In this document: positions 1 through 64,000 of the stretch, in pieces
How positions within the stretch are numbered: position 1 is the stretch's first letter
Layout of the letters: each line of letters opens with the position of its first letter
Origin: Candidatus Yanofskybacteria bacterium
Lineage (GTDB): Bacteria > Patescibacteriota > Minisyncoccia > 2-02-FULL-40-12 > IGHO2-01-FULL-4-A
Assembly (NCBI GenBank): GCA_016185545.1
Contig: JACPNJ010000001.1
Location: forward strand, 22,565-86,564
Reading direction: 5' to 3'
DNA length: 64,000 nucleotides
The notes under the pieces: generated by a model
What the model saw: only the letters and a program-made list of their open reading frames with translations
Told to the model about the DNA's origin: nothing
The model's database searches: none
Made by a program: the position numbers and the translations under genes

Positions 1-1
1 G

Positions 2-361
2 ATTTTACCGTGCTATATTTTCAGCGGCTGTGACGAAGTTACGGCAAGCCGATACGCAACCGTGGCCGGTGTTCCCATATCTCTCGCCGGCGCCACTTTT
101 TATCTTTCAATTCTTATCGCGGCCATTTTTTATTTGGATACTAAAAACGCGAAAGCGCTGAAGATTTTGAAATTTTTGCCGGCCGTCGGATTTCTTGCGT
201 CCTTGTGGCTTCTTTTTCTCCAGTTTTTTATCATCAAGGCAATTTGTTTTTACTGTATTCTTTCCCTGGTTTCCTCAACAATGCTTTTTATTCTCGGATT
301 GTACCTCTTTGTCTTATTAAAAAAAGACCGCAAGCGTGAATGGGACGGTAAGATCGTGTAA
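2..361 (+). CDS. VKOR-family (vitamin K epoxide reductase-like) membrane protein, 5'-partial at window edge
   Basis: Frame is open to position 2. Hydrophobic TM segments with a CFYC (CXXC) motif in the last TM, as in the VKOR redox site; upstream 'CYIFSGC' could be the loop cysteines. Confidence 0.4.
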   Translation: MLPCYIFSGCDEVTASRYATVAGVPISLAGATFYLSILIAAIFYLDTKNAKALKILKFLPAVGFLASLWLLFLQFFIIKAICFYCILSLVSSTMLFILGLYLFVLLKKDRKREWDGKIV

Positions 362-381
362 TTTTAATATCGTTTCAGATT

Positions 382-1185
382 TTGACAAAACAGACCAGAT
401 GCTATATTATTGTATTATTAAAATCTAGCTCATTAAAAAAGGAGATCCAAATGTGGGGTTATGTTATCGTTGCCGTAATTATAGGTATTTTTTTGTTGAT
501 CATGTATGATTCGCATATGCATCCGATTTGTCCTATTGGCTTATTCCGTTTTAATAGCCGCCGGCTAAGTTTTTTTAACAACAAAGCAGTTTGTTTAGTG
601 CACGGTCCTTTTATTGTAAACAAACGTTCGAAATGTAAGGATCTAAAAACAGAAAAACAAAGAGAGCTGATAGTAGATTCAGAATCAATTATTTATATAA
701 AAAAAGTCTCAGAGAATCAGATTCGGTTTCATTATTTTATTTTGCCCCGTGATAAAACGACGAATTCAACTTTTCCTATTACAATAGGTGTTTTTGAATA
801 TGCGGAAATTTTTAATGTATTGAAAAACCTACCTTTTCCCAGACCGCTTACGCATGATTTCTTTAAAAATATGCTTACCGATCACCAGATAACGGTTTCT
901 AAAGTCGTTATCACTAAAATAGTTGATGGAATATACTATACTGATGTTTATAGCGAGCAGGGCGGGGATAAAGTAATAACCGATGCCAGACCCAGTAATG
1001 CGATTGCATTAGCGCTTCGCTTCGGCTCCCCAATTTTTATAGAAGACGCTTTGCTTACGGAAATTCTAGCCGACGAAAATGCTATGCAAATGATTGACTT
1101 TATTGAAAAAAACAAGCCGTCGATACTGGAATTGCAAAAACTTGGCGATTCTCAAAATGACCTTCAAGATGACCCCGGAGATTAA
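382..1185 (+). CDS. bifunctional nuclease (BFN/DUF151) domain protein with N-terminal TM segment; start uncertain (451 possible)
   Basis: 'ITDARPSNAIALALRFGSPIFIEDALL' matches the conserved DaRPSDAIaLAlr..PIyV core of PF02577; an acidic UVR-like tail follows. Confidence 0.55.
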   Translation: MTKQTRCYIIVLLKSSSLKKEIQMWGYVIVAVIIGIFLLIMYDSHMHPICPIGLFRFNSRRLSFFNNKAVCLVHGPFIVNKRSKCKDLKTEKQRELIVDSESIIYIKKVSENQIRFHYFILPRDKTTNSTFPITIGVFEYAEIFNVLKNLPFPRPLTHDFFKNMLTDHQITVSKVVITKIVDGIYYTDVYSEQGGDKVITDARPSNAIALALRFGSPIFIEDALLTEILADENAMQMIDFIEKNKPSILELQKLGDSQNDLQDDPGD

Positions 1186-1226
1186 GCGGCCAAAACGGCA
1201 AAATTAAAAACCTGCTTTCGCAGGTT

Positions 1227-3239
1227 TTATTGTTCCCTGAATTCCGGTTTTCGTTTTTCAAGAAATGCCCTTATGCCCTCTTCCGCGTCGCGAGTTTTAA
1301 ATACTTCCAGAATCGCATTTCTCTCGTCAGCCAGTCCCTCATCAAGATTTTTCCGATTGCCATTTATTATAGCCTGCCATGCGAATGCGAAAGATTTTGG
1401 AGTGGTGTAACCCGCCATTTTCCAATCAAGCTGTATTTTTTTCATTTCTTTACGGGCTTTCAATTTGTTACGAAGGCCTTCTTTTAGAGGCATTTTTTTT
1501 GCCTGCCTTCCGGATTCAAATTTATAACTGATGAACCTGTTTAATTGTTCAAAAATTGGCTTCAAAAATTCCGGTTCCATTTGATCTTCCGATAAAATTA
1601 AATCAGCCAGTGGTTTACATGCTTCTCGGGGATTTCCTGAGAGTATAAGATTGGCCGCCAAAGATTTGCCGGCTCGGCGGGGAAGCCGCTGTGTGCCGCC
1701 GGCGCCAGGCATAATTCCCAAAGTTACTTCCGGCAAGCCGACCATACTTCCTTTTTCGGCGACTATCCAGTCGCAGGCTAATGCCAACTCGTAGCCGCCG
1801 CCCAAAGCCCGTTTGCGTATCAAGGCAATCACCGGAGCCGGGAAATCTTCAATCGTTTTCAGCAAATCATTGAATTCGCCGACTGCTTTTTGCGCCTGTT
1901 CAATGCTTTGCAAGCACAGGGGGAATTCCTTGATATTGGCGCCGTTGACCGGCCCGTTAGCTCCGATAAATACCATCTTGATATTTTCTTGGCTTTCCAT
2001 TGATTCAAATGTCTCACGCAGTTTTCTTACAATTGATGACGACAAAAGATTGCCCTTGCCGTCGCCGAAAATAATTTGCCAGTAGCCGTCGCCGAGGTTG
2101 TTTAGTTTTACTTTGGGGCCGTGCTTGTAAAAACCTTCTCCTGTTTTCATCCCAAACTTCTTTTCGACAACCATTTTTTCAAGCAATAGCGGAATGAAGT
2201 GATGTTTTTCCGATTCTTGTTGTTGAAGCGATTTTAAGGCGTCCAAACTTACGTCATTGCCTACCAAATCGCAAAACATAACCGGTCCCATCCTGAATTT
2301 TAGCCGGTCTTTTTGTTCGTCCAATTTTTCTGCCGGTAAAGACAAAAGCCAATCAAGTTCTGATGCTTTTATTGGCCAATTCAAGCCGAATTTAAAGGCC
2401 TTATCAATCGTTTCCAGAGAGCAATCAGTTTCTTTCATAAGATTGGAAATGGATTTAGCCATAGCTTTCATAATCACCAAGGCGGGCGGGTATTTGTACC
2501 ATTCACCTCCCAAAAAAGACCCGTCTATTTTTTCTTTGATTGCGCCATTGTCCAGAACCTCAAAAGTGGCGGCGACCATTGGTAGAGCTACGCGATTGAC
2601 GATGAAACCGGGAATGTCAGGTGCTATCACGTAGGTTTTACCAAGTGCGGCGGCTAAATAAGTCGCCCAGGCCACGGTTTCACTGTTTGTACGTTTGGAA
2701 AAGATCAGCTCAACCAATTGCATTCGCGGCACCGGATTGAAAAAATGCATCCCCAGAAATTTTCCGGGATTTTTAACAGCCTGCGCCAGACTTTCAATCC
2801 TGATTGTTGAGGTGTTGGAGGCAATGGGAATGTCCGGGCCGACTTTTTCGGTAATCGTCCGATAAAGTTCCTTTTTCGCTTCGGGATTTTCAAAAATCGC
2901 TTCAATGACAAAATCGGCAAAGGCCAAAGATTCAAGATTGCTTGAATCCAAAAATTGAACGCGGTTTAAAATATTGTCAACCGCTTCCCTGGATTGGTAA
3001 ATTCGTTTACCGTCTAATCCTTTTGCCAAAAAGAGCGCAAGCCACAATTTAGTTTTATAATCCTCAACTATCTCACGATATATAAGTTCAAATGGTTGGC
3101 TATTAAATCTTTTTTTTCTGGCCATTTCACTGAAAACGTCATAAAGCTGGACCTCAAAGCCACTTTGCAGTGCAGTTTGCGCGATACCCAAGCCCATTGT
3201 TCCGGCGCCGAAAATGGCGATTCTTTGAATTTTTTCCAT
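1227..3239 (-). CDS. fused 3-hydroxyacyl-CoA dehydrogenase (N-terminal) / enoyl-CoA hydratase (C-terminal)
   Basis: N-terminal Rossmann 'IAIFGAGTMGLGIA' and HAD core. C-terminal crotonase motif 'ALGGGYELALACDWIVA...GLPEVTLGIMPGAGGTQRL'. RBS GGGAGAG lies 6 nt upstream of the ATG at 3239. Confidence 0.8.
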   Translation of the reverse strand: MEKIQRIAIFGAGTMGLGIAQTALQSGFEVQLYDVFSEMARKKRFNSQPFELIYREIVEDYKTKLWLALFLAKGLDGKRIYQSREAVDNILNRVQFLDSSNLESLAFADFVIEAIFENPEAKKELYRTITEKVGPDIPIASNTSTIRIESLAQAVKNPGKFLGMHFFNPVPRMQLVELIFSKRTNSETVAWATYLAAALGKTYVIAPDIPGFIVNRVALPMVAATFEVLDNGAIKEKIDGSFLGGEWYKYPPALVIMKAMAKSISNLMKETDCSLETIDKAFKFGLNWPIKASELDWLLSLPAEKLDEQKDRLKFRMGPVMFCDLVGNDVSLDALKSLQQQESEKHHFIPLLLEKMVVEKKFGMKTGEGFYKHGPKVKLNNLGDGYWQIIFGDGKGNLLSSSIVRKLRETFESMESQENIKMVFIGANGPVNGANIKEFPLCLQSIEQAQKAVGEFNDLLKTIEDFPAPVIALIRKRALGGGYELALACDWIVAEKGSMVGLPEVTLGIMPGAGGTQRLPRRAGKSLAANLILSGNPREACKPLADLILSEDQMEPEFLKPIFEQLNRFISYKFESGRQAKKMPLKEGLRNKLKARKEMKKIQLDWKMAGYTTPKSFAFAWQAIINGNRKNLDEGLADERNAILEVFKTRDAEEGIRAFLEKRKPEFREQ

Positions 3240-3364
3240 GGTTCTCTCCCGATTATTTTTTAAAGTTCTGTATTATTATATTATGTATTAATCCAAGGAT
3301 AAATTACTCCTAACCGCAAATTTTGTAAAGCACACCCGCTGCTTGTATTGTATGATATCGTGCT

Positions 3365-3410
3365 GTACGACATCGCAAGTCGTGCAATTGCACGACTTGC
3401 GATGTCGTAC
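3365..3410. promoter_or_regulatory. 46-bp perfect palindrome (GTACGACATCGCAAGTCGTGCAATTGCACGACTTGCGATGTCGTAC), putative operator upstream of the HAD-ECH gene
   Basis: Exact reverse-complement symmetry read directly from the sequence. Flanked by further GCTGTACGAC / GTCGTACAGC arms (3358-3425). No T-run follows, so it does not look like a simple terminator. Confidence 0.45.
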
Positions 3411-3510
3411 ATGTCGTACAGCGTGTCGTGCAGGTTGCAAACTTATGCTCAATAGATGTGGTGGTGAAGTTAGTTTTGTAATAAAAAATCAGGATAAAAT
3501 CCTGATTGAT

Positions 3511-4260
3511 TTAATGTGTTTTGCGTTCGAAAAAGAGAGCGGAAATACCCGTTTGCTTTTCGGTGTAGCCGAAAAATAGACCATGCAGTCGCGTGTAAAT
3601 CCTTACCAAAACCCAAGTACGGGGGTCTACCATGACCCAGATATAAACTGGGCCAAGTAATACCAAAGCAAGCAAATTCCAGAATCCCCAGAAATTTTGG
3701 TAGGTTGGGATAGTAGTATCAACAATGGGTTTCAGTCCCAGCACTTCCAATCCGGAATTCCACATAAAGTGATTTCCACCCCATGCCTCGGGATGGCCCA
3801 AGAATGGCGCTAGGAAAGAAAAATTTAAATAGTCGTAGTACAGCGAGTCAGAAATTGCAAAAAATATTCCGAAAGCCGTGGCATAAAGTGTAAAACGTAC
3901 TGTTTGCCATCTCCATGGCCTTCCCCCAAGCAAAGCTAAAGGTGCGAAAATGGTATAAAGCAAAATACCCACGAGTGAAAAAATTATATTTTCTGTCAGC
4001 CATCCCGTGAAAAAAAGCGCGGTGCCGGCAATTGTCGGAAACCATGCAGTAACCCTGTAGCTTTTTATGTACCCAGTAAGCGCTTCAACCAAAAGACCGA
4101 CAAGCGGCAAGAAAATAAGGAAATCTAGGATGAAACTCCGGCAAGTGCCAGGAGTATATGTTTGAGTTAATTTTTGCATTACGTTCCGGGTTACAGGATA
4201 TCGCTTGGCGGCGAGAACGATACTGATACTGCCAAGAATTAGCAAAAGTAATGTTGTCAT
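3511..4260 (-). CDS. polytopic integral membrane protein (hypothetical)
   Basis: Multiple hydrophobic helices. Start chosen at 4260, where the ATG overlaps the TGA stop of the upstream epimerase gene (ATGA). Confidence 0.45.
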   Translation of the reverse strand: MTTLLLLILGSISIVLAAKRYPVTRNVMQKLTQTYTPGTCRSFILDFLIFLPLVGLLVEALTGYIKSYRVTAWFPTIAGTALFFTGWLTENIIFSLVGILLYTIFAPLALLGGRPWRWQTVRFTLYATAFGIFFAISDSLYYDYLNFSFLAPFLGHPEAWGGNHFMWNSGLEVLGLKPIVDTTIPTYQNFWGFWNLLALVLLGPVYIWVMVDPRTWVLVRIYTRLHGLFFGYTEKQTGISALFFERKTH

Positions 4261-5300
4261 ATTAATTTCTCCTTTCTCATCCATTCAAGAGTTTCGCGCA
4301 GTCCGCCGTCTTTAATCGGGTCATCGTATATGAAATCAAATCTCAAATCGCGGATGGATTTGGAACTGACCAAGAAATCATACCCCTTTTCAAAATATCC
4401 AAGAAAATCTCGCTGAACCAGCGGCGGATGATTGTATTTGCGCGCGATTTGCTCCGACCGCCAAGCAAAAAATCTCATAAGCCAAAGCGGATAGCTGACA
4501 GGGAAAAGGTCAATCCTGACTCCGAGCCGTTCAAATTCTTTTTTAAGATATTTCATAAGTTCTTTTGTGGTGTAAGAAAAATTACCGCCAAGATTGTAAC
4601 TTTTACCGATTGTATCCGTTCGTTTGGCCAGAAAAAGCGCTGCCCGGCAAACATCTGTTACGTGTACCAAACTTATGCGGTTTTTGCCGTTGCCCGGAAA
4701 ACCGGGCAGCTGATTCTTTGCCATCATATCAATTACGACCATTGCCCCGTAATTACCACCCGGTCCGTAAATTGCCATTGGAAAAATTTCAGTTATAGGA
4801 AGGTCTTTATATTCTTGGCAAATAAGGTGCTGGAGGAATTTAGATTCTTCATAGGCGATTCTTGGAAGCATCGGAGCGTTTTCCGTGAGCGATGTCCCGG
4901 GTGTGACATTTTTGAAGCTATCGCCATAAACAGATGCCGAAATCCAAGCCACGATATGTCGCACATTCGGATTGTGATTTCGAGTTGCTTTCAAGCAGTT
5001 TTCCATAATAGTGGCGTTAATTTTGAGGATGGTCTGACGGGGAATATCATATCTGAAAATAGAAGCGACAAACATTCCAATGTCTGGTTTGTATTTATTC
5101 ATCATGTGTTTCGTGTCTAGTAAGTTTGCCAAGTCGCAAGGGTAACATTCTACACCATCTGGTAGTAGTTTTGGCTTGGCATTGGGGTGGTCAGTCGCGA
5201 TGACCTTAAAGCCGTTATCTACAAGAAGACGCACCATATGCGGTCCCACAAATCCATAAGCGCCGGTTACCAAAGCGGTGGGTTTTTTTGTTTCTGGCAT
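4257..5300 (-). CDS. NAD-dependent epimerase/dehydratase (extended SDR)
   Basis: N-terminal 'ALVTGAYGFVGPHMVRLL' GxxGxxG Rossmann motif and SDR-like length. RBS GAGGAAA upstream of the ATG. Confidence 0.75.
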   Translation of the reverse strand: MPETKKPTALVTGAYGFVGPHMVRLLVDNGFKVIATDHPNAKPKLLPDGVECYPCDLANLLDTKHMMNKYKPDIGMFVASIFRYDIPRQTILKINATIMENCLKATRNHNPNVRHIVAWISASVYGDSFKNVTPGTSLTENAPMLPRIAYEESKFLQHLICQEYKDLPITEIFPMAIYGPGGNYGAMVVIDMMAKNQLPGFPGNGKNRISLVHVTDVCRAALFLAKRTDTIGKSYNLGGNFSYTTKELMKYLKKEFERLGVRIDLFPVSYPLWLMRFFAWRSEQIARKYNHPPLVQRDFLGYFEKGYDFLVSSKSIRDLRFDFIYDDPIKDGGLRETLEWMRKEKLI

Positions 5301-5418
5301 ATCATTTCCTCGTTTTTAATGAACCAATGGTTACCCAGATTCTTTATTATTGTTGACATTTTGTCAAATTGAAATAGACTGCGATTAGAATTTATGATCT
5401 TTAAAAATGAGGAATATT

Positions 5419-6921
5419 ATGGTTGGGAATAAAATCATTGTCATTAATCCTGCAAATTCAGAGACGGTGGAAGAGTTGCCGGTTCATAATGCGTCGGACT
5501 TGGATGTTTTGGCGCAAGATGCCAGGACAGCCCAAAAAAAATGGAAAACCGTACCTTTTTCTGAACGGCTGGAACTTTTTAAAAATCTGAAACATTTTAT
5601 TCAGCATAACTATCAGGAATTTGTTACGACAATCCAACCGGAAACTGGCAAAACTTGTCCCGATACGATGGTGGATGTAATTTCCATGGTTGCCCAGATT
5701 CATAATATTGAAAAAAATGGCATCGGCCGTGTTTTGGAATTTCAAAAGCCAATCAAGTCCCATCCCTTTTTACGCAACAAAATAACGACTGTGCCACGCA
5801 GACCCAAAGGGGTAGTGGGTGTAATCTCGCCGTGGAATCTGCCGCTGGCAATTCCAGCGGCGGATATATTTCCGGCGATATTTCGCGGTAATGCGGTAAT
5901 ATGGAAACCTTCAGAGTTCACACCACTTTCGGCGCTAAAACTTAAGGATGCGATGAATAAGGTTGGATTCCCCGGCAATCTGCTGCAAGTCGCTATCGGT
6001 TACGGAGAGACCGGCGCGGCACTTTGCGAGACCGTTGACTGCGTTGCTTTTACCGGTTCGTGCGCGACTGGAGAAAAAGTAAAAGCAATCTGTGATAGGC
6101 GTCACATTTCGCATCATCTTGAAATGGGCGGGAAAGCTCCAGCCATTGTTCTTGCCGATGCCGACATTGACCGCGCTGTTTACGGTTTGCTCTATGGCGC
6201 GTTCAGCAATAACGGCCATTATTGCAAGGCGTTTGAAATCGCGCTGGTTCATTTAAGCATTTTTGATGAAGTGGTTGACCGGCTTTTGCATCTTGTCAAT
6301 AATTTGGTACCCGGCAAAGATTACGGACCCATCATTACCAAACCGCAACTTGAAATCATAAAAAATCAGGTAGAACAAGCCAGAAATCTCCATGCTTATG
6401 TTGCAACCGGCGGGCTAGAGATTGGCGAGGCACGTGGCTATTGGTATAAGCCGACAGTCCTTCTTTACACTACCGAAGATATGGATGTCGTACGAAAAGA
6501 AACTTTTGGTCCGGTGTTGCCGATTATTCCGTTTGATAAGGAAGAGGAGGCAATTCGTATCGCCACAATGTCGCACCTTGGGTTGAATGCCTCAATTTTC
6601 ACGAGAAACGAGAAAAAGTTTTATGAACTTGCCAATGGCATTCTTGCTGATCATATTGGCAATATTGTCGGTAATGACGTTATGATTAACTGGTTTATCA
6701 CCGAAGCGCCGCAGTGCGGCAGAAAATACAGTGTTGCTCCAGTTTGCGGGCTTGAACGCCATGGGCGTTCCGGTGATGAACGCTTTGATACCCCTAATAC
6801 CATTATCTGGCACAAACATTCGTTTTTCCATCTCCCGTTTTTCAAAAATAAGGAACCGTGGTGGCTGCCATATGGTGGTTTAACGAATTTAACGTTGAAA
6901 ACTTTTCTTTGGGGGTTTTGA
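5419..6921 (+). CDS. aldehyde dehydrogenase family protein
   Basis: ALDH-family hallmarks: 'ISPWNLP', 'EMGGKAP' (catalytic Glu region) and 'FSNNGHYCKA' (catalytic Cys region). GAGGAA RBS before the ATG at 5419. Confidence 0.8.
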   Translation: MVGNKIIVINPANSETVEELPVHNASDLDVLAQDARTAQKKWKTVPFSERLELFKNLKHFIQHNYQEFVTTIQPETGKTCPDTMVDVISMVAQIHNIEKNGIGRVLEFQKPIKSHPFLRNKITTVPRRPKGVVGVISPWNLPLAIPAADIFPAIFRGNAVIWKPSEFTPLSALKLKDAMNKVGFPGNLLQVAIGYGETGAALCETVDCVAFTGSCATGEKVKAICDRRHISHHLEMGGKAPAIVLADADIDRAVYGLLYGAFSNNGHYCKAFEIALVHLSIFDEVVDRLLHLVNNLVPGKDYGPIITKPQLEIIKNQVEQARNLHAYVATGGLEIGEARGYWYKPTVLLYTTEDMDVVRKETFGPVLPIIPFDKEEEAIRIATMSHLGLNASIFTRNEKKFYELANGILADHIGNIVGNDVMINWFITEAPQCGRKYSVAPVCGLERHGRSGDERFDTPNTIIWHKHSFFHLPFFKNKEPWWLPYGGLTNLTLKTFLWGF

Positions 6922-6964
6922 CCTGCTAGCAATAAAATAAAAGACCTCAATAATTTGAGGCTTT

Positions 6965-8056
6965 TTAAATTTCTTGAAGAATTTGGCGGATACGCTTAAT
7001 TGACGGCACCGGGTCGTGGTAATAATCTTCAACGACAACCAGCAGATCTTCACGGCAATTATTTTTTAGGAGTTTGAGGATTTCTTTGAAGTTCAAGATG
7101 CCGGAGCCGATGGGTTTATGGTCTTGAAGTACGGTATCTTGCCGTTTTGAACCATAACTGATAGATGCCACGGGAATGACATCATGGATGTGAACCTCGA
7201 TCATTCTCGGTCCGTATCTTTCAATAAATTTATGAAAACACCTCTTATCATTCAGCCAGCTTCGTATAGCCAGATGGCCGGTATCCAATACAATACTAAC
7301 CTCGGTTTCTTTGAGCAATGGTCTGACGATTTGCTCAAATTTATCAAGATCTTGGTGTTCCAAGTTCTCTATGCCTATTTTAGAAAGTGGCACGAAAGAT
7401 CCAATTTCTTTGAGTGATTTTAACACATTTTCAACAGCAATGCCTTCGGTAATTATATCTCTTATAAAATCTACACTGAGCCGCACAATTTGTCGTCCGG
7501 CCATCCTTATTAATTTTCCAGTAAAGTTACGACTGAAGTGAGATGATAGCTCTTTGTCCAACATTGGATCCAAAGTGTGAAAATCCAAATAATTAAAAAA
7601 ACTGCCGCTTAACAGGTGGAGAGGATACGAAACCGGATTAAGGCATTGAAAAGCTTCAACCATTTCTCTGATAGATTCTACGCTAGCTTGGCGAATTATT
7701 TCTACCGGCGAATCGGGATGCGTGCCCAAGAATTGCATAACGTGCAGCGAATAAGTAAAACCGGACTTTTTGAATTGATCCAAAGTTTTTAACTGATTTA
7801 TCCACCATGTAAAAACCTCGGGGCTTAATTCCATTAAATCCGGCGAGAGCTCTATATGTTCCGCTCCGGCCATTCTTAATTTATTCAACTGGTCAGCAAG
7901 TCTTGTATTTTTACGCCATTTTTCCGCGAAAGAAAGAACCCCAAGAATAAACTTGTCTTTTCGGTTTAACTTTGAAAAAAGCTGGCTTTTTGAAGGAATA
8001 TCAGCCAGGATTGCCGGGACAAGCTCCAACATATTCAAAATTGACCCTATACGCAT
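6965..8056 (-). CDS. sugar-phosphate isomerase/epimerase-like (xylose-isomerase-like TIM barrel) protein
   Basis: Weak family-level resemblance (His/Asp/Glu-rich barrel strands, 'IEVHIHD'). Start at 8056 is supported by a GAGGAAA RBS. Confidence 0.4.
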   Translation of the reverse strand: MRIGSILNMLELVPAILADIPSKSQLFSKLNRKDKFILGVLSFAEKWRKNTRLADQLNKLRMAGAEHIELSPDLMELSPEVFTWWINQLKTLDQFKKSGFTYSLHVMQFLGTHPDSPVEIIRQASVESIREMVEAFQCLNPVSYPLHLLSGSFFNYLDFHTLDPMLDKELSSHFSRNFTGKLIRMAGRQIVRLSVDFIRDIITEGIAVENVLKSLKEIGSFVPLSKIGIENLEHQDLDKFEQIVRPLLKETEVSIVLDTGHLAIRSWLNDKRCFHKFIERYGPRMIEVHIHDVIPVASISYGSKRQDTVLQDHKPIGSGILNFKEILKLLKNNCREDLLVVVEDYYHDPVPSIKRIRQILQEI

Positions 8057-8220
8057 TGGTTTCCTCGGTATTTTTGTAAAAGTTCTTTGCAAAAATCATA
8101 TACCCAAGAGATTTATTTATCAACACAATACAAGATGATTTTGAAACCATTTTGCTGGACTTTTATTTTTGGATTGTTATAATTTCATTACATTTAGTTT
8201 TTTTACAAATTGGAGGCAAA

Positions 8221-10923
8221 ATGAGCGAACAAAATAAAGGCCTTTCGTGGCCTCGTTTATTTGGCGAAGGCGATCCGTACGATTCTATTAAATGGGAAAA
8301 ACGAACAGCGGAAATTACCAATGAAAAAGGCAAAGTCTTTTTTAAGCAAAATGGCGTTGAAGTACCGGAATTTTGGAGCCAGAACGCAACCAATATCGTG
8401 GCATCTAAATATTTTCGCGGCAAATTAGAAACGTCTGAAAGAGAAAATAGCATCCGACAAATGGTTGATCGCGTTGTAAATTCAATCACCGCCTGGGGCC
8501 TAAAGGATGGCTATTTTGCAATCGAACAAGATGCTGAAAATTTCAGGCAGGACCTTAAATTATTGATGATAAATCAATGTGCGGCTTTTAACAGTCCGGT
8601 TTGGTTCAATGTCGGAGTTTTTGACAAACCTCAATGTAGTGCTTGCTTCATTCTTAATGTAGAAGATGATTTGGGGTCTATTCTTGGGTGGTATAGCAAT
8701 GAGGGCTGGATTTTTAAGGGTGGTTCTGGCAGTGGGGCGAATCTATCGCATCTAAGATCATCTTATGAGTTTCTTTCCGGGGGGGGGCAGTCATCCGGTC
8801 CGGTATCATTTATGAAAGGCGCCGATGGCGTGGCTAATATTATTCGTTCCGGCGGGAGAACGCGCCGGGCAGCGAAAATGGTGGTATTGAATGTTGATCA
8901 CCCTGACATTATTGATTTTATTGATTGCAAAATGGTGGCAGAAAATATGGTTAGAGCTTTGGAAGCGGCCGGATTCGAAAATTCTTTGGAAGGCGGCAAT
9001 CTAGACCCATATACCATGATTTTTTATCAAAACGCCAACAATTCCGTGCGCGTAACCGATGAATTTATGCGGCGAGTTGAGGCTGATAAGGAATGGGAAT
9101 TAAAAGCAGTAACAACCGGTACAACTATTAAGACAGTTAGGGCTAATGAACTTATGGATAGAATTGCTAATGCTGCTTGGCATTCTGCCGATCCCGGAAT
9201 GCAGTTTGATACTACCATCAACCACTGGCACACTCTTCCAAATTCCGGCAGGATTAATGCCTCTAACCCGTGCAGTGAATATATGTCTATTGATGACAGC
9301 GCTTGCAATCTGGCTTCGCTGAATCTGATGAAATTTTTGAATGACAATGGCACTTTTGATGTTACCAAATTTAAAAACGCTGTTGATACCATAATTCTTG
9401 CCCAAGAAATAATCGTAGATAATTCTTCCTATCCAACGCCTAAAATTACCATGAACGCGCGAGCTTATCGCCAACTTGGTTTGGGCTATACAAATCTTGG
9501 AAGCTTGTTGATGAACCTGGGATTAGCTTACGATTCCGACGATGGCCGTACTGTAGCCGCCGCCATTACATCTATTATGCACGGCGAGGCTAATTGTATG
9601 TCTGCCAGAATGGCTGAGGTGATGGGACCATTTTCAGGTTATACAATGAATCGTGAAGAAATGTTAAGAGTCATGTCTAATCATGGTTCAAAAGCAGGAA
9701 ATCTGGCTGACAGTTCTGAATTATTAACTAGATTTTTTGGAGACAATTACAGAGAACTATGGGGTATTTGGGAAGATGTGCTATCTCTCGGACAGCAATT
9801 TGGCTACCGCAACTCACAAGTGACGGTTTTGGCTCCTACTGGCACCATCTCTTTTCTGATGGATTGCGACACAACTGGTATTGAGCCGGAACTGGCATTG
9901 GTAAAGCAAAAGAAATTGGTTGGCGGCGGGACGATGAAATTGGTAAACCATCAAGTCGCGGGGGCATTAAAGAATCTAAAATATCCAGAGCAAGACATAA
10001 AGAAGATTATTGACTACGTTGATAAAAGGGGAACGATTGAGGGGGCTCCGCATTTAAAGCCAGAACACTTGCCCATCTTTGACTGCTCATTCAAGGCGCA
10101 GAACGGCGTTAGAAGCATCAGCTATTTGGGTCATATCAAAATGATGGGCGCTGTCCAACCGTTTATATCCGGCGCGATTTCTAAGACCGTAAATTTACCC
10201 AGTGATGCTACGGTTGAGGATATTCGTGACGCTTTTATACAATCATGGAAGCACGGCTTGAAAGCGATAGCGGTTTACCGCGATGGCTGTAAAAGCGTAC
10301 AGCCGCTCAATGTTTCAAACGAAGAAAAATCAAAAAAGACAACGAATTCACAAGTTGTTGACGGCAATCTTATCCAGACAGTCGGCAATTACACCAGAAG
10401 AAAATTGCCAGTTACAAGAAACGCGATAACCCATAAGTTTTCTCTCGGCGGCCATGAAGGATATTTGACCGTCGGTCTTTATACTGATGGAACTCCCGGC
10501 GAAACATTTATTGTCATGGCAAAGGAAGGGAGCACGGTATCCGGATTGGTTGACACAATCGCTACCCTTATTTCAGTAGCCCTGCAATCGGGTGTGCCAC
10601 TAAAGGTTCTGGTTAATAAGTTTAAAGATATGAGATTTGAGCCAGCAGGTATAACTGAAAATCAGGATATCCGTTTTGCGAGTTCAATTGTTGATTATAT
10701 ATTTAAATGGCTTGGGAAGAGGTTTCTTTCAAAGGAAGACCAGGAAGAAATTTTTGGTCTGCCGCATGATCCAACACCCACTGACAGCACTGAAAAAATA
10801 GTTCTCGGTGGTAATGTCAATACGGACGCGCCGACATGTGGTCTGTGTGGTACTATTATGAATAGAGCTGGTTCGTGTTATACGTGTCCGAACTGTGCCA
10901 ATACAACCGGTTCGTGCGACTGA
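8221..10923 (+). CDS. nrdJ: class II (adenosylcobalamin-dependent) ribonucleoside-diphosphate/triphosphate reductase
   Basis: Long RNR fold with class II motifs, active-site 'NPCSEY' and a C-terminal Zn-ribbon 'CGLCGTIMNRAGSCYTCPNC'. GGAGG RBS 8 nt upstream of the ATG at 8221. Confidence 0.85.
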   Translation: MSEQNKGLSWPRLFGEGDPYDSIKWEKRTAEITNEKGKVFFKQNGVEVPEFWSQNATNIVASKYFRGKLETSERENSIRQMVDRVVNSITAWGLKDGYFAIEQDAENFRQDLKLLMINQCAAFNSPVWFNVGVFDKPQCSACFILNVEDDLGSILGWYSNEGWIFKGGSGSGANLSHLRSSYEFLSGGGQSSGPVSFMKGADGVANIIRSGGRTRRAAKMVVLNVDHPDIIDFIDCKMVAENMVRALEAAGFENSLEGGNLDPYTMIFYQNANNSVRVTDEFMRRVEADKEWELKAVTTGTTIKTVRANELMDRIANAAWHSADPGMQFDTTINHWHTLPNSGRINASNPCSEYMSIDDSACNLASLNLMKFLNDNGTFDVTKFKNAVDTIILAQEIIVDNSSYPTPKITMNARAYRQLGLGYTNLGSLLMNLGLAYDSDDGRTVAAAITSIMHGEANCMSARMAEVMGPFSGYTMNREEMLRVMSNHGSKAGNLADSSELLTRFFGDNYRELWGIWEDVLSLGQQFGYRNSQVTVLAPTGTISFLMDCDTTGIEPELALVKQKKLVGGGTMKLVNHQVAGALKNLKYPEQDIKKIIDYVDKRGTIEGAPHLKPEHLPIFDCSFKAQNGVRSISYLGHIKMMGAVQPFISGAISKTVNLPSDATVEDIRDAFIQSWKHGLKAIAVYRDGCKSVQPLNVSNEEKSKKTTNSQVVDGNLIQTVGNYTRRKLPVTRNAITHKFSLGGHEGYLTVGLYTDGTPGETFIVMAKEGSTVSGLVDTIATLISVALQSGVPLKVLVNKFKDMRFEPAGITENQDIRFASSIVDYIFKWLGKRFLSKEDQEEIFGLPHDPTPTDSTEKIVLGGNVNTDAPTCGLCGTIMNRAGSCYTCPNCANTTGSCD

Positions 10924-10932
10924 TATTTTAAT

Positions 10933-10958
10933 GCCCGCTTATCAGCGGGTTTTGTTTT
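10933..10958 (+). terminator. rho-independent terminator after nrdJ
   Basis: GCCCGC-TTATCA-GCGGG hairpin followed by TTTTGTTTT. Confidence 0.5.
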
Positions 10959-11142
10959 ACAATTTTTTTTACTATTGATGCATGTTTAAACCTCCAATCC
11001 AGCCAAGCGGTGGCAGAGTATTAAGTGGCGGAGTATTAATTTGATAAATTTTACTATAGTGATATCCTAAATTTAGATTTTTTGACAATCAAATTCAAAT
11101 ATTTGCCAACCGTGTATTCTTGTGTAAGAATTGAGGGAAATT

Positions 11143-12975
11143 ATGCCATTGGAAAAACTACTGCTACTGCCTGAGACGAAAATTGAACACAAAAATAAGC
11201 CATCGTTTTTTGAGCGAATCGGCAGGCCGGAACTAAAAGAAAAATTAACACCCGAAACCCCGTGGGCGTATTTCACGATGGAAATGTACGGGCACGGCAT
11301 CAGGGGGGGCGGCGGTTTGGGAATTCTGGCGGATGATACGTTGGAAACTATGAGTAAGCTCGGGATACCTTCAATTTTTGTAACGCCGCTTTATACCCAG
11401 GAAAGACATCAAGTGTTTAAGGGACTCAAACAGCAGATAAAATTTGTATCTGTTCGTTCTGAAGAACTGGAAAAGCGCGGATTCAAACGAACAGGTTCAT
11501 CGGTATCTGTAAAAGAAATTATAGATGGAAAACCGGACTCCACTGAGTTAAAAGAATATCTACAGCAAGTCGGCAACGTTCCATTATTGACTATAACCGA
11601 GCGAAATTTTGGCGCGGTTCATCAGGACGAAAATAACAGCGAACACCGTCTTTATCAGGAAATTGCGCTGGGTTTCGGTGGTTGGCAAGCGCTAAGAAAA
11701 AAGGGGATAAGGCCGCCAGTGGTGCAGCTGAACGAGGCGACCACGGTTTTTGCAGCGCTTGCGGCTCTTGATGAAAAAACACAGGAAACCGGCGATTTTG
11801 AACAGGCGTTGCGCGCGGTAAAAGATATTGTCATCTATACTAACCACACCTTGGTGCAAGCCGCTGAAGCGGATTTCTCCATTGAAAAATTTGAAAAGTT
11901 TGTAATACCCAATATCCAAAATGAAACAGTAAAGATTTGGCTTAGGGGGCTGTTTAGGGACGGCAGGCTTAAATTGAGCACTATAGCTATAGAACTTGCG
12001 GGCAAGAAAAACGGGGTCAGTTTAATTCACGCGCGCGAGGCCAGCAAGACTTATAAGGATATTCACGGCAACAATGTGGAATTTGAAGGTATAACCAATG
12101 GCATTGTCCTTGATAGGTGGGGAAGCCAGGAGCTCCTCGCGTATTATCGCGAACGGGGCATTCTTGATGAATTTGACTTGCCAGCGCCGGATTTTGAGAA
12201 AAAAATCCAATCTTTGGATCAGGAAAAACTTGAAGAAATAAAAAAACGCGACCGCGCGTCCACCCGCGATGTTTTGAAAAAACACAGAAACCAATATGGC
12301 AAACCGGTAAATATACCATTGGAAGCAAAAATATACGATTGGAAACGGAGAATTGCCGAATATAAACGGCCGGGCATGATTTTTGAACGTCCTGATGAAC
12401 TGGCTGGCATCCTTGAGGAGCACGACGCTTATTTAGTAATGGCCGGCGAAGCGCATTCGGCCGATAAGCCGATGCAGATCGAGCTTGCTAGAATACTCCA
12501 AGTTATTAATGATAACCCGATTCTCAAAAAACGCGTACATTTTGTTAAAAATTATAACGAGGTATTGGCAAAATCTTTGGCGCAGGGAGCAGATGCTTCA
12601 CTTAATACGCCACGCGTCAGGAATGAAAGGGGAGAACGTATCAGTACAGAGGCCTGTGGCACCTCATGGGAAAAAGATATACTTGGCAATACTATTTTAA
12701 TTTCTACGCCTGATGGGGGAGCGGCTGACCTGGAAGTGCGTGCCGGGCAGGGCGCGGCAAAAGAAACGCCGCCATTTTTGGAAATAAATGGGCAGAATTT
12801 TAATGAAGAAGTTACTTCACTTTATGAACAAATGCGCCAGGCCGCCGAATTACTGGATGATAAAGACAAAAAAACCAAACATCTCAAATTGCAATTAGCG
12901 GCTTATTTGCCCATAATTTCCAGTACGCGCATGGAGGCAGATTATCTTAATCTGGGTTTCTCGCCGCAAAATTAA
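11143..12975 (+). CDS. alpha-glucan (glycogen/maltodextrin) phosphorylase, GT35 family
   Basis: 'YFTMEMYGHGIRGGGGLGILADD' matches the GT35 N-terminal glycine-rich motif. 'TNHTLVQAAEA' matches TNHTvlpEAlE. GAGGGA RBS before the ATG at 11143. Confidence 0.7.
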   Translation: MPLEKLLLLPETKIEHKNKPSFFERIGRPELKEKLTPETPWAYFTMEMYGHGIRGGGGLGILADDTLETMSKLGIPSIFVTPLYTQERHQVFKGLKQQIKFVSVRSEELEKRGFKRTGSSVSVKEIIDGKPDSTELKEYLQQVGNVPLLTITERNFGAVHQDENNSEHRLYQEIALGFGGWQALRKKGIRPPVVQLNEATTVFAALAALDEKTQETGDFEQALRAVKDIVIYTNHTLVQAAEADFSIEKFEKFVIPNIQNETVKIWLRGLFRDGRLKLSTIAIELAGKKNGVSLIHAREASKTYKDIHGNNVEFEGITNGIVLDRWGSQELLAYYRERGILDEFDLPAPDFEKKIQSLDQEKLEEIKKRDRASTRDVLKKHRNQYGKPVNIPLEAKIYDWKRRIAEYKRPGMIFERPDELAGILEEHDAYLVMAGEAHSADKPMQIELARILQVINDNPILKKRVHFVKNYNEVLAKSLAQGADASLNTPRVRNERGERISTEACGTSWEKDILGNTILISTPDGGAADLEVRAGQGAAKETPPFLEINGQNFNEEVTSLYEQMRQAAELLDDKDKKTKHLKLQLAAYLPIISSTRMEADYLNLGFSPQN

Positions 12976-13012
12976 AACGCAAACTCTTTCCTGTTAATAT
13001 TCAATCTGACCA

Positions 13013-13033
13013 ATATACCCCCCGGGGGTATAT
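13013..13033. promoter_or_regulatory. GC-tract palindrome ATATACCCCCCGGGGGTATAT upstream of copA (CsoR-type operator-like)
   Basis: Perfect dyad with a C6/G5 core flanked by TATA arms, resembling TACC-N-GGGGGTA CsoR boxes. It lies about 150 bp upstream of the copA start. Confidence 0.3.
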
Positions 13034-13184
13034 TTAATTTAATGACTAATCCAGGTTCTAAAAAGCGGCTTTATTTAATTTTGGGCGTACCATTGGAAGA
13101 ACTTTTGTTCGCATTCAGCTTTGGATTTCTCTAGTCAAGTATTTACGAATATTTTACTTAGCGTAAAATTAAAATAAGTTAAAT

Positions 13185-15377
13185 ATGGAACACAATCAAC
13201 ATAATCAAAAAGATCACAAAGAAAAAGGCGTTATCTATACCTGTCCGATGCATCCGGAAGTGCGGAGAGCCGAGTCTGGCAAATGCCCGGGGTGCGGCAT
13301 GGACCTTATTCCCAAAGAAGTTGACGGGGGCATAACGGAATATGATGTTTCGGAGTTGAGCCATAAGGAGCACGAAGCGGCAATGGCAAACTCGCAAATG
13401 GCCAAGAAAATGGAGCAAGATATGCGCCGTCGGTTTTGGATTTCGTTTTTGCTTTCAATACCGATTTTTCTTTATTCGCCGGTCGGCATTAATTTTTTTA
13501 AGCTTAATCTTCCGACTCCCATTTCCATCAATTGGCTGCTTTTGATCCTTACCACCCCGATTGTTTTCTGGACCGGCTCAATTTTTATTACGGGGACTTA
13601 TTATTCGCTCAAGGCGCGCAAGCTTAATATGTCGGTTCTTATTGCCACCGGTGTTTTGACGGCGTATCTTTTCAGTTTTTTGCTGACTATAGCGCAGCCC
13701 GGGTCGGAAACTTTCTATGAAGCGGCGGCTTTGCTGGTTACCTTCGTACTTTTCGGCCATTGGATGGAAATGAAATCTCGGCGCGGTACTTCCGACGCTT
13801 TGCGCGCGCTTTTTGACCTTGTTCCCCCACGGGCAAGAATTATCCGCAACGGAAAAGAAATTACAATTCCAAGCGCCGAAATCGTACACGGCGATATCGT
13901 GGTTTTGCGTCCAGGCGACAAAGTTCCGGTTGACGGTGACGTAACGGAAGGGCAGAGCGCAATTGACGAATCGCTGGTTACGGGCGAATCAATTCCTGTT
14001 GCTAAAAAAATAAGTGATAAAGTTATAGGCGGTTCGGTAAATCAAACGGGTACGATTAAATTTAAGGCAACGCAAGTTGGCTCGGAAACTGTGCTGGCTA
14101 ACATAATCAAGCTTGTTGAAACAGCGCAAAATTCTAAAGCGCCGGGTCAGCGCATTGCCGACAAAGCGGCCGGTTGGCTGGTGATAGTCGCAATTAGTTC
14201 GGGATTGGCGGCGTTTTTTGGGTGGTATTTCGGCGCCGGGAACGGGCTTATCGTGTCGCTTACTTTTGCTGTTTCAACAGTGGTAATTGCCTGTCCGGAC
14301 GCGCTTGGGCTTGCAACTCCCACCGCTGTTGCGGTCGGTACTGGCATTGGAGCCAAATACAACATTCTTATAAAAGATGCGGCAACGCTTGAAAACACTT
14401 CGCGTATAAATGCTGTTATTTTGGATAAAACCGGAACGCTAACCGAGGGAAAACCGAAAGTTACCGACGTTGTGGCATTCAACAACTTCAGCGAGCAGGA
14501 ATTGCTCAAATATGAAGCCAGTCTTGAGGCCGGTTCCAATCACCCGCTTGCTAAAGCTATTTTTGAAGAAACTAAAAGGCGCAATGCCTTACCGCTCAAG
14601 CCAGTGGAAAATTTTGAATCCGTCGCCGGTCGCGGGCTTAAGGCAAAAATTGGCGGCAAGATTGTTTTAGCCGGTAATGAAAAATTGCTCCGAGACGACG
14701 GCATTGCCACTGAGCCGGCAAAAGATATTCTTGACCGGCTTGCCGGCGAGGGGAAGACGTTGAGCTTATTGGCAATTGACGGAGTCTTTGCCGGGGTTAT
14801 TGCCGCTGCCGACCCGTCCAGAAATAATTCCAAAAAAACCGTTGCCGCTCTCAGGAAAATGAATATGGAAGTGGCGATGATTACCGGCGATCATACGAAA
14901 GTGGCGAAAGGCATCGGAAGAGAGTTGGGCATTGACCGCGTGTTTGCCGAGGTACTTCCCGAAGATAAAGCGAAATATGTTAAAAAATTGCAAAATGAAG
15001 GTAAATTCGTGGCAATGGTGGGGGACGGCATTAATGACGCGCCGGCACTGGCGCAAGCAGACATCGGCATCGCTATTGGCGCCGGTACCGATGTTGCTAT
15101 TGAAACCGGCAATATCGTGCTTATGAAATCTGACCCATACGATATTGTCGCGGCCATCAGGCTAAGCAAGGCCACGGTTACCAAAATGAAACAAAATCTT
15201 TTCTGGGCGGCAATATACAACCTGCTGGCTATTCCGGTTGCCGCCGGCGTTTTTTATAATTCTCTCGGTTGGTCTCTGCGGCCGGAAATTTCCGCGCTTC
15301 TGATGTCGGCCTCATCAATTATCGTTGCTACTAATGCCGTTTTATTAAAAAGAGTAGAGCCGAAATTAAAAGTGTAG
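13185..15377 (+). CDS. copA: copper-translocating P1B-type ATPase
   Basis: N-terminal 'CPMHPEV...CPGCGM' heavy-metal-binding domain, TM metal site 'CPD', 'DKTGTLTEG' phosphorylation site and 'GDGINDAPAL' hinge. Confidence 0.85.
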   Translation: MEHNQHNQKDHKEKGVIYTCPMHPEVRRAESGKCPGCGMDLIPKEVDGGITEYDVSELSHKEHEAAMANSQMAKKMEQDMRRRFWISFLLSIPIFLYSPVGINFFKLNLPTPISINWLLLILTTPIVFWTGSIFITGTYYSLKARKLNMSVLIATGVLTAYLFSFLLTIAQPGSETFYEAAALLVTFVLFGHWMEMKSRRGTSDALRALFDLVPPRARIIRNGKEITIPSAEIVHGDIVVLRPGDKVPVDGDVTEGQSAIDESLVTGESIPVAKKISDKVIGGSVNQTGTIKFKATQVGSETVLANIIKLVETAQNSKAPGQRIADKAAGWLVIVAISSGLAAFFGWYFGAGNGLIVSLTFAVSTVVIACPDALGLATPTAVAVGTGIGAKYNILIKDAATLENTSRINAVILDKTGTLTEGKPKVTDVVAFNNFSEQELLKYEASLEAGSNHPLAKAIFEETKRRNALPLKPVENFESVAGRGLKAKIGGKIVLAGNEKLLRDDGIATEPAKDILDRLAGEGKTLSLLAIDGVFAGVIAAADPSRNNSKKTVAALRKMNMEVAMITGDHTKVAKGIGRELGIDRVFAEVLPEDKAKYVKKLQNEGKFVAMVGDGINDAPALAQADIGIAIGAGTDVAIETGNIVLMKSDPYDIVAAIRLSKATVTKMKQNLFWAAIYNLLAIPVAAGVFYNSLGWSLRPEISALLMSASSIIVATNAVLLKRVEPKLKV

Positions 15378-15410
15378 AATATATAAGTGACCGTGGTATA
15401 ATAAAATCAA

Positions 15411-15890
15411 ATGGGCATTTTCTCATTTCTAACTTACAAACCGGTGTTAATTGGAATACACTTGGGCTTTGCTATTGTCGGTATAGACGCGTTTTTGTGG
15501 TATCTGGGGGAGTTAGCCGGCAAGTCGCAAAATCACACTAGGATTAAATGGGTTTCCATAATCGGCGTAATCGGTTTTGCTTTAAGCTGGCTGTTTGGCG
15601 GATATTATTATGTCGTTAATTACGGCAAGCTTGTGAAACCGGTAATTCTTAAAGGCACCGCGCCGTGGGCACATGCTATTGCGATGGAGGCTAAGGAGCA
15701 TGTGTTTTTATTTATTATACCGCTGGCGTTGACCGCGGTTTTTTTGGCATTTTTGAACCAAGAGGAGTTTAAGAAAAATAATTTGCACCGAGTCGTAATG
15801 GCTTTGACCGGACTGATTGCGGGTTTGGGATTGGCAATAGGTGCAATGGGCTACATAATCTCATCTGCGGCAAGGTGGGGAATAATATGA
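15411..15890 (+). CDS. small integral membrane protein (hypothetical)
   Basis: Four predicted TM helices; directly downstream of copA. Confidence 0.4.
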   Translation: MGIFSFLTYKPVLIGIHLGFAIVGIDAFLWYLGELAGKSQNHTRIKWVSIIGVIGFALSWLFGGYYYVVNYGKLVKPVILKGTAPWAHAIAMEAKEHVFLFIIPLALTAVFLAFLNQEEFKKNNLHRVVMALTGLIAGLGLAIGAMGYIISSAARWGII

Positions 15891-16207
15891 AAAATATAAA
15901 ACTCGTTTATTCATCTTCAATAGCCGCGACACTCACCATAATTACAATTACCATAGTTACAATTTTGGGCGAGCTTTTGCCTGCATTTAAAGATTTTCTC
16001 AAAAGTTTTACCGGTCATCACTGGCTGACCAAAAGCGTGCTGTCGCTTTTGGTTTATTTCGGGGGGGTAACCCTGTTTTATTTGATACCAAAAAACATCG
16101 GTTCTAATACATTGCGCCGAGCGTTGATATTTTTGATTTTGACCGTAATGGCTGGCTTTTTAGTAATACTTCTCTTTTTTATTTGGCACTTTATTTATAT
16201 GGTATAA
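15887..16207 (+). CDS. small integral membrane protein (hypothetical)
   Basis: ATGA start/stop overlap with the preceding ORF; three hydrophobic helices. Confidence 0.35.
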   Translation: MKNIKLVYSSSIAATLTIITITIVTILGELLPAFKDFLKSFTGHHWLTKSVLSLLVYFGGVTLFYLIPKNIGSNTLRRALIFLILTVMAGFLVILLFFIWHFIYMV

Positions 16208-16273
16208 AAACATACCAGTTTCATATGTTCGCAGTTTTGCTTTTGGCGTTGAAGATAGTTTAGGACGGATTTT

Positions 16274-17050
16274 ATGGATATAATTCAATTATTTATTTTG
16301 AGTGTTCTAGAGGGTTTCACGGAGTTTTTGCCGATCTCATCAACGGCCCATCTTATTTTAGCGTCCCAATTATTTCAATTGGGCGAGTCAGATTTTTTAA
16401 AAAGTTTTATGATTGCCATTCAGTTCGGCGCGATATTGGCAGTCGTTTTTCTTTATGCGCGACGACTGTTAAAAGATTGGGAGATGGGCAAAAAAATACT
16501 GGTGGCCTTTTTGCCGACGGCAGTGATAGGTTTTTTGCTGTATAAAATAATCAGAGGAGTTTTATTTGAAAGTCCGCTTGTAATTATCATCGCTTTGTTC
16601 GTGGGCGGTATTATTCTGATAATTTTTGAACTATTGTTTAAAGAAAAAGAAACCCACATTGCTGATATGAAAGATATTACTTATGCCCAGGCGTTTGCAG
16701 TCGGTTGCGCTCAATCATTGGCGATTATACCCGGCGTATCGCGTGCGGCGGCAACTATCATGGGTGGGATGTTTGTCGGAATAAAACGGGTAGCGATAGT
16801 TGAGTTTTCTTTTGTTTTAGCCGTTCCTACAATGGCCGCGGCGGCTGGCTACGACTTTTTTAAAAACGCTGGCGGATTTACAGCCAGCCAATTCCATTTA
16901 TTGGCGGCGGGATTTATTATTTCTTTTTTTGCCGCTTTACTAGGTGTAAAATTCCTGCTTAATTTGATACAGCGTTACTCATTTGTTGGATTCGGAGTTT
17001 ACCGGATAGTTGTAGCTGTTATATTTTTCATCTTTCTTATCTATAAATAA
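16274..17050 (+). CDS. uppP: undecaprenyl-diphosphatase
   Basis: 'LEGFTEFLPISSTAHLIL' BacA/UppP signature; 8-TM protein. Confidence 0.85.
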   Translation: MDIIQLFILSVLEGFTEFLPISSTAHLILASQLFQLGESDFLKSFMIAIQFGAILAVVFLYARRLLKDWEMGKKILVAFLPTAVIGFLLYKIIRGVLFESPLVIIIALFVGGIILIIFELLFKEKETHIADMKDITYAQAFAVGCAQSLAIIPGVSRAAATIMGGMFVGIKRVAIVEFSFVLAVPTMAAAAGYDFFKNAGGFTASQFHLLAAGFIISFFAALLGVKFLLNLIQRYSFVGFGVYRIVVAVIFFIFLIYK

Positions 17051-17167
17051 CACATCCTTTATTTTGATTCCCAGGTCCAGTTAAGGTCGGTACTGGTACA
17101 AAAATTGTAATTCGCGATATAATATTGGATATTACATGGGTTTTAATTATTCGGTGCATTTAGTTTT

Positions 17168-17644
17168 ATGACCAAATTTCAAAAAATTTCTTTATTTATT
17201 TTACGTGTTTCTGCGGGCTGGATGTTTTTTTGGGCAGGAATCACTAAGGTTCTTGATCCGACATGGTCTGCGGCCGGATATTTGCAGGGAGCCAAAACGT
17301 TTAGCGATTTCTACCGTTGGCTTACAATGCCCGGCTTGTTGCCGTTTACTAATTTTATAAATGAATGGGGGCTTACACTGTTGGGATTAGCTCTTATTCT
17401 TGGAGTATTTGTCAGGTTGAGCTCGGTTTTAGGGGCGGTGCTTATGCTCTTATACTATTTTCCGATTCTGCAGTTTCCGTACCCTAATACCCATTCATTC
17501 ATAGTAGACGAACACGTTATTTATATTTCAGTTTTGTTATTTTTCGCCGCGACTCATGCCGGTCGGGTTTGGGGGCTAGAGCGATGGTGTTCAAATTTGC
17601 CTATCTGCTCCAAATTTCCGCGGCTGCGCACCTGGTTTGGCTAA
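17168..17644 (+). CDS. DoxX-family membrane protein
   Basis: 'LRVSAGWMFFWAGITKVLDP' DoxX-like N-terminus; 4 TM helices. Confidence 0.6.
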   Translation: MTKFQKISLFILRVSAGWMFFWAGITKVLDPTWSAAGYLQGAKTFSDFYRWLTMPGLLPFTNFINEWGLTLLGLALILGVFVRLSSVLGAVLMLLYYFPILQFPYPNTHSFIVDEHVIYISVLLFFAATHAGRVWGLERWCSNLPICSKFPRLRTWFG

Positions 17645-17688
17645 TTGTTATATATAAAATTAAAAAGCGCATTCGCGCTTTTTAGTAA

Positions 17689-18417
17689 CTATTTCCCGAA
17701 CTTTCTTTCGCGTTGGCCGTATTCTTCAATTATTTTTTTAAACTCTTGTTCAGAAAAATCCGGCCAAAGGGTGGGGGAAATATGCACTTCCGAATTGGTG
17801 GTATGCAACATCATGAAACCCGAGCTGTTATGGAGCCATCGCTCCATTGTTTCACCGGTTCTGATTTCTAGATCAACCCGGGGCAAATCTTTTGTCCAAA
17901 AAGCTGCTTTTCTTACTCTTTCAAAATCCGAGCTAGCCAGCGGATGCCAATAATGCCAGTCTTCTATATTTGATCGTATCGTTTCGACTACTTCATGCTC
18001 ACCGCCATATCCCAGCGCAACAGTAAGATTGTGTTTATTAAACGACCGGGTCTGCCATTGGAGTTCATCAATCAGCGATGCCAGATGTTTTGTGGCGGCA
18101 AGTTCTCTCCAATTACCCAAAACCCTGAATCGTATTTGGTTTTCAAATAACTCTTTTACCCAATTGCTTTCAAGCGCCTCTTTTAATAAGGATACCAATG
18201 AACTTATCTCGGCGATACTTCTTTTGGCATGGTTGTCTTCCGACATGGCCCAGAATGTAAAGTAAGAAATCCCGAGGTTGAATGCTATTTTGCTGATTTT
18301 GTGAAAGGTAGCCCTTCCTTCGCGATGGCCGTCTTCATCGGGCAGGCCCCGTAATCTTGCCCATCGACGATTTCCATCCGGTATAATGGCAACATGTTGC
18401 GGTAAATTTTGCTGCAT
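17689..18417 (-). CDS. uppS: isoprenyl transferase (undecaprenyl-diphosphate synthase)
   Basis: 'HVAIIPDGNRRWA' and 'ENxxR'-type cis-IPPS motifs. AGGGAG RBS upstream. Confidence 0.85.
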   Translation of the reverse strand: MQQNLPQHVAIIPDGNRRWARLRGLPDEDGHREGRATFHKISKIAFNLGISYFTFWAMSEDNHAKRSIAEISSLVSLLKEALESNWVKELFENQIRFRVLGNWRELAATKHLASLIDELQWQTRSFNKHNLTVALGYGGEHEVVETIRSNIEDWHYWHPLASSDFERVRKAAFWTKDLPRVDLEIRTGETMERWLHNSSGFMMLHTTNSEVHISPTLWPDFSEQEFKKIIEEYGQRERKFGK

Positions 18418-18520
18418 AATACTCCCTAGTTTTCAAAGAACGCAAGACTCAAACTTTTATAACAAACAACCGAATGTGAGTCAATTTTAGTCAGCAGGGT
18501 TAAACATTTATAATTTTTAT

Positions 18521-19141
18521 ATGAGATATAACCACTTCAAGTTAAATAAATGCGAACTAAACTTATTCCGCAGGCTGAATACACCAAAAAAAATACAAGA
18601 TTTTCTGGAGGGCGTGCCAATTAATTTTGACCATAATAAAGACACCTGCGTGTCGCCGCGGGTTTTGCTTGAGAGAAACAAAGCGCACTGTATTGAGGCG
18701 GCATTTTTTGCGGCGGCGGTACTATGGTTTCATGGCCATCAACCGCTGCTTTTAGATTTGCAGGCCACAGCTGATGATTATGACCACGTGGTGGCGTTAT
18801 TTCGTCGCAATGGCTATTGGGGTGCGATAAGCAAGACAAATCATGCCGTTTTGCGCTATCGGGAGCCGGTTTATAGAAATATCCGTGAATTGGCAATGTC
18901 TTATTTTCACGAATATTTTGATGATAATGGCAAGAAGAACCTGCGCGCTTACTCCCGACCGTTTAATCTTGCCCGCCTTGGCAAGAGCTGGATTACTTCC
19001 GAAAAAGACCTGTGGCATATTGCTGAAGCGCTGGATGACTCGCCGCACCATAAGATACTTATACGCAGTATGATTGCCGGTCTTCGTCAGGCCGACTCGA
19101 CAGAAATCAAAACCGGTAAAATTGTACAGTACAAGAAATAA
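18521..19141 (+). CDS. transglutaminase-like cysteine peptidase-fold protein (hypothetical)
   Basis: Cys-His-Asp pattern ('KAHCIEAAFFAAAVL', 'DHVVALF', 'WGAISKTNH') typical of the transglutaminase-like superfamily; no closer assignment. Confidence 0.35.
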   Translation: MRYNHFKLNKCELNLFRRLNTPKKIQDFLEGVPINFDHNKDTCVSPRVLLERNKAHCIEAAFFAAAVLWFHGHQPLLLDLQATADDYDHVVALFRRNGYWGAISKTNHAVLRYREPVYRNIRELAMSYFHEYFDDNGKKNLRAYSRPFNLARLGKSWITSEKDLWHIAEALDDSPHHKILIRSMIAGLRQADSTEIKTGKIVQYKK

Positions 19142-19162
19142 AACAGTTGGCGTGTTTTTGTT

Positions 19163-19612
19163 TTATTTCTTAACTGCTAATAGCCACCTGACGGCTTCTT
19201 CGTCCCACCAGTTTTTGACAAAGTATTTAAGTGCATAACTGTGATTGGTGCCAAACCAAGTATCGTGGAAGTAGATTCTTTTGGAAGTAATTTTTTTGAT
19301 GATAGAGTAGTGGCTTTCCTTGTGGGTCGGTATCCAATAGGCGACAACGACCCAATGATTTTTCAGATACTTCTTAAGATCTTTGGCGGCGGCATGTTCT
19401 TTAACACGAAATTTGATGCCGTTTTTTCCCAAGAGCCGCAAAAGATTAACGTTGCCGGTACCTCTTCGGGGAGTAGCCCGTAATTCCTTGACGATTTTTC
19501 TAATGTCCATTTTAGTATCATAATAGTGCAGTAAAATCCTTGCCACGGCAGGCCCGCAAGTCCAGTCATTTTTTTGTTTGTAGTCGTATCGGAGAAGAGT
19601 CAACATTCGCAC
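19163..19612 (-). CDS. papain-like (C39-type) cysteine peptidase domain protein
   Basis: 'KNDWTCGPAVARILL' resembles the catalytic Cys region of peptidase C39-like domains; a His lies downstream. Confidence 0.35.
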   Translation of the reverse strand: MRMLTLLRYDYKQKNDWTCGPAVARILLHYYDTKMDIRKIVKELRATPRRGTGNVNLLRLLGKNGIKFRVKEHAAAKDLKKYLKNHWVVVAYWIPTHKESHYSIIKKITSKRIYFHDTWFGTNHSYALKYFVKNWWDEEAVRWLLAVKK

Positions 19613-19920
19613 TATTTAATCAGTATCAAGAAAAGGGTGCAAGAATTGACCAATTCAAGGTTGTGTGGTATCAAAAAGTGAAAACTGTGCCGCCATTCTA
19701 ACTAAGTTTTCCACATTTGTAATTTCGCATCGTTTTGCTATACTTAAAATTTAGGATAATTTAGAAAATTAATTAGCTTCGCTGGGTCGTAGCGGAGCGG
19801 TAAAATAAAGTTAAACGCATTTAGTTTTAAAAATAATTGTGATGGTTTAAACCCATCTCACACAATAACGGGCAGTTTTTCTCGGCTGAATAGCAGGGGT
19901 AAACTGTTCAAAAAACATAT

Positions 19921-20646
19921 ATGAATTTTAGAAAAAATACGGTAATTTATTCTACAATTTTAGCCCTTGCGGTTTTTGGACTTCTTGGGTGGTCCTTGGC
20001 AATAAACAGGGGCGGAGATGTAAGAGCTGACGATGATAACGATACGAAGGTTGATGAAGAAACATTGGAAGACCTCTATGAGTCCGTTTTCCATCGGCCG
20101 GCTGACGCCGGCGGCAAGGCATTTCACCGCGGCCGTAAGTTGAAAGATGTCCTAAGGGATTTTAAGAATTCCCAAGAAATGAGATATTACGGAGCTTTGT
20201 TCAAGGCGGTAAAATCATACGAAGAGGCCCAGCGCGCACCGGGTGCGTTAACCGAAGCAGAAAAACAGAGCCACCTGGACCTTATTGACTCTGCTTTGTC
20301 TAGCTTGCTTGCTTGGGTCGCGACTTTGCCTGACCAGGATGCATGTAAAGCAACAGTCGGCGCCATTGAGGCCAGAGATGCCATTCAAGCTGCTTATGAC
20401 GGTATGAGTCCGGTTGCAAGAGCTGCCGCGGAAAAGGGAATTTTTAAGGCCCTCAAGGAATTGGGCAAACCAAAAAATCTCACTGTACATTCGAAGTGCT
20501 TGAGAACGCCAACCCCATTAAAATCTGTGTCGCCGTCCGCATCGCCGACGGCCAGCCCAACTGCAACACCGACACCAACCGTTACTCCAACAGCTACGCC
20601 AACTCCTACAGCCACACCGACAGCAACTCCGACCCCCACTACTTAA
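19921..20646 (+). CDS. secreted/membrane-anchored protein with DUF4214-like region and C-terminal Pro/Thr/Ala-rich low-complexity tail
   Basis: N-terminal TM/signal segment. 'LYESVFHRPADAGGKAFH' resembles DUF4214. The tail 'SPSASPTASPTATPTPTVTPTATPTPTATPTATPTPTT' is encoded by 20500-20640. Confidence 0.45.
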   Translation: MNFRKNTVIYSTILALAVFGLLGWSLAINRGGDVRADDDNDTKVDEETLEDLYESVFHRPADAGGKAFHRGRKLKDVLRDFKNSQEMRYYGALFKAVKSYEEAQRAPGALTEAEKQSHLDLIDSALSSLLAWVATLPDQDACKATVGAIEARDAIQAAYDGMSPVARAAAEKGIFKALKELGKPKNLTVHSKCLRTPTPLKSVSPSASPTASPTATPTPTVTPTATPTPTATPTATPTPTT

Positions 20647-20743
20647 TTGGACTGTTGCACTAATTAAAACAAAACTCCATGCCATACGGCATGGAGTTTT
20701 GTTTTTGCTGAGTTAATATTTATATTAAACTAATCTTCTCCAT

Positions 20744-21937
<1,194 letters not shown>

Positions 21938-21971
21938 TTATACTGCTTATTATGTTAAATTACTGCTACTT

Positions 21972-22664
21972 ATGCAAAAGGTAACTCTACAAGCGGAGAC
22001 GAGAAGTATAATCGGCAGACAGGTGAAGTCGCTAAGACGGCAGGGTTTTGTGCCAGCGGTGGTCTATGGGCACGAATTTAAGCCATTATCTATTCAAGTG
22101 CCGTTGAAGGATTTTGAGCGTGTTTACGCTGAAGCGGGGGAGTCAACGGTGGTTTACCTGAATGTTAACGGGCAAGACCATCCTACCATTATCCATGATA
22201 TTGTTCGCGATGCGCTAAGCGATAAGTTCTTGCACGCCGATTTTTACAAAGTACGATTGGACGAGAAAATAAGCGCCAAAATTCAACTTAATTTTATAGG
22301 CGAATCGCCGGCGGTTAAGGGTCTGGGCGGCATCTTAGTTAAAAACATATCAGAAATTGAAGTTGAAGGTTTTCCGCAGGATTTACCGCACCAGATTGAT
22401 GTTGATATTTCCGGCATGGCCGAGCTCAGAAGCCACATTCAAATCAAGGACCTGCCAATCTCAACCAAGCTTGAGGTTAAGGCCGAACCGGAAGCAATCA
22501 TAGCCCTTATTCAGGAGCCGATATCCGAAGAAGAATTAAAAGCCCAGCTTGAAACTCCAGCCGCGGCCGCGCCGGAAGATGTTGAGGTTATCAAGAAAGA
22601 GAAGCCTGAGGAGGAAGTCGCCGAAGAAACACCTGCCACTCCAGCCGAAAAACCAGAAAAATAG
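21972..22664 (+). CDS. rplY: 50S ribosomal protein L25 / general stress protein Ctc
   Basis: 'LQAETRSIIGRQVKSLRRQGFVPAVVYG' bL25 N-terminus, with an acidic C-terminal extension. Confidence 0.8.
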   Translation: MQKVTLQAETRSIIGRQVKSLRRQGFVPAVVYGHEFKPLSIQVPLKDFERVYAEAGESTVVYLNVNGQDHPTIIHDIVRDALSDKFLHADFYKVRLDEKISAKIQLNFIGESPAVKGLGGILVKNISEIEVEGFPQDLPHQIDVDISGMAELRSHIQIKDLPISTKLEVKAEPEAIIALIQEPISEEELKAQLETPAAAAPEDVEVIKKEKPEEEVAEETPATPAEKPEK

Positions 22665-22962
22665 CGCTCATCCCCTGCCAATTTTTATCAGGTGTCCTCG
22701 CAGTACAAATAATATGTTGATTTTCTCGTTTTTCTGTCAGGCGAAGTTTCTTGTGGGCGGTGCTTTAGCCCGCCCATAGAATCTCCTCTGATAAAAAAAT
22801 CGTACCCCTTACGCTCACCCAGCCCCACTTTTATTCTAAAAGTGGGGCTGGGTTCGCTCCGTCCCAATTTTCTTTATCAGCGAAAAACTTCAAAAATCAA
22901 CATTTATTTGTTACTACTCAAGCCAATTGATAAAAATTGACAGGGGCTCGCTCTAGTCTAAA
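22665..22962. mobile_element. MITE-like repeat family A, copy 1 (about 295 bp, TIR CCCCTGCCAATTTTTATCA, internal hairpin CCCAGCCCCACTTTT...AAAAGTGGGGCTGGG)
   Basis: Near-identical to 55015-55262 except for a 53-bp internal insertion and a different but still self-complementary central hairpin. The two ends are inverted repeats of each other. Confidence 0.5.
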
Positions 22963-23116
22963 ATTCAGCTTTTTCAAGTTTTTTATGCAAGATGTCTTGT
23001 CAGAATACCACACGCTATTGACACGCTATAGGTCTATATGCTAACCTATTTTTGATGCTAGGGAGTCTAAAAAGCTCCGGCAGGTTGATCTTTTACAATT
23101 GACTACGGAGGGGATA

Positions 23117-23794
23117 ATGAAAATAAAACATAATAGCGGAAGATATGAGTTAGTTGATAGAAATTCAAAAAAGTTTTGGGAAGCAACTTGGAAAGATAAA
23201 AAGGTAACCGTTCGCTTCGGGAGAATAGGAACGGTTGGACAAACTTTACGAAAAACTTTTTTTAATGACGTGTCTGCTAATAGTTATTTTCACGACAAAA
23301 TTGAGGAAAAATGTCGAAAAGGATATAAGCTTGTAGGCACTGCGACTTATCCTCAAAGTGATTCCAATTCCCTGGTAATCTGCCATTCATATGTTGGGGA
23401 GCATACTGAGGAGGTAGCCAAGGGATTATGTCGGTGGCTTACGAAATGTTTAAAGAAAAAAATGCCCGTCATAGAGTTCGAGAAGATTTGGATGGAATTC
23501 AGGGAAAACGATGAAGGAGCAAAAGCAGTTCCCGGCTTTACGATTGTATATGGAGAAAAAGAATACTGGTCAGATAATCTTGATTTTTCAGAAGACCTTG
23601 TTCTCGACAGTATATACAAAAAAGCCGTAGAGAAGGGGGCGGACAGGTTCATCACCTTCAACAGCAATGGTTTTACCGATATTGTGGCAATACGCGGAAA
23701 ACCGACGCCACGGGAAATTGCCACCTTGGTTCTGGGTTCAGAAGAAAATGCTAGATATCAGATCGAAGAAGACGTGACTGGTGTATTAAGTTAA
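23117..23794 (+). CDS. WGR-domain protein (hypothetical)
   Basis: N-terminal 'KFWEATWKDKKVTVRFGRIGTVGQTLRKTF' is a WGR signature (W-G-R with conserved spacing). GGAGGGG RBS before the ATG at 23117. C-terminal 150 aa are unassigned. Confidence 0.5.
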   Translation: MKIKHNSGRYELVDRNSKKFWEATWKDKKVTVRFGRIGTVGQTLRKTFFNDVSANSYFHDKIEEKCRKGYKLVGTATYPQSDSNSLVICHSYVGEHTEEVAKGLCRWLTKCLKKKMPVIEFEKIWMEFRENDEGAKAVPGFTIVYGEKEYWSDNLDFSEDLVLDSIYKKAVEKGADRFITFNSNGFTDIVAIRGKPTPREIATLVLGSEENARYQIEEDVTGVLS

Positions 23795-23819
23795 AATATT
23801 TCTAACAATTAGGTCGAGC

Positions 23820-23843
23820 AGAGCGAAGAATCGCTCTTTTTTA
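23820..23843 (+). terminator. rho-independent terminator after the WGR gene
   Basis: AGAGCGA-AGAA-TCGCTCT hairpin plus T6. A second hairpin (CCCAGCCGTAGTTTT...AAACTACGGCTGGG) lies at 23901-23935. Confidence 0.45.
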
Positions 23844-23964
23844 TTTGTTTGTCCGCACACAGCGAATCGAGTCCTATCAAAAATTACAAACCCTAATCCC
23901 AGCCGTAGTTTTAGCAAAAACTACGGCTGGGTGATTTTTATCACTTCGATAATGAATTACTGCT

Positions 23965-24135
23965 AAAAATTAGAGCGAGGCCATTATGCCTCATAGCACC
24001 GTCAAAAGAGTGGATTGCACGGTTTGCGAGCAGTACAATAGTAAAGCACTGCGAGCAAAATCCACGCTTTTGACGGAATGCAGAATTCTCGCTGGGAATT
24101 CAAATGGTGATAGGAGGCATAATGGCGAGCGGATA
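23965..24135. mobile_element. MITE-like repeat family B, copy 1 (about 170 bp, TIR GCGAGGCCATTATGCC / GGCATAATGGCGAGC, long internal hairpin)
   Basis: Second copy at 53378-53548 with the same termini and the internal CCGTCAAAAGAGTGGATT / AATCCACGCTTTTGACGG inverted pair. Confidence 0.5.
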
Positions 24136-24152
24136 ATTTTTGATGGGGCGAA

Positions 24153-24692
24153 CTAAAATTTGACGCTTTTTGCGTAGTCCTCCCATTTTTGGAGCTGGGA
24201 TGGAGTTAGTAATCTGGATTGTTCTATGAGTGTTTTGATATTTTCAAAATTAAAATCTATTTGAGCACCGGGTTTTAATTCATCAACTATTGTTTGGCTT
24301 AAAACGGTTTCTATGAAAACTTTCTGGCCGTTGGTCAAAGTTGTATTTGTGAATTTACCCAGATAACCGGCAAGGGCACGGCGGGTTAATTTTATTTTAC
24401 TGTCGCCAATTTGCGCCGTTTCGGTGATTTTAATTTCACTTATCAGTGCCTGCTGTTTTTGGCCATCAAGAAATGACCTGATTTGCGGTCCGCCGAATAG
24501 TAGGACGACAATTCCGAAAAACAGAGCATAGCGTGTTGTCCGGCAAAGCGTGCAATCGCCGCCGAAAATATATTTCTTAGACCACTTTTTTACCTTTACC
24601 CCCCAGCCGGGACCGAACTCAAAAACCGGACCGCTAAAAAATATTGGCTGTTGATGGTCGTGCCCAATCGACTTGTAATCGTGTTCTATCAT
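24153..24692 (-). CDS. hypothetical membrane protein
   Basis: One TM helix ('[12 protein letters not shown]'). 4-nt overlap with the prfA start suggests co-transcription. Confidence 0.35.
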
Positions 24693-25600
24693 TTGAGATT
24701 TTGAGCTAGTTCTTCAAATAGTGGATTCAGATGTCCATCAAGAATTTTTTGAATGTTACCCCAGCTTTTTTTAATGCGGTGATCGGTGATGCGATCTTGG
24801 GGAAAATTATAGGTACGGATTTTCTCGGCGCGTTCAGCAGAGCCGATCTGCTTGCGGCGTTCCTCGGTAATCACGCCGACTTCTTCCTGTTTTTTTATAT
24901 CCAATAGCTTGGAGCGCAAAATATCAAGGGCCAGTTCTTTATTTCGTGCTTGAGAACGTTCACGCTGGGAACTTACAACAATGCCTGTTGGTTTGTGGGT
25001 AAGGCGCACGGCAGTCGAAACTTTATTGACATTTTGGCCCCCGGGGCCGCCGGCGCGATACATGGTCATTTCTATGTCTTCCGGCTTGATTTCAATGTCT
25101 GTTTCCCGTGCTTTAGGTAAGACGGCAACGGTGGCGGTTGAGGTATGAACACGGCCGCTTTTTTCTGTTTCGGGTATTCTTTGAACACGATGCACACCCG
25201 ATTCATATTGCATTTTTTCGTAGACATCTCTGCCGGATAATTCAAAAATTATATTCTTGTAACCACCCAATGATGTTTGGCTATAATCCATTACATTAAA
25301 TTGCCAGCTCTGAAGCACGGCGTATTTTTTGTACATTTCAAAAAGTTTAGTAGCGAAAAGCGCCGCCTCTTCGCCGCCGGTGCCGGCACGTATTTCAACA
25401 ATGACTTCTGATCGGCCTTGCCCTAAACCTGCCAGACCTGAGCCAGCCGAGTGGGTCGGATGACTATCCGCCAATAGCCGTTCAATTTCCGCATATCTTT
25501 TAGACGCTTCAGCCACCCGCTTGTAATCTAAAACAAACTCGGGATCAACGAGTTGTTTTTGGATTTCATCAAGTTCTTTTTTGAGGTTTTCTGGGATCAT
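24689..25600 (-). CDS. prfA: peptide chain release factor 1 (short form)
   Basis: GGQ motif '[23 protein letters not shown]' and the RF1-type tripeptide region 'RVQRIPETE...GRVHTS' (PxT, not SPF). Confidence 0.75.
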
Positions 25601-25628
25601 GGGATTATTCGAGAATTAGGATCGGCTA

Positions 25629-25877
25629 TTATTTTTTAATACGAGGTTTTTTAACGGCTTTGGTTTTGATCGCTTCTTCTGACTTAGTCATCCTCTTTTT
25701 GAATTTCTCAACTCGGCCGCGAGTATCAAGCATCTTCTCCTTCCCAGTATAAAAGGGATGGCAATTACTGCAAATTTCCACGCTAATCTCCGGCATCGTT
25801 GAGCCGGTAGTCCACTTATTCCCGCACGCGCAATGTACTTTAGCCTCGTAGTATTTTGGATGAATATCGTTTTTCAT
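25629..25877 (-). CDS. rpmE: 50S ribosomal protein L31
   Basis: '[27 protein letters not shown]' with the CxxC...CxxH zinc ribbon. Confidence 0.85.
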
Positions 25878-25944
25878 TATTGTAATATTAACATATTTTA
25901 TTGGTTTTCCACAAGTGGTGGATGGGACTAGTTTTATTTGGTAC

Positions 25945-26170
25945 TAAAAATCAAAAAGTCCTGCTATTTTGCCAGGACTTTTTGATTGTGGACCCGACGG
26001 GGCTTGCACCCGCTTCGTTACGTGTCAATGGTAACATGTTACTCCATACACCACGGGCCCGGATCCACATTCGCGAGCTTAAAACAAAAAGAGCCCTTTT
26101 GCAAAGGCCCTATTTGTTGACACGTAACTTTTGCCCGTGTATTGCACAGAGCAAGTTACCATTGAGCCCA
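25945..26170 (-). ncRNA. candidate structured RNA (unclassified) ending in a terminator hairpin
   Basis: Nested long-range pairings: CGTTACGTGTCAA / TTGACACGTAAC and CAATGGTAAC / GTTACCATTG. On the minus strand it ends with AAAAAGTCCTG-GCAAAATAG-CAGGACTTTTT plus a U-run (25953-25985). No protein signal. Confidence 0.2.
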
Positions 26171-26356
26171 TTATAGCAAACCCAAATATTATGTCAATTG
26201 TTTGTGGATAACCAAAATACTGAGAATAACTCGGTTTTTTTACTCCCAGGGGGTGGGGAATTAAAAGACAAAGTGTTAGATATTTTTGGAAATTTCTGGA
26301 GTTTCTATAAATAAGCTCTAGAAATGAGCCATAGCAATAACTGATGCCTTTCTTTA

Positions 26357-27160
26357 CTTAGAGGCTCAGCCTCTAAGTAACCAACAACTTACAATTTTTG
26401 CCGAGACACCTCGGCTTTTATTTTACTTTCGCCGCACAGGTTACTTAGAGGTTGAGCCTCTAAGTAACCTGTGCTATAAGTTTAATCTATGAGAAAACTT
26501 CAATTTGAAAATGGAGAGTTTTATCACATATACAACCGGGGCAACAATAAAAGGCCTATTTTTATGAAATCTTTTGATTTGCAGAGATTTTTGCAAAGTA
26601 TGATTGAATTCAATGTAGATGGACCAATCGGAAGTATTTATGCCGTTTCTTTCAACAAAGAATCACTTAGAGGCTCAGCCTCTAAGTCGAGACGACCAGT
26701 TGATATTGTTTGTTATTGCCTAAATCCTAACCATTTTCATCTTTTAGTTAGACAGTTGGAAAACGATGGAATTAAGAATTTTATGCATAAATTAGGAACT
26801 GGATATACAATGTATTTTAATAATAAACACGAATTGAACGGTGGACTTTTTCAGGGGAGATATAAAGCAATTCACATAGATACAAATGATTATCTGTTGT
26901 ATTTAAGCGCTTATATCAATTTAAATCCTGAAGCCCATCAACTTAGAGGCTCAGCCTCTAAGTTGTGCCAATCAAGTTGGAATGAATATATCGGTGATAA
27001 ATCTAGCAAGGGTAAATTGTGCAATACCAGGATTGTATTGTCGCAGTTTGAAACCGTGGAGGGTTATAAAAAATTTGCCGAAAAGGCGCTCGGGGTGATT
27101 ATAGAGAAAAAAGAGATGGAAGAATCCCTGAAGCTTTTACTTAGAGGCTGAGCCTCTAAG
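26357..27160. repeat. REP-like 21-bp palindrome CTTAGAGGCT(C/G)AGCCTCTAAG, five copies (26357-26377, 26444-26464, 26666-26686, 26942-26962, 27140-27160)
   Basis: Exact or 1-mismatch copies read from the sequence. Copies 3 and 4 lie in frame inside the RAYT ORF (LRGSASK). Copy 5 contains the ORF's TGA stop. Confidence 0.7.
26489..27151 (+). CDS. REP-associated tyrosine transposase (RAYT) / IS200-like HuH Y1 transposase
   Basis: 'GEFYHIYNRGNNKRPIF' N-terminal RAYT motif, HuH motif 'NHFHLLV' and catalytic tyrosine context 'GGLFQGRYKA'. Confidence 0.75.
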   Translation: MRKLQFENGEFYHIYNRGNNKRPIFMKSFDLQRFLQSMIEFNVDGPIGSIYAVSFNKESLRGSASKSRRPVDIVCYCLNPNHFHLLVRQLENDGIKNFMHKLGTGYTMYFNNKHELNGGLFQGRYKAIHIDTNDYLLYLSAYINLNPEAHQLRGSASKLCQSSWNEYIGDKSSKGKLCNTRIVLSQFETVEGYKKFAEKALGVIIEKKEMEESLKLLLRG

Positions 27161-27294
27161 TGGCTATGGGCGCTTGCTTGGCGCTTTAAATTTTGTTATT
27201 ATTCTCAGCATGTCAGAAGTTAGTAGTACAACCCCGTTAGATATTTACGTTGTTAAGCAAACTAACGAGGTTAAATCGGGCATATTGTTAATTT

Positions 27295-28047
27295 ATGGAA
27301 ACCGCGACAAAACAATCTATATCTAACGGGGCAGGCCAATTTTTGCCGGCTTATGAAGATATGGTTAAATCCGGAATGCATTTTGGGCGGAAAAAGACGA
27401 TTTTTCATCCCAATATGAAGCCCTACGTCTATACACTCAAGGACAATATCTATATTTTGGATTTGATTAAAACGACCGATTCGCTTATTAAAGCTATAGA
27501 TTTTCTGAAAAAAGCAATTGTCGAAGGCAAAATGATTTTATTTGTCGGTTTGACCAAGCAGTCAGCTGAAACGACTAGAACAGCCGCCGAAGCATTAAGT
27601 ATGCCTTACGTTATAAATCGCTGGTTAGGCGGGACGCTGACCAACTTCAAAACCATTATTGGTCGGGTAAAGTATCTGGAAGATCTTGAAAAAAAGCAGA
27701 CAGATGATGGTTTTGAAGGATTTACTAAAAAAGAGAAGATATTAAAAGAAAGAGAAATCGCCGCCTTGCGGCTTAAATTTGACGGTATTCGCAAGCTGAC
27801 TCGCGTACCCGATATCATATTTATTACTTCGCTCAAAGAGAGCCAGTTACCCGTGCGTGAAGCCAAAAGAGCGGGGGTTAAGGTGGTAGGCATAGTGAAT
27901 ACGGACAGTGATCCCAAACAGATAGATTATCCGATTGTGGCGAATGACAATTCCAAGAAATCGGTGGAGTTGATATTGGAAGCAGTCAGGAAAGGAACTT
28001 CTGGCTACGAAGGTACGAATAAATACGAAAATACGAATGATTTGTAA
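27295..28047 (+). CDS. rpsB: 30S ribosomal protein S2
   Basis: 'MVKSGMHFGRKKTIFHPNMKPYVY', 'LFVGTKKQ'-like 'LFVGLTKQS' and 'VVGIVNTDSDP'; conserved S2 blocks. Confidence 0.85.
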   Translation: METATKQSISNGAGQFLPAYEDMVKSGMHFGRKKTIFHPNMKPYVYTLKDNIYILDLIKTTDSLIKAIDFLKKAIVEGKMILFVGLTKQSAETTRTAAEALSMPYVINRWLGGTLTNFKTIIGRVKYLEDLEKKQTDDGFEGFTKKEKILKEREIAALRLKFDGIRKLTRVPDIIFITSLKESQLPVREAKRAGVKVVGIVNTDSDPKQIDYPIVANDNSKKSVELILEAVRKGTSGYEGTNKYENTNDL

Positions 28048-28062
28048 TTTCGCAATAATACG

Positions 28063-28512
28063 ATGTCCGATATAGAACTGATCAAACAATTACGCGACTC
28101 TACCGGTCTTTCTTTTAATGAGATTAAACGTGCCTTGGACGAAGCCGATGGAGACAAATCGCGAGCACTGGAAGTGCTAAAAGCTCACGGTGTTAAAGTA
28201 GCCGAAAAGAAAGCATTGCGCGCAACCGGTCAGGGCAGGGTGGAGGCATACATCCATTCAAATAAAAAAGTCGGGGTTTTGGTGGAACTGTTGTGTGAGA
28301 CCGACTTTGTAGCGCACAATCCATTGTTTGGTGAATTGGCTCATGAAATAGCAATGCATGTCGCGGCAATGGATCCGAAAGACAATCGTGAATTATTGGG
28401 CCAGCCGTACATAAGGGATCAGGACATAACCATCGAACAGCTTATTACCCAACACATTGCTAAATTGGGCGAGAATATTAAAGTGGGGAAGTTTTGTAGG
28501 TTGCAGTTATAG
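28063..28512 (+). CDS. tsf: elongation factor Ts (short form)
   Basis: N-terminal UBA-like 'LIKQLRDSTGLSFNEIKRALDEADGDKSRALEVLK' and 'GVLVELLCETDFVA'. Directly follows rpsB as in the conserved rpsB-tsf operon. Confidence 0.8.
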   Translation: MSDIELIKQLRDSTGLSFNEIKRALDEADGDKSRALEVLKAHGVKVAEKKALRATGQGRVEAYIHSNKKVGVLVELLCETDFVAHNPLFGELAHEIAMHVAAMDPKDNRELLGQPYIRDQDITIEQLITQHIAKLGENIKVGKFCRLQL

Positions 28513-28591
28513 GTTATAGCTTATAGGTGTTAGGTCATAGCTTTGATTCGGAAAGCTATCGACCATCAGCTATCAGTTATTATCAGCTGAT

Positions 28592-29209
28592 TTGTTTTTT
28601 ATCGTTCCGTTTGGAATTTTTGTTATTTCGGTAGCCATTATCTGCTGGATTATCGGCTGTAAGTTTGTTTATCTTAAAAAATTGGCGCCTGAAGTGGTTG
28701 AAAATTCAGTTTCCAATGAAGAGAGTTTTTTTGCTGAATTTTTTCCCGGATTAGCTACGCACTTTAACAGTTCAAGGGTGCGCCAGTTCCGGGTTAATCT
28801 CCTGGCTGAGTTTGAGAAATTTTTGCGCAAATTGCGTCTCTTATCCCTTAAATTAGATGCAGTGACGAACCATCTTATACACCGGGTGCGTAAATCAGTA
28901 GTACATCATGAGGGTATGTTGAATGGCGAGGCGGCGGCGCAAGCGGAGCAGGAGATGGCGATAAATATTAAAAACGGAAACGGCGATGCGGACCCCAAGG
29001 AAGAAGAACAACGGCTGATAATTGAAATTGCCAGAAACCCAAAGAATGTCCAATTATATAAAAAACTTGGTAATATATATATGAAGATAGGGGAGTGGCA
29101 TGATGCGGCGGAATCTTTTAAAAAAGTTTTGGAGCTAGAGCCGGAAGATGAAACAACGCGAAACAAATTAACACGACTCTTAAAAAAATTGGAAAAATTG
29201 CCGACCTAG
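28592..29209 (+). CDS. membrane-anchored TPR-repeat protein (hypothetical)
   Basis: N-terminal TM helix. The C-terminus has a TPR-like motif 'LGNIYMKIGEWHDAAESFKKVLELEP'. Its stop overlaps the first tRNA. Confidence 0.4.
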   Translation: MFFIVPFGIFVISVAIICWIIGCKFVYLKKLAPEVVENSVSNEESFFAEFFPGLATHFNSSRVRQFRVNLLAEFEKFLRKLRLLSLKLDAVTNHLIHRVRKSVVHHEGMLNGEAAAQAEQEMAINIKNGNGDADPKEEEQRLIIEIARNPKNVQLYKKLGNIYMKIGEWHDAAESFKKVLELEPEDETTRNKLTRLLKKLEKLPT

Positions 29210-29272
29210 CTCAATGGCAGAGCAACACTTTTGTAAAGTGAAGGTTCCGAGTTCGAATCTCGGGGTCGGCTC
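29200..29272 (+). tRNA. tRNA-Thr (anticodon TGT)
   Basis: Manual cloverleaf: acceptor GCCGACC/GGTCGGC, D-arm GCTC-AATGGCA-GAGC, anticodon loop TTTGTAA, T-arm CCGAG-TTCGAAT-CTCGG. Confidence 0.7.
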
Positions 29273-29290
29273 ATCAGTCGGCTAAAATAG

Positions 29291-29374
29291 GGGGTGTACT
29301 CAAGCAGTCAACGAGGGCAGACTGTAAATCTGCTGGCCTTGTGCCTACGTAGGTGCAAATCCTACCGCCCCCAC
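29291..29374 (+). tRNA. tRNA-Tyr (anticodon GTA), long variable arm
   Basis: Acceptor GGGGGTG/CGCCCCC, anticodon stem-loop GCAGA-CTGTAAA-TCTGC and a long variable arm. The T-loop TGCAAAT is atypical (G at position 55). Confidence 0.7.
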
Positions 29375-29526
29375 AATTAGAGCAAGCCAATTGATTGGCT
29401 TGCGGGTAGGATTTGCAGGGCGCAGCTATGTTTCGCGAGTATTTGGCGAGCGAAACAGCGAGCAGCGGCCTGCGACCGCGAGGCCGGAAGGCCGAGCGAG
29501 TCGTAGGACAATCCTACCGCCCCCAC
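29375..29526. repeat. GC-rich ~130-bp insert after tRNA-Tyr ending in a direct repeat of the tRNA-Tyr T-arm/acceptor 3' end
   Basis: 29494-29526 'GTAGGACAATCCTACCGCCCCCA' repeats tRNA 3' end 'GTAGGTGCAAATCCTACCGCCCCCA'. The insert starts with a perfect hairpin GCAAGCCAAT-TG-ATTGGCTTGC and an inverted copy GGGTAGGATTTGCA. Local GC is far above the genome background. Confidence 0.4.
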
Positions 29527-29562
29527 CGAATAAAAATTAAAAAATAATTTTTAACTAAATAG

Positions 29563-29637
29563 GCCGAAGTAGCTCAGGGGCAGAGCAATTCCATGGTAAG
29601 GAATAGGCCGTGGGTTCGATTCCCACCTTCGGCTCCA
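29563..29637 (+). tRNA. tRNA-Thr (anticodon GGT)
   Basis: Acceptor GCCGAAG/CTTCGGC, D-arm GCTC-AGGGGCA-GAGC, anticodon stem-loop ATTCC-ATGGTAA-GGAAT, T-arm GTGGG-TTCGATT-CCCAC, CCA encoded. Confidence 0.8.
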
Positions 29638-29655
29638 AAACTAAATAAACGCAAT

Positions 29656-29814
29656 ATGTCACAAGATAATCTAATAAAATTGAAGTGTGGGCAGTGCAAG
29701 CGCGTCAATTATTTTTCTACCAAGAATAAGAAATTAGTCACTCGCGCGATCGAGTTGAAAAAGTTTTGTAAGTGGTGCAGGAAACACACGCCACACAAAG
29801 AAGCCAAAAAATAG
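29656..29814 (+). CDS. rpmG: 50S ribosomal protein L33
   Basis: 'KLKCGQCKRVNYFSTKNKK...LELKKFCKWCRKHTPHKE' is the L33 zinc-ribbon consensus. The ORF-track N-terminal extension overlaps tRNA-Thr and was trimmed to the ATG at 29656. Confidence 0.85.
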   Translation: MSQDNLIKLKCGQCKRVNYFSTKNKKLVTRAIELKKFCKWCRKHTPHKEAKK

Positions 29815-29974
29815 CCACTCGCCATAGTACCCCTTGGGAACTTCAAAAATCCCAGCGAGATTTTTTCATCTTTTGTGATTGCCGCCATTTGTCAAGACAC
29901 TCACTTCGTTCGGTCATTGACAAAACCATGCTGGCGGCAACCCCAGAAGTCCCAAAAGGCACTATGGCTCGCTC
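29815..29974. mobile_element. MITE-like repeat family C (about 160 bp, TIR CCATAGTGCCTTTTGGGACTTC / GAAGTTCCCAAAAGGTACTATGG), inverted copy
   Basis: The reverse complement is about 90% identical to 55418-55579. Located between rpmG and tRNA-Trp. Confidence 0.5.
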
Positions 29975-29997
29975 TTGTTACCAGTAGTAATTAGACT

Positions 29998-30071
29998 GGG
30001 AGTGTCGGTTAATGGCAAACCAACGGTCTCCAAAACCGTGACTGCAGGTTCGACTCCTGCCACTCCCGCCA
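29998..30071 (+). tRNA. tRNA-Trp (anticodon CCA)
   Basis: Acceptor GGGAGTG/CACTCCC, anticodon stem-loop ACGGT-CTCCAAA-ACCGT, T-arm GCAGG-TTCGACT-CCTGC, CCA encoded. Follows rpmG in the conserved rpmG-tRNA-Trp order. Confidence 0.8.
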
Positions 30072-30080
30072 AAACTAAAA

Positions 30081-30104
30081 CTCGGCTTGCGCCGAGTTTT
30101 TGAT
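30081..30104 (+). terminator. rho-independent terminator after tRNA-Trp
   Basis: CTCGGC-TTGC-GCCGAG followed by TTTTT. Confidence 0.45.
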
Positions 30105-30107
30105 TTT

Positions 30108-30146
30108 AGTTGGCTCTTGCCAAAAGTTTTTTTAGTTGCTAGCATG
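30108..30146 (+). promoter_or_regulatory. putative sigma70-type promoter module TTGCCA-N17-TAGCAT, copy 1
   Basis: 31-nt block TTGCCAAAAGTTTTTTTAGTTGCTAGCATGA is nearly identical to 31470-31500, including the spacer. It lies upstream of the 30189 ORF. Confidence 0.35.
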
Positions 30147-30188
30147 AGTGCGGATGTATTTTTACAAATAAGAGAAGAGGAATCGGGT

Positions 30189-30413
30189 ATGACAGAAAAG
30201 TGGGACAGACGTTTTTTGGCGCTTGCTGAATTTGTCGCCCAATGGAGCAAAGATCCATCAACCAAAACCGGGGCCGTTATCGTTGATTCTAATAATAGAC
30301 TAGTATCCGTCGGATATAACGGTTTTCCGCGGGGCGTAAATGATTCGCCGGAGCGGTTAGAAAATCGCGAAATCAAAAACTGTTTTTCAACCTTGCGGGA
30401 GCAGGGTTTTTAA
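30189..30413 (+). pseudogene. dCMP/cytidine deaminase N-terminal fragment (truncated before the HAE / PCxxC zinc motifs)
   Basis: 'WDRRFLALAEFVAQWSKDPSTKTGAVIVDSNNRLVSVGYNGFPRGVND' matches the comEB/dCMP deaminase N-terminus. The ORF stops about 75 aa in, before the catalytic residues. Confidence 0.5.
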
Positions 30414-30460
30414 TTTAGTATGGGGTTGGTAATGTTATTTAAAAATTTAAGGATAAATCC

Positions 30461-31444
30461 ATGCCCGAAGTTAATCTGGAACAAATAAAAAAAATTGCCG
30501 AATTCTTAAAAAACCTACCAGAGAATGGCGGTGGCCTAAACTTTTACAGTTTTCAAAAGGATGGCAAACAAATTGTTGCTTCCGATATGTACCCGCCGCT
30601 TAATCATCCGCAAGCGATTAACTTTTTCTTTTTTACTTGTATGCATCAATACGGGTTTTGGTATGGTGATAAATATGGTTATATTGAACCGCTTTTCGGA
30701 ACGATAAACGGCAAAAAGACCAAAGGCTCAGATTTGTTGTGGAAAGCGGCAATGCGAGCGTTTAATCAAGATGCCGAATGTTTTGAACCGAAAAAACTGG
30801 CTGTTGTTAGCCCGCATGATTTAGCCCGCACAATTTTAACTGATGACAACGGCACTATTCCGTTTCCTGATTTTGAAACTAGATTTCAACTGACGCGGGC
30901 TTACGGACTATGGTTTCAAGAAGCAAGTTCTAGAAATTCCCAAGAGTTAGTTCGGTTCAGCAATTGCAGTAAAAACTCATTACGCAAGTTTCTTGAAATA
31001 ATACGAGAAGTGCCGGGTTATAATAAAGATAAGCTTCAAAAGAAAAACCTGCTTCTTGCCATGGTTTTGGCCAATCGGCCGGAAAAGTTTTTGGAAGTGA
31101 AAGATCCATGGAACTGGCAGCCGATTGTTGATTACCACCTCATGAGATTGGCTTTGCGGCAAGGCCTGGTTGGCCTTGATGATCAGGAAAAGAAACAAAA
31201 CGAAGCAAGAAAATGGACGGATGCGGTGATCGAATCTTCAATTCGTGAAGCGGTTTTTGAGGCTATGGGGATTATTATAAAAGAATCGGGTAAATCCATG
31301 TCTTTTGTGGACGAGAAATTCTGGAATGGCCGACGCTATTGTCCGGAAACGGAAATACCCGATTGCCAAAGATGCTTGTTTAATTCTGTTTGCAAGAAGC
31401 GGATTGAACTTTTCCAGCCGATCTTTAGAACTACGGCGTATTGA
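30461..31444 (+). CDS. Qng1/DUF2419-like protein (candidate queuosine-salvage hydrolase) - tentative
   Basis: About 330 aa. The block 'AINFFFFTCMHQYGFWYG...GSDLLWKAAMRAF' recalls the 'VNWVFLVDLLNFSFWS...GYWALCAAVNRAL' region of Qng1/C9orf64 as I remember it; this is not an alignment. Cys-rich C-terminus. Confidence 0.3.
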   Translation: MPEVNLEQIKKIAEFLKNLPENGGGLNFYSFQKDGKQIVASDMYPPLNHPQAINFFFFTCMHQYGFWYGDKYGYIEPLFGTINGKKTKGSDLLWKAAMRAFNQDAECFEPKKLAVVSPHDLARTILTDDNGTIPFPDFETRFQLTRAYGLWFQEASSRNSQELVRFSNCSKNSLRKFLEIIREVPGYNKDKLQKKNLLLAMVLANRPEKFLEVKDPWNWQPIVDYHLMRLALRQGLVGLDDQEKKQNEARKWTDAVIESSIREAVFEAMGIIIKESGKSMSFVDEKFWNGRRYCPETEIPDCQRCLFNSVCKKRIELFQPIFRTTAY

Positions 31445-31469
31445 TCCCCGACATTGGAGGTTGCGGTGT

Positions 31470-31500
31470 GTTGCCAAAATTTTTTAACTTGCTAGCATGA
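31470..31500 (+). promoter_or_regulatory. putative sigma70-type promoter module TTGCCA-N17-TAGCAT, copy 2
   Basis: TTGCCAAAATTTTTTAACTTGCTAGCATGA, followed by the AAAGGAG RBS and ATG of the 31539 gene. Confidence 0.35.
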
Positions 31501-31538
31501 ATTAAGGTGGTACATTAATAATAGAAAAGGAGCAGCTA

Positions 31539-33032
31539 ATGGCAAAATATGGCGAATGGCCAGATAATTTGGAAACGAGATTAAAAAAACACTGGAAGGA
31601 CGCGAAGAATAATCGTGATGAATTTAAAAAATTAGTCTTGGAAGATAAGGTTTTAATGAAGCAAAAAAGCTGGAATGCTTGCCGGCTGAAAGCAGGATTT
31701 CTCAGTTTTTTTAAAAATGCCAAACCATCACAAAAGAAATACCCATTTTCTCAACTTGAAGAAACCAAAAAACAAGAACTTCTTAAACTTCTTGCCGATG
31801 GCAATGTGGGATGGACAGAAGTTTTTCAGAAATTTCCCGGATTTTCTGAATTACAATTCAAGAATTTTGCCAAAAACCAAAGCACAGGCGTAAATAAAAA
31901 GAAAAAAGAAATTTCTCCGGAAGAATTCAAAAAAAATGTTGGCAAGTATACTGATCGGGCGCTTAAGTTTTTGCGTGAATTCGGACCGGCAAATGCCGAT
32001 AAAATTTCTGACGAAATAGAGATAAGCGCGCAAATGGTTTTTCGCGTAGTTGAGGAACTGGCCCGCCGCGGTTATCAGGTAGTCAAAGATCCCGACGGCA
32101 GATTTCGTCTTTCTACTTCTGAAGCCAAAACGGTCGCGACAGAGCACCACTGGCGTCCGACCACTAGAATTTTAATTTGGAGTGGCGCGGAACTGGGCGG
32201 TATCGGACAACAAGCCGATCTTCTTAAGACTGTCTATCATACTATTGTCCCGGAAGAAAAACCGGATTTTGTAATAGCGCTCGGCAATGTTATAGTTGGC
32301 AATTTGTCAGCGGTCAAGCGAAACGAAACATTTTTAGAATTAGAACAAGAGTACGAAGAAGACTATAAGAAAAAGAAAAAAATTTCCGAGTTGCTTTATC
32401 AAGCTCAAATTGATTATATCTTAAATGTTATCGGTGATGAGGCTATGACTTGTTTGCCCAGCCACAGATGCAATACCTATTTCATCAGCGGTCTAAAAGA
32501 ACAATCGTTTATTAAGCAAGGGTTTGAAGACCCGCTTGAAAATATTTGCGATCAGAGACGAGAATTAAAAGGCGCCAAACATCAAGACTGGTTTTATTTT
32601 GGCAGAAATATGCACATGTTCAGGATTATTAATACCGGTAAGCCAGTCGGGGTGCTCGCACTTACCTCAAAGAAAAATCCTTTTCGCGGTGCTTATACCC
32701 GCGGTTACAGACCACGCAAAACATCAACTTCTATTGCTGGTTGGCTTATTAATACCTTGCGTACCAAGGGAGTCAATGACTACCCGCGGGTAATTATTTG
32801 GACAGACGGTGTTGGCGTTTATACCGCGCTAGGTGATAGCGAAGCGTCTACATTTATAAGCTTACCCAAACTTGCTGTTACCGATCCGACTGAACTTGAA
32901 CTGGATACGCCGCCTAATTTGGGTTGTGTAATCGTTGACCTCACGTTTAATGAACATGGTGAACTCAAGCAGAATGGGATAGAGTGGAAATTCAGAAATT
33001 TAGCGCCCTACATAAACGAGCGAGGGTATTAA
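31539..33032 (+). CDS. hypothetical protein with wHTH-like segment and degenerate metallophosphoesterase-like motifs
   Basis: AAAGGAG RBS. 'ISDEIEISAQMVFRVVEELARRGYQVV' is winged-helix-like. 'ILIWSGAELGG...(25 aa)...DFVIALGNVIVGN' has the spacing of MPE motifs I and II, but the catalytic residues are substituted. Confidence 0.35.
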   Translation: MAKYGEWPDNLETRLKKHWKDAKNNRDEFKKLVLEDKVLMKQKSWNACRLKAGFLSFFKNAKPSQKKYPFSQLEETKKQELLKLLADGNVGWTEVFQKFPGFSELQFKNFAKNQSTGVNKKKKEISPEEFKKNVGKYTDRALKFLREFGPANADKISDEIEISAQMVFRVVEELARRGYQVVKDPDGRFRLSTSEAKTVATEHHWRPTTRILIWSGAELGGIGQQADLLKTVYHTIVPEEKPDFVIALGNVIVGNLSAVKRNETFLELEQEYEEDYKKKKKISELLYQAQIDYILNVIGDEAMTCLPSHRCNTYFISGLKEQSFIKQGFEDPLENICDQRRELKGAKHQDWFYFGRNMHMFRIINTGKPVGVLALTSKKNPFRGAYTRGYRPRKTSTSIAGWLINTLRTKGVNDYPRVIIWTDGVGVYTALGDSEASTFISLPKLAVTDPTELELDTPPNLGCVIVDLTFNEHGELKQNGIEWKFRNLAPYINERGY

Positions 33033-33033
33033 C

Positions 33034-34149
33034 GTGAAAAAAATAAATGGTAATCATGAGCTTGCTTCAAAAATACTGGATACGCTAAATAAGAGATCGG
33101 CAAAGCTTGGTGAACTGGAAAGAGCATTTAATCAAAGTAAAAACGCCATAGTATTAGCTATTGATTTTCTTAAACAAAAGGGCCACAAAATTGTATTTAA
33201 ACCGGTAAGCGGTATGTATTTTTTGGAACATGCCACAAGGACCAAGTTTGAAGCGATTCCAAAAGAAATATTATATTCCGGACCAACCATTAGAAAATTA
33301 GGGATGAGCGAAACCCATTTCGGTGGCCGGCATTCTCAGCCGCATTTTATTGTTGCGCTTTGGGTCGCGATCAAAAGCGGCGAATTCGGTAAAATAGACC
33401 TCATTACGCACTATGGTGATGTTTTTAACGGTTTAAAGCATGCCGACTATAGCCGTGGCGGCAATATTTTGAATGGTGTAGACACACAGATGCGCCTTGG
33501 AATTATTGCAATGTCTTGTTTTGAAGGAATGCCGGTTTATATAAGGCCGGGCGATCATGATATGTGGCAGCATACAACCGCCGGTGTTAATATGGTTGCC
33601 AATCTGGTGGAAAAACTTAACTTGATGAGAAAAGCAGAAAACAAAGAACAGAACTTCAATTATGTAAGTTCAGACAATAACGACCAAATAGAATTCAACA
33701 ATTTCATATTTGAGTTTAAACACATTATGTCGGCGCAGTCCCGAGGGTTAACAACCAAAGCCCAATATATGTTTGAAGATAGAATGGGAGATTTTGTTAA
33801 GTCATTAAGAGGCAATGGCGTGTCAAAAAACACGGCTCAGCCGCATCACATAGGATTTGGTAATTGGCACAGAGAGATTAGTTTTTTTCATGGCGGGACA
33901 GCCATGGATCTTTATCCTGGTTTTCAGGAATCAACTGATTGGGAAAAAAACATGGGCATTGTTCACAAATTTGGCGCCAAAGTAGTAACCCTTGGTAAAG
34001 ATAAAAATGGAAATATTTTCCGATACGATGTTCGCTATATTGACTTTACCGATATAATTGAAAAAATTACCGGCCACGATTTGGATGACGCGCTGCTGAA
34101 TCTTGCCCTCCGAGCATTTAATAAATGGAAGAAAAAGTTGGGGGTATAA
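33034..34149 (+). CDS. hypothetical wHTH + calcineurin-like metallophosphoesterase-like protein
   Basis: 1-nt spacing from the upstream ORF. The N-terminus is wHTH-like. Candidate MPE motifs: 'ETHFGG' (I), 'HYGDVFNG' (II), 'PGDHDMW' (III), 'GNWHRE', 'FHGG'. Confidence 0.35.
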   Translation: MKKINGNHELASKILDTLNKRSAKLGELERAFNQSKNAIVLAIDFLKQKGHKIVFKPVSGMYFLEHATRTKFEAIPKEILYSGPTIRKLGMSETHFGGRHSQPHFIVALWVAIKSGEFGKIDLITHYGDVFNGLKHADYSRGGNILNGVDTQMRLGIIAMSCFEGMPVYIRPGDHDMWQHTTAGVNMVANLVEKLNLMRKAENKEQNFNYVSSDNNDQIEFNNFIFEFKHIMSAQSRGLTTKAQYMFEDRMGDFVKSLRGNGVSKNTAQPHHIGFGNWHREISFFHGGTAMDLYPGFQESTDWEKNMGIVHKFGAKVVTLGKDKNGNIFRYDVRYIDFTDIIEKITGHDLDDALLNLALRAFNKWKKKLGV

Positions 34150-34219
34150 ATAATTATTTTAAAAACAAAAGCCGAGATTAACTCGGTTTTTTATATTATT
34201 TCAAAAAAATAGAATAAAA

Positions 34220-34471
34220 TTATAATACTTCGATTTTAAGTTTGCGAGGTTCGTTTGGCGGGATTTTTTTAACGGTAGAACGAAGATCAGCCCGGTTAGT
34301 TTCAATTCCTTTCATTAGAAATTCAACATCTTCAATTTTGTAAACGCGGTAGTTATTCACGGGGTTGCGGTGGGCAACAAGAGCGCCTTTTTTGTCCCAG
34401 TTACGGACCGTCAAAGGCGTTACGCCGAATATTTTAGCAACCTCATTTACGGTTAGATATTTTTTAGGCAC
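34220..34471 (-). CDS. excisionase/MerR-type helix-turn-helix DNA-binding protein
   Basis: 'LTVNEVAKIFGVTPLTVRNWDKKG' is a classic HTH_17 / Xis-family motif. Confidence 0.6.
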   Translation of the reverse strand: MPKKYLTVNEVAKIFGVTPLTVRNWDKKGALVAHRNPVNNYRVYKIEDVEFLMKGIETNRADLRSTVKKIPPNEPRKLKIEVL

Positions 34472-34865
34472 GATTTAGTTGTCAGTTATCAGCAAAAATT
34501 TAGCTGCAAACTGCAAACTTAGATTTCTTTATTAACCTCCCTCACCATATTAAAGCTTATTGAACTTTAATATTAACACCATATCTTTTACTAAAAAATC
34601 AATCAATGTGGATAACTTGCTTGTGTAATCGGCAGTCGCAAGCCGCCAATCGTTAATAACGCGGAGCCCCGACCTTGTCGGGGCTCCGCAGAACGTGCCC
34701 GCATTCCAAAAATTCGGAAAGCGGACTCTCATATCATATTGCACCCAGAACTAAAACCAAAAATAATGCGAATACTATAAAATATGTCAACTTGACTATA
34801 AAATTGTATTTACTAAAATTTTATCTAGCTTTGATAGCTTTGTGGGGTTGACCGTTGGGTAAATT

Positions 34866-37388
34866 GTGCAATCTATCAAACCGACGAAGTCTATGGAAAT
34901 AAATTTAGCGAACAGCGAGGAGCGGGGATATCAAAATTTTACTGAAGAAAATTTTGATAATCACGAAACTTTGGTTGAAGAAGAATTGCCAGTGCGTCAA
35001 TATGCCGAGGATGTATCAACCCTGCCCGCGCAGGCAGGCGAAACTAACCCTATTTTTAGGAAAATGATACGGTGGCTGGTTTATGCCGCGGCGTTTTTGA
35101 CGCCATTATGGTTTTTGCCGTGGACGGCGGATATCACGGCATTCAACAAGCAGACGCTTTTGATTGCAGCGGCCGGGATCGGCTTAGTGATATGGCTGGT
35201 TGATGTTATCAAAAGCGGAGCCGTAAGATATAAACCAAGCAATTTATATTTGCCTGTATTTGGATTAGTTGCGGCCGGAATAATTTCGGTGATTTTTTCT
35301 GTCAGCCGGACCGCCAGTCTTTTCGGTGCCGCCGGCGACAGAAGCTGGTCTTTAATAAGCTTGATGGCGTTGGCGGTATTATTCATGCTTGCCGTCAATG
35401 TCATAGAGGACCAAGGTCGGTTCTTAAGGAAAATAATTATTGTCTCGTTAGCACTGGCATTTCTTTACGGGGCGCTTCAGATATTTGGCTTATATTTGTT
35501 CAAGGGTGAGCTATTTGCGAGCCGATCATTCAATAGCGTCGGCTCTCTTAATTCTCTTGGTATTTTAGCGGCGTTAGCGCTGGCATTTTTTACCGTGTCT
35601 GGTTCTGTGAGAACCGTGAACCAAGAATCACAGCTTGGCAGCCTGACTGCCAAATGGCAAGATTGGGTCATGGATGGAGCCAGATATGTCGGTTTGGCTT
35701 TAGCATTATTTTTTGTAATCCTTGTTAATTGGTGGCCGATTTGGACCGTGGCTTTCATTTCACTTCTAGCTTTTGTTGCTTTTGCCTCTGCTAGCAATAC
35801 CGCGCTCTTAAAAAGGGGCAGGATGAAATTATTTGCCATACCGATGGCGGTAATAGTATTAGGAATATTTTTGATGCTTATCAACTTCAACTGGGTTTCC
35901 ATAAAATCAAAATTGCCAGTAGAAATAGCGCCGGCTCAAAAAATTTCTTGGGCTATAGCTGTGGATTCATTGAAGATGCGGCCCATGGGACACGGCATGG
36001 AAAATTTTGGCATTGCCTACGACAAATTCAAGCCAGCCAGTATCGCCAATACTGTTTTTTACCAAATTAGATTTATGAATGCTGCATCCGAAATTGTAAA
36101 TATGGCCGTTGAGGGCGGCATATTAATGATTTTGGCGTTTTTGGCTCTTTTATGGTTTTACGGAAAGTCACTGGTTGCTTCGGTGAAAAACAATTTTAAT
36201 GGCATTGCCGGTTCAAGCGCTAACTGGGCAGTAAGTTTTGGATTACTGGCGGTTTTCTTTTTGTATCCTCTTAATCTCCCGCTTCTTACATTGTTTTTTA
36301 TGTTTTTGGTTTTGACGTCACTGTCCAGTTTAGAATCTGCCGAAGAAAAAATAATAAATCTGGAAAGCGATGCCAAGTATTCATTTGTCGGTTCGGTGGT
36401 ATTCATAGTGGGGTTGGTGGCGGTTTCAGTCGCCGGTTATTTTACCGTGAATAATTACTTGGCCAACGTTTATCTGGCGAAAGCCGCGCGATCGTCGGAT
36501 CGGAACAAAGCCATAGAATATTATGTTGCCAGCGCTAACACAAACGGCAAGGATGCCAGAGTTTATAGATTGCTGTCCCAAACAGTTCTGGCGGAATTAT
36601 CGGAAAACCTCAAAATCGGACCAAAGAAAGATGAAACTCGGGAAAACTACAATGCTAGAATACAAAATCAAATCGCTTCGGCGGTCAGTATTACTATTCG
36701 AGCTACCGATGCCGATCCTGCCGATTCGCAGAATTGGGCCAATCGTGGTTTGATTTATCATAATTTGATTACTTTGGTCAGCGGAGCTGATCAGGCGGCA
36801 ATAAATACTTACAACGAATCACTGGCCCGCAATCCGAACGACCCGGCGACATATTTAAGAATAGGCAATATTTACTTTACTTTAGCCGATAATCTGCAGA
36901 AATCATCTGGAACAAGGAACCAAATTGAAGATAATCTGAATAAAGCCGAAGATAATTTTAAGAAAGCTATTGCGCTTTATAGTAATTACGGCCAGGCGCT
37001 GTATAATTTGGCTGCCGTTTATGATCGGCAGGGAAAAGTACCCAACGCGATTAAACAATTTGAAAAATTGCAAGCCAACAATTTACGCAATCCGAGCTTT
37101 GCCTTTCAGTTAGGTTTGCTTTATTATCGCAATAACCAGAAAGATAATGCTCTTCGCGCTTGGCAACAGGCAGTATTGCTTTTCCCGAATTACTCCAACG
37201 CGCGCTGGTACTTGTCTTTAATTTACGAGGAAAGGGGCGAATTAGAACAAGCGCTTGGACAAGTAAGAGAAATAGAGAAATTTAATCACGATAACAAGTT
37301 GGTCCAGCAGCGGCTTACACAGTTGGAAGCAGGCAAAAGGACAATTCCGCCTGAAAAACTGCTTGATAAAGAACCGTTGAATCAATAG
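34866..37388 (+). CDS. O-antigen ligase-like (Wzy_C) polytopic membrane protein with C-terminal TPR repeats; start uncertain (GTG at 34866 or ATG at 34893)
   Basis: More than 10 TM helices with a large periplasmic loop. The C-terminal third has TPR motifs ('ALYNLAAVYDRQGKVPNAIKQFEKL', 'RWYLSLIYEERGELEQA'). Confidence 0.55.
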   Translation: MQSIKPTKSMEINLANSEERGYQNFTEENFDNHETLVEEELPVRQYAEDVSTLPAQAGETNPIFRKMIRWLVYAAAFLTPLWFLPWTADITAFNKQTLLIAAAGIGLVIWLVDVIKSGAVRYKPSNLYLPVFGLVAAGIISVIFSVSRTASLFGAAGDRSWSLISLMALAVLFMLAVNVIEDQGRFLRKIIIVSLALAFLYGALQIFGLYLFKGELFASRSFNSVGSLNSLGILAALALAFFTVSGSVRTVNQESQLGSLTAKWQDWVMDGARYVGLALALFFVILVNWWPIWTVAFISLLAFVAFASASNTALLKRGRMKLFAIPMAVIVLGIFLMLINFNWVSIKSKLPVEIAPAQKISWAIAVDSLKMRPMGHGMENFGIAYDKFKPASIANTVFYQIRFMNAASEIVNMAVEGGILMILAFLALLWFYGKSLVASVKNNFNGIAGSSANWAVSFGLLAVFFLYPLNLPLLTLFFMFLVLTSLSSLESAEEKIINLESDAKYSFVGSVVFIVGLVAVSVAGYFTVNNYLANVYLAKAARSSDRNKAIEYYVASANTNGKDARVYRLLSQTVLAELSENLKIGPKKDETRENYNARIQNQIASAVSITIRATDADPADSQNWANRGLIYHNLITLVSGADQAAINTYNESLARNPNDPATYLRIGNIYFTLADNLQKSSGTRNQIEDNLNKAEDNFKKAIALYSNYGQALYNLAAVYDRQGKVPNAIKQFEKLQANNLRNPSFAFQLGLLYYRNNQKDNALRAWQQAVLLFPNYSNARWYLSLIYEERGELEQALGQVREIEKFNHDNKLVQQRLTQLEAGKRTIPPEKLLDKEPLNQ

Positions 37389-37508
37389 TTTGGCTTAACC
37401 TCTGTCAAAAATATCAAATTCATTTCTATTTATCCGGCACAAAATCACTGGAAAATTGTTTCAATTATAATTTCGGCTTCTTTTATAGCGGGGTCTGTTT
37501 TAGTTTTC

Positions 37509-38435
37509 ATGCCGCGAAAATTTGAGGTGGATGCAGAAGGCACGGAATTCATTATAGAAAAAGGGCAATCGGTAAGTGCAACTGCCAGATTATTAGCCGG
37601 GCGTGACCTCATAATCAGCCGTTATCTTTTTGTGGCTTATACGATACTAACCGGCCACGAAAGAGATTTTAAGGCAGGCAGATATAAAATTGCTCAACCG
37701 ATCAGCATAGCTGGGTTAGTCAGCATGTTCTCGCGAGGACTTTCTGAACCCGAAGATATTATTGTAACGATTCCCGAGGGTTCAAATGTTGCCGATGTTG
37801 ACCGGATACTGGATCAAGCCGGACTAATCAATGAAGGTGATTTTTTGAATAGTGGCGCTGTTGAATTGGAGGGGTATTTATTTCCAGATACATACCACTT
37901 ACGTAATCGCCAATCACCAACCGCCAATCGCCAACTTGAGGTAGATGAAATAATTAAAAAAATGCGGGAGACTTTTGAAATAAAAACAGCCGATTTATTA
38001 AAAAGTCTCGGCAAATCAGAAAGAAACGAAGCGATTATTGTTGCTTCAATGTTGGAAAAAGAAGTCAAAACCGAACAGGATATGCGACTGGTAGCGGGAA
38101 TAATAAAAAAAAGATTGAAACAGGGAATGCCATTGGAAATTGATGCCACGGTAGCTTATGGTGTTTGCCGCCGAAGATTTTTACTTGGTGAATATTGCGA
38201 TGTTTCACTGGCTAACATTGTTGATAACATTCCGATTGATTCAGCATATAATACTTATAAAAGGAAAGGATTACCCATTGGTCCAATTTCTAACCCCGGA
38301 CTTGTGGCAATAAATGCTGCCCTAAATCCACAGTTGAGCGATTACTTTTACTATTTGAGTTCCAAAGATGGAACAACAATTTTTTCTAAAACAGCGGCGG
38401 AACACATAAAGGCGAGACAGAAATATTTGAAATAG
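37509..38435 (+). CDS. mltG: endolytic murein transglycosylase MltG (YceG-like)
   Basis: 'EGYLFPDTYHL' YceG signature. Contains the in-frame CGCCAAT heptamer array at 37909-37937. Confidence 0.75.
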   Translation: MPRKFEVDAEGTEFIIEKGQSVSATARLLAGRDLIISRYLFVAYTILTGHERDFKAGRYKIAQPISIAGLVSMFSRGLSEPEDIIVTIPEGSNVADVDRILDQAGLINEGDFLNSGAVELEGYLFPDTYHLRNRQSPTANRQLEVDEIIKKMRETFEIKTADLLKSLGKSERNEAIIVASMLEKEVKTEQDMRLVAGIIKKRLKQGMPLEIDATVAYGVCRRRFLLGEYCDVSLANIVDNIPIDSAYNTYKRKGLPIGPISNPGLVAINAALNPQLSDYFYYLSSKDGTTIFSKTAAEHIKARQKYLK

Positions 38436-38505
38436 CTGATAGGTGATAGCTGATAGGTGATAGTAAGTTTTCTATAACCTATAACCTATAACCTATAACC
38501 TAATT

Positions 38506-38832
38506 TTGTTAAATCTTTTAATTAATACTGCCCACGCAGTTGAATTGCCGACATTTGATCAACCCGATTTACCGGCTTTTATCAATTCGGTTTACAGTTT
38601 TGCTCTTATGGTTGTCGGTATTGTTGTTTTTGTCCGGTTATTATACGCTGGTTTCCGATTGCTGACTGCCGCCGGTAACGCGAGTAAAATATCAGACGCC
38701 AAAGAGAAAATTAAAAACGCAATTATCGGTACGATTTTACTTTTTGCCGCTTATTTGATACTGTACGTAATTAATCCCGACTTGGTTAAAAATACGCTTG
38801 ATTTCAGTTTATTCCGCAACTTGACGCAGTAA
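38506..38832 (+). CDS. small two-TM membrane protein (pilin/VirB2-like?)
   Basis: Leader-like N-terminus and two hydrophobic helices separated by 'AGNASKISDAKEK'. Only a shape resemblance to TrbC/VirB2-type pilins. Confidence 0.3.
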   Translation: MLNLLINTAHAVELPTFDQPDLPAFINSVYSFALMVVGIVVFVRLLYAGFRLLTAAGNASKISDAKEKIKNAIIGTILLFAAYLILYVINPDLVKNTLDFSLFRNLTQ

Positions 38833-39068
38833 TTCGGTTTTGTTACACTTGAATTGCCGTAGAAAGTGGTGCAGCCGAAGAGGCATAAGACGCCATTGAG
38901 GCATATCCAAGATACTTTGTATTTGGGTTTGTTTCTGCGGCGAAAGCCGTTTTTATTTGGATATGAATCCCGAACGAGGCCGCCTTTACTAGCAACCATG
39001 AAAGGTTACGGTGGCTATCTAAGCGGGATTGATAATGTAACTTATTAATAGGCACGGAAATGATTTGA

Positions 39069-39623
39069 ATGAGTAAATCATTTCCTGTCTCGTACGGGAT
39101 GAAAATTTTTGCGCAAAAAAAAGAAGAACTTGTTAAACTTAAGGACAAACTGGCAAAGGCCAAGATTGTTGTTTTTTCATCTTTTGCTAGAGAGGGCGAG
39201 AAGGGATTAAATGTAGGTGAAATGAGAGAGCTCAAAAGGGGGCTTAAGGCCTTTGATTCCGAATATCTGGTGGAGAAAAAAACCTTGCTTGATAAAGCGC
39301 TTACGCAATCGCCAATCGCCAATCGCCAATCGCCAATTAATGTTTTTGAATATACCGGGTCAGTGGGGGTTGCATTCGGTTATGGCGACGAACAGTCAAC
39401 TGCTAAATCAATTTATAATTTTGCAAAAAAACACCCGGCGCTCAAATATTTTGGCGCCATTCAAACCGGCAAGTTTATGGATTTAAATCAATTTACCGAG
39501 TTTGCAAAATTGCCAACTAAAGAGGTTATGATTGCAAGATTGCTAGGGATGATGAAATATCCGATTAGTGCGTTAGCAATGGTTTTGGATCAAATAGCAA
39601 AAAATAAAAATAATATAAAATAA
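39069..39623 (+). CDS. rplJ: 50S ribosomal protein L10
   Basis: '[43 protein letters not shown]' matches the L10 N-terminus. Contains the in-frame (CGCCAAT)x4 array at 39304-39334 encoding [12 protein letters not shown]. Confidence 0.8.
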
Positions 39624-39715
39624 TTTGTAGCTCTCCTACGCTAAAGCTTCGGAGGAGCACTTCTTCGCTAAATGGAGAAATGCTTGCACTTAGAAGCTCC
39701 GCTAGGAGCGAAGAA

Positions 39716-40090
39716 GTGAATAAAGACGATTTTATAAAACAAGTCGAATCTATGACAGTAGTTGAGCTTAATGATCTAGTGAAAGCGCTGGAGGAAAAGT
39801 TTGGAGTATCGGCTGCGGCTATGGCCGCGCCGGCAGCCGGAGCAGCTAGCGGGGAAGAGGCCGGTCCGTCAGAAGAAAAAGATTCTTTTAATGTAATTCT
39901 TCAAAGCGCCGGTGAACAGAAAATACAGGTTATCAAAGTGATCCGTGAGATAACCGGTAAGGGTCTCAAAGAATCCAAAGATTTGGTTGATGGTGCTCCG
40001 CAAACGGTAAAAGAAGGTGTGAAGAAAGAGGAAGCTGATGAACTTAAAAAGAAATTGGAGGATGCGGGCGCGACAGTAGAACTCAAGTAA
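39716..40090 (+). CDS. rplL: 50S ribosomal protein L7/L12
   Basis: '[31 protein letters not shown]', Ala-rich hinge and C-terminal '[22 protein letters not shown]'. GTG start at 39716 with an AGGAG RBS 7 nt upstream. Confidence 0.85.
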
Positions 40091-40120
40091 TCAAAAACCG
40101 GCCATGCGGCCGGTTTTTGA

Positions 40121-42163
40121 TTACTTGAGTGTCCAGATTTTGTTGTCCGTGGATAGAATCCAAACCGTGCCGTCGGAGGAGACGGATATATCTTGAGGTG
40201 TGCCGACAGCTTCTAGTTTATAAGTTGTTTTAAGTTCGCCTGTTGTTTTATCAAAAATATAAACTCTTTTGTTTGTCTTATCGGCCAGAAAGAGGAAAGC
40301 CGAGTCCTTGAAAGTGAAAATGCGGCTGTCTGACGCAGGAATAAGCCGCAAATCCAATTCGCCGGTTTTTTTGCCCTTAAAGTATAATATCAGTTTGCCA
40401 TTGTCCGCAAGCGCGTAAATATTGCCGTCAGCGGTTATGGATGTCAGATTACCGCTTGCATTGTCGCTGGTCCAGATTGTACGCTTCGTTCCGCCAGTTA
40501 CTGCGTCGGCATATTTATATATTGTTTTATCGGAAAGAATATAAAGATTATTTTCGTATAAGATAGCGTCTATAGCGGATACCGGTTCTTTAAGAGTGTA
40601 CTGCTCAATTTTTTTGGATTTCAAATCATAGATGCCGAAGGCGTCAGAACCGTTGAAGACGGAGGCAAATGATGATGAAGTATATAGAAATTGTGGTGTA
40701 ATCTTGAATTGGCCTAACTGTGAAACTTCATTTTGATTGACATTGAAAATTAGGCCAATAATATCGATTATGCTGATAAGACCGTCATAAGCTGACACGA
40801 AACTAACCTTGAGATTGCTGTTTTGAGCCGATATGTCCGCGAAAAGCGTTGGTTGTTTATCGCTAACGCGATCAAGGTCATCCAAAGTTTGATTTATTTG
40901 TAATTTAATATTTTCGGCTTTTTTGTCTGAAAAACTGGCTAAACTTGCCAAGGATGCCTGAAGCAGTGTCCGAGCGTCTTTAAAATTGCTTTGGTTAAGC
41001 CATGATTGCGCCAGTTTAACATTTTCGCCTGCTTGTTTTATGGTGTTCCTGTTTTCATTTGAAATTCCTCCGGTTTTCCATAAAACAAAAATTAAAACGG
41101 GAAAAATAATGATCGCGGAAACTAGAATAAAACCACGCCGGCGCGCGCGTTCTCCCAATTTGCCAGTAGAAATCAGTTTACGGAGACCTTTTATAACCGG
41201 AGTTAAAATCGTTTCTCTTTTACTTACTAAAAATTCAGCGGGTATAATACGTGATTGTTCCATTTCTGGACTTTCCGGGCCGGTTCCTTGGTCCGCGACC
41301 GTAATTTCGGGTATTTGATCAGGGACATCTTGGGGTTTGCCGCTATTCAGTCTGATTTGAGACGGTTGTTTTGTATTCTGAGACTCTAGCGGAGCTTCCG
41401 GCTCCGTTTCCTTTTCCTTGTTGTCGTTTGGTGTCCTAGTTTTAAAAGTTGATTTGGTATAAGTTGCTGATGATACGGGTATTTCTTTAACCTCATGCAT
41501 ATCTATATGAACACCGCAGCAGGAAAAATTAGTTGTATTGGTAGCCAAATGTGCTATTTTTTGGCCAAATTCTTCCTGGTTTTCCTTGATGAAAATTCCA
41601 TTAAGTTGTTTTTCCCTTGATGTCAGCGACCTTGATGGAAAGTAAGCGAATATTTTGTCTTTTGACTGAACTTTACCGGAAATAATATTTGAAAACTGCT
41701 TTTCGCCCTCGGCATCCTTACTGAATAATTCAACATTATTGAGTATGTCTATATATTTACCGTTGCGAGCCAAGGCAATTTTGAATTTACCCAAACGCGA
41801 AATGTAAATATTTTCGCCTGAAATTGCGGCCAAGCCGATATTCAGTTTAAAATTATTGTTTTGGAAAAAATCATCCAAAACCTCATTAAGCTTTTTTAGA
41901 GTGCGCTCGAAAGCGCTTTTAGCATTTTGTTCCCGTAACGATATGTCTGAATAATATTCTCTTTTTGCCAAAGACGAAATTAAACTTATCGTGTAAGAAA
42001 GATCCTCTTGAGAATATTTGATGTGGCCCAAAACAAAGAGCGAGCCAAGCATTTTTTCCTGATTCCCGGCGCCTTGATATGCTAAAACATCAAAATGAAC
42101 ATTATCCTCGCCGCTTTTGTAGATAAGCTCTTTGATAGCAGGTTTTAAAGTAATTTTTTCCAT
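40121..42163 (-). CDS. membrane-anchored hypothetical protein with C-terminal beta-propeller-like repeats
   Basis: Cytoplasmic about 330-aa N-terminal domain, one TM helix ('FILVSAIIIFPVLIFVLW') and a C-terminal region of repeated 'DG.IY.L.D.K.I' strands (PQQ/WD-like). Confidence 0.4.
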   Translation of the reverse strand: MEKITLKPAIKELIYKSGEDNVHFDVLAYQGAGNQEKMLGSLFVLGHIKYSQEDLSYTISLISSLAKREYYSDISLREQNAKSAFERTLKKLNEVLDDFFQNNNFKLNIGLAAISGENIYISRLGKFKIALARNGKYIDILNNVELFSKDAEGEKQFSNIISGKVQSKDKIFAYFPSRSLTSREKQLNGIFIKENQEEFGQKIAHLATNTTNFSCCGVHIDMHEVKEIPVSSATYTKSTFKTRTPNDNKEKETEPEAPLESQNTKQPSQIRLNSGKPQDVPDQIPEITVADQGTGPESPEMEQSRIIPAEFLVSKRETILTPVIKGLRKLISTGKLGERARRRGFILVSAIIIFPVLIFVLWKTGGISNENRNTIKQAGENVKLAQSWLNQSNFKDARTLLQASLASLASFSDKKAENIKLQINQTLDDLDRVSDKQPTLFADISAQNSNLKVSFVSAYDGLISIIDIIGLIFNVNQNEVSQLGQFKITPQFLYTSSSFASVFNGSDAFGIYDLKSKKIEQYTLKEPVSAIDAILYENNLYILSDKTIYKYADAVTGGTKRTIWTSDNASGNLTSITADGNIYALADNGKLILYFKGKKTGELDLRLIPASDSRIFTFKDSAFLFLADKTNKRVYIFDKTTGELKTTYKLEAVGTPQDISVSSDGTVWILSTDNKIWTLK

Positions 42164-42360
42164 CCCGTACGAAGTAGCTGCTACGCAGTTGTAAGTATAA
42201 GTTATATGCGCAGAAATACTATTATTATTTTCTTATCGTCCCGCTCGTTTAACCCTTTAGGGCTACTTCGTTCGGGATCCGTTCATTGACATTGCCAATC
42301 CGATTTACTAGTCTAGTAGATGTTAATATCTACTTATCATTTTAGTTTTTAATTATAAAC

Positions 42361-42558
42361 ATGTCAAAACCAAGGAGTTTTTTTGAATTATTATTCGGTT
42401 CAAAGGCGAGGGTTAAAATACTCAAGTTTTTATTTCGCAATCCAGAATCGGCATTCTGCGTTAAAGAATTAGCCGTTCGGGTACAAGAGCGTTCGGCAGT
42501 TGTAAATCAAGAGATAAAGAAGCTTTTGGAAATAGGATTACTTAAGATTAGAAAATAA
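42361..42558 (+). CDS. small winged-helix DNA-binding protein (ArsR-like)
   Basis: 'VKILKFLFRNPESAFCVKELAVRVQERSAVVNQEIKKLLEIGLL' has a wHTH pattern. Its TAA stop is followed 3 nt later by the next ATG. Confidence 0.35.
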   Translation: MSKPRSFFELLFGSKARVKILKFLFRNPESAFCVKELAVRVQERSAVVNQEIKKLLEIGLLKIRK

Positions 42559-42561
42559 AAA

Positions 42562-43152
42562 ATGGGAAAAAACAAGAAAAAAAAGAAAAAAGCCACGCCC
42601 CAAAAGGCCAAGAAGAAGAAGACAAGAAGGGCGGGGAATAGAGCAAAATCCAGACCACAAAAACGAGGCCGAACTAAGGTAACTAAAAAATCACACAATA
42701 TTAAAATACGCAAAAGTAAAAAAAATATTCGCGCCCGAATCGTTAAAATAGCAAAGAAGAGTTTTATTCCTACCTATGTTTTAAATTCCGATTTCGGTTC
42801 TTTTTTTGAGTTACGCGATCTCATATTGAAATCTTTACCGGCAGAAAAAGATACTATGATCGAAAAAATAAACAAGCTTGGTAAAGTGAAACTGGCCGTA
42901 ATATCGGGAGTTTTTATGAATAAAGAAAATCCGGACCCATATATTCCTGATCTTCTGATAGTTGGTGACGATCTTGATAAAAGAAAACTGCGCTCATTTC
43001 TGAAGGCCATTGAAGCGGAAGTCGGCAAGGAGATCAAATTCGTTATTTTAGATAAGGAGGAATTTCAATACCGTCTTGCTATGTTTGACCGCTTTATACG
43101 CGTGCTCTTGGAGGGACCTCATGAAAAATTGATAAATAAGCTGGGGATTTAG
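42562..43152 (+). CDS. hypothetical protein with extremely Lys/Arg-rich N-terminal 70 aa
   Basis: Poly-K encoded by A-runs (42562-42740). Globular C-terminal domain unassigned. Confidence 0.35.
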   Translation: MGKNKKKKKKATPQKAKKKKTRRAGNRAKSRPQKRGRTKVTKKSHNIKIRKSKKNIRARIVKIAKKSFIPTYVLNSDFGSFFELRDLILKSLPAEKDTMIEKINKLGKVKLAVISGVFMNKENPDPYIPDLLIVGDDLDKRKLRSFLKAIEAEVGKEIKFVILDKEEFQYRLAMFDRFIRVLLEGPHEKLINKLGI

Positions 43153-43153
43153 A

Positions 43154-43228
43154 GGGCTCGTAGTTCAGGGGCAGAACGTCCGATTCACATTCGGAAGGTC
43201 AGAGGTTCAAATCCTCTCGAGCCCACCA
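43154..43228 (+). tRNA. tRNA-Val (anticodon CAC)
   Basis: Acceptor GGGCTCG/CGAGCCC, anticodon stem-loop TCCGA-TTCACAT-TCGGA, T-arm AGAGG-TTCAAAT-CCTCT, CCA encoded. Confidence 0.8.
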
Positions 43229-43265
43229 AAACAAATACGCCACCTAGGTGGCGTATTTGTTTTGG
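43229..43265 (+). terminator. rho-independent terminator after tRNA-Val
   Basis: AAACAAATACGCCACC-TAGG-TGGCGTATTTGTTT followed by TGG. Confidence 0.5.
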
Positions 43266-43618
43266 TGGTGATGTTGATAACTTGTATACATTAATTTTGG
43301 CTTTGTAAATGTAATTTCGGAAAATATGTTAAAAATCGGCTAGAATAGGCGATTTTTTGTGATTGTGTCAAATATAGAATTGACGCTAAAGTTATGCACA
43401 TTGCATAGTATTGCGGTACTGGAATTGGGTGGTATATAATGAAGGTAAAGTGTAAGAAAGTGGATAATAGTGTTAATAACTAAGGCAAATCGTTGATAAA
43501 CTTTCAAAAAGAATCCGGTACTGATATATTGGTTTGGTTGAATTATCGAAATGTTTGATAAGCCCACAATATTTCCCGCCATTTACACATATTCATGTAG
43601 TGTCAAAATTTTAGCCAT

Positions 43619-44053
43619 ATGTTTATCGGAGAATACAAACATATAATTGATGCCAAAAAACGGCTTGCGATTCCGGTTAAATTCAGAAAAGAACTTGGCG
43701 ATAGGATAGTGTTAACCAGGGGATTGGACGGCTGTTTATTTATTTTCCCAATGAAAGAATGGGAGCAATTGGCTGAAAAACTCGGCAAGTTGCCGTTCGG
43801 CCAGCAAGATTCAAGAGGTTTTGCGAGATTACTGCTGGCGGGTGCTTCGGAAGTGGAATTTGATCAGCTCGGGAGAATATTAGTTCCGGATTTCTTAAAA
43901 GGTTATGCCGTATTAAAAAAGGAAGTGGTAATTGCCGGTCTTTTCAATAAATTGGAAATCTGGGATGAAACACGCTGGTCAAATTACAAAGCAAATCTTG
44001 AAAAGAACAGCGACAGGATAGCGGAGAAGTTGGGGGAGCTGGGAATAATATAA
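43619..44053 (+). CDS. mraZ: transcriptional regulator MraZ
   Basis: 'MFIGEYKHIIDAKKRLAIPVKFRKEL' with duplicated MraZ half-domains. Confidence 0.85.
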   Translation: MFIGEYKHIIDAKKRLAIPVKFRKELGDRIVLTRGLDGCLFIFPMKEWEQLAEKLGKLPFGQQDSRGFARLLLAGASEVEFDQLGRILVPDFLKGYAVLKKEVVIAGLFNKLEIWDETRWSNYKANLEKNSDRIAEKLGELGII

Positions 44054-45021
44054 TGCATAAACCGGTTCTTCTAAAAGAGATCGTAGAATGTTTAAATCCC
44101 AAACCGGGCCAGAAGTTTATTGACGCAACAATTAACGGGGGAGGGCACGCGATGGCGATATTGGAAATGATTTTGCCTGATGGAAAATTGTTGGGGATAG
44201 AATGGGATGGCGAGTTGCTAAAACAGTTAATAATTAAAAAGCAAGATTTAGGAATTAAGGACGAAAATTTAATTTTAATAAATGACAGTTATGTAAATTT
44301 AAAAAAGATTGCCGAAGAAAATGATTTTACAGATGCAAACGGAATTCTTTTTGATCTTGGAATGTCAAGTTGGCAGATCGAAGAAGCGGGGAGAGGATTT
44401 ACATTTATGAAAGACGAGCCGTTGGATATGCGCTTTGCATATCCAAACATTAACCATCAGCCATCGACTGCCAGCCCTACAACAGCAGAAGAAATTGTTA
44501 ATCGCTATTCGTATGATGAATTGGTAAAAATATTGAAGGAATACGGGGAGGAAAGATTTGCCAGATTAATCGTTGCCAATATTATCAATGCCAGAAAGCG
44601 AAAACCGATAAAAACCACCTTTGAGCTGGTAGAAATTATTAAAAAATCAGTGCCATTTTGGTATCGTTCCGACCGTCGACGATTACATTTTGCCACTAAA
44701 ACCTTTCAGGCCTTGAGGATCGCCGTAAATGACGAGCTGGAAAATTTAAAATCAGGACTCGAGCAAGGGATGGAAATTTTGAAAGTCGGCGGCAGAATCG
44801 CGGTTATATCATTTCATTCTTTGGAAGACCGCGCGGTCAAGAATTTTTTTAGAGCAAAAGCTAAAGAAAAAATCCTGAAAATAATTACCAAAAAACCAAT
44901 TAACGCCGAGCTTGCGGAAATAATCAAAAACCCGCGGGCTAGAAGCGCGAAATTAAGAATAGCCGAGAAAGAGTCCCGTACGAGACAGGTGATGCTCTCT
45001 GAGCATTACCGTATTAAATAA
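44053..45021 (+). CDS. rsmH: 16S rRNA (cytosine1402-N4)-methyltransferase
   Basis: 'HKPVLLKEIVECLNPKPGQKFIDATINGGGHA' and 'LFDLGMSS' motifs. Confidence 0.85.
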   Translation: MHKPVLLKEIVECLNPKPGQKFIDATINGGGHAMAILEMILPDGKLLGIEWDGELLKQLIIKKQDLGIKDENLILINDSYVNLKKIAEENDFTDANGILFDLGMSSWQIEEAGRGFTFMKDEPLDMRFAYPNINHQPSTASPTTAEEIVNRYSYDELVKILKEYGEERFARLIVANIINARKRKPIKTTFELVEIIKKSVPFWYRSDRRRLHFATKTFQALRIAVNDELENLKSGLEQGMEILKVGGRIAVISFHSLEDRAVKNFFRAKAKEKILKIITKKPINAELAEIIKNPRARSAKLRIAEKESRTRQVMLSEHYRIK

Positions 45022-45106
45022 ATTGTCCCGAAAAAGAAAGCTGGATTTACTTGCTTGATTCAGTTTTGAATCTAAGCTCTGGCTGTCTCGTTCGGGATTC
45101 AGATAA

Positions 45107-55417: not shown

Positions 55418-55579
55418 AGCAAAGCCATAGTGCCTTTTGGGACTTCTGGGGTTGCCGCCAGCATGGTTTTGTCAATGACCGAGTTAAGCGAGTGTCTTGA
55501 CAAATGGCGGCAATCACAAAAGATGAGCCGAGCTCGCTGGAGCGAGGCGAAGTTCCCAAAAGGTACTATGGCGAAGCGA
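55418..55579. mobile_element. MITE-like repeat family C, copy 2
   Basis: Matches the reverse complement of 29815-29974. Its right TIR overlaps the last codons of cysS. Confidence 0.5.
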
Positions 55580-56963
55580 GTTTTTTGACTAGCGGGCCGT
55601 AGTTGGTATCTTCAATCTCGTAGCCGAGGTTTTTTATTTGGTCGCGGAGTTGGTCGGAGTGGATGAAGTCCTTGGCTTGGCGAATGGTTTCGCGCTCGCT
55701 TATTAGTTTTTGTATCTCCGGCGGTATTTCTTGTGATTTTTTAGGAATGATACTGAGAATTTGATCAAATTCATTTAGCATTTCCAAAGATTTTTTTGCA
55801 TCTTCACTGCTGATTTTTCTTTCATCAATCAACGGATTTACTTCTCTTACAAAATCAAACAAAGACGCAATTGCTTTGGGAGTATTAAAATCATCATCCA
55901 TTTCTTTTTCAAAATTTTCCTTTATTTTTTCAATCAATTCCAACTTAGGAGTTGAACTCCTAAGTAGAGATTTTTCAATATTTTTTAGGCGATTAGTAAA
56001 TTCGGCTAAACGATTTACTGCTGCCTCGGTTTGTCTCAGGTTTTCTTCGCTGTAATCAATAGGAGAGCGATAATAAGCCATCAGTATCATCATGCGTAAA
56101 GCTTCGGCTGGATATTTTTTTAAGGCGTCGCGTATTGTTATGAAATTGCCTAGCGACTTGGACATTTTTTGGCCACTGACGGTTAAAAATCCAGGGTGTA
56201 TCCAGTATTTGACGAATGGTTTTTTGCCGGAAATTGATTCCATTTGGGCAATTTCGGCTTCATGGTGTGGAAATATCAGATCTTGTGCGCCGCCATGCAG
56301 GTCGTATTGGAAACCGAAATGTTTTTCAGTCATAGCGGTATCTTCAATGTGCCACCCTGGACGGCCATAGCCAAGCTCGCTATTCCAACCCGGTTCCTCC
56401 AGCTTAGAAAATTTCCACAAGGCAAAATCGCCGCGATTTCTTTTTTTTATGCTTTCATCAATGCGGCTGACTGCATCTTCCGCTGATTGTGTTGTCCGTC
56501 CCGACAGTTTGCCGTAATCAGGAAATTTGACCAGGTCAAAATAATAACCGTCATCTTCGATGAGATAGGCGATACCCTTTTCAATCAGTTGTTTTACTTG
56601 GCTAACAATTTCCGGAATATATTGAGTTGCCGGAGCGTATTCCGAAACCGCAGTGATGCCGAGGGATTTCATGTCCTCGTAATATGCTTCTTTATATTCC
56701 AGCGCTAAATCAGCCGGATTAATCATTTTTTGTTTGGCCCGCTCAATAATTTTATCGTCAATGTCGGTAATGTTTTGCAGATAAAAAACTTCGTAGCCGC
56801 GATGCCGCAGATATTTGGCGACAACGTCAAAAACAACATAGGTTCTGGCATGGCCTATGTGCGAATAATCATAAACCGTTGGTCCGCAGACGAACATCCT
56901 GACTTTTGAGCCGGGTGAGAGAAATTCTTCTTTTTGGCGAGCTAGAGTATTATAGATTTGCAT
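55566..56963 (-). CDS. cysS: cysteine--tRNA ligase
   Basis: 'CGPTVYDYSHIGHAR' HIGH motif, 'KMSKSLGN' and zinc-binding Cys. Confidence 0.9.
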   Translation of the reverse strand: MQIYNTLARQKEEFLSPGSKVRMFVCGPTVYDYSHIGHARTYVVFDVVAKYLRHRGYEVFYLQNITDIDDKIIERAKQKMINPADLALEYKEAYYEDMKSLGITAVSEYAPATQYIPEIVSQVKQLIEKGIAYLIEDDGYYFDLVKFPDYGKLSGRTTQSAEDAVSRIDESIKKRNRGDFALWKFSKLEEPGWNSELGYGRPGWHIEDTAMTEKHFGFQYDLHGGAQDLIFPHHEAEIAQMESISGKKPFVKYWIHPGFLTVSGQKMSKSLGNFITIRDALKKYPAEALRMMILMAYYRSPIDYSEENLRQTEAAVNRLAEFTNRLKNIEKSLLRSSTPKLELIEKIKENFEKEMDDDFNTPKAIASLFDFVREVNPLIDERKISSEDAKKSLEMLNEFDQILSIIPKKSQEIPPEIQKLISERETIRQAKDFIHSDQLRDQIKNLGYEIEDTNYGPLVKKLASP

Positions 56964-58219
56964 TATAGTATAAAGAATATTAACACTGCAAAAAATGCCA
57001 TAATCAAGAATGTAAGGTAGCCCAGAATATTCAATGCGCGGCTGTTTATGCGTTCTCCGACCACTTTTTTATTATTTGCCATATGTATCACCATTAATAT
57101 CAAAATCGGAGCAATAATGCCATATAAGATAGAAGTAAAAAACAGGGCTTTTACGGGATGAAATCCCAAGAGCGGAATTAACAGACCGATCACCGCTGAG
57201 ACAATAATTATACCGTAAAATTGTTTGGCTTTGGTAAAACTTTTGTCCAAGCCTTCCGACCAGCCGAAAATTTCCGCAACCACATAAGCGGCTGAACCGG
57301 CCAATACCGGTATCGCCAGAAATCCGGAACTAATTATTCCGATCGTGAATAGAAGATAAGAATATTCCCCGGCAAGCGGTTTTAACGCTTCGGCGGCATC
57401 CCGCAAGGTTTCAACATTGTTAAATCCGGCCCGAAAAAGCGTGGAAGCGGTCAAGGCGATTATGAAAAAAGTTATAATATTGGAAAAAATCATGCCAAAC
57501 CGAGTATCCATTTTTAAGGTTTTTAATTCGTCATCGGTTGCCGGGCGCAGGCGGCATATTTGGCCCGGCTTGCACTGCTCAATTATTTTTTCCTCAACTT
57601 CCTGATTTGCCTGCCAAAAATACAGGTAGGGTGACAATGTTGTGCCCATAAAAGCGGTCAGGACCACAAAAAATTCTTTATTAAAAACAAAATTAGGCAC
57701 CAAAGCATGATAAAAAACTTGCAGCCAGTTTTGGTGGATAGTAAATGTAGCGAATATGTATGCAAACAAACTCAAAGCCAGCCATTTGAATATCGTGAAA
57801 ATTTTCTGATAAGACAGGAAAATCGTAACGATTAAAATAATAATCGTCATGACAACGGCGGTCATTTTTTCGGGAAAAGGAGTAATCATGGCCAGAGCCT
57901 GCGACATGCCTGACATATCAGCGCCGACGTTGATCGTATTGACCCCCACAATCAAGGCGGCTATCAAAAACATAAGCCAGCGCGGGTAAAACTTTTTCAT
58001 GTTGCCCGCCAGACCGCGATTTGAAATTCTGCCGATGCGGGCGCTCATTTCCTGAATTGCTATCATGAGAGGAAGCGAGAACAAAGCTACCCACAAGAAA
58101 CGGTAACCAAACTTAGCTCCGGCGATGGAGTAAGTGGCAATAGCCGACGGTTCGTCATCAGAAGCCCCGGTAATCAACCCCGGTCCCAGCCGGTGCCAGA
58201 ATTTTTTTAGTTTGTGCAT
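56963..58219 (-). CDS. mntH: Nramp-family divalent metal (Mn2+/Fe2+) transporter
   Basis: 'LGPGLITGASDDEPSAIATYSIAGAKFGY' Nramp signature; 11 TM helices. Start trimmed to M40 at 58219. The upstream ORF extension is GC-rich palindrome, not coding. Confidence 0.7.
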   Translation of the reverse strand: MHKLKKFWHRLGPGLITGASDDEPSAIATYSIAGAKFGYRFLWVALFSLPLMIAIQEMSARIGRISNRGLAGNMKKFYPRWLMFLIAALIVGVNTINVGADMSGMSQALAMITPFPEKMTAVVMTIIILIVTIFLSYQKIFTIFKWLALSLFAYIFATFTIHQNWLQVFYHALVPNFVFNKEFFVVLTAFMGTTLSPYLYFWQANQEVEEKIIEQCKPGQICRLRPATDDELKTLKMDTRFGMIFSNIITFFIIALTASTLFRAGFNNVETLRDAAEALKPLAGEYSYLLFTIGIISSGFLAIPVLAGSAAYVVAEIFGWSEGLDKSFTKAKQFYGIIIVSAVIGLLIPLLGFHPVKALFFTSILYGIIAPILILMVIHMANNKKVVGERINSRALNILGYLTFLIMAFFAVLIFFIL

Positions 58220-58261
58220 TCTTGAATTATAGCAATTAGATTTGTTATTACCAATTAGCAC

Positions 58262-58335
58262 TCTTGACCCCAAACAAGGCAAAGACACGCTGCGGGCCCT
58301 CGCGGCCTTGTTCGGGGCAGGCCCGAGAGTGCCCA
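58262..58335. repeat. GC-rich palindrome family D fragment (inverted copy)
   Basis: 'CGCTGCGGGCCCTCGCGGCC' is the reverse complement of 51634-51653. It shares 'CGGGGCAGGC' with the rplU-downstream copy. Confidence 0.35.
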
Positions 58336-58345
58336 TCCTTACTTA

Positions 58346-58372
58346 TTAGCACTCTACCCTTGACAGTGCTAA
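58346..58372. promoter_or_regulatory. CIRCE operator (HrcA binding site)
   Basis: TTAGCACTC-N9-CAGTGCTAA against consensus TTAGCACTC-N9-GAGTGCTAA (17/18). Directly upstream of hrcA. Confidence 0.6.
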
Positions 58373-58373
58373 T

Positions 58374-59159
58374 TTGGCGATTATAATGAGAAGTATGATT
58401 ACTCAAAGGCAGGGGATATTACTCGCGTCAATAATTGAAAATTTTATCAGGACCGCGGAACCGGTAAGCTCAAAATTGCTTGAAAAATCAGGGTTTTTTG
58501 GTTTGAGTTCGGCCACAATCAGGGCCGAGATGAATGGCCTTGAAGATTTGGGTTTTCTTGCTCACATTTATACTTCCAGCGGACGTGTGCCGACAGACAG
58601 GGCATATAGGTATTATGTGGATAACATGGTAGTAAATCAAAAATCAAAAATCAAAAATCAAAAATATCAAAACGTGATCAAGAGTGCCGTCCATGATGCA
58701 GGGACAGATCCAAGAGAAATAAATAGAATTGTGGCGCAGACATTGTCAGAGTTGTCGGACAATCTTGTTATCACCGGAATTGAGGAAGAACAGGATTTTT
58801 TCAAAGTCGGACTTTCAAGCTTATTTGAAATGCCGGAATTTCGCGAGTTTGACAGGGCTTTCCGGCTGACAAGTTTTTTTGACGAGTTTGAGTCATTGTT
58901 TAATAAAATTGAAAAAGAATTTTTTGACTTGCCTGCCGAAGCTTTAGCGAAGGAGGGTGATATAAAAATTTTTATTGGTCGTGAAAATACGGTTCCCGAT
59001 ATACGTGACGAAACTGTTATGTTTGTCAAATATAATCTTCCGCATGACCTAACCGGTTCGCTTACCCTGATCGGCCCGACCAGAATGGATTATGCGAAAA
59101 ATATCGGCCTGATTAAATACGCAACCGGAGAATTGAATAAATTAAGTAAAGAAGTATAA
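58374..59159 (+). CDS. hrcA: heat-inducible transcription repressor HrcA; start uncertain (58374/58386/58395)
   Basis: 'RQGILLASIIENFIRTAEPVSSKLL' wHTH and HrcA C-terminal domain. Contains the (AATCAAA)x4 microsatellite at 58634-58662, translated NQKSKIKNQKYQ. Confidence 0.8.
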   Translation: MAIIMRSMITQRQGILLASIIENFIRTAEPVSSKLLEKSGFFGLSSATIRAEMNGLEDLGFLAHIYTSSGRVPTDRAYRYYVDNMVVNQKSKIKNQKYQNVIKSAVHDAGTDPREINRIVAQTLSELSDNLVITGIEEEQDFFKVGLSSLFEMPEFREFDRAFRLTSFFDEFESLFNKIEKEFFDLPAEALAKEGDIKIFIGRENTVPDIRDETVMFVKYNLPHDLTGSLTLIGPTRMDYAKNIGLIKYATGELNKLSKEV

Positions 59160-59171
59160 AAAATATCATGG

Positions 59172-59248
59172 ATCCCGTTAGAAGTCTCGCTCGCCAAGTC
59201 TGACTTGGCGAGTCCGTAGGACCTTGGCGGGGCTACTTCTAACGGGAT
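59172..59248. repeat. GC-rich palindrome family D copy filling the hrcA-grpE intergenic region
   Basis: ATCCCGTTAGAAGTCTCGCTCGCCAAGTCTGACTTGGCGAG...CTTCTAACGGGAT, which shares the GCCAAGTCTGACTTGGC core with 51707-51723. Confidence 0.45.
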
Positions 59249-59711
59249 GGAAGATAAAAATCAAAATAATATAAATTCGGATAGTTCTAAACCTGATTTA
59301 TCCGAGGAGTACCTGAATAACTGGAAGCGAGAGCGGGCGGATTTTATAAATTATAAAAAGGATGAAGCGCAAAGAATGGGGGAGTTCGTTAAATTTGCCA
59401 ATGAAAGTTTAATTTTGGAATTGTTGGATATCGTGGATGATTTGTATCTGGCCGCCAAGCAGGCAAAAAACGCCGGTTTAGACCAAGTTATTAAAAAGTT
59501 TGAGGATTTCTTAAAAAAATATGGAGTTGAGAAAATTAAGGTAAGCGATCCCGTAAAGTCGCCTGATGGCGACAACGGGGCAAGCAAATTTGACCCGATG
59601 ACACAAGAAATTGTTGAGGGAGCGGATGGGGAAAAAATAGAAGAAGTCAGGGCCGGCTATATGATGCATGGGAGAATCATTAGACCGACACGCGTTAAAA
59701 TAATAAAATAA
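59247..59711 (+). CDS. grpE: nucleotide exchange factor GrpE
   Basis: '[41 protein letters not shown]' GrpE long-helix region plus beta-domain. Carries the in-frame palindromic insert at 59547-59586. Confidence 0.8.
59547..59586 (+). repeat. in-frame GC-rich palindromic insert (family E) in grpE, encoding [15 protein letters not shown]
   Basis: CCCGTAAAGTCGCC-TGAT-GGCGACAACGGGG dyad. Two nearly identical copies in dnaK (60208-60249, 61573-61610). Confidence 0.6.
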
Positions 59712-59889
59712 TTTGATCGGGTCTAACCGAAGCATACCTCAGGCACGCTTCGCCGCTCCAGCGGCGGCTTCGCTATTTCGTCTCGCGGATTTAATTTTTG
59801 ATGAAAGATATATTTTATCAAAAATTAACCAAGCAATCCGTTCGTCGGAATGCCTGGAGCATGCCTCTGTTAGACCCCTAAATAATACT

Positions 59890-61887
59890 ATGCCTAAAGT
59901 TTTAGGGATTGATCTGGGAACTACAAATAGCGCGATGGCGATTGTGGAAATAGGTCAGCCGAGGGTATTGGAGAATAAAGAGGGGATGAGAACTACACCT
60001 TCGGTGGTTGCCGTTGGTAAAAACGGCGAGCGTTATGTGGGTGTGACCGCCAAGCGCCAAGCTGTGACCAATCCAGCCAATACTATTTTTTCCGTAAAGC
60101 GACTTATAGGGCGCCGGTTTTCAGATACCGAAGTTCAGCATGATAAACAACTTTTGTCTTACGAAATACGCGAGGGATCAAACAATGATGTTGAAATCAA
60201 GATGGGAGACCCCGTAAAATCGCCTGGTGGCGATAACGAGACAGGCAAGTGGCATAAGCCGGCGGAGATTTCAGCGATGATTTTGCAAAAACTTAAAGCT
60301 GATGCTGAAGATAAGCTGGGTGAAAAAATTACCGATGCCATTATCACGGTGCCGGCGTATTTTGACGATTCACAGCGTAAAGCCACGAAAGACGCAGGCG
60401 AAATTGCAGGACTCAACGTTAAGCGCGTCATCAACGAGCCGACGGCGGCCGCTCTTGCCTATGGTTTCAACAAGAAAAAAGACGAAAAAATTGTAGTTTA
60501 TGACTTTGGCGGCGGGACTTTTGACGTTTCAGTGCTTGAAGTTTCCGAAGATACAATAGAGGTTAAAGGTACGGGTGGTGATACCCATTTAGGCGGCGAT
60601 GATCTTGACCAGCGAATTATCCAGTATTTGATAGACGAATTTAAAAAAGAGCAGGGCGTTGATGTGAGCAAAGACCAATTGGCTGTACAGCGGCTCAAAG
60701 ATGCGGCCGAGAAAGCCAAGCACGAACTGTCCAGCACAATGCAAACCGAAGTAAATATTCCTTTCCTGACCGCGGACGCCAGCGGCCCGAAGCACTTTTC
60801 AATGACATTTACGCGGGCCAAGCTGGAAGATTTGGTTAAGGATTATATTGATAAATCAATTGAACTGACCGGGAAAACCGTAAAAGAAGCCGGGCTTAAG
60901 CTTTCTGATATCAATGAGGTAATCTTGGTAGGCGGACAAACCAGAATGCCGGCCATAATTGAAGCGGTTAAAAAATTATTCGGCAAAGAACCGCACAAAG
61001 ATATAAATCCTGATGAAGTTGTAGCGGTTGGTGCGGCTATTCAAGGAGGTATAATGCTGGGCGATATACGCGATGTATTACTGCTTGATGTCACCCCGCT
61101 TTCGCTTGGTATTGAAACGCTTGGCGGAGTAATGACTAAAATGATAGAAAAAAACACTACCGTGCCGACCGCCAAAACCCAAACATTCTCAACTGCCGCT
61201 GACAATCAACCGTCAGTTGAGATACATGTCTTGCAAGGCGAGCGAGCGATGTCAACGGACAACAAAACGCTTGGTAAGTTTATACTTGATGGTATACCCC
61301 CGGCTCCCCGAGGTGTGCCGCAAGTTGAGGTTACTTTTGATATTGATGCCAATGGTATACTGAATGTCAAAGCTAAAGACAAGGCTACAAACAAGGAACA
61401 GTCAATCAGAATCGAGGGGTCGTCTGGCTTAACTGACGATGAAAAGAAAAAAATGACCGCTGATGCGGAGAGATTTGCCGTTGAGGATGCGAAAAAGAAA
61501 GAATTGGTAGATGCCCGCAACATGGCGGAAACGCTTGTTTATTCAACGGAAAAAGCATTGAGAGATATTGGTGACCCCGTAAAATCGCCTGACGGCGATA
61601 ACGGGGCAAGTAAAATTAGCGCTGAGGAACGCAAAAATATTGAGGATAAAGTTGCAGCATTGAAGGATGCCCAGAAAAGCGAGGATGTTGGCACGATTAA
61701 AAAAGCCACGGAAGAATTGTCCGCGGCGGCACAAAAAATAGGGGAGGTGTTGTATAAACAAGCAACTCCGAAAAGTGGCGATGCCACCTCGGGGCAAGCA
61801 GGCGAGCAAAAAACGGCCGCCGAAGGCGAGCCGCGCCCTGCTGGGCGGGAAGAGAAAAAAGATGAGGGGGAACAGAAAGCGGAGTGA
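59890..61887 (+). CDS. dnaK: molecular chaperone DnaK (Hsp70)
   Basis: '[18 protein letters not shown]', '[17 protein letters not shown]', '[13 protein letters not shown]' and the substrate-binding domain. Start trimmed to the ATG at 59890. Two in-frame 14-15-aa inserts ([15 protein letters not shown]; [15 protein letters not shown]). Confidence 0.9.
60208..60249 (+). repeat. in-frame palindromic insert (family E) in dnaK nucleotide-binding domain
   Basis: GACCCCGTAAAATCGCCTGGTGGCGATAACGAGACAGGCAAG; falls where E. coli DnaK has the short loop 'GQKMAPPQ'. Confidence 0.6.
61573..61610 (+). repeat. in-frame palindromic insert (family E) in dnaK C-terminal lid
   Basis: GACCCCGTAAAATCGCCTGACGGCGATAACGGGGCAAG; the encoded peptide is identical to the grpE copy. 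Confidence 0.6.
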
Positions 61888-61920
61888 AAGACTGAAGATA
61901 AAAAATAATTAACCATTTTT

Positions 61921-63078
61921 ATGTCGAGTATTAACGACTTTTATACAACTCTTGGAGTATCGAAGAGCGCTTCGCAGGAGGAGATAAAAAGGGCCTATCG
62001 CAAGCTGGCTCACCAGCATCATCCTGATAAGCAAGGCGGAGATGAGAAAAAGTTCAAGGAGATAAATGAGGCCTACCAGGTGCTTTCCGACCCCAAGAAA
62101 CGTTCACAATATGACCAGTTCGGTTCCGTGCCGCCTGGCGGTTTTGGTTCCCAAGGATTCGGCGGTTTCGGCGGAAGAGGATTTGATGGTTTTGATTTTT
62201 CGCAGGGATTCGGCGGATTTAGGCAGGGTCAACAGTTTGATTTTGAAGATATTTTTGACATGTTCGGCGATGTTTTCGGTGGTCAGTTCGGTAGAGCGCG
62301 TGGACGAGCCCGACAGGCACAGGAGGAATCAAGTGGTAGTGATATTAGAATCAATCTGACATTGAGTTTGCATGATGTAGCACGCGGCGCGACAAAACAA
62401 ATTGAATTATCAAAGGATATTGTCTGTCCTGAATGTGGTGGTAGCGGCGCAGAAAAGGGAAGCGGTTTAACCGATTGTTCGGTTTGCGTCGGCAAGGGCG
62501 AGGTTAGAGAAACCACGACATCATTTTTTGGCAATATAACCAGAGTTTCTACTTGCAATATTTGTCGGGGTAGCGGCAAGGTGCCAAAAAATAACTGCCA
62601 TGCTTGCAAGGGCGAGGGCAAGAAGCGCGAAAAGAAAACCATTGAGTTTGATATTCCCGCCGGCATAAATGACGGCGAGGCGTTTATAATCAAGGGTGAG
62701 GGTCAGGCCGGTTTTCGTGGTAAAAGACCCGGTAATCTTTATATTCAGGTCAGCGTTGAGCCGGATAAAAGATTTAAGCGTGTCGGTAATGACATAATCT
62801 ATGAAATGCCGGTTAAAATGACTGATGCAATTCTCGGGGCGCGCTTGCCGGTATTGACGTTGGATGGAGAAAAAGAAATTGATATTCCGGCTGGCGTCCA
62901 AAATGGCGAGCAGTTGCGCCTCAAAGGTCTGGGCGTGCACACGTCCTCCGCCGGGGGCTTTGGAGTGCGCAGTGGGCAGCATAAAGGCGACCAGATAGTT
63001 AAAATTAAAATTGAAACCCCGCAGAAATTAAACAGTAAAGCCAAAAAACTTGTTGAGGAATTGGCGGGGGAGGTTTAG
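61921..63078 (+). CDS. dnaJ: molecular chaperone DnaJ
   Basis: J-domain '[32 protein letters not shown]', G/F region and four CxxCxGxG zinc repeats. Confidence 0.85.
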
Positions 63079-63160
63079 GGTAGCTACCATATAAAATCTA
63101 TGGTAGTCTTGGTCTATTGATTTTTAATAATTCAACCTAGGCTACAAAGGAGAAAATAAT

Positions 63161-63688
63161 ATGGGTTATTATATACATATACCGCTTCCGGAAAAGCTAA
63201 GGGATGAAATTTCAGAAATTGAACGTACCTTCCAGGGGGATAGCGGATCGGAGCCGCATATTACGCTTATACCGCCTAGAGAACTTATTGGCGGTAAATC
63301 CGAGCAAGAACTTATTGATGCGGTCCACCTAGCAACACAAAGATTAACTCCCTTTGCTCTTATACAAAAGGGTGTCGGGTTCTTTGGGAATAAAGAAACC
63401 ATCTATGTTCGCATAAGTAGGACCTATAAACTCGTATCTTTCCATCAAGCCCTTGCTGAAGCTATTTCCGGCATATTAGAACCGCTTGATGGCCCTTTTG
63501 ATAATCTTCCTACGCCGCATATTACTCTTTCTACTAGGTTATCACCGGAATACGGGCAAAAAGCTTGGGAGGTACTGAGAAATAGGAATTTCCTGGGGCA
63601 GTTTATGTGTAAGCGGCTTACTTTATTGCAAAAAGACCGGGGTGATAAACATTGGAAAGTTTTGTGGCATTTTGACCTAAACGGCTAA
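63161..63688 (+). CDS. 2H-phosphoesterase family protein (RNA 2',3'-cyclic phosphodiesterase / LigT-like)
   Basis: Two H-x-T-x motifs: 'PHITLIPP' and 'PHITLSTR'; about 175 aa. Confidence 0.6.
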   Translation: MGYYIHIPLPEKLRDEISEIERTFQGDSGSEPHITLIPPRELIGGKSEQELIDAVHLATQRLTPFALIQKGVGFFGNKETIYVRISRTYKLVSFHQALAEAISGILEPLDGPFDNLPTPHITLSTRLSPEYGQKAWEVLRNRNFLGQFMCKRLTLLQKDRGDKHWKVLWHFDLNG

Positions 63689-63767
63689 GCCGTTTTTATT
63701 TTGACTTTCAAATAAAGCATGTTATCTTTGTTTAGGTTCGTCTAACCTTAAAACATGGAGACTAAGC

Positions 63768-63959
63768 ATGAAAAACAAGACCTATGCCGTGATGAGCGTC
63801 TCAGTAACAGTCAATGAACGAAGAGTAGGAGGATTTGACGCAAAAAACGACAGTGAAGCCAAAAAGAAGTTTAAAAAATGGTGGCCGAGTGGAAAGGGTT
63901 TTTTAAGGTATAGACTCTATCGGTTAATTGATTCGGTGCAGGGTGCAGTAAGAAAATAA
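63768..63959 (+). CDS. small basic hypothetical protein
   Basis: 63-aa Lys/Arg-rich ORF with a plausible upstream GGAG; no recognisable family. Confidence 0.25.
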   Translation: MKNKTYAVMSVSVTVNERRVGGFDAKNDSEAKKKFKKWWPSGKGFLRYRLYRLIDSVQGAVRK

Positions 63960-64000
63960 AGAAATTGCAGTCATTATTTATCACCCCTCCTTTTTTGGAG

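What the first reader, a model, noticed from the sequence alone, without database searches (positions are those of the whole stretch)
3358..3425. 46-bp perfect palindrome (extended to about 68 bp) between the membrane-protein/epimerase genes and the HAD-ECH gene
GTACGACATCGCAAGTCGTGCAATTGCACGACTTGCGATGTCGTAC is exactly self-complementary, with additional GCTGTACGAC / GTCGTACAGC arms. It is much longer than needed for a terminator and has no U-tract. It could be an operator for a dimeric regulator controlling the 1227-3239 beta-oxidation-like gene, or a mobile palindromic element.
Basis: seen in the sequence. Interest (0 to 1): 0.5.

Follow-up and report, generated by a model that had tools for sequence, protein, structure and literature searches.

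The report
Strain-specific palindromic insert upstream of a promoter
The 48-bp perfect palindrome is real, but it lies in a roughly 130-bp strain-specific insert, in a spacer that related genomes leave empty or fill with other small repeat elements, so it is more likely a small selfish or mutational hairpin element than a conserved gene switch.

Summary
The palindrome is confirmed. It is perfect over 48 bp (3364-3411). A 9-bp tandem duplication (TGTCGTACA x2) and a further TGTCGTGCA extend it, giving six GTCGTRC heptamers in 67 bp. Independent re-assemblies of at least three sequencing runs reproduce both halves.

The window comes from a Candidatus Yanofskybacteria (CPR) genome. On the minus strand the palindrome lies after the upstream membrane gene's own terminator (3507-3487). 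It lies 34 bp or more before the conserved -35/-10 promoter of the HAD-ECH gene (3329-3324 / 3306-3301).

I compared nine syntenic loci from relatives, eight of them distinct. Five join terminator and promoter directly. The others carry three different inserts at this spot, and two of those belong to dispersed repeat families that also have copies in this window. The palindrome insert is unique to this genome.

The only relative of the palindrome is a 34-bp palindrome with near-identical arms in one related genome. It lies in a different intergenic insert, next to the same gene cluster.

The window contains no TetR/GntR/FadR-type regulator and no second site. It contains no other copy of the palindrome either.

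Most likely reading (about 0.5): a REP/MITE-like palindromic insertion, at most a hairpin insulator. Main rival (about 0.2): an acquired regulator-binding array. Interest is modest.

The parts
3364..3411 (.). Perfect 48-bp palindrome with 24-nt arms and no spacer. Each arm (for example 3364-3386, TGTACGACATCGCAAGTCGTGCA) is itself an imperfect hairpin: ACGAC-N7-GTCGT.
3403..3420 (+). Tandem 9-bp duplication TGTCGTACA x2. The second copy gives the outer arm ATGTCGTACAGC (3411-3422), which pairs with 3362-3373 in an alternative register.
3424..3432 (+). Additional direct copy TGTCGTGCA. It is the sixth GTCGTRC heptamer of the cluster at 3365-3431. A degenerate seventh, ATCGTGC, lies at 3357-3363.
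3347..3476 (.). Lineage-specific insert of about 130 bp between the terminator T-run and the promoter-proximal conserved sequence. It holds the palindrome cluster plus about 45 nt of non-repetitive sequence (3433-3476). The boundaries are approximate. A possible TAC/ATAC junction repeat is too short to count as a target-site duplication.
   Evidence: Alignment with relatives lacking it. No other copy in the window or in fetched loci.
3487..3507 (-). Intrinsic terminator of the upstream membrane gene: AATCAGGAT-TTT-ATCCTGATT followed by TTTTTATT on the minus strand. It is conserved in relatives.
3301..3329 (-). Inferred promoter of the HAD-ECH gene: -35 TTTACA (3329-3324), 17-nt spacer, -10 TAATTT (3306-3301). 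The key positions are invariant in 8 relatives. The consensus scan does not call it because the -10 is weak.
   Evidence: invariant TT.A.AA ... TA...T; no consensus hit.
1227..3239 (-). Fused 3-hydroxyacyl-CoA dehydrogenase / enoyl-CoA hydratase gene downstream of the palindrome.
   Evidence: Identical to an NCBI Candidatus Yanofskybacteria protein.
3511..4284 (-). Upstream membrane-protein ORF with no Pfam family. Gene callers use a 249-aa version. It ends 103 bp before the palindrome centre as measured along the minus strand.

Best explanation
The palindrome is the core of a recent, strain-specific insertion of a small palindromic repeat element (REP/MITE-like, or built by hairpin-mediated template switching and slippage). 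It landed in the dispensable spacer between the upstream gene's terminator and the HAD-ECH promoter.

Shown:
- The insert is absent from every relative.
- The terminator and promoter on either side are conserved.
- The same spacer has been filled independently by at least three other unrelated inserts in relatives. Two of them belong to dispersed, TIR-bounded repeat families that are also present in this genome.
- A homologous palindrome sits in a different, also lineage-specific, intergenic insert in a related genome.

Inferred:
- The unit spreads or arises through its ssDNA hairpin.
- It has since grown by local duplication (the 9-bp tandem repeat and the extra heptamers).
- Its only likely effect is that of a strong hairpin behind the terminator, blocking read-through or protecting the upstream mRNA 3' end, as REP elements do in E. 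coli.

On this reading it is not a dedicated operator of the HAD-ECH gene.
For: 1. Lineage-specific insert. Five syntenic relatives (L056, L057, L060, L065, L066) join the terminator T-run to the -35 within about 10-35 nt. The window has about 130 extra nt.

2. Insertion hot spot. L003 and L064 carry a different element of about 190 nt with 24-bp inverted ends. L067 carries a third insert. L068 and L069 carry a fourth.

3. Two of those inserts are dispersed repeats. The L003-type core recurs in the window at 51573-51703 (92-97% identity). The L067-type ends recur at 29.8, 53.3-53.6 and 55.4-55.6 kb as TIR-bounded elements.

4. A related palindrome lies elsewhere. L056 2016-2049 reads CGTCATCGCAAGTCGT-CA-ACGGCTTGCGATGACG. 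These are the only hits with up to 3 mismatches to the 17-nt arm in 447 kb of fetched loci. They lie inside a stretch of about 76 nt that L066, L067, L064 and the window lack.

5. Conservation pattern. Arm identity is about 88-94%, while the surrounding intergenic DNA is about 45-53% identical. The arm spacing differs (8 nt against 2 nt). Conserved stems with a variable loop fit a hairpin element better than a fixed-spacing dimer site.

6. The genome carries other small palindromic repeats and a Y1 (IS200/RAYT-like) transposase ORF.

7. No regulator gene and no second site were found.
Against: Only one copy exists in the 64 kb, and one related copy in about 60 kb of relatives. Multi-copy status, which defines REP and MITE elements, is therefore not shown.

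Pattern scans of JGI metagenomes and IMG/VR found only chance hits.

Outside the palindrome the window insert and the L056 insert share no sequence, and there is no clear target-site duplication.

The Y1 transposase-like ORF is flanked by a different palindrome.

Both known copies lie beside the same epimerase / membrane protein / HAD-ECH gene cluster. That would be a coincidence of roughly 5% for a low-copy random element, and it is what a regulon site would predict.
Confidence: 0.5

Rival explanations
1. An acquired cis-regulatory module. The six GTCGTRC heptamers, or the two ACGAC-N7-GTCGT dyads, would be a binding array for a regulator encoded outside the window. That regulator would activate or repress the HAD-ECH promoter from an upstream position. 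In the relative L056 it would control the epimerase and branched-chain 2-oxoacid dehydrogenase E1 promoters.
For: The heptamer is strongly clustered: 6 of the 9 copies in 64 kb lie within 67 bp, and TGTCGTRCA occurs 4 times against 0.36 expected.

Each arm is a 17-bp dyad of a size typical for operators.

The related palindrome in L056 starts 5 nt upstream of the epimerase -35 (TTGACA). It lies beside a 2-oxoisovalerate dehydrogenase E1 gene. That gene is functionally linked to a beta-oxidation-type HAD-ECH enzyme, so a common regulon is conceivable.
Against: The palindrome is absent from the orthologous promoter in all nine syntenic relative loci, although the promoter is conserved.

The arm spacing differs by 6 bp between the two examples.

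Heptamer centre-to-centre distances (14, 11, 14, 9, 12 bp) show no helical phasing.

The only regulators found in the 64 kb are HrcA, MraZ and a small MerR/HTH_17 protein. The MraZ boxes upstream of mraZ read AAAGTG(T/G), which is not this motif.

No further site occurs in the window.

In L056 the insert appears to split the ancestral E1 promoter rather than decorate it.
Confidence: 0.22
2. A selected RNA-level hairpin. Read-through transcripts of the membrane gene would fold a 22-bp stem that acts as a second transcription block or 3' exonuclease barrier. This would insulate the HAD-ECH promoter from upstream transcription.
For: The predicted RNA hairpin is very stable (-49.4 kcal/mol, z = -8.4). 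It lies directly downstream of the terminator on the sense strand.

The L056 homologue keeps its stem through a G-U pair on the sense strand.

REP elements in E. coli have this kind of effect (my own knowledge, not tested here).
Against: There is no U-tract. A canonical conserved terminator already precedes it. Five relatives do without any such hairpin. Rfam matches are only sub-threshold generic hairpin hits. The perfect symmetry is not needed for RNA function.
Confidence: 0.13
3. A DNA-processing site: a replication origin or iteron array, a dif- or parS-like site, or an attachment or cleavage site of a recombinase.
For: The repeats are clustered and could form a cruciform. The cumulative GC skew has its minimum near 4 kb.
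Against: The skew minimum simply follows the minus-strand gene block 1227-5300. No DnaA-box cluster lies nearby. Repeat spacing is irregular. There is no similarity to phage or plasmid DNA. The locus is syntenic chromosomal DNA, and the site is absent from relatives.
Confidence: 0.04
4. An assembly artefact, that is, a chimeric snap-back join.
For: k-mer assemblies break inside it.
Against: Both halves with their unique flanks are reproduced in independent re-assemblies of several runs. The adjacency of the membrane gene and HAD-ECH gene is conserved in all relatives.
Confidence: 0.02

Closest known systems
REP / BIME / REPIN elements (repetitive extragenic palindromes mobilised by RAYT Y1 transposases)
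   Same: It is a short extragenic palindrome. Each 23-nt arm is an imperfect hairpin, and two arms in inverted orientation form a longer hairpin, as in a REPIN. Extra copies in mixed orientation resemble a BIME. It lies downstream of a gene's 3' end. The genome encodes a Y1_Tnp-like protein and other palindromic repeats.
   Different: Only one locus was seen in 64 kb. The two arms are perfectly complementary with no spacer. The Y1 ORF in the window is flanked by an unrelated 23-bp palindrome. No conserved 5' tetranucleotide could be defined.
MITE-like intergenic elements (for example Correia, ERIC, RUP/BOX), including families A and B of this same genome
   Same: It is a lineage-specific insertion into an intergenic spacer next to a promoter. 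The same spot is occupied by TIR-bounded dispersed repeats in relatives. It shows dyad symmetry.
   Different: There are no separate terminal inverted repeats around a distinct interior. There is no clear target-site duplication. The inserts in the window and in L056 share only the palindrome core.
Palindromic operators of dimeric HTH regulators (TetR/GntR/FadR-type control of fatty-acid degradation genes)
   Same: It has dyad symmetry, lies upstream of a beta-oxidation-type gene, and contains 17-bp sub-dyads.
   Different: It lies upstream of the promoter rather than overlapping it. It is not conserved in orthologous promoters. No cognate regulator lies nearby. The total length and perfection far exceed what a dimer contacts.
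Bidirectional intrinsic terminators of this genome (for example 40081-40130 and 43223-43268)
   Same: These are also long perfect palindromes in intergenic DNA.
   Different: Those lie between convergent genes and contain an A-tract, a G+C stem and a T-tract. The palindrome under study has no A or T tracts and lies between co-directional genes, after a separate terminator.

Membership tests
REP/REPIN | Short imperfect palindrome located outside genes | tested here: met
   It lies in the intergenic region 3240-3510. Each arm forms an ACGAC-N7-GTCGT hairpin.
REP/REPIN | Many dispersed copies per genome | tested here: not met
   There is one locus in 64 kb. The rest of the genome could not be searched, so genome-wide copy number remains open.
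REP/REPIN | A RAYT (Y1 transposase) gene flanked by the same palindrome | tested here: not met
   The Y1_Tnp-like ORF 26489-27151 is flanked and interrupted by ACTTAGAGGCTCAGCCTCTAAGT, which is unrelated.
MITE | Terminal inverted repeats bounding an interior, plus a target-site duplication | tested here: inconclusive
   The only inverted repeats are the palindrome itself. The junctions share just TAC/ATAC.
MITE | Presence/absence polymorphism at orthologous sites, with copies at non-orthologous sites | tested here: met
   Empty sites occur in L056, L057, L060, L065 and L066. A related palindrome lies at another intergenic site in L056.
Transcription-factor operator | Conserved in the promoters of orthologous genes | tested here: not met
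   It is absent from all nine syntenic relative loci, while the -35 and -10 are conserved.
Transcription-factor operator | Overlaps or abuts the core promoter | tested here: not met
   The nearest edge (3364) is 34 bp upstream of the -35 (3329). The centre is about 58 bp upstream of the -35.
Transcription-factor operator | Cognate regulator nearby and further sites in the regulon | tested here: not met
   There is no TetR/GntR/FadR-type gene in 64 kb and no further site. One related palindrome lies near the same cluster in L056, which leaves this partly open.
Intrinsic terminator | G+C-rich stem followed by a U-tract | tested here: not met
   No T-run follows on either strand. The scan calls only the separate hairpin at 3487-3507.
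Replication origin / iterons | Regularly phased repeats, DnaA boxes, and a GC-skew switch not explained by gene orientation | tested here: not met
   Repeat spacings are 14, 11, 14, 9 and 12 bp. No DnaA-box cluster is present. The skew follows gene strand.

The most novel reading that the evidence does not exclude
CPR (Yanofskybacteria) genomes may harbour a previously undescribed class of very short (34-48 bp) mobile perfect palindromes. Together with several unrelated hairpin/MITE families, these would home to the DNA just downstream of intrinsic terminators or into promoter spacers. They might be mobilised in trans by the genome's Y1 (RAYT-like) transposase and could rewire promoters, as the L056 copy may have done to the E1 dehydrogenase promoter.
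Probability: 0.15. Interest if true: 0.55.

Novelty: new member of a known kind. Interest (0 to 1): 0.3.

Why it matters
On the most likely reading, the palindrome adds an example of small palindromic repeat dynamics in a streamlined CPR genome. One terminator-to-promoter spacer was invaded independently at least four times among close relatives. I found no description of repeat elements in these lineages in the paper library.

There is also a practical point. Palindromes like this one systematically break k-mer assemblies, so they fragment CPR MAGs at such spots.

If the regulatory rival were true, this would be a first cis-element tied to acyl-CoA / branched-chain catabolic genes in a CPR bacterium. 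The function of such genes in this group is itself unclear.

Tried and rejected
- **Origin of replication.** The cumulative GC-skew minimum near 4 kb is explained by the minus-strand gene block. There is no DnaA-box cluster.
- **MraZ array.** mraZ is in the window, but its own upstream boxes read AAAGTG(T/G), not GTCGT.
- **HrcA/CIRCE and the small MerR protein.** Neither the motif nor the position fits.
- **Sigma-54 promoter inside the palindrome.** Judged by eye, TTGCACGACTTGCG has the wrong GG/GC spacing.
- **Known RNA family.** Only sub-threshold generic hairpin hits, such as miRNA precursors. The gathering-threshold scan gave tRNAs only.
- **Phage or plasmid origin.** No meaningful BLAST hit.
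- **Pattern scan of JGI metagenomes for the four-heptamer geometry.** One hit, L061, in an unrelated and apparently eukaryotic large inverted repeat. This is chance, because a palindromic pattern only needs half its information in a palindromic target.
- **IMG/VR scans.** The 18-mer core gave one coding-region chance hit in a high-GC contig. The arm pattern gave none.
- **Genome contigs.** The source genome is not among the species representatives. Only one close relative, L003, was found.
- **Regulon test.** I looked for the E1 dehydrogenase orthologue in the source population. The only close hit, L063, is a short contig starting inside the promoter, so it was uninformative.
- **Small ORFs across the palindrome** (3288-3452 minus strand, 3343-3579 plus strand). 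I treated these as by-products of the symmetry and did not pursue them.

Full report
**1. The observation**

The sequence at 3364-3411 is a perfect 48-bp palindrome with 24-nt arms and no spacer. It occurs once in the window and never in shuffles.

The reported outer arms are real: GCTGTACGACAT at 3362-3373 and ATGTCGTACAGC at 3411-3422. They arise because TGTCGTACA is tandemly duplicated at 3403-3411 and 3412-3420. The '68-bp palindrome' is therefore an alternative pairing register, not a continuous dyad.

A further TGTCGTGCA follows at 3424-3432. In all, six of the nine GTCGTRC heptamers in the 64 kb fall within 3365-3431, in mixed orientation. Their centre-to-centre distances are 14, 11, 14, 9 and 12 bp.

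The predicted hairpin is very stable:

| Molecule | Free energy | z-score |
|---|---|---|
| RNA | -49.4 kcal/mol | -8.4 |
| ssDNA | -31.9 kcal/mol | -7.0 |

Independent Logan re-assemblies confirm the sequence. L001 and L002 reproduce the left half with its flank. L053 and L054 reproduce the right half with its flank. All of them break inside the palindrome, which is what a k=31 de Bruijn graph does at a true palindrome longer than k.

**2. Source and context**

The HAD-ECH protein (1227-3239, minus strand) and the upstream membrane protein are 100% identical to NCBI proteins of a Candidatus Yanofskybacteria MAG, a CPR bacterium, on a 132-kb contig.

On the minus strand the order is as follows:
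- epimerase (4257-5300);
- membrane ORF (3511-4284);
- a canonical terminator hairpin, 3507-3487, followed by a T-run;
- the palindrome;
- the HAD-ECH promoter and gene.

The promoter is inferred from conservation. Alignment with relatives shows an invariant TT(T/G)A(C/T)AA box and a TA...T box 17 nt downstream. In window coordinates these are -35 TTTACA at 3329-3324 and -10 TAATTT at 3306-3301. The consensus scanner misses this promoter because the -10 is weak.

The palindrome therefore starts 34 bp upstream of the -35 and does not overlap the promoter.

**3. Comparative evidence**

I recovered nine syntenic loci (epimerase, membrane protein, HAD-ECH) from relatives with 56-78% membrane-protein identity and 66-76% HAD-ECH identity. 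L057 and L058 carry the same protein, so eight of the loci are distinct.

| Spacer state | Loci |
|---|---|
| Terminator T-run joined to the -35 within about 10-35 nt | L056, L057, L060, L065, L066 |
| Insert of about 190 nt with 24-bp inverted ends (family A) | L003, L064 |
| A different insert (family B ends) | L067 |
| Another different insert | L068, L069 |
| Palindrome-bearing insert of about 130 nt (approximately 3347-3476) | this window only |

The palindrome is absent from all nine relative loci.

Two of the foreign inserts are dispersed repeats:
- The G+C-rich hairpin core of the L003-type insert recurs in this window at 51573-51703 (92-97% identity). That copy also lies just after a terminator hairpin.
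- The ends of the L067-type insert are the terminal inverted repeats of an element present three times in the window, at about 29815-29975, 53340-53580 and 55418-55590.

So this terminator-to-promoter spacer is a recurrent landing site for small repeat elements.

**4. A relative of the palindrome**

In 447 kb of fetched non-self loci, the only matches to the 17-nt arm ACGACATCGCAAGTCGT with up to 3 mismatches are the two arms of a palindrome in L056. L056 is the locus whose HAD-ECH protein is 71% identical to the window's. The palindrome reads CGTCATCGCAAGTCGT-CA-ACGGCTTGCGATGACG at 2016-2049.

It lies at a different intergenic site, between a divergent 2-oxoisovalerate dehydrogenase E1 gene and the epimerase gene, starting 5 nt upstream of the epimerase -35. 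It lies inside a stretch of about 76 nt that L066, L067, L064 and the window lack. By eye, that stretch separates the ancestral E1 -10 from its -35.

The arms are about 88-94% identical between the two genomes. The surrounding intergenic DNA is only about 45-53% identical, and the inter-arm spacing differs (8 nt against 2 nt). Conserved stems, a variable loop, non-orthologous positions and arrival within an insert block all point to a hairpin-type mobile or recombinogenic unit. A point-mutation-evolved, fixed-geometry operator would not look like this.

**5. Tests of the operator idea**

Pfam scans of essentially all ORFs in the window found no TetR, GntR/FadR, LysR or similar regulator. The only DNA-binding regulators are HrcA, MraZ and an 83-aa MerR/HTH_17 protein. 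The MraZ boxes upstream of mraZ read AAAGTG(T/G).

No additional dyad, core or arm site exists in the window beyond chance.

One point favours a regulatory role. Both known copies of the palindrome family flank the same gene cluster, and the L056 neighbour, the branched-chain 2-oxoacid dehydrogenase E1, is metabolically linked to a HAD-ECH enzyme. I therefore keep this as the main rival, at about 0.2.

**6. Other readings rejected or downgraded**

- **Terminator:** no U-tract, and a separate terminator is present.
- **Replication origin:** the skew follows gene strand and there are no DnaA boxes.
- **Known RNA family:** none.
- **Phage or plasmid DNA:** no similarity.
- **Artefact:** excluded by the independent assemblies described above.
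- **Database-wide pattern scans:** only chance hits.

The other long perfect palindromes in the window, at 40081-40130 and 43223-43268, are A-tract/stem/T-tract bidirectional terminators between convergent genes. The palindrome under study is the only long one without terminator features.

**7. Verdict**

The most likely explanation (about 0.5) is a strain-specific REP/MITE-like palindromic insertion. It would have been enlarged by local slippage and would lie in a neutral, repeatedly invaded spacer. Its effect would be at most that of a hairpin insulator behind the terminator.

Membership in REP or MITE families is not established. Multi-copy status was not met in the 64 kb, and the Y1 transposase-like gene in the window is associated with a different palindrome.

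Scanning the complete MAG for the arm motif, and checking reads for filled and empty alleles, would decide between the selfish-element reading and the regulatory reading.

Noticed in passing
window 26354-27161: A 23-bp perfect palindrome, ACTTAGAGGCT(C/G)AGCCTCTAAGT, occurs five times. Two copies lie upstream of a Y1_Tnp (IS200/RAYT-like) ORF at 26489-27151. Two copies lie in frame inside the ORF, each encoding LRGSASK. One lies at its 3' end. This looks like REP-type palindromes inserted into the coding sequence of their own putative transposase, reminiscent of Rickettsia palindromic elements.
   Followed up: partly
window 29815-29975, 53340-53580, 55418-55590; L067 2385-2511: A MITE-like family with terminal inverted repeats, GCCATAGTRCCTTTTGGGAACTTC ... 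GAAGTCCCAAAAGGCACTATGGC. It has three intergenic copies in the window and one in relative L067 at the HAD-ECH upstream spot. The 53.3-53.6 kb copy has a different interior from the other two. That interior is related to another hairpin element at 23981-24095 (77% identity).
   Followed up: partly
window 51573-51703; L003 3725-3925; L064 2105-2240: A G+C-rich long-hairpin element, TACCGGCGGAGGCGCGCGCGTTTTGC ... GCAAAACACGCGCGCGTAGCCGGTA, is shared between this genome and relatives at non-orthologous sites. In this genome it lies just after the L21 gene terminator. It has no Rfam match and could be a MITE or a structured RNA.
   Followed up: partly
window 43223-43268 and 40081-40130: Two other perfect palindromes with 23-nt arms. 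The first overlaps the 3' end (CCACCA) of tRNA-Val. The second overlaps the stop codons of two convergent genes. Both have an A-tract, stem and T-tract, and look like bidirectional terminators.
   Followed up: partly
window 1227-3239 and 5407-6921; L056 1-1930: A CPR (Yanofskybacteria) genome encodes a fused 3-hydroxyacyl-CoA dehydrogenase / enoyl-CoA hydratase and an aldehyde dehydrogenase. Relatives carry a fused 2-oxoisovalerate dehydrogenase E1 at the same divergent promoter. To my knowledge, such beta-oxidation and branched-chain catabolic enzymes are unexpected in this group. Their role is unknown.
   Followed up: no
window 5343-5365; L063 1-58; L064, L066 and L067 epimerase upstream regions: The divergent promoter region upstream of the epimerase has overlapping -35 boxes, TTGACA-N4-TGTCAA, conserved in all relatives. 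The gene on the other side alternates between an aldehyde dehydrogenase (window, L057; the partial upstream ORFs in L064 and L065 were not identified) and the E1 dehydrogenase (L056, L066, and L067 judged from its start sequence). L063 starts with 30 nt identical to the window's promoter but continues into E1. This suggests gene replacement at a fixed promoter.
   Followed up: partly
window 43446-43475: Three phased AAAGTG(T/G)-type boxes (AAAGTGT, AAAGTGG, ATAGTGT) lie upstream of mraZ (43619-44053). This matches the MraZ operator pattern known from Firmicutes and Mollicutes.
   Followed up: no
L055 (SRR12113430) end, corresponding to window ~3484: One re-assembled contig ends just past the terminator hairpin rather than inside the palindrome. 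This would fit a graph branch between alleles that differ downstream of the terminator, that is, an insert presence/absence polymorphism. It could not be checked.
   Followed up: no

What the first reader, a model, noticed from the sequence alone, without database searches (positions are those of the whole stretch)
22665..22962. MITE-like element family A with terminal inverted repeats and a central hairpin showing compensatory substitutions
22665-22962 and 55015-55262 share about 95% identical flanks. The TIR is CCCCTG(C/T)CAATTTTTATCA at both ends, with subterminal inverted blocks. The central hairpin differs completely in sequence yet is perfectly self-complementary in both copies: CCCAGCCCCACTTTT-ATTC-TAAAAGTGGGGCTGGG versus CTAAAACCCGTTTG-ATTA-CAAACGGGTTTTAG. 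Copy 1 also carries a 53-bp internal insertion. The preserved pairing with changed sequence suggests selection on structure (an RNA element or a modular hairpin cassette).
Basis: seen in the sequence. Interest (0 to 1): 0.6.

Follow-up and report, generated by a model that had tools for sequence, protein, structure and literature searches.

The report
Two-copy fold-back repeat with swapped hairpin
A real but ordinary-looking small non-coding repeat (MITE-like, two copies) in a Candidatus Yanofskybacteria chromosome, whose differing central hairpins result from a block swap rather than from RNA-style compensatory evolution.

Summary
Two non-coding copies (22665-22953 and 55016-55250) share arms that are 94-100% identical and a 19-nt terminal inverted repeat. 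Copy 1 carries a 54-nt insertion. Each copy has a different, perfectly paired central hairpin. The whole unit is a long imperfect palindrome (DNA fold z = -12).

The host is a Candidatus Yanofskybacteria (CPR) chromosome. Both copies sit in intergenic hot spots that are short in the closest available relatives. Short-read contigs from five runs break inside the arms, as expected for a repeat.

I reject the "compensatory substitution" reading. The 33-34-nt centre is flanked by 28 and 63 nt of 100% identity, so it is a replaced block. The arms show no double compensatory change.

The two centres belong to two generic hairpin classes found elsewhere in this clade. A second repeat family shows the same hairpin swap at an orthologous site.

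Best reading: a MITE/REPIN-like mobile or duplicative fold-back element with an exchangeable terminator-type hairpin.

Caveats:
- Only two copies are known.
- The target-site duplication is inconclusive.
- No partner transposase was found; the only candidate enzyme in the window is a RAYT-like Y1 gene.
- Arm mismatches favour G·U pairing on the minus strand.
- The termini share motifs with a covarying RNA family, which keeps an RNA or single-stranded-DNA reading alive.

The parts
22665..22953 (.). Element A copy 1. It starts immediately after the rplY (L25) stop codon TAG at 22662-22664 and is 289 nt long including the 54-nt insertion.
   Evidence: The left boundary was fixed by comparison with relative L045.
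22672..22690 (+). Copy 1 left terminal inverted repeat, CCCCTGCCAATTTTTATCA.
22736..22789 (+). 54-nt insertion specific to copy 1. It has its own small GC hairpin (TGGGCGG...CCGCCCA) and has no counterpart in copy 2 or in either right arm.
22817..22853 (.). Copy 1 central perfect hairpin (17 bp, loop TTC). It belongs to the class CCCAGCC-N4-TTTT-loop, also seen at 23898-23931 and at L055:2196-2231.
22928..22946 (-). Copy 1 right terminal inverted repeat (reverse complement CCCCTGTCAATTTTTATCA).
22937..22964 (+). Outward-facing promoter-like site TTGACA-16-TAAAAT (11 of 12 matches). The -35 hexamer lies in the right TIR and the -10 in the flank, pointing at the WGR-domain gene (ATG at 23117). 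This is a consensus match only.
55016..55250 (.). Element A copy 2 (235 nt). It lies between the conserved dnaB promoter block (TACTCACA..., left) and a conserved block downstream of cysS (right).
55023..55041 (+). Copy 2 left terminal inverted repeat, CCCCCGCCAATTTTTATCA.
55115..55150 (.). Copy 2 central perfect hairpin (16 bp, loop ATTA). It has an A-tract, a GC core and a T-tract, like the bidirectional-terminator-type hairpins at 20666, 40081, 43223, L043:8131 and L045:3487.
55225..55243 (-). Copy 2 right terminal inverted repeat, degenerate (reverse complement CCATTGCCAATTTTTATCT).

Best explanation
Element A is a lineage-specific, non-coding fold-back repeat in a Candidatus Yanofskybacteria (CPR) chromosome.

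Anatomy: two arms of about 100 nt that are imperfect inverted copies of each other (about 77% identical), ending in a 19-nt terminal inverted repeat. They surround a central slot that holds a perfect 16-17-bp hairpin.

Most likely it is a non-autonomous mobile, or at least duplicative, DNA element of the MITE/REPIN kind. It landed in two intergenic hot spots: directly after the rplY stop codon, and between cysS and the dnaB promoter.

The differing central hairpins are an exchanged block. Each copy carries a hairpin from a different generic class of perfect hairpins that also occur on their own in these genomes.

Likely consequences for the host:
- The element supplies a strong stem-loop where the native terminators seen in relatives are missing or disrupted. 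Copy 2's centre looks like a bidirectional intrinsic terminator.
- Copy 1's right end may create an outward-facing promoter.

Shown here: the anatomy, the near-identity of the copies, absence from the orthologous intergenic regions of the nearest relatives, block replacement of the centre, and the absence of coding potential.

Inferred: mobility, the enzyme responsible, and the terminator and promoter effects.
For: - Anatomy and significance of the repeat.
- No conserved ORF of 60 aa or more, and only generic hairpin hits in Rfam.
- Host identity: L25, DnaB and WGR homologues are named Candidatus Yanofskybacteria.
- rplY locus: in relative L045 (L25 94% identical), rplY is followed by a 44-nt terminator and then the convergent 179-aa gene. 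The window has 1.49 kb there.
- dnaB locus: in relative L053 (DnaB 95% identical), cysS and dnaB are 75 nt apart, against 599 nt in the window. Homology resumes exactly at A's left end.
- In both loci, A's left end abuts conserved host sequence at a TA dinucleotide.
- Short-read contigs from five runs break in the arms, as repeats do.
- Block replacement: six of six both-side changes lie in the centre and none in the arms, and the flanks are 28/28 and 63/63 identical.
- The two centres fall into two hairpin classes that recur elsewhere.
- A second repeat family (TCAAAAATTACAAACC...TTTTTATC) shows the same swap of a perfect hairpin between conserved flanks at an orthologous site: window 51773-51806 against L051.
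- The native rplY and cysS terminators seen in the relatives are absent or disrupted in the window.
- Outward promoter-like site.
Against: - Only two copies are known. An exact-pattern scan (the CAATTTTTATC...ATGTTGATTTT arm pattern) of 185,579 species genomes, JGI metagenomes and IMG/VR, BLAST against phage and plasmid records, and a profile search of about 90 kb fetched from relatives (among all loci held) found no further member.
- No clean empty site exists. In both loci the right flank is other lineage-specific DNA.
- The target-site duplication is TA/TAG in copy 1 only. Copy 2 has TA on the left and CA on the right.
- No DDE transposase, integrase or reverse transcriptase occurs among 57 ORFs. 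The only candidate enzyme is a RAYT-like Y1 protein, and its own flanking palindromes do not resemble A.
- Arm mismatches are strand-biased: 6-7 are G·U-compatible on the minus strand against 0-1 on the plus strand. The minus-strand RNA is about 20 kcal/mol more stable. A double-stranded-DNA transposon model does not predict this.
- A's termini share AGAGCGAG(G)CC and GGCGAGYG motifs with a covarying RNA family.
Confidence: 0.5

Rival explanations
1. Element A is a structured RNA gene or cis-acting RNA read from the minus strand. It would belong to the same lineage-specific group as the C and D modules, which share its 5' AGAGCGAG(G)CC leader and 3' GGCGAGYG trailer. The long hairpin would be the functional product, for example an RNase III substrate, an antisense RNA or a terminator RNA.
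For: - Transition mismatches between the arms are G·U-compatible on the minus strand 6-7 times, against 0-1 on the plus strand.
- RNA MFE is -136.9 and -100.3 kcal/mol on the minus strand, against -114.2 and -80.4 on the plus strand.
- GC skew marks the plus strand as the leading strand, so replication-linked deamination bias predicts the opposite asymmetry.
- All six one-sided differences between the copies that lie in predicted minus-strand pairs keep the pair through wobble.
- AGAGCGAG abuts the terminal helix of A1(-), C1(-) and D1(+), and GGCGAGYG follows the helix of A2(-), C1(-) and D1(+).
- D is a real covarying RNA, with 22 of 50 pairs compensated among three sequences.
Against: - There is no Rfam family match.
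- The arms show no double compensatory change and carry 15-17 transversion mismatches.
- Minus-sense copy 1 is antisense to rplY, while minus-sense copy 2 runs in the same direction as cysS and dnaB.
- No promoter-like site was found upstream of the minus-sense unit at copy 1.
- The element is absent from the orthologous regions in relatives at 90-95% protein identity.
- The two copies share their arms by descent, so the wobble bias is effectively a single observation.
Confidence: 0.2
2. Element A is not transposed at all. It would be a mosaic intergenic repeat built and spread by recombination, gene conversion and hairpin-templated replication errors (template switching) in hot spots next to terminators. 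Its perfect central palindrome would be created or renewed by intrastrand template switching.
For: - Both loci are hot spots that hold different cargo in every relative examined.
- The window is full of perfect 12-24-bp hairpins.
- The orthologous T-family hairpin differs between relatives but stays perfect, including a G:C to C:G flip between the window and L053.
- Template switching is documented to create and perfect hairpins in one step (PMC8794818, found).
- Several families share short bracket motifs that could serve as microhomology.
Against: - Template switching copies nearby sequence, but neither central arm has a source elsewhere in the window at up to 2 mismatches.
- The replaced block has the same size (15-nt variable arms) and the same boundaries in both copies.
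- This model does not explain how a 235-nt unit with defined inverted termini reached two loci 32 kb apart.
Confidence: 0.2
3. Element A is a plain one-off segmental duplication of an intergenic palindrome, and unrelated hairpins were later inserted into the centre.
For: - Only two copies were found.
- Both copies are in the same orientation.
- Copy 2 has no target-site duplication.
Against: - The unit has sharply defined, inverted-repeat termini, and its left end abuts conserved host sequence at the same dinucleotide in both loci.
- Nothing outside the unit was co-duplicated.
- The genome carries several other TIR-bounded small repeat families.
Confidence: 0.1

Closest known systems
Correia elements (CREE) of Neisseria
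   Same: Both are about 100-160-bp non-coding repeats with TIRs, are intergenic, fold into hairpins, and have length variants produced by an internal block. Correia elements are flanked by TA and can supply outward promoters and terminator-like stem-loops. (The Correia properties are from my own knowledge.)
   Different: There is no sequence similarity. Correia elements occur in hundreds of copies with a consistent TA duplication, whereas here there are two copies and a TA/TAG duplication in one copy only. Correia elements have no exchangeable perfect central hairpin.
ERIC/IRU and BOX elements; BIMEs of enterobacteria (mosaic intergenic repeats)
   Same: All are imperfect-palindrome intergenic repeats built from modules. 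They have conserved ends, variable or inserted internal modules, and no known dedicated transposase for ERIC or BOX. (From my own knowledge.)
   Different: BOX varies by the copy number of one module (boxB), and ERIC varies by insertions at fixed sites. Here a perfect hairpin of constant size is replaced by an unrelated one. This element is in a CPR host and is very low in copy number.
REP/REPIN elements mobilised by RAYT (Y1/HUH) transposases
   Same: Both are strand-specific hairpin-forming repeats. A RAYT-like Y1 gene lies 3.5 kb away (26489-27151), flanked by its own palindromes. The G·T/G·U strand bias fits a single-strand substrate.
   Different: REP units are 20-40 nt, and REPINs are doublets of the palindrome that flanks the RAYT gene. 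A's arms of about 100 nt do not resemble ACTTAGAGGCTCAGCCTCTAAGT. The better-folding strand is the leading-strand template, not the lagging-strand template used by the IS200/IS605 family (family property from my own knowledge).
Integron attC sites
   Same: Both have conserved inverted outer boxes with a variable, palindromic centre. Both sit directly after gene ends, and folding is strand-specific.
   Different: There are no RYYYAAC/GTTRRRY core sites, no IntI integrase in the window, no cassette array, and the length is about twice the attC maximum.
Intrinsic (bidirectional) terminators
   Same: Copy 2's centre has the A-tract, GC core and T-tract architecture of the other extended terminator hairpins in this clade. 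Both copies sit where relatives have terminators.
   Different: Copy 1's centre has the GC-rich part at the base and no adjacent U-tract. Arms of about 100 nt are not part of any terminator.

Membership tests
MITE (non-autonomous DDE-transposon derivative) | Terminal inverted repeats | tested here: met
   The 19-nt TIR matches 18/19 in copy 1 and 16/19 in copy 2. An 18-nt probe overlapping the TIR hits four sites against 0.12 expected.
MITE (non-autonomous DDE-transposon derivative) | Small and non-coding | tested here: met
   The copies are 235 and 289 nt. No ORF is shared by both copies, and all ORFs within copy 2 are shorter than 35 aa.
MITE (non-autonomous DDE-transposon derivative) | Target-site duplication of fixed length at every copy | tested here: inconclusive
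   Copy 1 is flanked by TA(G) on both sides. Copy 2 has TA on the left and CA on the right. With free choice of boundary, the copy-1 match is not significant.
MITE (non-autonomous DDE-transposon derivative) | Many dispersed copies, with insertion polymorphism (filled versus empty sites) | tested here: inconclusive
   There are two copies in 64 kb. Contig breaks show at least two copies in five runs. Relatives lack the element at both loci, but the sites are not clean empty sites. No copy was found elsewhere.
MITE (non-autonomous DDE-transposon derivative) | Cognate autonomous element with the same TIRs | tested here: not met
   There is no DDE transposase among 57 ORFs of the window, and no other occurrence of the TIR. 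The rest of the genome could not be searched.
REP/REPIN-RAYT system | RAYT (Y1 HUH) gene in the genome | tested here: met
   The ORF at 26489-27151 matches PF01797 Y1_Tnp at 32.9 bits (cut-off 23). Its best NCBIfam hit is REP_Tyr_transpos at 31.4 bits, below the cut-off of 80. HUH-like (HFH) and GRY motifs are visible in the translation.
REP/REPIN-RAYT system | The repeat is the palindrome that flanks the RAYT gene, or an inverted doublet of it | tested here: not met
   The palindromes flanking the RAYT gene are ACTTAGAGGCTCAGCCTCTAAGT. A shares no similarity with them.
Known structured RNA family (Rfam) | Match to a curated covariance model | tested here: not met
   There is no hit at gathering score. 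At E<5 the only hits are to miRNA, snoRNA and sRNA models, far below their gathering scores and taken as chance.
Structured RNA under selection (generic) | Independent compensatory changes spread over the helices | tested here: not met
   No arm pair has both sides changed. All six such pairs lie in one replaced block bounded by 100% identical flanks. Two sequences give little statistical power.
Integron attC | R''/L''...L'/R' core sites and an IntI integrase nearby | tested here: not met
   No GTTRRRY-type cores are visible at the ends. No integrase was found in the window.
Intrinsic terminator | GC-rich stem followed by a U-tract | tested here: inconclusive
   Copy 2's centre has its T-run inside the 3' arm (GGGTTTTAGTT), like other extended terminators in the window. 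Copy 1's centre is followed by TTCGCTCC. The consensus scan lists neither centre as a terminator.

The most novel reading that the evidence does not exclude
Families A, C and D may be one undescribed class of hairpin or structured-RNA-bearing modules in CPR bacteria.
- They would be bracketed by 5'-(T)TAG-AGAGCGAG ... GGCGAGYG-3' on the strand that tolerates G·U or G·T pairs.
- They would insert at gene 3' ends or into terminator hairpins.
- They would carry exchangeable perfect hairpin cassettes.
- They might be mobilised as single strands by the RAYT-like Y1 enzyme encoded at 26489-27151.

If so, the swapped centre of A would be the visible trace of a hairpin-targeted insertion or replacement mechanism.
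Probability: 0.12. Interest if true: 0.7.

Novelty: new member of a known kind. Interest (0 to 1): 0.38.

Why it matters
If the best reading holds, this is a new small fold-back repeat in a CPR genome. My two literature searches for MITEs in this group found nothing relevant. It is useful for annotation and explains why short-read assemblies break here, but it is not surprising.

The more valuable lesson is methodological. A perfect hairpin that differs completely between near-identical copies is a block swap, and it should not be scored as RNA covariation.

The wider pattern could matter more if a full genome confirms it. That pattern has three parts:
- perfect hairpins replaced inside conserved flanks in two unrelated repeat families;
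- bracket motifs shared with a genuinely covarying RNA family;
- a RAYT-like gene riddled with its own palindromes.

Together these hint at an active hairpin-based turnover of intergenic DNA in these reduced genomes.

Tried and rejected
- **More copies.** I used the arm pattern CAATTTTTATC-N20-30-ATGTTGATTTT, which hits all four arms locally. It gave 15 hits in genome contigs, 23 in metagenome contigs and 3 in viral contigs, each a single match. BLAST and nhmmer showed none is a family member. L001 (Jorgensenbacteria, E=0.006) is biased by the selection pattern and lacks a second arm.
- **Phage and plasmid records.** No match.
- **Spurious-ORF look-up** in the 15-billion-protein collection. 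Nothing found.
- **Same-strain contigs.** They all end inside the arms, and the contig extending past the window's end adds only 565 nt with no copy.
- **WGR gene as cargo of A.** Rejected. A 60%-identical homologue (L064) has no A-like sequence nearby.
- **attL/attR of an island.** Rejected. The 32 kb between the copies is housekeeping: RF, S2, EF-Ts, tRNAs, L33, L10, L7/L12, the mraZ-mur genes, L21, recR and dnaB.
- **Central hairpins as the native terminators of rplY and cysS.** Rejected. The terminators in L045 and L053 have different sequences.
- **Two independent insertions flanking a resident hairpin.** Rejected. Left and right arms differ consistently (77% identical), while left-left and right-right comparisons give 94-100%.
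- **A weak hit at L043:9492-9534.** It lies inside an ORF and is chance.
- **CGCTC at all four module borders of copy 1.** This was noted post hoc. The 5-mer is not enriched in the window (90 observed against 86 expected), so I give it little weight on its own.

Full report
**1. The observation**

- The two copies share three collinear blocks: 64 nt at 97%, 28 nt at 100% (the start of a 51-nt block that runs on into the differing hairpin), and 97 nt at 94%.
- Copy 1 has 54 nt (22736-22789) where copy 2 has one base.
- The 33-34 nt at the centre differ, yet each forms a perfect hairpin: 17 bp with a 3-nt loop at 22817-22853, and 16 bp with a 4-nt loop at 55115-55150.
- The terminal inverted repeat CCCCTG(C/T)CAATTTTTATCA is present at both ends of copy 1 (18/19) and in degenerate form in copy 2 (16/19).
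- An 18-nt probe overlapping the TIR (GCCAATTTTTATCAGGTG) occurs only at these four places, against 0.12 expected.
- Left and right arms align as inverted copies over about 100 nt at about 77% identity.
- Each unit folds as one long imperfect hairpin with z about -12.3.

The element is real rather than an assembly artefact. Logan contigs from five independent runs reproduce the outer ends of copy 1. They stop 42-43 nt into the left arm or start inside the right arm, about one k-mer from the nearest base that distinguishes the copies. This is the behaviour expected of a repeat.

**2. Context**

The window is chromosomal DNA of a Candidatus Yanofskybacteria (CPR/Patescibacteria) bacterium. The best L25, DnaB and WGR homologues carry that name.

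- Copy 1 starts at the base after the rplY (L25) stop codon and is followed by a WGR-domain gene.
- Copy 2 lies between cysS and dnaB, both on the minus strand.
- No Rfam family matches either copy. Only weak, sub-threshold hits appear, mostly to miRNA-precursor hairpin models.
- The copies share no ORF.

**3. Relatives**

- In L045 (L25 94% identical), rplY is followed by a 44-nt bidirectional terminator and then the convergent 179-aa gene. The window has 1.49 kb there: element A, the WGR gene, two hairpins and a structured module that I call D.
- In L053 (DnaB 95% identical), cysS and dnaB are 75 nt apart. The window has 599 nt: a second small repeat family (C), about 160 nt that includes a block conserved in other relatives, and element A.
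- Other relatives carry two or three small genes, or a D module, in the same slot upstream of the conserved dnaB promoter block TACTCACA....

Both copies therefore sit in insertion hot spots. In both loci A's left end abuts conserved host sequence exactly at a TA dinucleotide. A's right end abuts other lineage-specific DNA in both loci, so there is no clean empty site.

A TA or TAG direct repeat flanks copy 1 but not copy 2. I treat the target-site duplication as inconclusive.

**4. Copy number**

The window holds only these two copies.

- A pattern that hits all four arms gave only single chance matches in 185,579 species genomes, the JGI metagenome set and IMG/VR. BLAST and an arm-profile nhmmer search confirmed that none is a family member.
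- About 90 kb fetched from relatives at 90-95% protein identity contains none.
- Phage and plasmid records contain none.

**5. The central hairpin**

RNAalifold on the two copies finds six pairs in which both sides changed and the pair is kept. All six lie in the central hairpin, and none lies in the arms.

The centre is bounded by 28 nt (left) and 63 nt (right) of 100% identity. A divergence of about 4% in the arms cannot coexist with near-saturation in a 33-nt block through point substitutions. The block was replaced as a unit.

The two centres belong to different hairpin classes that also occur on their own in this clade.
- Copy 1's CCCAGCC-CCAC-TTTT... matches the pattern of 23898-23931 (CCCAGCC-GTAG-TTTT...) and L055:2196-2231 (CCCAGC-ACTA-TTTTT...).
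- Copy 2's A-tract/GC-core/T-tract hairpin has the architecture of the extended bidirectional terminators at 20666, 40081, 43223, L043:8131 and L045:3487.

A second, unrelated repeat family (TCAAAAATTACAAACC ... hairpin ... TTTTTATC) shows the same thing at an orthologous site. The window has GCCCCTCCCCAGTTT.., L053 has CCCCCTCCCCAGTTT.. and L051 has GCCGAT-ACCA-ATCGGC, all perfect and all between conserved flanks.

The centre of A is thus a slot filled by generic hairpins. Hairpin replacement inside conserved flanks appears to be a property of these genomes, not a special feature of A. The central hairpins are not the native terminators of rplY or cysS as seen in the relatives.

**6. Evidence that keeps a single-strand (RNA or ssDNA) reading alive**

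- Transition mismatches between the arms are G·U-compatible on the minus strand 6-7 times and on the plus strand 0-1 times. The minus-strand RNA fold is about 20 kcal/mol more stable in both copies.
- GC skew marks the plus strand as the leading strand, so replication-linked C-to-T bias would predict the opposite asymmetry.
- In minus-sense orientation, A begins with AGAGCGAG-CC and ends with GGCGAGCG (copy 2) or GAGCG (copy 1). The same 8-mers abut the terminal helices of families C and D.
- D is a genuinely covarying structured RNA-like module, with 22 of 50 pairs compensated among three sequences and no Rfam match.

Against an RNA gene:
- The arms carry 15-17 transversion mismatches and no double compensatory change.
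- The two copies have opposite orientation relative to local transcription.
- No promoter-like site precedes the minus-sense unit at copy 1.
- The two copies share their arms by descent, so the wobble bias counts as roughly one observation.

**7. Enzymes**

Pfam scans of 57 ORFs found no DDE transposase, integrase or reverse transcriptase.

The only mobile-element enzyme is a RAYT-like Y1/HUH protein at 26489-27151. It matches Y1_Tnp at 32.9 bits, and its best NCBIfam hit is the REP-associated tyrosine transposase model, below cut-off. Copies of the palindrome ACTTAGAGGCTCAGCCTCTAAGT flank this gene and interrupt it in frame. These palindromes do not resemble A, so A is not a REP or REPIN of this enzyme by the usual definition.

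**8. Verdict**

The most economical reading is a new, very low-copy fold-back repeat of the MITE/REPIN/mosaic-repeat kind, with an exchangeable terminator-type hairpin in the centre.

Probable by-products are a stem-loop substituting for lost native terminators and, at copy 1, an outward promoter-like site (TTGACA-16-TAAAAT).

My confidence is about 0.5, because copy number, target-site duplication and a partner enzyme remain unresolved. The rivals are:
- a minus-strand structured RNA related to families C and D (0.2);
- a recombination or template-switch mosaic without transposition (0.2; mechanism documented in PMC8794818, found);
- a plain duplication (0.1).

The "compensatory substitutions imply selection on structure" argument does not.

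Noticed in passing
window 26340-27180: The ORF at 26489-27151 is a RAYT-like Y1/HUH transposase (PF01797 32.9 bits; best NCBIfam hit is REP-associated tyrosine transposase, below cut-off). Five copies of the perfect palindrome ACTTAGAGGCTCAGCCTCTAAGT sit around and inside it: two upstream (26356, 26443), two inside the ORF and in frame (26665 and 26941, encoding LRGSASK), and one at its stop (27139). A diverged copy, ACTTAGGAGTTGAACTCCTAAGT, lies inside cysS at 55943-55965.
   Followed up: partly
window 23970-24135 and 53383-53547; L044:1523-1661; L055:3633-3800: Family D is a structured RNA-like module of about 165 nt with strong covariation: 22 of 50 pairs are compensated among three sequences. 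It has no Rfam match. It occupies different intergenic slots in different relatives. A hairpin loop CUCGCU is complementary to the 5' leader AGCGAG, which suggests a possible pseudoknot; that is my reading of the sequence and was not tested.
   Followed up: partly
window 29819-29970, 55423-55574 (inverted), 53345-53370 with 53544-53576: Family C is a small repeat with 24-nt inverted termini GCCATAGTRCCYTTTGGGAMCTTC. Two copies are 92% identical. One follows the rpmG (L33) stop codon. The other overlaps the end of cysS and supplies its last codons and stop; compared with L053, it appears to sit in the loop of the native cysS terminator. A third pair of these termini brackets the D module at 53383-53547. 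C shares an xxxTCGCTGGxxx hairpin with D.
   Followed up: partly
window 51545-51827; 23877-23947; L053:4120-4345; L051:~466: Family T is a 283-nt unit with inverted ends TCAAAAATTACAAACC and a GC-rich, highly paired core. It is conserved next to rplU in relatives and has no Rfam hit. A solo end plus hairpin lies at 23877-23947. The perfect hairpin next to the end is replaced between relatives.
   Followed up: partly
window 22945-22954(-), 29966-29975(-), 23972-23981(+); 55017-55024(-), 29816-29823(-), 24124-24131(+): Families A, C and D share a 5' motif AGAGCGAG(G)CC directly abutting the terminal helix and a 3' motif GGCGAGYG directly after it. In each case the motifs lie on the strand where helix mismatches are G·U-compatible. 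The 5' motif is often preceded by TTAG or CTAG.
   Followed up: partly
window 29358-29526: The 17-nt 3' end of tRNA-Tyr (AATCCTACCGCCCCCAC) is repeated about 150 nt downstream. The two copies bracket a GC-rich segment, which resembles the footprint of an element integrated into the tRNA gene.
   Followed up: no
window 3364-3411, 20666-20705, 40081-40130, 43223-43268, 34661-34689, 53223-53250: The window has many perfect 12-24-bp hairpins with loops of 0-4 nt. Most have an A-tract, GC core and T-tract architecture and sit between genes or after tRNA genes. They are probably extended bidirectional terminators typical of this clade.
   Followed up: partly
window 22665-24152 and 54967-55565, compared with L045, L044, L053, L055 and L051: The rplY/179-aa-gene spacer and the cysS/dnaB spacer are insertion hot spots. 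Across relatives at 90-95% protein identity they hold nothing, small repeats, D modules, a WGR-domain gene, or two to three small genes.
   Followed up: partly

What the first reader, a model, noticed from the sequence alone, without database searches (positions are those of the whole stretch)
23965..24135. Related MITE-like families B and C (TIR core CCAT(T)A(T/G)TGCC), including a composite C-fragment/B copy
Family B copies at 23965-24135 and 53378-53548 have TIR GCGAGGCCATTATGCC / GGCATAATGGCGAGC and a long internal hairpin. Family C copies at 29815-29974 (inverted) and 55418-55579 have TIR CCATAGTGCCTTTTGGGACTTC / GAAGTTCCCAAAAGGTACTATGG. The termini of B and C resemble each other. A lone family C left TIR (53338-53370) abuts family B copy 2. 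Family C copy 2 overlaps the last codons of cysS, and copy 1 sits between rpmG and tRNA-Trp. These are non-autonomous elements likely mobilised by one transposase type.
Basis: seen in the sequence. Interest (0 to 1): 0.55.

Follow-up and report, generated by a model that had tools for sequence, protein, structure and literature searches.

The report
Nested foldback mobile repeats in Yanofskybacteria
The B and C repeats are real: they belong to one larger family of about 165-base mobile DNA elements with no genes of their own, found in a groundwater candidate-phyla-radiation bacterium, and they fold into a conserved three-armed hairpin on one strand only, though no enzyme that moves them was found.

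Summary
B copy 2 does not sit beside a lone C terminus. It lies inside a complete C-type shell, which is itself inside two further inverted-repeat shells.

The host is a Candidatus Yanofskybacteria (CPR) MAG, not a cyanobacterium.

B and C are subtypes of one superfamily. A covariance model also finds a fifth window copy (E, 59717-59880) and D, E and G subtypes in relatives.

All copies share a terminal helix, a long hairpin with a conserved 7-nt bulge GC(A/U)YGGU, and a short hairpin with loop CGCUGG.
- 94.6% of cells pair, and 38 of 45 pairs show double changes.
- G-U pairs outnumber A-C pairs 33 to 4, and every copy scored (all but three later relatives' copies) folds better on one strand. 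Selection therefore acts on a single-stranded form.

Mobility is shown by empty sites in relatives (dnaB/recR overlap; a 75-bp cysS-dnaB spacer) and by a 98%-identical copy in a genome whose housekeeping genes are about 74% identical.

The grpE-dnaK copy is syntenic and more conserved than dnaK itself.

No matching transposase was found. Short NGAG direct repeats flank most non-E copies, but their register is ambiguous. My leading guess is HUH-type ssDNA transposition, which is inferred, not shown.

The parts
23965..24143 (+). B1. The CM core is 23970-24135. The terminal helix has flanks AAAAATTA/TAATTTTT. The 7-nt bulge GCACGGT is at 24017-24023 and the P3 loop CTCGCTGG at 24088-24095.
   Evidence: 171 bits. 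Short-read contigs L001, L002 and L124 break inside its right end.
53378..53553 (+). B2. The CM core is 53383-53547. It is nested inside the C3 shell and lies antisense to dnaB-recR.
   Evidence: 162.7 bits.
53338..53372 (+). Left arm of the C3 shell, a C-type terminus (GGCGGAGGCCATAGTGCCTTTTGGGACTTC).
   Evidence: 100% match to C1/C2 over 26 nt.
53550..53583 (+). Right arm of the C3 shell (GAAGTTTCCAAAAGACAGTATGGTGAAGCC).
   Evidence: (I5).
53302..53332 (.). Left arms of the two outer shells: AATATCTGATTTT (53302-53314) and CCCAATAAATTAG (53320-53332).
53582..53616 (.). Right arms of the two outer shells: CTAATTTATTGGG (53582-53594) and AAAATCAGATATT (53604-53616). The outermost arm contains the dnaB stop codon.
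   Evidence: The outermost shell is shared with relative L136.
29812..29978 (-). C1, between rpmG (stop at 29812-29814) and tRNA-Trp (29998). It lies antisense to both.
   Evidence: 131.7 bits.
55414..55581 (+). C2. Its right terminus supplies the last codons and the TAG stop of cysS.
   Evidence: 134.9 bits; absent from L136.
59717..59880 (-). E. This fifth, divergent family member fills the grpE-dnaK spacer, lies antisense, and is syntenic in relatives.
   Evidence: (41.6 bits, E about 1e-10).
22665..22958 (-). A1. A longer foldback repeat with the same GAGCGAG...GAGCG ends, starting directly after the L25 stop codon. It is related only through its termini.
55015..55250 (-). A2, the second copy of the longer foldback repeat, in the cysS-dnaB spacer.
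26489..27151 (+). RAYT-like Y1/HUH transposase gene, the only transposase-like gene found among the ten window ORFs scanned. It is a candidate mobiliser, but no link to B or C was shown.

Best explanation
B and C are two subtypes of one superfamily of foldback elements, about 165 nt long and with no genes of their own, found in Candidatus Yanofskybacteria (CPR). They are or were mobile.

**Architecture.** Each element is a three-way junction:
- P1, a terminal helix formed by the 'TIRs', with a purine-rich interruption near its base;
- P2, a long hairpin carrying the conserved bulge GC(A/U)YGGU;
- P3, a short hairpin with the loop (U)CGCUGG.

Helix sequences are free to change as long as pairing is kept. 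The loops and the outer 6 bp of P1 are conserved in sequence.

**Shown here:**
- the common architecture and its covariation;
- selection on one strand only;
- insertion relative to close relatives;
- nesting inside other hairpin shells;
- recent spread between genomes;
- purifying selection on the syntenic grpE-dnaK copy.

**Inferred, roughly 35-40% likely:**
- The elements move as folded single-stranded DNA, handled in trans by an HUH (Y1) transposase of the RAYT/IS200 kind.
- They insert next to an NGAG tetranucleotide, preferentially at the tips or feet of existing hairpins such as terminators or other copies. That would explain the Russian-doll nesting and the NGAG direct repeats.
- Once in place, the helix flanked by an A-run and a T-run acts as a bidirectional terminator or mRNA 3'-end structure. 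That would explain why copies sitting on gene ends are tolerated and why some become fixed.
For: **One family**
- CM R1, built from 8 copies, recovers all copies at 130-171 bits and finds new ones at 42-110 bits.
- 100 unrelated loci (754 kb) gave no chance hit below E = 0.01. The only strong hit there, L009, is a real copy identical to L122.

**Structure**
- 94.6% of 445 cells pair.
- 38 of 45 pairs show changes on both sides.
- 0 of 500 shuffles reach these values, and slid controls pair at about 38%.

**Strand specificity**
- G-U 33 against A-C 4.
- All 10 copies scored (of 14 found) are more stable forward than reverse-complemented, by 2-21 kcal/mol.
- Family A shows the same, by 20-23 kcal/mol.

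**Insertion**
- dnaB and recR overlap (ATGA) in L125 and L127 (gene calls give the same 4-base overlap in L128 and L129). The window has a 395-bp nested insert there.
- The cysS-dnaB spacer is 75 bp in L136 (DnaB 95% identical) and 600 bp, holding A2 and C2, in the window.
- The spacer between L25 and the 179-aa ORF is 22-30 bp in L135 and L130, and 1488 bp in the window.

**Recent spread**
- B1 and B_L118 are 98.2% identical at different loci, while prfA and dnaB of the two genomes are 74-75% identical at the DNA level.

**Nesting and NGAG**
- G_L137 carries a 30-nt palindrome in its P2 apex with a clean CGAG duplication.
- NGAG flanks P1 on both sides in the B, C, D, G, A and C3 copies. GGAG/GGAG pairs cannot be explained by base pairing.

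**Constraint**
- E orthologues are 81-84% identical, dnaK DNA is 72-77% identical, and dnaK third codon positions are 55% identical.

**Candidate enzyme class**
- A RAYT-like Y1 gene is the only transposase-like gene among the 10 window ORFs scanned, and its family is abundant in Patescibacteria.
Against: - No enzyme is linked to the elements. The RAYT-like gene is flanked by, and contains, a different palindrome (ACTTAGAGGCTCAGCCTCTAAGT).
- No homologue was seen at the same position in the RIFCSPHIGHO2_01_FULL_44_17-like genome, which does carry B, D, G and C-type copies.
- IS200/IS605 elements do not have complementary ends, and REPINs are built from REP doublets. Neither fits exactly.
- The NGAG repeats shift register by 1 nt between copies. 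They are absent from three of the four grpE-dnaK copies, the E-type ones.
- Orientation does not follow the replication strand. In the window, four copies are on the G-rich strand and two on the other.
- G-T wobble cannot separate ssDNA from RNA, so an RNA-level function explains the same asymmetry.
- The sample is small: 14 copies from about 6 genomes, some of them orthologous or near-identical.
Confidence: 0.55

Rival explanations
1. Classical MITEs. They would be deletion derivatives of an insertion sequence, cut and pasted as double-stranded DNA by a DDE transposase that binds the TIRs, leaving a 3-4 bp duplication at a preferred NGAG target.
For: - The elements have TIRs, small size, no ORF and several copies, and empty sites exist in relatives.
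- NGAG direct repeats flank P1, and a nested palindrome in G_L137 has a clean 4-bp CGAG duplication.
- The outermost shell at dnaB-recR looks like a TA-flanked TIR element.
- Features that define MITEs are listed in PMC3184786.
Against: - No parent IS or DDE transposase appeared in anything that could be searched.
- The strong strand asymmetry and the conserved unpaired motifs are not expected for a dsDNA substrate.
- The repeat register is inconsistent.
- Between subtypes, TIR sequence is conserved only in the outer 6-10 bp, while inner pairs covary.
- B1 and B_L118 share sequence beyond the NGAG, so NGAG is at least partly inside the mobile unit.
Confidence: 0.22
2. A family of functional structured RNAs: small RNAs, or cis-acting mRNA or terminator elements. 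The forward-strand transcript would be the selected product, and the copies would be gene duplicates that also get carried around.
For: - G-U outnumbers A-C, internal loops are purine-rich, and loop and bulge sequences are conserved while helices covary.
- P1 is followed by a T-run in most B and C copies, like an intrinsic terminator.
- The grpE-dnaK copy is syntenic in the window, L125 and L139, and more conserved than dnaK DNA.
- Bacillus bcr1 is a precedent: a transcribed repeat of about 155 bp with compensatory changes (PMC3184786).
Against: - No Rfam family matches, even at permissive thresholds.
- No conserved promoter lies upstream.
- Most copies are antisense to their neighbours, so the forward RNA would need its own promoter.
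- Nesting inside other copies, truncation of gene ends, and a 98% identical copy in a distant genome are behaviours of mobile DNA.
- In L137 the grpE-dnaK spacer holds a different subtype (C-type, 71% identical to C1).
Confidence: 0.18
3. Ordinary intergenic hairpins or terminators that resemble each other by chance or by convergence, and are not a repeat family.
For: The elements sit at gene 3' ends and are flanked by A-runs and T-runs.
Against: - The copies are 78-98% identical over 165 nt.
- CM E-values range from 1e-10 to 1e-50, and there was no chance hit in 754 kb of unrelated DNA.
- Relatives have 22-75 bp spacers at the same sites.
Confidence: 0.01

Closest known systems
bcr1 repeat of the Bacillus cereus group, and similar RNA-structured orphan repeats such as ERIC/IRU
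   Same: About 155 bp, non-coding, dispersed and with insertion polymorphism between related strains. Structure is kept by compensatory base changes, and no transposase is known (PMC3184786).
   Different: bcr1 has clear 5-bp direct repeats and is known to be transcribed. Here the flanking repeat is a 3-4 nt NGAG with ambiguous register, and transcription is untested. The fold is a three-way junction with conserved bulge and loop motifs, the copies nest inside each other, and the host is a CPR bacterium.
REPINs (REP doublets forming hairpins) mobilised by RAYT transposases
   Same: Non-autonomous and hairpin-forming in ssDNA or mRNA, with frequent compensatory changes and long persistence in a lineage. 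An HUH Y1 transposase family is present in the genome (PMC3116915).
   Different: These elements are not built from two inverted REP units. The RAYT-like gene in the window is flanked by a different palindrome. One copy shows recent transfer between genomes, whereas REPINs are described as vertically inherited.
Classical bacterial MITEs (for example Correia/CREE, RUP, Nezha)
   Same: TIRs, small size, no ORF, several copies. They insert at or into gene ends and can donate stop codons or promoters.
   Different: No parent IS and no clean TSD were found. There is strong single-strand asymmetry, and sequence conservation lies in loops rather than along the TIRs.
IS200/IS605-derived non-autonomous elements (PATE-type)
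   Same: A strand-specific folded substrate and insertion next to a specific tetranucleotide without a true duplication. This picture could explain the NGAG on both sides.
   Different: Those elements have non-complementary ends, each with its own subterminal hairpin. Here the two ends pair with each other, and no tnpA or tnpB remnant is present.

Membership tests
MITE | Small (under about 600 bp), no transposase or other ORF | tested here: met
   The elements are 158-200 nt, and no ORF is conserved across copies.
MITE | Terminal inverted repeats | tested here: met
   P1 is 13-25 bp. However, both ends carry (N)GAG on the same strand, which is a conserved departure from inverted symmetry.
MITE | Target-site duplication flanking each copy | tested here: inconclusive
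   - NGAG lies on both sides in the B, C, D, G, A and C3 copies: CGAG/CGAG in B_L122 and C1, GGAG/GGAG in D_L128 and G_L137.
- There is one clean CGAG duplication around a nested palindrome.
- The register shifts by 1 nt in B1, B2 and B_L118. C2 has CAAA/GAAG. E-type copies lack the repeat.
- The near-identical B1 and B_L118 share sequence outside it.
MITE | Insertion polymorphism or several dispersed copies | tested here: met
   Five full copies and one shell lie in 64 kb. Empty sites are seen in L125, L127-129, L130, L135 and L136.
MITE | A parent IS with the same termini encoding the transposase | tested here: inconclusive
   None was found in the ten window ORFs scanned, about 220 kb of relatives' loci, plasmids or viral contigs.
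REPIN / REP-RAYT system | Unit made of two inverted REP sequences plus a spacer, forming a hairpin | tested here: not met
   The fold is a three-way junction with distinct P2 and P3 arms. No repeated REP unit occurs within the arms.
REPIN / REP-RAYT system | Cognate RAYT gene flanked by the same repeat | tested here: not met
   The RAYT-like ORF 26489-27151 is flanked by, and contains, ACTTAGAGGCTCAGCCTCTAAGT, not B or C sequence. It scores 31 bits on NF047646, below the cutoff of 80.
REPIN / REP-RAYT system | Hairpin kept by compensatory changes | tested here: met
IS200/IS605-type ssDNA elements | Strand-specific folded ends; insertion 3' of a fixed tetra- or pentanucleotide; no TIRs; no duplication | tested here: inconclusive
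   Strand specificity is met. An NGAG next to both ends is compatible. The absence of TIRs is not met.
Any described RNA family (Rfam 15) | Covariance-model match | tested here: not met
   No hit on any copy, at gathering or permissive thresholds.
Integron attC site | R''/R' core sites RYYYAAC ... GTTRRRY at the two ends of an imperfect hairpin | tested here: not met
   Read directly: the ends are GCCATW.../...WATGGC with NGAG flanks, and there is no GTTRRRY core.
bcr1/ERIC-like transcribed structured repeats | Transcribed, with RNA-level structure | not testable with these tools
   The structure and G-U bias fit. No expression data were available.

The most novel reading that the evidence does not exclude
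The three-way-junction element may be a self-contained functional nucleic acid. That could be a new class of structured RNA, for example a guide, scaffold or catalytic RNA that works with a Patescibacteria-specific protein. Alternatively it could be an ssDNA replicator with its own recognition code, in which the conserved bulge GC(A/U)YGGU, the CGCUGG loop and the NGAG sites are the functional contacts. On this reading the 'MITE' behaviour is how the molecule spreads, and the conserved grpE-dnaK copy is a domesticated or original functional locus.
Probability: 0.12. Interest if true: 0.8.

Novelty: new variant of a known kind. Interest (0 to 1): 0.5.

Why it matters
CPR/Patescibacteria genomes are usually described as small and streamlined. 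I found no description of MITE-, REP- or REPIN-like repeats in them in the searchable literature.

This 64-kb window holds at least five copies of one structured element, a nested composite, a second foldback family, a RAYT-like gene with its hairpins inside its own reading frame, and in-frame palindromes inside dnaK and grpE. Together these suggest an active hairpin-based mobilome in this lineage.

The elements reshape gene ends. They give new stop codons to cysS and Lon, and they separate dnaB from recR, which otherwise overlap. They also break short-read assemblies.

The family gives a concrete test case for two questions: whether selection acts on ssDNA or on RNA, and whether a selfish repeat has become a host element at grpE-dnaK. 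The covariance model makes a census of CPR genomes straightforward.

Tried and rejected
1. **Cyanobacterial origin and known cyanobacterial MITEs or SDRs.** Rejected. The window has no HIP1 (GCGATCGC) sites, and protein relatives are Yanofskybacteria/Parcubacteria.
2. **Genome-collection scan with GCCATWRTGCC-N(85-115)-CTCGCTGG.** The pattern was too loose for 596 Gb. Only L118 and L009 turned out to be real.
3. **Plasmid BLAST and two viral-contig scans.** No hits.
4. **Rfam at permissive thresholds.** Nothing.
5. **Known folds considered by eye.**
   - Retron msr/msd was dropped: the order of arms is wrong, there is no RT, and the elements are multi-copy.
   - Hammerhead and other small ribozymes were dropped: no core motif and no Rfam hit.
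   - Integron attC was dropped: no GTTRRRY core.
   - CIRCE/HrcA operator was dropped: only half-site resemblance, with the wrong spacing.
6. **Tandem G.A motif.** I considered that the CGAG...CGAG flanks form an RNA tandem G.A pair. This fits CGAG/CGAG but not GGAG/GGAG in the D, G and C3 copies, so a direct-repeat (insertion) origin is more likely.
7. **Composite transposons.** I considered that A1...B1 (carrying the WGR gene) and A2...C2 are composite transposons. The inner spacers share no homology, so this is unsupported.
8. **TA duplications (IS630-type).** These fit only the outermost shell at dnaB-recR, not B or C.
9. **A conserved RAYT position.** The 220-aa ORF at the RAYT position in L133 is not a homologue.
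10. **Look-ups that found nothing.** The second RAYT paralogue P0250 and cysS are not on record.
11. **Promoter scan.** No convincing promoter for the forward strand of B or C.

Full report
**1. The observation**

- B1 and B2 are 78% identical. C1 and C2 are 87.5% identical.
- The core GCCATWRTGCC, allowing one mismatch, occurs 12 times against 3.7 expected. Ten of the 12 lie in the elements.
- Folding is far better than for shuffled sequence (z = -9.6 and -7.9).

One statement needs correcting. The C left terminus at 53338-53372 has a partner at 53550-53583 (pair I5), so B2 sits inside a C-type shell. Two more inverted-repeat shells surround that one: 53320-53332/53582-53594 and 53302-53314/53604-53616. 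The outermost contains the dnaB stop codon. The region 53285-53625 folds as a single nested hairpin of -139.5 kcal/mol.

**2. The host**

There is no HIP1 site and GC content is about 42%. The nearest DnaB and PrfA proteins are from Candidatus Yanofskybacteria/Parcubacteria MAGs. An identical PrfA lies on a 132-kb Yanofskybacteria contig. The host is therefore a CPR/Patescibacteria bacterium.

**3. One family, not two**

B and C share three things.
- The outer P1 sequence.
- A motif CTCGCTGG about 97 nt after the left end. It has four hits in the window, all in the elements.
- GCAYGGT at the same alignment position.

A metagenome scan with a three-motif pattern gave two more B copies, L122 and L123. 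L118 (the same locus as L123) and L009 (the same as L122) were real hits hidden in an otherwise wasted genome scan.

BLAST and a covariance model (R1) then found:
- D copies in L118, L128 and L139;
- a G copy at dnaB-recR in L137;
- an E subtype that fills the grpE-dnaK spacer in the window (59717-59880, minus strand), L125 and L139.

With filters off, the window holds five full members plus the C3 shell. One hundred unrelated loci (754 kb) gave no chance hit below E = 0.01.

**4. Anatomy**

Every copy folds into the same three-way junction.
- P1 is formed by the two 'TIRs'. Its outer 6 bp, GCCAUW/WAUGGC, are conserved. Its inner pairs covary.
- P2 is a long hairpin with a 7-nt bulge GC(A/U)YGGU on its 5' side.
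- P3 is a short hairpin whose stem differs in almost every copy (GAATTC, GCAACC, GCGGCC, AAAAATC, GCCGC) while its loop CGCUGG stays the same.

On the 10-sequence alignment, 94.6% of cells pair and 38 of 45 pairs show changes on both sides. None of 500 shuffles reaches the observed values on four of the five measures (27 of 500 reach it for further pair types), and slid controls pair at about 38%.

**5. Selection on one strand**

In the consensus pairs there are 33 G-U cells and 4 A-C cells. All ten copies are more stable forward than reverse-complemented, by 2 to 21 kcal/mol. Family A shows the same, by 20-23 kcal/mol.

This cannot be GC-skew mutation bias. Forward strands lie on both genomic strands (B1, B2 and C2 on plus; C1 and E on minus), while skew is uniform across the window. 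Selection therefore acts on a single-stranded form, either ssDNA or RNA. The two cannot be told apart from sequence alone.

**6. Mobility**

*The dnaB-recR junction.* dnaB and recR overlap by ATGA in L125 and L127, and the gene calls show the same 4-base overlap in L128 and L129. The window has 395 bp between them. L136 has a different 272-bp insert that shares only the outermost shell. L137 has a G copy there.

*The cysS-dnaB spacer.* It is 75 bp in L136 (DnaB 95% identical) and 600 bp, holding A2 and C2, in the window. The comparison places the C2 end at ...GGCGAAGCG(AG)|TTTTTT and shows that C2 replaced the last cysS codons.

*The spacer between L25 and the 179-aa ORF.* It is 22-30 bp in L135 and L130. 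In the window it is 1488 bp, holding A1, a WGR gene and B1.

*Other signs.*
- Short-read contigs end inside B1.
- B1 and B_L118 are 98.2% identical at different loci, while prfA and dnaB DNA of the two genomes are 74-75% identical. That implies recent spread between lineages.
- The same spacers are occupied by different subtypes in different genomes. grpE-dnaK holds an E-type in three genomes and a C-type in L137. The region upstream of dnaB holds D in L128, an E-like copy in L139 and A2 in the window. This suggests preferred sites.

**7. Flanking repeats**

On the forward strand, a purine tetranucleotide lies just outside P1 on both sides.
- CGAG/CGAG in B_L122 and C1.
- GGAG/GGAG in D_L128 and G_L137.
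- GTAG/GGAG, GGAG/GAAG, CGAG/TGAG and TGAG/CGAG in other copies.
- B1, B2 and B_L118 have an extra G.

These are read.

G_L137 carries a 30-nt palindrome inserted in its P2 apex, with an exact CGAG on each side where other copies have a single CGAG.

CGAG/CGAG could pair as C:G, G.A, A.G, G:C, but GGAG/GGAG cannot. A direct-repeat origin is therefore more likely: either a target duplication, or a fixed cleavage and target tetranucleotide as in IS200/IS605 elements (established knowledge of that family). The register is not clean, and three of the four grpE-dnaK copies, the E-type ones, lack the repeats, so this stays inconclusive.

**8. Constraint**

E orthologues are 81-84% identical. dnaK DNA is 72-77% identical, its third codon positions 55%, and grpE 60-66%. 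At least this copy is under purifying selection, so the family is not only decaying junk.

**9. The enzyme**

Only ten of the window's ORFs, those near the elements, were scanned against Pfam; the rest were not checked for transposases. Among those ten, the only transposase-like gene is a RAYT-like Y1/HUH ORF (26489-27151). Its family has thousands of Patescibacteria members. Its own palindrome differs from B and C, and no homologue is at that position in L133. No DDE transposase or parent IS was seen. Whole-genome searches were no longer possible.

**10. Interpretation**

The core claim has high confidence. These are non-autonomous, structure-constrained foldback repeats that insert at gene ends and into each other.

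The mechanism is an inference: ssDNA handling by an HUH enzyme next to NGAG, followed by tolerance or co-option as bidirectional terminators (A-run, helix, T-run). I put it at about 35-40%.

The rivals are a DDE-mobilised MITE with a 4-bp duplication and a functional RNA family. Seven independent insertions are antisense to their neighbours, against two or three in the sense orientation. This is not significant and remains unexplained.

**11. Comparison with known kinds**

The closest analogues are bcr1/ERIC-type structured orphan repeats and REPINs (PMC3184786, PMC3116915).
- MITE membership fails only on the unproven duplication and the missing parent IS.
- REPIN membership fails on the REP-doublet and cognate-RAYT tests.
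- No Rfam family matches.

I found no report of such repeats in CPR bacteria. I rate this a new variant of a known kind, of moderate interest.

Noticed in passing
window 26356-27172 (ORF 26489-27151): The RAYT-like Y1 transposase gene carries its 23-bp palindrome ACTTAGAGGCTCAGCCTCTAAGT inside its own reading frame. Two copies are in frame and encode LRGSASK, one spans the stop codon, and two lie upstream. Homologues have L-x-G-S-x-x-K (LSGSTTK, LSSSATK) at the same protein positions, so the hairpins look like a conserved part of the gene.
   Followed up: partly
window 59541-59587 (grpE), 60202-60248 and 61567-61613 (dnaK): Palindromes of about 36 nt (GACCCCGTAAAATCGCCTGGTGGCGATAACGGGGCA) are inserted in frame in grpE and twice in dnaK. 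They add 12 residues ([13 protein letters not shown] / [13 protein letters not shown]) that are absent from the DnaK of L125, which is otherwise about 95% identical. GrpE of L125 has one at a different position. They resemble Rickettsia palindromic elements.
   Followed up: partly
L137 8316-8515 (minus strand): The family member at dnaB-recR in a relative has a 30-nt perfect palindrome, CCCCGTTACTCAACTAGTTGAGTAACGGGG, inserted in its P2 apex and flanked by an exact CGAG duplication. Its ends resemble the in-frame dnaK/grpE palindromes.
   Followed up: partly
window 22665-22958 and 55015-55250: Family A is a 240-290 bp foldback repeat with the same GAGCGAG/GAGCG ends. It has a hairpin module that differs completely between the two copies at the same position, and an extra 54-bp insert in A1. 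A TTGACA-16-TAAAAT promoter-like site at 22937-22964 points out towards the WGR gene. Each A copy lies within 1 kb of a B or C copy.
   Followed up: partly
window 53213-53607; L136 2326-2597; L137 8309-8848; L139 11351-11743: The dnaB-recR junction is a hot spot. In some relatives the two genes overlap by 4 bp. In four genomes, including the window, the junction holds unrelated or differently nested hairpin inserts of 272-540 bp. The annotated GTG start of recR at 53263 is probably wrong. Homology puts the start at the ATG at 53212, giving 198 aa.
   Followed up: partly
window 23877-23932, 51548, 51792-51826, 20767; L136 about 2350; flanks of B_L118: A further repeat ends in (C)AAAAATTACAAAC and is often followed by a CCCAGCC...GGCTGGG hairpin. 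It forms the shell around the B copy in L118.
   Followed up: no
L122 2575-2600 (Lon 3' end): A solitary C-like right terminus (AAAAGGTATTATGGCCGGAGCG) follows the B copy and supplies the last codons and TAA stop of Lon. This parallels cysS and C2 in the window. The same contig appears in a GTDB genome labelled Candidatus Saccharibacteria (L009). If that label is right, the family crosses CPR classes.
   Followed up: partly
window 23099-23794: A WGR-domain protein gene lies between A1 and B1, in a 1.5-kb segment that is absent from relatives L130 and L135. It may be cargo or an independent insertion.
   Followed up: no

What the first reader, a model, noticed from the sequence alone, without database searches (positions are those of the whole stretch)
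26340..27180. RAYT-type HuH transposase whose own REP palindrome has colonised its coding sequence
The ORF 26489-27151 has RAYT/IS200 hallmarks (YHIYNRGNNKRPIF, HuH 'NHFHLLV', catalytic 'GRYKA'). A 21-bp palindrome CTTAGAGGCT(C/G)AGCCTCTAAG occurs twice upstream (26357, 26444; a GCCGAG-ACAC-CTCGGC hairpin lies between them). It occurs twice INSIDE the gene (26666, 26942), each read in frame as LRGSASK without a stop. A fifth copy (27140) provides the TGA stop from its centre. REPs usually only flank rayT, so in-frame copies of the cognate palindrome inside the transposase are unusual. They would place hairpin-forming target DNA within its own mRNA.
Basis: partly seen in the sequence, partly recalled or inferred. 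Interest (0 to 1): 0.8.

Follow-up and report, generated by a model that had tools for sequence, protein, structure and literature searches.

The report
Hairpin repeats inside their transposase gene
A small Patescibacterial gene for a REP-transposase-like DNA-cutting enzyme carries copies of its own 23-base DNA hairpin before, after and twice in frame inside its coding sequence; this layout is conserved and co-evolves across a large gene family, which offers a natural handle on how such enzymes copy their hairpins.

Summary
A 23-nt perfect palindrome, ACTTAGAGGCT[C/G]AGCCTCTAAGT, occurs five times within 806 bp and nowhere else in the 64 kb window. Two copies lie upstream of the ORF at 26489-27151. 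Two lie inside it, read as LRGSASK. One supplies the TGA stop.

The ORF is an intact Y1 HUH enzyme whose predicted fold is closest to the E. coli REP-associated transposase (4ER8). The catalytic Tyr is Y142 (Y-x3-N-x3-H), not the 'GRYKA' tyrosine.

The layout is not a one-off invasion. About 80 related loci keep hairpins at the same four positions: the promoter, two surface loops and the stop codon. The foot ACTTRG/CYAAGT is conserved. The inner stem differs between loci through compensatory changes but is identical among the copies of one locus. Three syntenic relatives show one, then two, base-pair swaps at every copy.

Internal copies always read L-x5-K and never carry a stop. The upstream copy overlaps an extended -10 promoter of an apparently leaderless mRNA. 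Sibling copies sit in frame in housekeeping genes, including cysS in this window.

Best reading: these are cognate REP-like DNA hairpins, kept uniform by a copy-and-replace process that the enzyme probably performs in cis. This is a new variant of the REP/RAYT system. No biochemistry exists.

The parts
26356..26378 (.). Hairpin copy 1 (distal upstream), a perfect 23-mer with centre C. With its flanks it forms an inverted, REPIN-like doublet with copy 2.
   Evidence: (I1: arms of 29 nt, 97% complementary, 56 nt apart).
26400..26425 (+). Terminator-like GC hairpin GCCGAG-ACAC-CTCGGC plus T-run, between copies 1 and 2. It probably insulates the gene from upstream read-through.
   Evidence: consensus scan only.
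26434..26474 (.). Hairpin copy 2 (promoter-proximal). The 23-mer at 26443-26465 has one mismatch (C->T at 26452) and lies inside an 18-bp-stem extended palindrome. The mismatch creates the -35-like TTGAGC at 26452-26457.
   Evidence: The promoter reading is inferred.
26472..26480 (+). Extended -10-like element TGcTATAAG, 8 nt before the ATG, which implies a leaderless or nearly leaderless mRNA.
   Evidence: Read directly from the sequence. Family pattern: 54/71 loci have TGnTAnnnT just after the upstream hairpin, and 35/40 have the ATG 6-9 nt after the -10. The generic promoter scan did not call it.
26489..27151 (+). RAYT-like Y1 HUH nuclease/transposase gene, 220 aa. HUH = H82-F-H84. Catalytic Y142 with N146 and H150.
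26665..26687 (.). Hairpin copy 3 (internal site 1), read as LRGSASK (residues 60-66). It lies in the lowest-confidence loop of the model, between helix 47-56 and strand 71-78.
26941..26963 (.). Hairpin copy 4 (internal site 2), read as LRGSASK (residues 152-158). It starts two residues after the invariant metal-ligand-equivalent H150 of the catalytic helix.
27139..27161 (.). Hairpin copy 5 (3' end), centre G, so that CTT AGA GGC TGA supplies the stop codon at 27149-27151.
   Evidence: In the family the stop lies just before the 3' hairpin (51 of 63) or inside it (9 of 63).
27168..27196 (+). Terminator-like hairpin plus T-rich tail just after copy 5.
   Evidence: consensus scan only.
55943..55965 (.). 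Sibling 23-mer ACTTAGGAGTTGAACTCCTAAGT with the same foot and a different inner stem. It lies in frame inside cysS (minus strand), read as LRSSTPK.

Best explanation
The locus is a 'REPtron' of a Patescibacterial (Candidatus Yanofskybacteria-type) clade of RAYT-like Y1 HUH enzymes.

The repeat and the enzyme. The cognate repeat is a fully symmetric 23-nt DNA hairpin: foot ACTTRG/CYAAGT, four lineage-specific inner base pairs and a 3-nt centre. By inference from the fold, the enzyme binds this hairpin in single-stranded DNA and cleaves and rejoins DNA at or near its conserved foot.

Where the copies sit. Copies are at the promoter, abutting the stop codon, and in two permissive surface loops of the protein, where they are translated as L-x5-K linkers.

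How the copies stay alike. All copies of a locus are kept identical by a copy-and-replace process that is confined to the 23-mer. Most likely this is enzyme-mediated strand transfer acting preferentially in cis. New copies land at or next to old ones, and old ones then decay or are deleted. In this way a base-pair change in the inner stem sweeps through every copy, which is concerted evolution.

Are the internal copies needed? I read them mainly as tolerated, continually renewed substrates, because many relatives have lost one or both.

The upstream copy. It overlaps the -35/spacer of an extended -10 promoter of a leaderless mRNA. Enzyme binding or cruciform extrusion there should shut off transcription, giving autoregulation as in many insertion sequences.

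Shown versus inferred. Shown: the anatomy, conservation, covariation, concerted change, frame and stop constraints, the promoter juxtaposition at consensus level, and the dispersed in-frame copies. Inferred: binding, the cleavage site, which process homogenises the copies, and autoregulation.
For: Enzyme:
- Pfam Y1_Tnp scores 32.9 bits against a cut-off of 23.
- The AlphaFold model has pLDDT 84.9. Its best PDB match is 4ER8, the E. coli RAYT-REP complex (E 6e-7), followed by the IS608 and ISDra2 TnpA structures.
- H82, H84, Y142, N146 and H150 are invariant. They match H59/H61/Y115/N119/H123 of the E. coli RAYT.

Architecture:
- Hairpins with at most 2 mismatches in 10-bp arms are found upstream in 69/78 loci, at site 1 in 45/82, at site 2 in 44/82 and at the 3' end in 61/78.
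- All 88 internal copies are in one frame and encode very different peptides, such as LRGSASK, LGHSMSK, LRCPAPK and LGDRVSK.
- None of the 88 has a TGA or TAA centre, against 21 of 134 flanking copies.

Structure is what is conserved:
- In an unbiased site-2 alignment anchored on H150, 81.5% of cells pair against 67.9% in shuffles. There are 119 double-change cells against 46, with 0 of 500 shuffles reaching either value. Slid controls pair at 31-52%.

Concerted evolution:
- The 6-nt core is identical in 81% of within-locus pairs against 3.3% between loci, with 48 distinct cores in all.
- Relatives upstream of rpsB (shown for the window and L087; presumed for L088/L089) carry AGAGGCT.AGCCTCT (window and L088), AGAGGTT.AACCTCT at all 4 copies (L087) and AGTGGTT.AACCACT at all 4 copies (L089), while the flanks stay orthologous.
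- Core identity tracks protein identity: 9/9 pairs at >=80% aa identity, 28% at 70-79%, and 1-5% below that.

Cognate dispersal:
- 19 copies were found in 574.5 kb of flanking DNA, against about 2 per kb at the gene. Eight of the 19 share the local core.
- Many lie in frame in fmt, a PBP-like gene, dnaG, ksgA, cysS and others.

Retargeting of old sites:
- The same cysS loop carries different cores in different genomes, and L086 has a perfect copy next to a decayed one.
- Tandem or partial arm duplications lie beside copies.

DNA level rather than RNA level:
- Internal mismatches are A.C 11 against G.T 8.

Promoter:
- In 41/71 loci a TAnnnT hexamer starts exactly 2 nt after the upstream hairpin. 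In 38 of these the TG extension uses the hairpin's last T.
- The ATG lies 6-9 nt after the -10 in 35/40.
- 0/88 internal and 2/63 3' copies show this.
Against: - No biochemical data exist for any member of this clade.
- Known RAYT and IS200/IS605 hairpins are imperfect and asymmetric, and they carry a 5' guide tetranucleotide. Here the element is perfectly symmetric with no GTAG, so recognition and cleavage could differ.
- The protein is below NCBIfam's RAYT cut-off, and a PDB sequence-profile search found nothing.
- 11 of 19 dispersed copies, including the cysS copy in this window, do not match the local core. Homogenisation is therefore local, or several hairpin types coexist.
- 20/82 loci have lost both internal hairpins, so these copies are not essential.
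- Local homogenisation over less than 1 kb could instead come from replication template switching between nearby hairpins, without the enzyme.
- The promoter is a consensus reading in a phylum whose promoters are not characterised, and the generic scan did not call it in the window.
Confidence: 0.68

Rival explanations
1. RNA-level element. The internal and 3' hairpins act in the mRNA, in translation pausing, RNase protection or processing, or as binding sites for the protein as an RNA-binding autoregulator. Selection on RNA structure would maintain them.
For: Three of the five copies are transcribed with the ORF. The stems are stable. Covariation supports a paired structure.
Against: - Identical copies occur in the non-transcribed promoter region of an apparently leaderless mRNA.
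- Centre triplets flip orientation freely between copies (up vs end: 28 same, 22 inverted).
- Dispersed copies occur in two frames in unrelated genes.
- Sense-strand G.T is not favoured over A.C (8 vs 11).
- RNA selection would not explain why all copies of a locus share one arbitrary inner stem.
Confidence: 0.1
2. Double-stranded palindromic operator. The 23-mer is a symmetric binding site for a dimeric DNA-binding protein, either the C-terminal helical part of this protein or a host regulator. The half-sites would covary because both are read by the same subunit.
For: The palindrome is perfectly two-fold symmetric, foot included. One copy overlaps the core promoter in most loci. The protein has a roughly 70-residue helical C-terminal extension.
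Against: - 48 different inner stems occur among proteins 44-63% identical to the window protein, and the core changes by single base-pair steps while the protein stays 73-85% identical. That fits a copied sequence better than a co-evolving operator.
- Copies inside unrelated ORFs have no operator logic.
- The catalytic HUH/Tyr residues are invariant, which a pure repressor would not need.
- The closest fold binds a hairpin in single-stranded DNA.
Confidence: 0.08
3. Enzyme-independent repeat dynamics. The hairpins are kept perfect by intrastrand template switching (quasipalindrome correction). They are spread or homogenised locally by replication slippage or template switching between neighbouring copies. 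The Y1 gene would merely be a hotspot.
For: Partial arm duplications lie beside copies (L088; P0012, P0068, P0113). Uniformity is strongest among copies less than 1 kb apart, while distant copies often differ.
Against: - Enrichment is about 70-fold specifically at this gene family, in very diverse genomic neighbourhoods (219 neighbour ORFs in 170 clusters).
- The same four positions recur across the family.
- Other subfamilies carry different hairpins at the same two internal sites (L067 paralog; LRSEASQ x2, CKGPTFA x2 and FQHSVLE x2).
- 8/19 distant copies still match the local core, against a 3% background.
Confidence: 0.1
4. Protein-level motif or decaying pseudogene. Either LRGSASK is a selected peptide repeat and the palindromy is incidental, or the insertions mark an inactivated gene.
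For: The peptide occurs twice, and L and K are conserved across the family.
Against: - The peptides vary almost without constraint, while the DNA palindrome is kept and also occurs in non-coding flanks.
- The ORF is intact in the ~85 loci examined, with invariant catalytic residues and no stops in 88 internal copies.
- Both peptides map to low-confidence loops.
Confidence: 0.02

Closest known systems
E. coli TnpA-REP (RAYT, YafM) with its REP/BIME hairpins (PDB 4ER8; PMC3479197; Nunvar 2010 PMC2817692; Bertels & Rainey 2011 PMC3116915)
   Same: The Y1 HUH fold is the best structural match. The active-site pattern HUH + Y-x3-N-x3-H is the same. The gene is single, chromosomal and bracketed by its cognate palindromic hairpins. 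The hairpin type co-diverges with the protein. The upstream pair in the window forms a REPIN-like inverted doublet.
   Different: - The hairpin is perfectly symmetric, with no 5' GTAG tag and no stem mismatches.
- Copy number is low, about 1 per 30 kb outside the gene.
- Dispersed copies are mostly inside ORFs.
- Two copies lie in frame inside the enzyme's own ORF at conserved positions, which I found in none of the RAYT papers searched.
- The protein is below the NCBIfam RAYT cut-off and has about 30 extra N-terminal-half residues and a longer helical C-terminus.
IS200/IS605 insertion sequences (IS608, ISDra2 TnpA)
   Same: A minimal unit of hairpin - Y1 gene - hairpin, about 0.8 kb. The enzyme is expected to work on hairpins in single-stranded DNA.
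   Different: - One copy per locus, with no identical duplicates seen.
- Left and right hairpins are identical and symmetric.
- The motif is Y-x3-N-x3-H rather than Y-x3-Q.
- Extra copies lie inside the ORF.
- The gene sits among housekeeping genes and is not found on plasmids or phages.
Intragenic palindromic repeats: Rickettsia palindromic elements and intragenic GTAG/CGTC REPs (Di Nocera 2013, PMC3733652)
   Same: Palindromic repeats inserted in frame into housekeeping genes, tRNA synthetases and replication genes among them, and translated as extra peptide segments.
   Different: - Here the unit is only 23 nt (7-8 codons).
- It has a dedicated adjacent Y1 gene.
- The same gene loop carries different hairpin variants in different genomes.
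- The enzyme's own gene is the main host.
Transposase promoters embedded in terminal inverted repeats of insertion sequences (general IS biology; Mahillon & Chandler 1998, from my own knowledge)
   Same: The end-recognition sequence overlaps the -35/spacer of the transposase promoter, which allows autorepression.
   Different: Here the 'end' is a hairpin-forming palindrome and the mRNA appears leaderless. The regulation is inferred, not shown.

Membership tests
RAYT (REP-associated tyrosine transposase) | Y1 HUH fold with an HUH motif and a single catalytic Tyr on helix alphaD (Y-x3-N-x3-H active site) | tested here: met
   Pfam PF01797 32.9 bits against a cut-off of 23. Foldseek best hit 4ER8, E 6.4e-7. 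H82, H84, Y142, N146 and H150 invariant, matching H59/H61/Y115/N119/H123.
RAYT (REP-associated tyrosine transposase) | Passes the curated equivalog model NF047646 (REP_Tyr_transpos) | tested here: not met
   31.4 bits against a cut-off of 80. A PDB profile search gave no sequence hit.
RAYT (REP-associated tyrosine transposase) | Gene flanked on both sides by its cognate palindromic repeat | tested here: met
   In the window, copies 1 and 2 upstream and copy 5 at the stop. In the family, 69/78 upstream and 61/78 at the 3' end.
RAYT (REP-associated tyrosine transposase) | Flanking repeat is abundant and dispersed through the genome, mainly in extragenic space | tested here: inconclusive
   Only one sibling copy in the other 63 kb of the window. 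19 copies in 574.5 kb of flanks, many inside ORFs. No complete genome was available. RAYT groups 1 and 4 also have low-abundance repeats (PMC5581495).
RAYT (REP-associated tyrosine transposase) | Single copy, chromosomal, inherited vertically with its repeat | tested here: met
   One family ORF in the window, and a second, distant paralog in only 4/82 loci. No close hits on plasmids or phages. Relatives share the position upstream of rpsB. The core tracks protein identity.
GTAG-tagged REP superfamily | Conserved GTAG (or CGTC) tetranucleotide at one end of an imperfect hairpin | tested here: not met
   The foot is the symmetric ACTTRG/CYAAGT, the stems are perfect, and there is no one-sided tag.
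IS200/IS605 insertion sequence | Several near-identical copies of the whole element per genome, often with tnpB | tested here: not met
   No duplicate gene in the window or in the 10-kb flanks, apart from paralogs at 32-40% identity. No tnpB-like neighbour was noticed. Neighbours are diverse housekeeping genes.
IS200/IS605 insertion sequence | Y-x3-Q catalytic helix and an obligate domain-swapped dimer | not testable with these tools
   The sequence shows Y-x3-N-x3-H, the RAYT type. The oligomeric state cannot be tested here.
Rickettsia palindromic elements / intragenic REPs | Palindromic repeat inserted in frame in protein-coding genes and tolerated in the product | tested here: met
   cysS in the window, plus fmt, dnaG, ksgA and others elsewhere, and the enzyme's own ORF.
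Rickettsia palindromic elements / intragenic REPs | Element length of about 100-150 bp (RPE) | tested here: not met
   The unit is 23 nt.

The most novel reading that the evidence does not exclude
The enzyme is a site-specific 'hairpin rewriter'. It recognises only the conserved foot ACTTRG/CYAAGT and repeatedly replaces the inner hairpin at fixed genomic addresses, using the copies embedded in its own ORF as selection-protected master templates. Enzyme and substrate could then never be separated by recombination, and a single mutation in a master copy would be propagated to every address. This would be a self-templated DNA-editing system, distinct from transposition as known for REPINs or IS200/IS605.
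Probability: 0.15. Interest if true: 0.9.

Novelty: new variant of a known kind. Interest (0 to 1): 0.72.

Why it matters
What RAYTs do, and how REP hairpins are copied, is still unresolved. The E. coli enzyme cleaves and transfers strands in vitro, but no in vivo mobility mechanism is established.

This clade packs the whole problem into 0.8 kb. The enzyme, its promoter and four or five substrates sit together, and their inner stems demonstrably change in concert between close relatives. That gives a compact, testable system for three questions:
- hairpin recognition, meaning foot versus core;
- copy-and-replace chemistry;
- autoregulation.

It also shows that in gene-dense Patescibacterial genomes REP-like elements live inside coding sequences, including essential genes. 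They create lineage-specific 7-residue inserts, which matter for annotation and for protein alignments of these organisms.

Tried and rejected
- Rfam at permissive E-values on 25500-27600 gave only sub-threshold chance hits.
- The PDB sequence-profile search gave no hit. The fold search was needed instead.
- The look-up of encoding contigs failed for the NCBI-only proteins P0010 and P0121. I therefore could not recover the rest of the source contig, could not test whether a second RAYT with the cysS-type core exists in the same genome, and could make no whole-genome census.
- Plasmid and phage searches gave only hits at 33% identity or less.
- Neighbour-gene clustering gave no conserved synteny across the family, so it neither proves nor excludes mobility of the whole unit.
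- The relative orientation of the centre triplets showed no fixed pattern between flanks (28 same, 22 inverted). The apparent 'internal copies are inverted' trend is explained by avoidance of TGA/TAA centres.
- Rejected: a CRISPR-like array (irregular spacing, inside an ORF); an uptake sequence (far too rare); a peptide motif; a pseudogene.
- Literature searches found intragenic REPs (PMC3733652) but no report of REPs inside a RAYT ORF. The library lacks most subscription-journal papers, so this absence is not proof.
Full report
**1. The observation**

The region reads as described. A search for CTTAGAGGCTSAGCCTCTAAG with up to three mismatches finds five matches, at 26357, 26444 (one mismatch), 26666, 26942 and 27140. 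It finds none elsewhere in the 64 kb, against zero expected in shuffles.

The shared unit is a 23-mer, ACTTAGAGGCT[C/G]AGCCTCTAAGT. The start-to-start spacings of 87, 222, 276 and 198 nt are all multiples of three. Copy 2 is embedded in an 18-bp-stem palindrome (26434-26474), and copy 4 has a 13-bp stem. As single-stranded DNA the copies fold at -8.6 to -20.7 kcal/mol, far below shuffled controls.

The only long ORF is 26489-27151 (220 aa). The two internal copies are read as LRGSASK (residues 60-66 and 152-158). The fifth copy supplies the TGA stop.

**2. The protein**

- Pfam Y1_Tnp matches residues 68-144 at 32.9 bits, above its cut-off of 23.
- NCBIfam's RAYT equivalog matches below its cut-off, at 31.4 against 80 bits.
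- A PDB sequence-profile search found nothing.
- An AlphaFold model built on 29 homologues has mean pLDDT 84.9. Its best Foldseek match in the PDB is 4ER8, the E. coli REP-associated transposase bound to a REP hairpin (E 6.4e-7). IS608 and ISDra2 TnpA follow.

In the family alignment H82, H84, Y142, N146 and H150 are invariant. The paper on 4ER8 gives the E. coli active site as H59/H61, Y115, N119 and H123 (PMC3479197), which is the same Y-x3-N-x3-H pattern. The catalytic Tyr is therefore Y142 (AYINLNPEAH).

Site 1 falls in the least confident loop of the model, where residues 59-63 have pLDDT below 50. Site 2 begins two residues after H150, in a lower-confidence linker. Neither interrupts a conserved block. 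The gene is intact.

**3. A family-wide architecture, not a local invasion**

The protein has 3697 homologues at E <= 1e-5 in the 90% clusters. Those that carry a name are mostly 'transposase' from Candidatus Yanofskybacteria, Paceibacteria and other Patescibacteria, and they are 190-250 aa long. In the 50% representatives there are 230 clusters at E <= 1e-30.

The alignment showed that homologues carry different heptapeptides at the same two sites and at the C-terminus. Within each protein these peptides match one another, for example LRGSTSK three times or LSGSTTK twice.

I fetched 80 metagenome loci, one genome locus (L001) and three close relatives. Nearly every gene shows the same hairpin type at about -45, +175, +445 and +650 relative to the ATG.

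The element is a fixed 23-mer. It has a conserved foot ACTTRG/CYAAGT, four variable base pairs and a 3-nt centre.

With at most two mismatches in 10-bp arms, which gives lower bounds, hairpins are present as follows:

| Position | Loci with a hairpin |
|---|---|
| Upstream | 69/78 |
| Site 1 | 45/82 |
| Site 2 | 44/82 |
| 3' end | 61/78 |

Both internal sites are occupied in 27 loci, one in 35 and neither in 20.

All 88 internal copies are in the same frame (A|CTT...AAG|T, giving L-x5-K). The peptides they encode are as different as LRGSASK, LGHSMSK, LRCPAPK and LGDRVSK. The nucleic-acid palindrome is what is conserved, not the peptide.

None of the 88 has a TGA or TAA centre, whereas 21 of 134 flanking copies do. 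The ORF is therefore under purifying selection through the hairpins.

Among the 120 nearest protein clusters, 57 have palindrome-compatible L/F-x5-K peptides at both sites and 53 at one site. The background elsewhere in these proteins is 0.6%.

More distant subfamilies carry other hairpins at the same two sites:
- the L067 paralog has CGAAGGTT.AACCTTCG at -30, +167 and +661;
- representatives carry LRSEASQ, CKGPTFA or FQHSVLE twice each.

**4. Covariation and concerted evolution**

I built an unbiased alignment of site 2, taken in fixed register from the invariant His in 74 loci whether or not a hairpin was detectable. It gives:
- 81.5% paired cells against 67.9% in shuffles;
- 119 double-change cells against 46;
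- 0 of 500 shuffles reaching either value;
- 31-52% pairing when partners are slid by 1-3 columns.

Within a locus the 6-nt variable core is identical in 81% of copy pairs, against 3.3% between loci. There are 48 distinct cores.

The clearest evidence comes from close relatives of the window gene. rpsB lies downstream in the window and in L087; the downstream ORFs of L088 and L089 are partial and unidentified.

| Locus | aa identity to window | Core at every copy |
|---|---|---|
| Window and L088 | 85% (L088) | AGAGGCT.AGCCTCT |
| L087 | 79% | AGAGGTT.AACCTCT (all four copies) |
| L089 | 73% | AGTGGTT.AACCACT (all four copies) |

The sequences flanking each copy remain orthologous. One, then two, base pairs have thus been swapped at every copy.

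Core identity tracks protein identity. It is identical in 9/9 pairs at >= 80% aa identity, in 28% at 70-79%, and in 1-5% below that. The hairpin is therefore inherited with the gene and turns over slowly but in concert.

The homogenised unit is the 23-mer itself, and similarity stops at its edges. Ordinary homologous gene conversion is therefore an unlikely cause.

Internal mismatches are A.C 11 against G.T 8, so there is no wobble bias of the kind expected for an RNA structure.

**5. Dispersed copies**

The exact 23-mer occurs in two other genomes. In a Yanofskybacteria MAG it lies in frame inside an fmt C-terminal ORF (HLEAEPLSG) and inside a PBP-like gene (NLEAQPLS).

In the flanks of the family loci I found 19 copies in 574.5 kb, about 1 per 30 kb. 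At the gene itself the density is about 2 per kb. Eight of the 19 have the same core as the local gene's hairpins, against a 3% background.

Many of these copies lie in frame in real genes: dnaG-like, ksgA-like, a 581-aa membrane protein, a prepilin-peptidase-like ORF and others.

In the window, ACTTAGGAGTTGAACTCCTAAGT (55943-55965) lies in cysS and is read as LRSSTPK. Orthologous CysRS proteins from related genomes carry other hairpin-type peptides in the same loop (LGGSTTK, LSGSTTK, LGSSATK, LNGSSTK, LSSSTTK). More distant orthologues have unrelated sequence there.

At the DNA level the window copy and the L086 copy are perfect. L084 and L085 are decayed. L086 has a decayed second copy of another core directly beside the perfect one. 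dnaG shows the same pattern, with L050 and L065 carrying different cores at the same site.

Partial or tandem arm duplications lie beside several copies.

Together these results point to repeated retargeting of existing copies or their feet, followed by decay or loss of the older copy.

**6. The promoter**

- In 41 of 71 loci a TAnnnT hexamer starts exactly two bases after the upstream hairpin.
- In 38 of these the hairpin's last T plus a G forms the TG of an extended -10.
- 54 of 71 have TGnTAnnnT within 45 nt.
- The ATG lies 6-9 nt after the hexamer in 35 of 40.
- None of the 88 internal copies and 2 of 63 3' copies show this.

The mRNA is thus probably leaderless. The hairpin occupies the spacer and the -35 position, with the left foot TTGGNN lying 17 nt upstream of the -10.

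In the window the -10 is displaced: TGcTATAAG sits at 26472-26480, with the ATG at 26489. A 17-nt spacer puts the -35 at 26452-26457, TTGAGC. This is the centre of copy 2, and it is created by that copy's single mismatch.

This is a consensus-level inference. The generic scan did not call it, and Patescibacterial promoters are not characterised. If it is right, it gives the usual insertion-sequence logic of autoregulation through an end sequence that overlaps the promoter.

At the other end, the stop codon lies just before the 3' hairpin (51 of 63) or inside it (9 of 63). Terminator-like hairpins sit between copies 1 and 2 and after copy 5.

**7. Interpretation**

The best-supported reading is a REP/RAYT-type system adapted to a gene-dense genome. 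A Y1 HUH enzyme has a cognate symmetric hairpin that brackets its gene, sits twice in frame in permissive loops, and occurs at low density in frame in other genes. A process confined to the hairpin keeps all copies of a locus alike.

I attribute that process to the enzyme acting in cis, for three reasons:
- the enrichment at the gene is about 70-fold;
- it recurs in very different genomic neighbourhoods (219 neighbour ORFs in 170 clusters);
- it also recurs in other subfamilies that use different hairpins.

Replication template switching between nearby hairpins cannot be excluded.

The internal copies are dispensable, since 20 of 82 loci have lost both. I therefore regard them as tolerated substrates rather than a required regulatory device. 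The promoter-overlapping copy is the one with a likely regulatory role.

RNA-level function, a duplex operator, a peptide motif and a pseudogene are each less consistent with the data; the rival explanations give the details.

**8. Comparison with what is known, and novelty**

Flanking REPs and REPINs are the hallmark of RAYT genes (PMC2817692, PMC3116915, PMC5581495). Intragenic REPs and Rickettsia palindromic elements are documented (PMC3733652).

I found no description of REP-type hairpins maintained inside the RAYT ORF itself, or of their concerted change. The searchable library is incomplete.

The system fails two membership criteria of classical REP/RAYT: the GTAG tag and the NCBIfam cut-off. 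Genome-wide abundance could not be judged without a complete genome. I therefore file it as a new variant of a known kind.

**9. Limits**

No complete genome was accessible, because the source contig could not be retrieved. All functional steps are inferred.

Noticed in passing
window 55943-55965 (within cysS, minus strand, about 55569-56963): A sibling 23-mer hairpin, ACTTAGGAGTTGAACTCCTAAGT, is read in frame as LRSSTPK in a variable loop of CysRS. Its core differs from the RAYT-locus copies and matches the type used by other family members (P0018, L016). Orthologous CysRS loops carry other cores.
   Followed up: yes
window 22817-22853, 23898-23931 and 51773-51806; L085 730-767; L086 1393-1430: A second palindrome family has the foot CCCAGC...TTTT / AAAA...GCTGGG and a variable inner stem. 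It is intergenic in the window (after the ORFs ending at 22664 and 23794). In L085 and L086 it lies in frame near the cysS N-terminus, as a 13-aa insertion absent from the window and L084 cysS. It may be another REP-like or terminator-derived element that also enters ORFs.
   Followed up: partly
window 26170-26197 (minus strand), 26090-26111 (minus strand), 25877-26165: A perfect sigma-70 consensus (TTGACA-16-TG-TATAAT) points towards rpmE-prfA, about 290 nt upstream of the rpmE start. A terminator-like hairpin lies in between. This could be a leader or attenuator. No Rfam family reached its threshold.
   Followed up: partly
L051 (about 2674-2709 and 3375-3410); L053 (about 6556-6599): The flanking hairpins are compound. 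L051 has a second palindrome nested in the loop (ACTTAGAAAC-GGGGTTTCGAAACCCC-GTTTCTAAGT), while its internal copy is the plain 23-mer. L053 has a 20-bp-stem compound at the 3' end.
   Followed up: no
L088, about 1104-1116 and 1439-1447: The closest relative has 13-nt and 9-nt partial duplications of the right hairpin arm, immediately after the distal-upstream copy and the site-1 copy. The second adds SSK to the protein. These could be footprints of slippage or of aborted strand transfer at the 3' foot.
   Followed up: partly
window 3364-3411, 20666-20705, 40081-40130, 43223-43268: Several very long perfect palindromes, with stems of 18-24 bp, are unrelated to the 23-mer. One lies directly after tRNA-Val (43154-43228). 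Not examined.
   Followed up: no
L065 3995-4651, L067 6512-7180, L076 11708-12463, L083 3050-3733: A second, distant Y1 paralog (32-40% identity) lies within a few kb of the first. It has its own, different flanking hairpins (for example TTGACCTAAACT.AGTTTAGGTCAA in L065). In L067 it also has an internal copy at about +167.
   Followed up: partly
window 47772-47794: A marginal hairpin-like match, ATTTAGAATGCGGTATCCTAAAT, with 8/10 pairs and a 10/12 foot. It could be a decayed copy or chance; comparable matches appear in about 1 in 5 shuffles.
   Followed up: no
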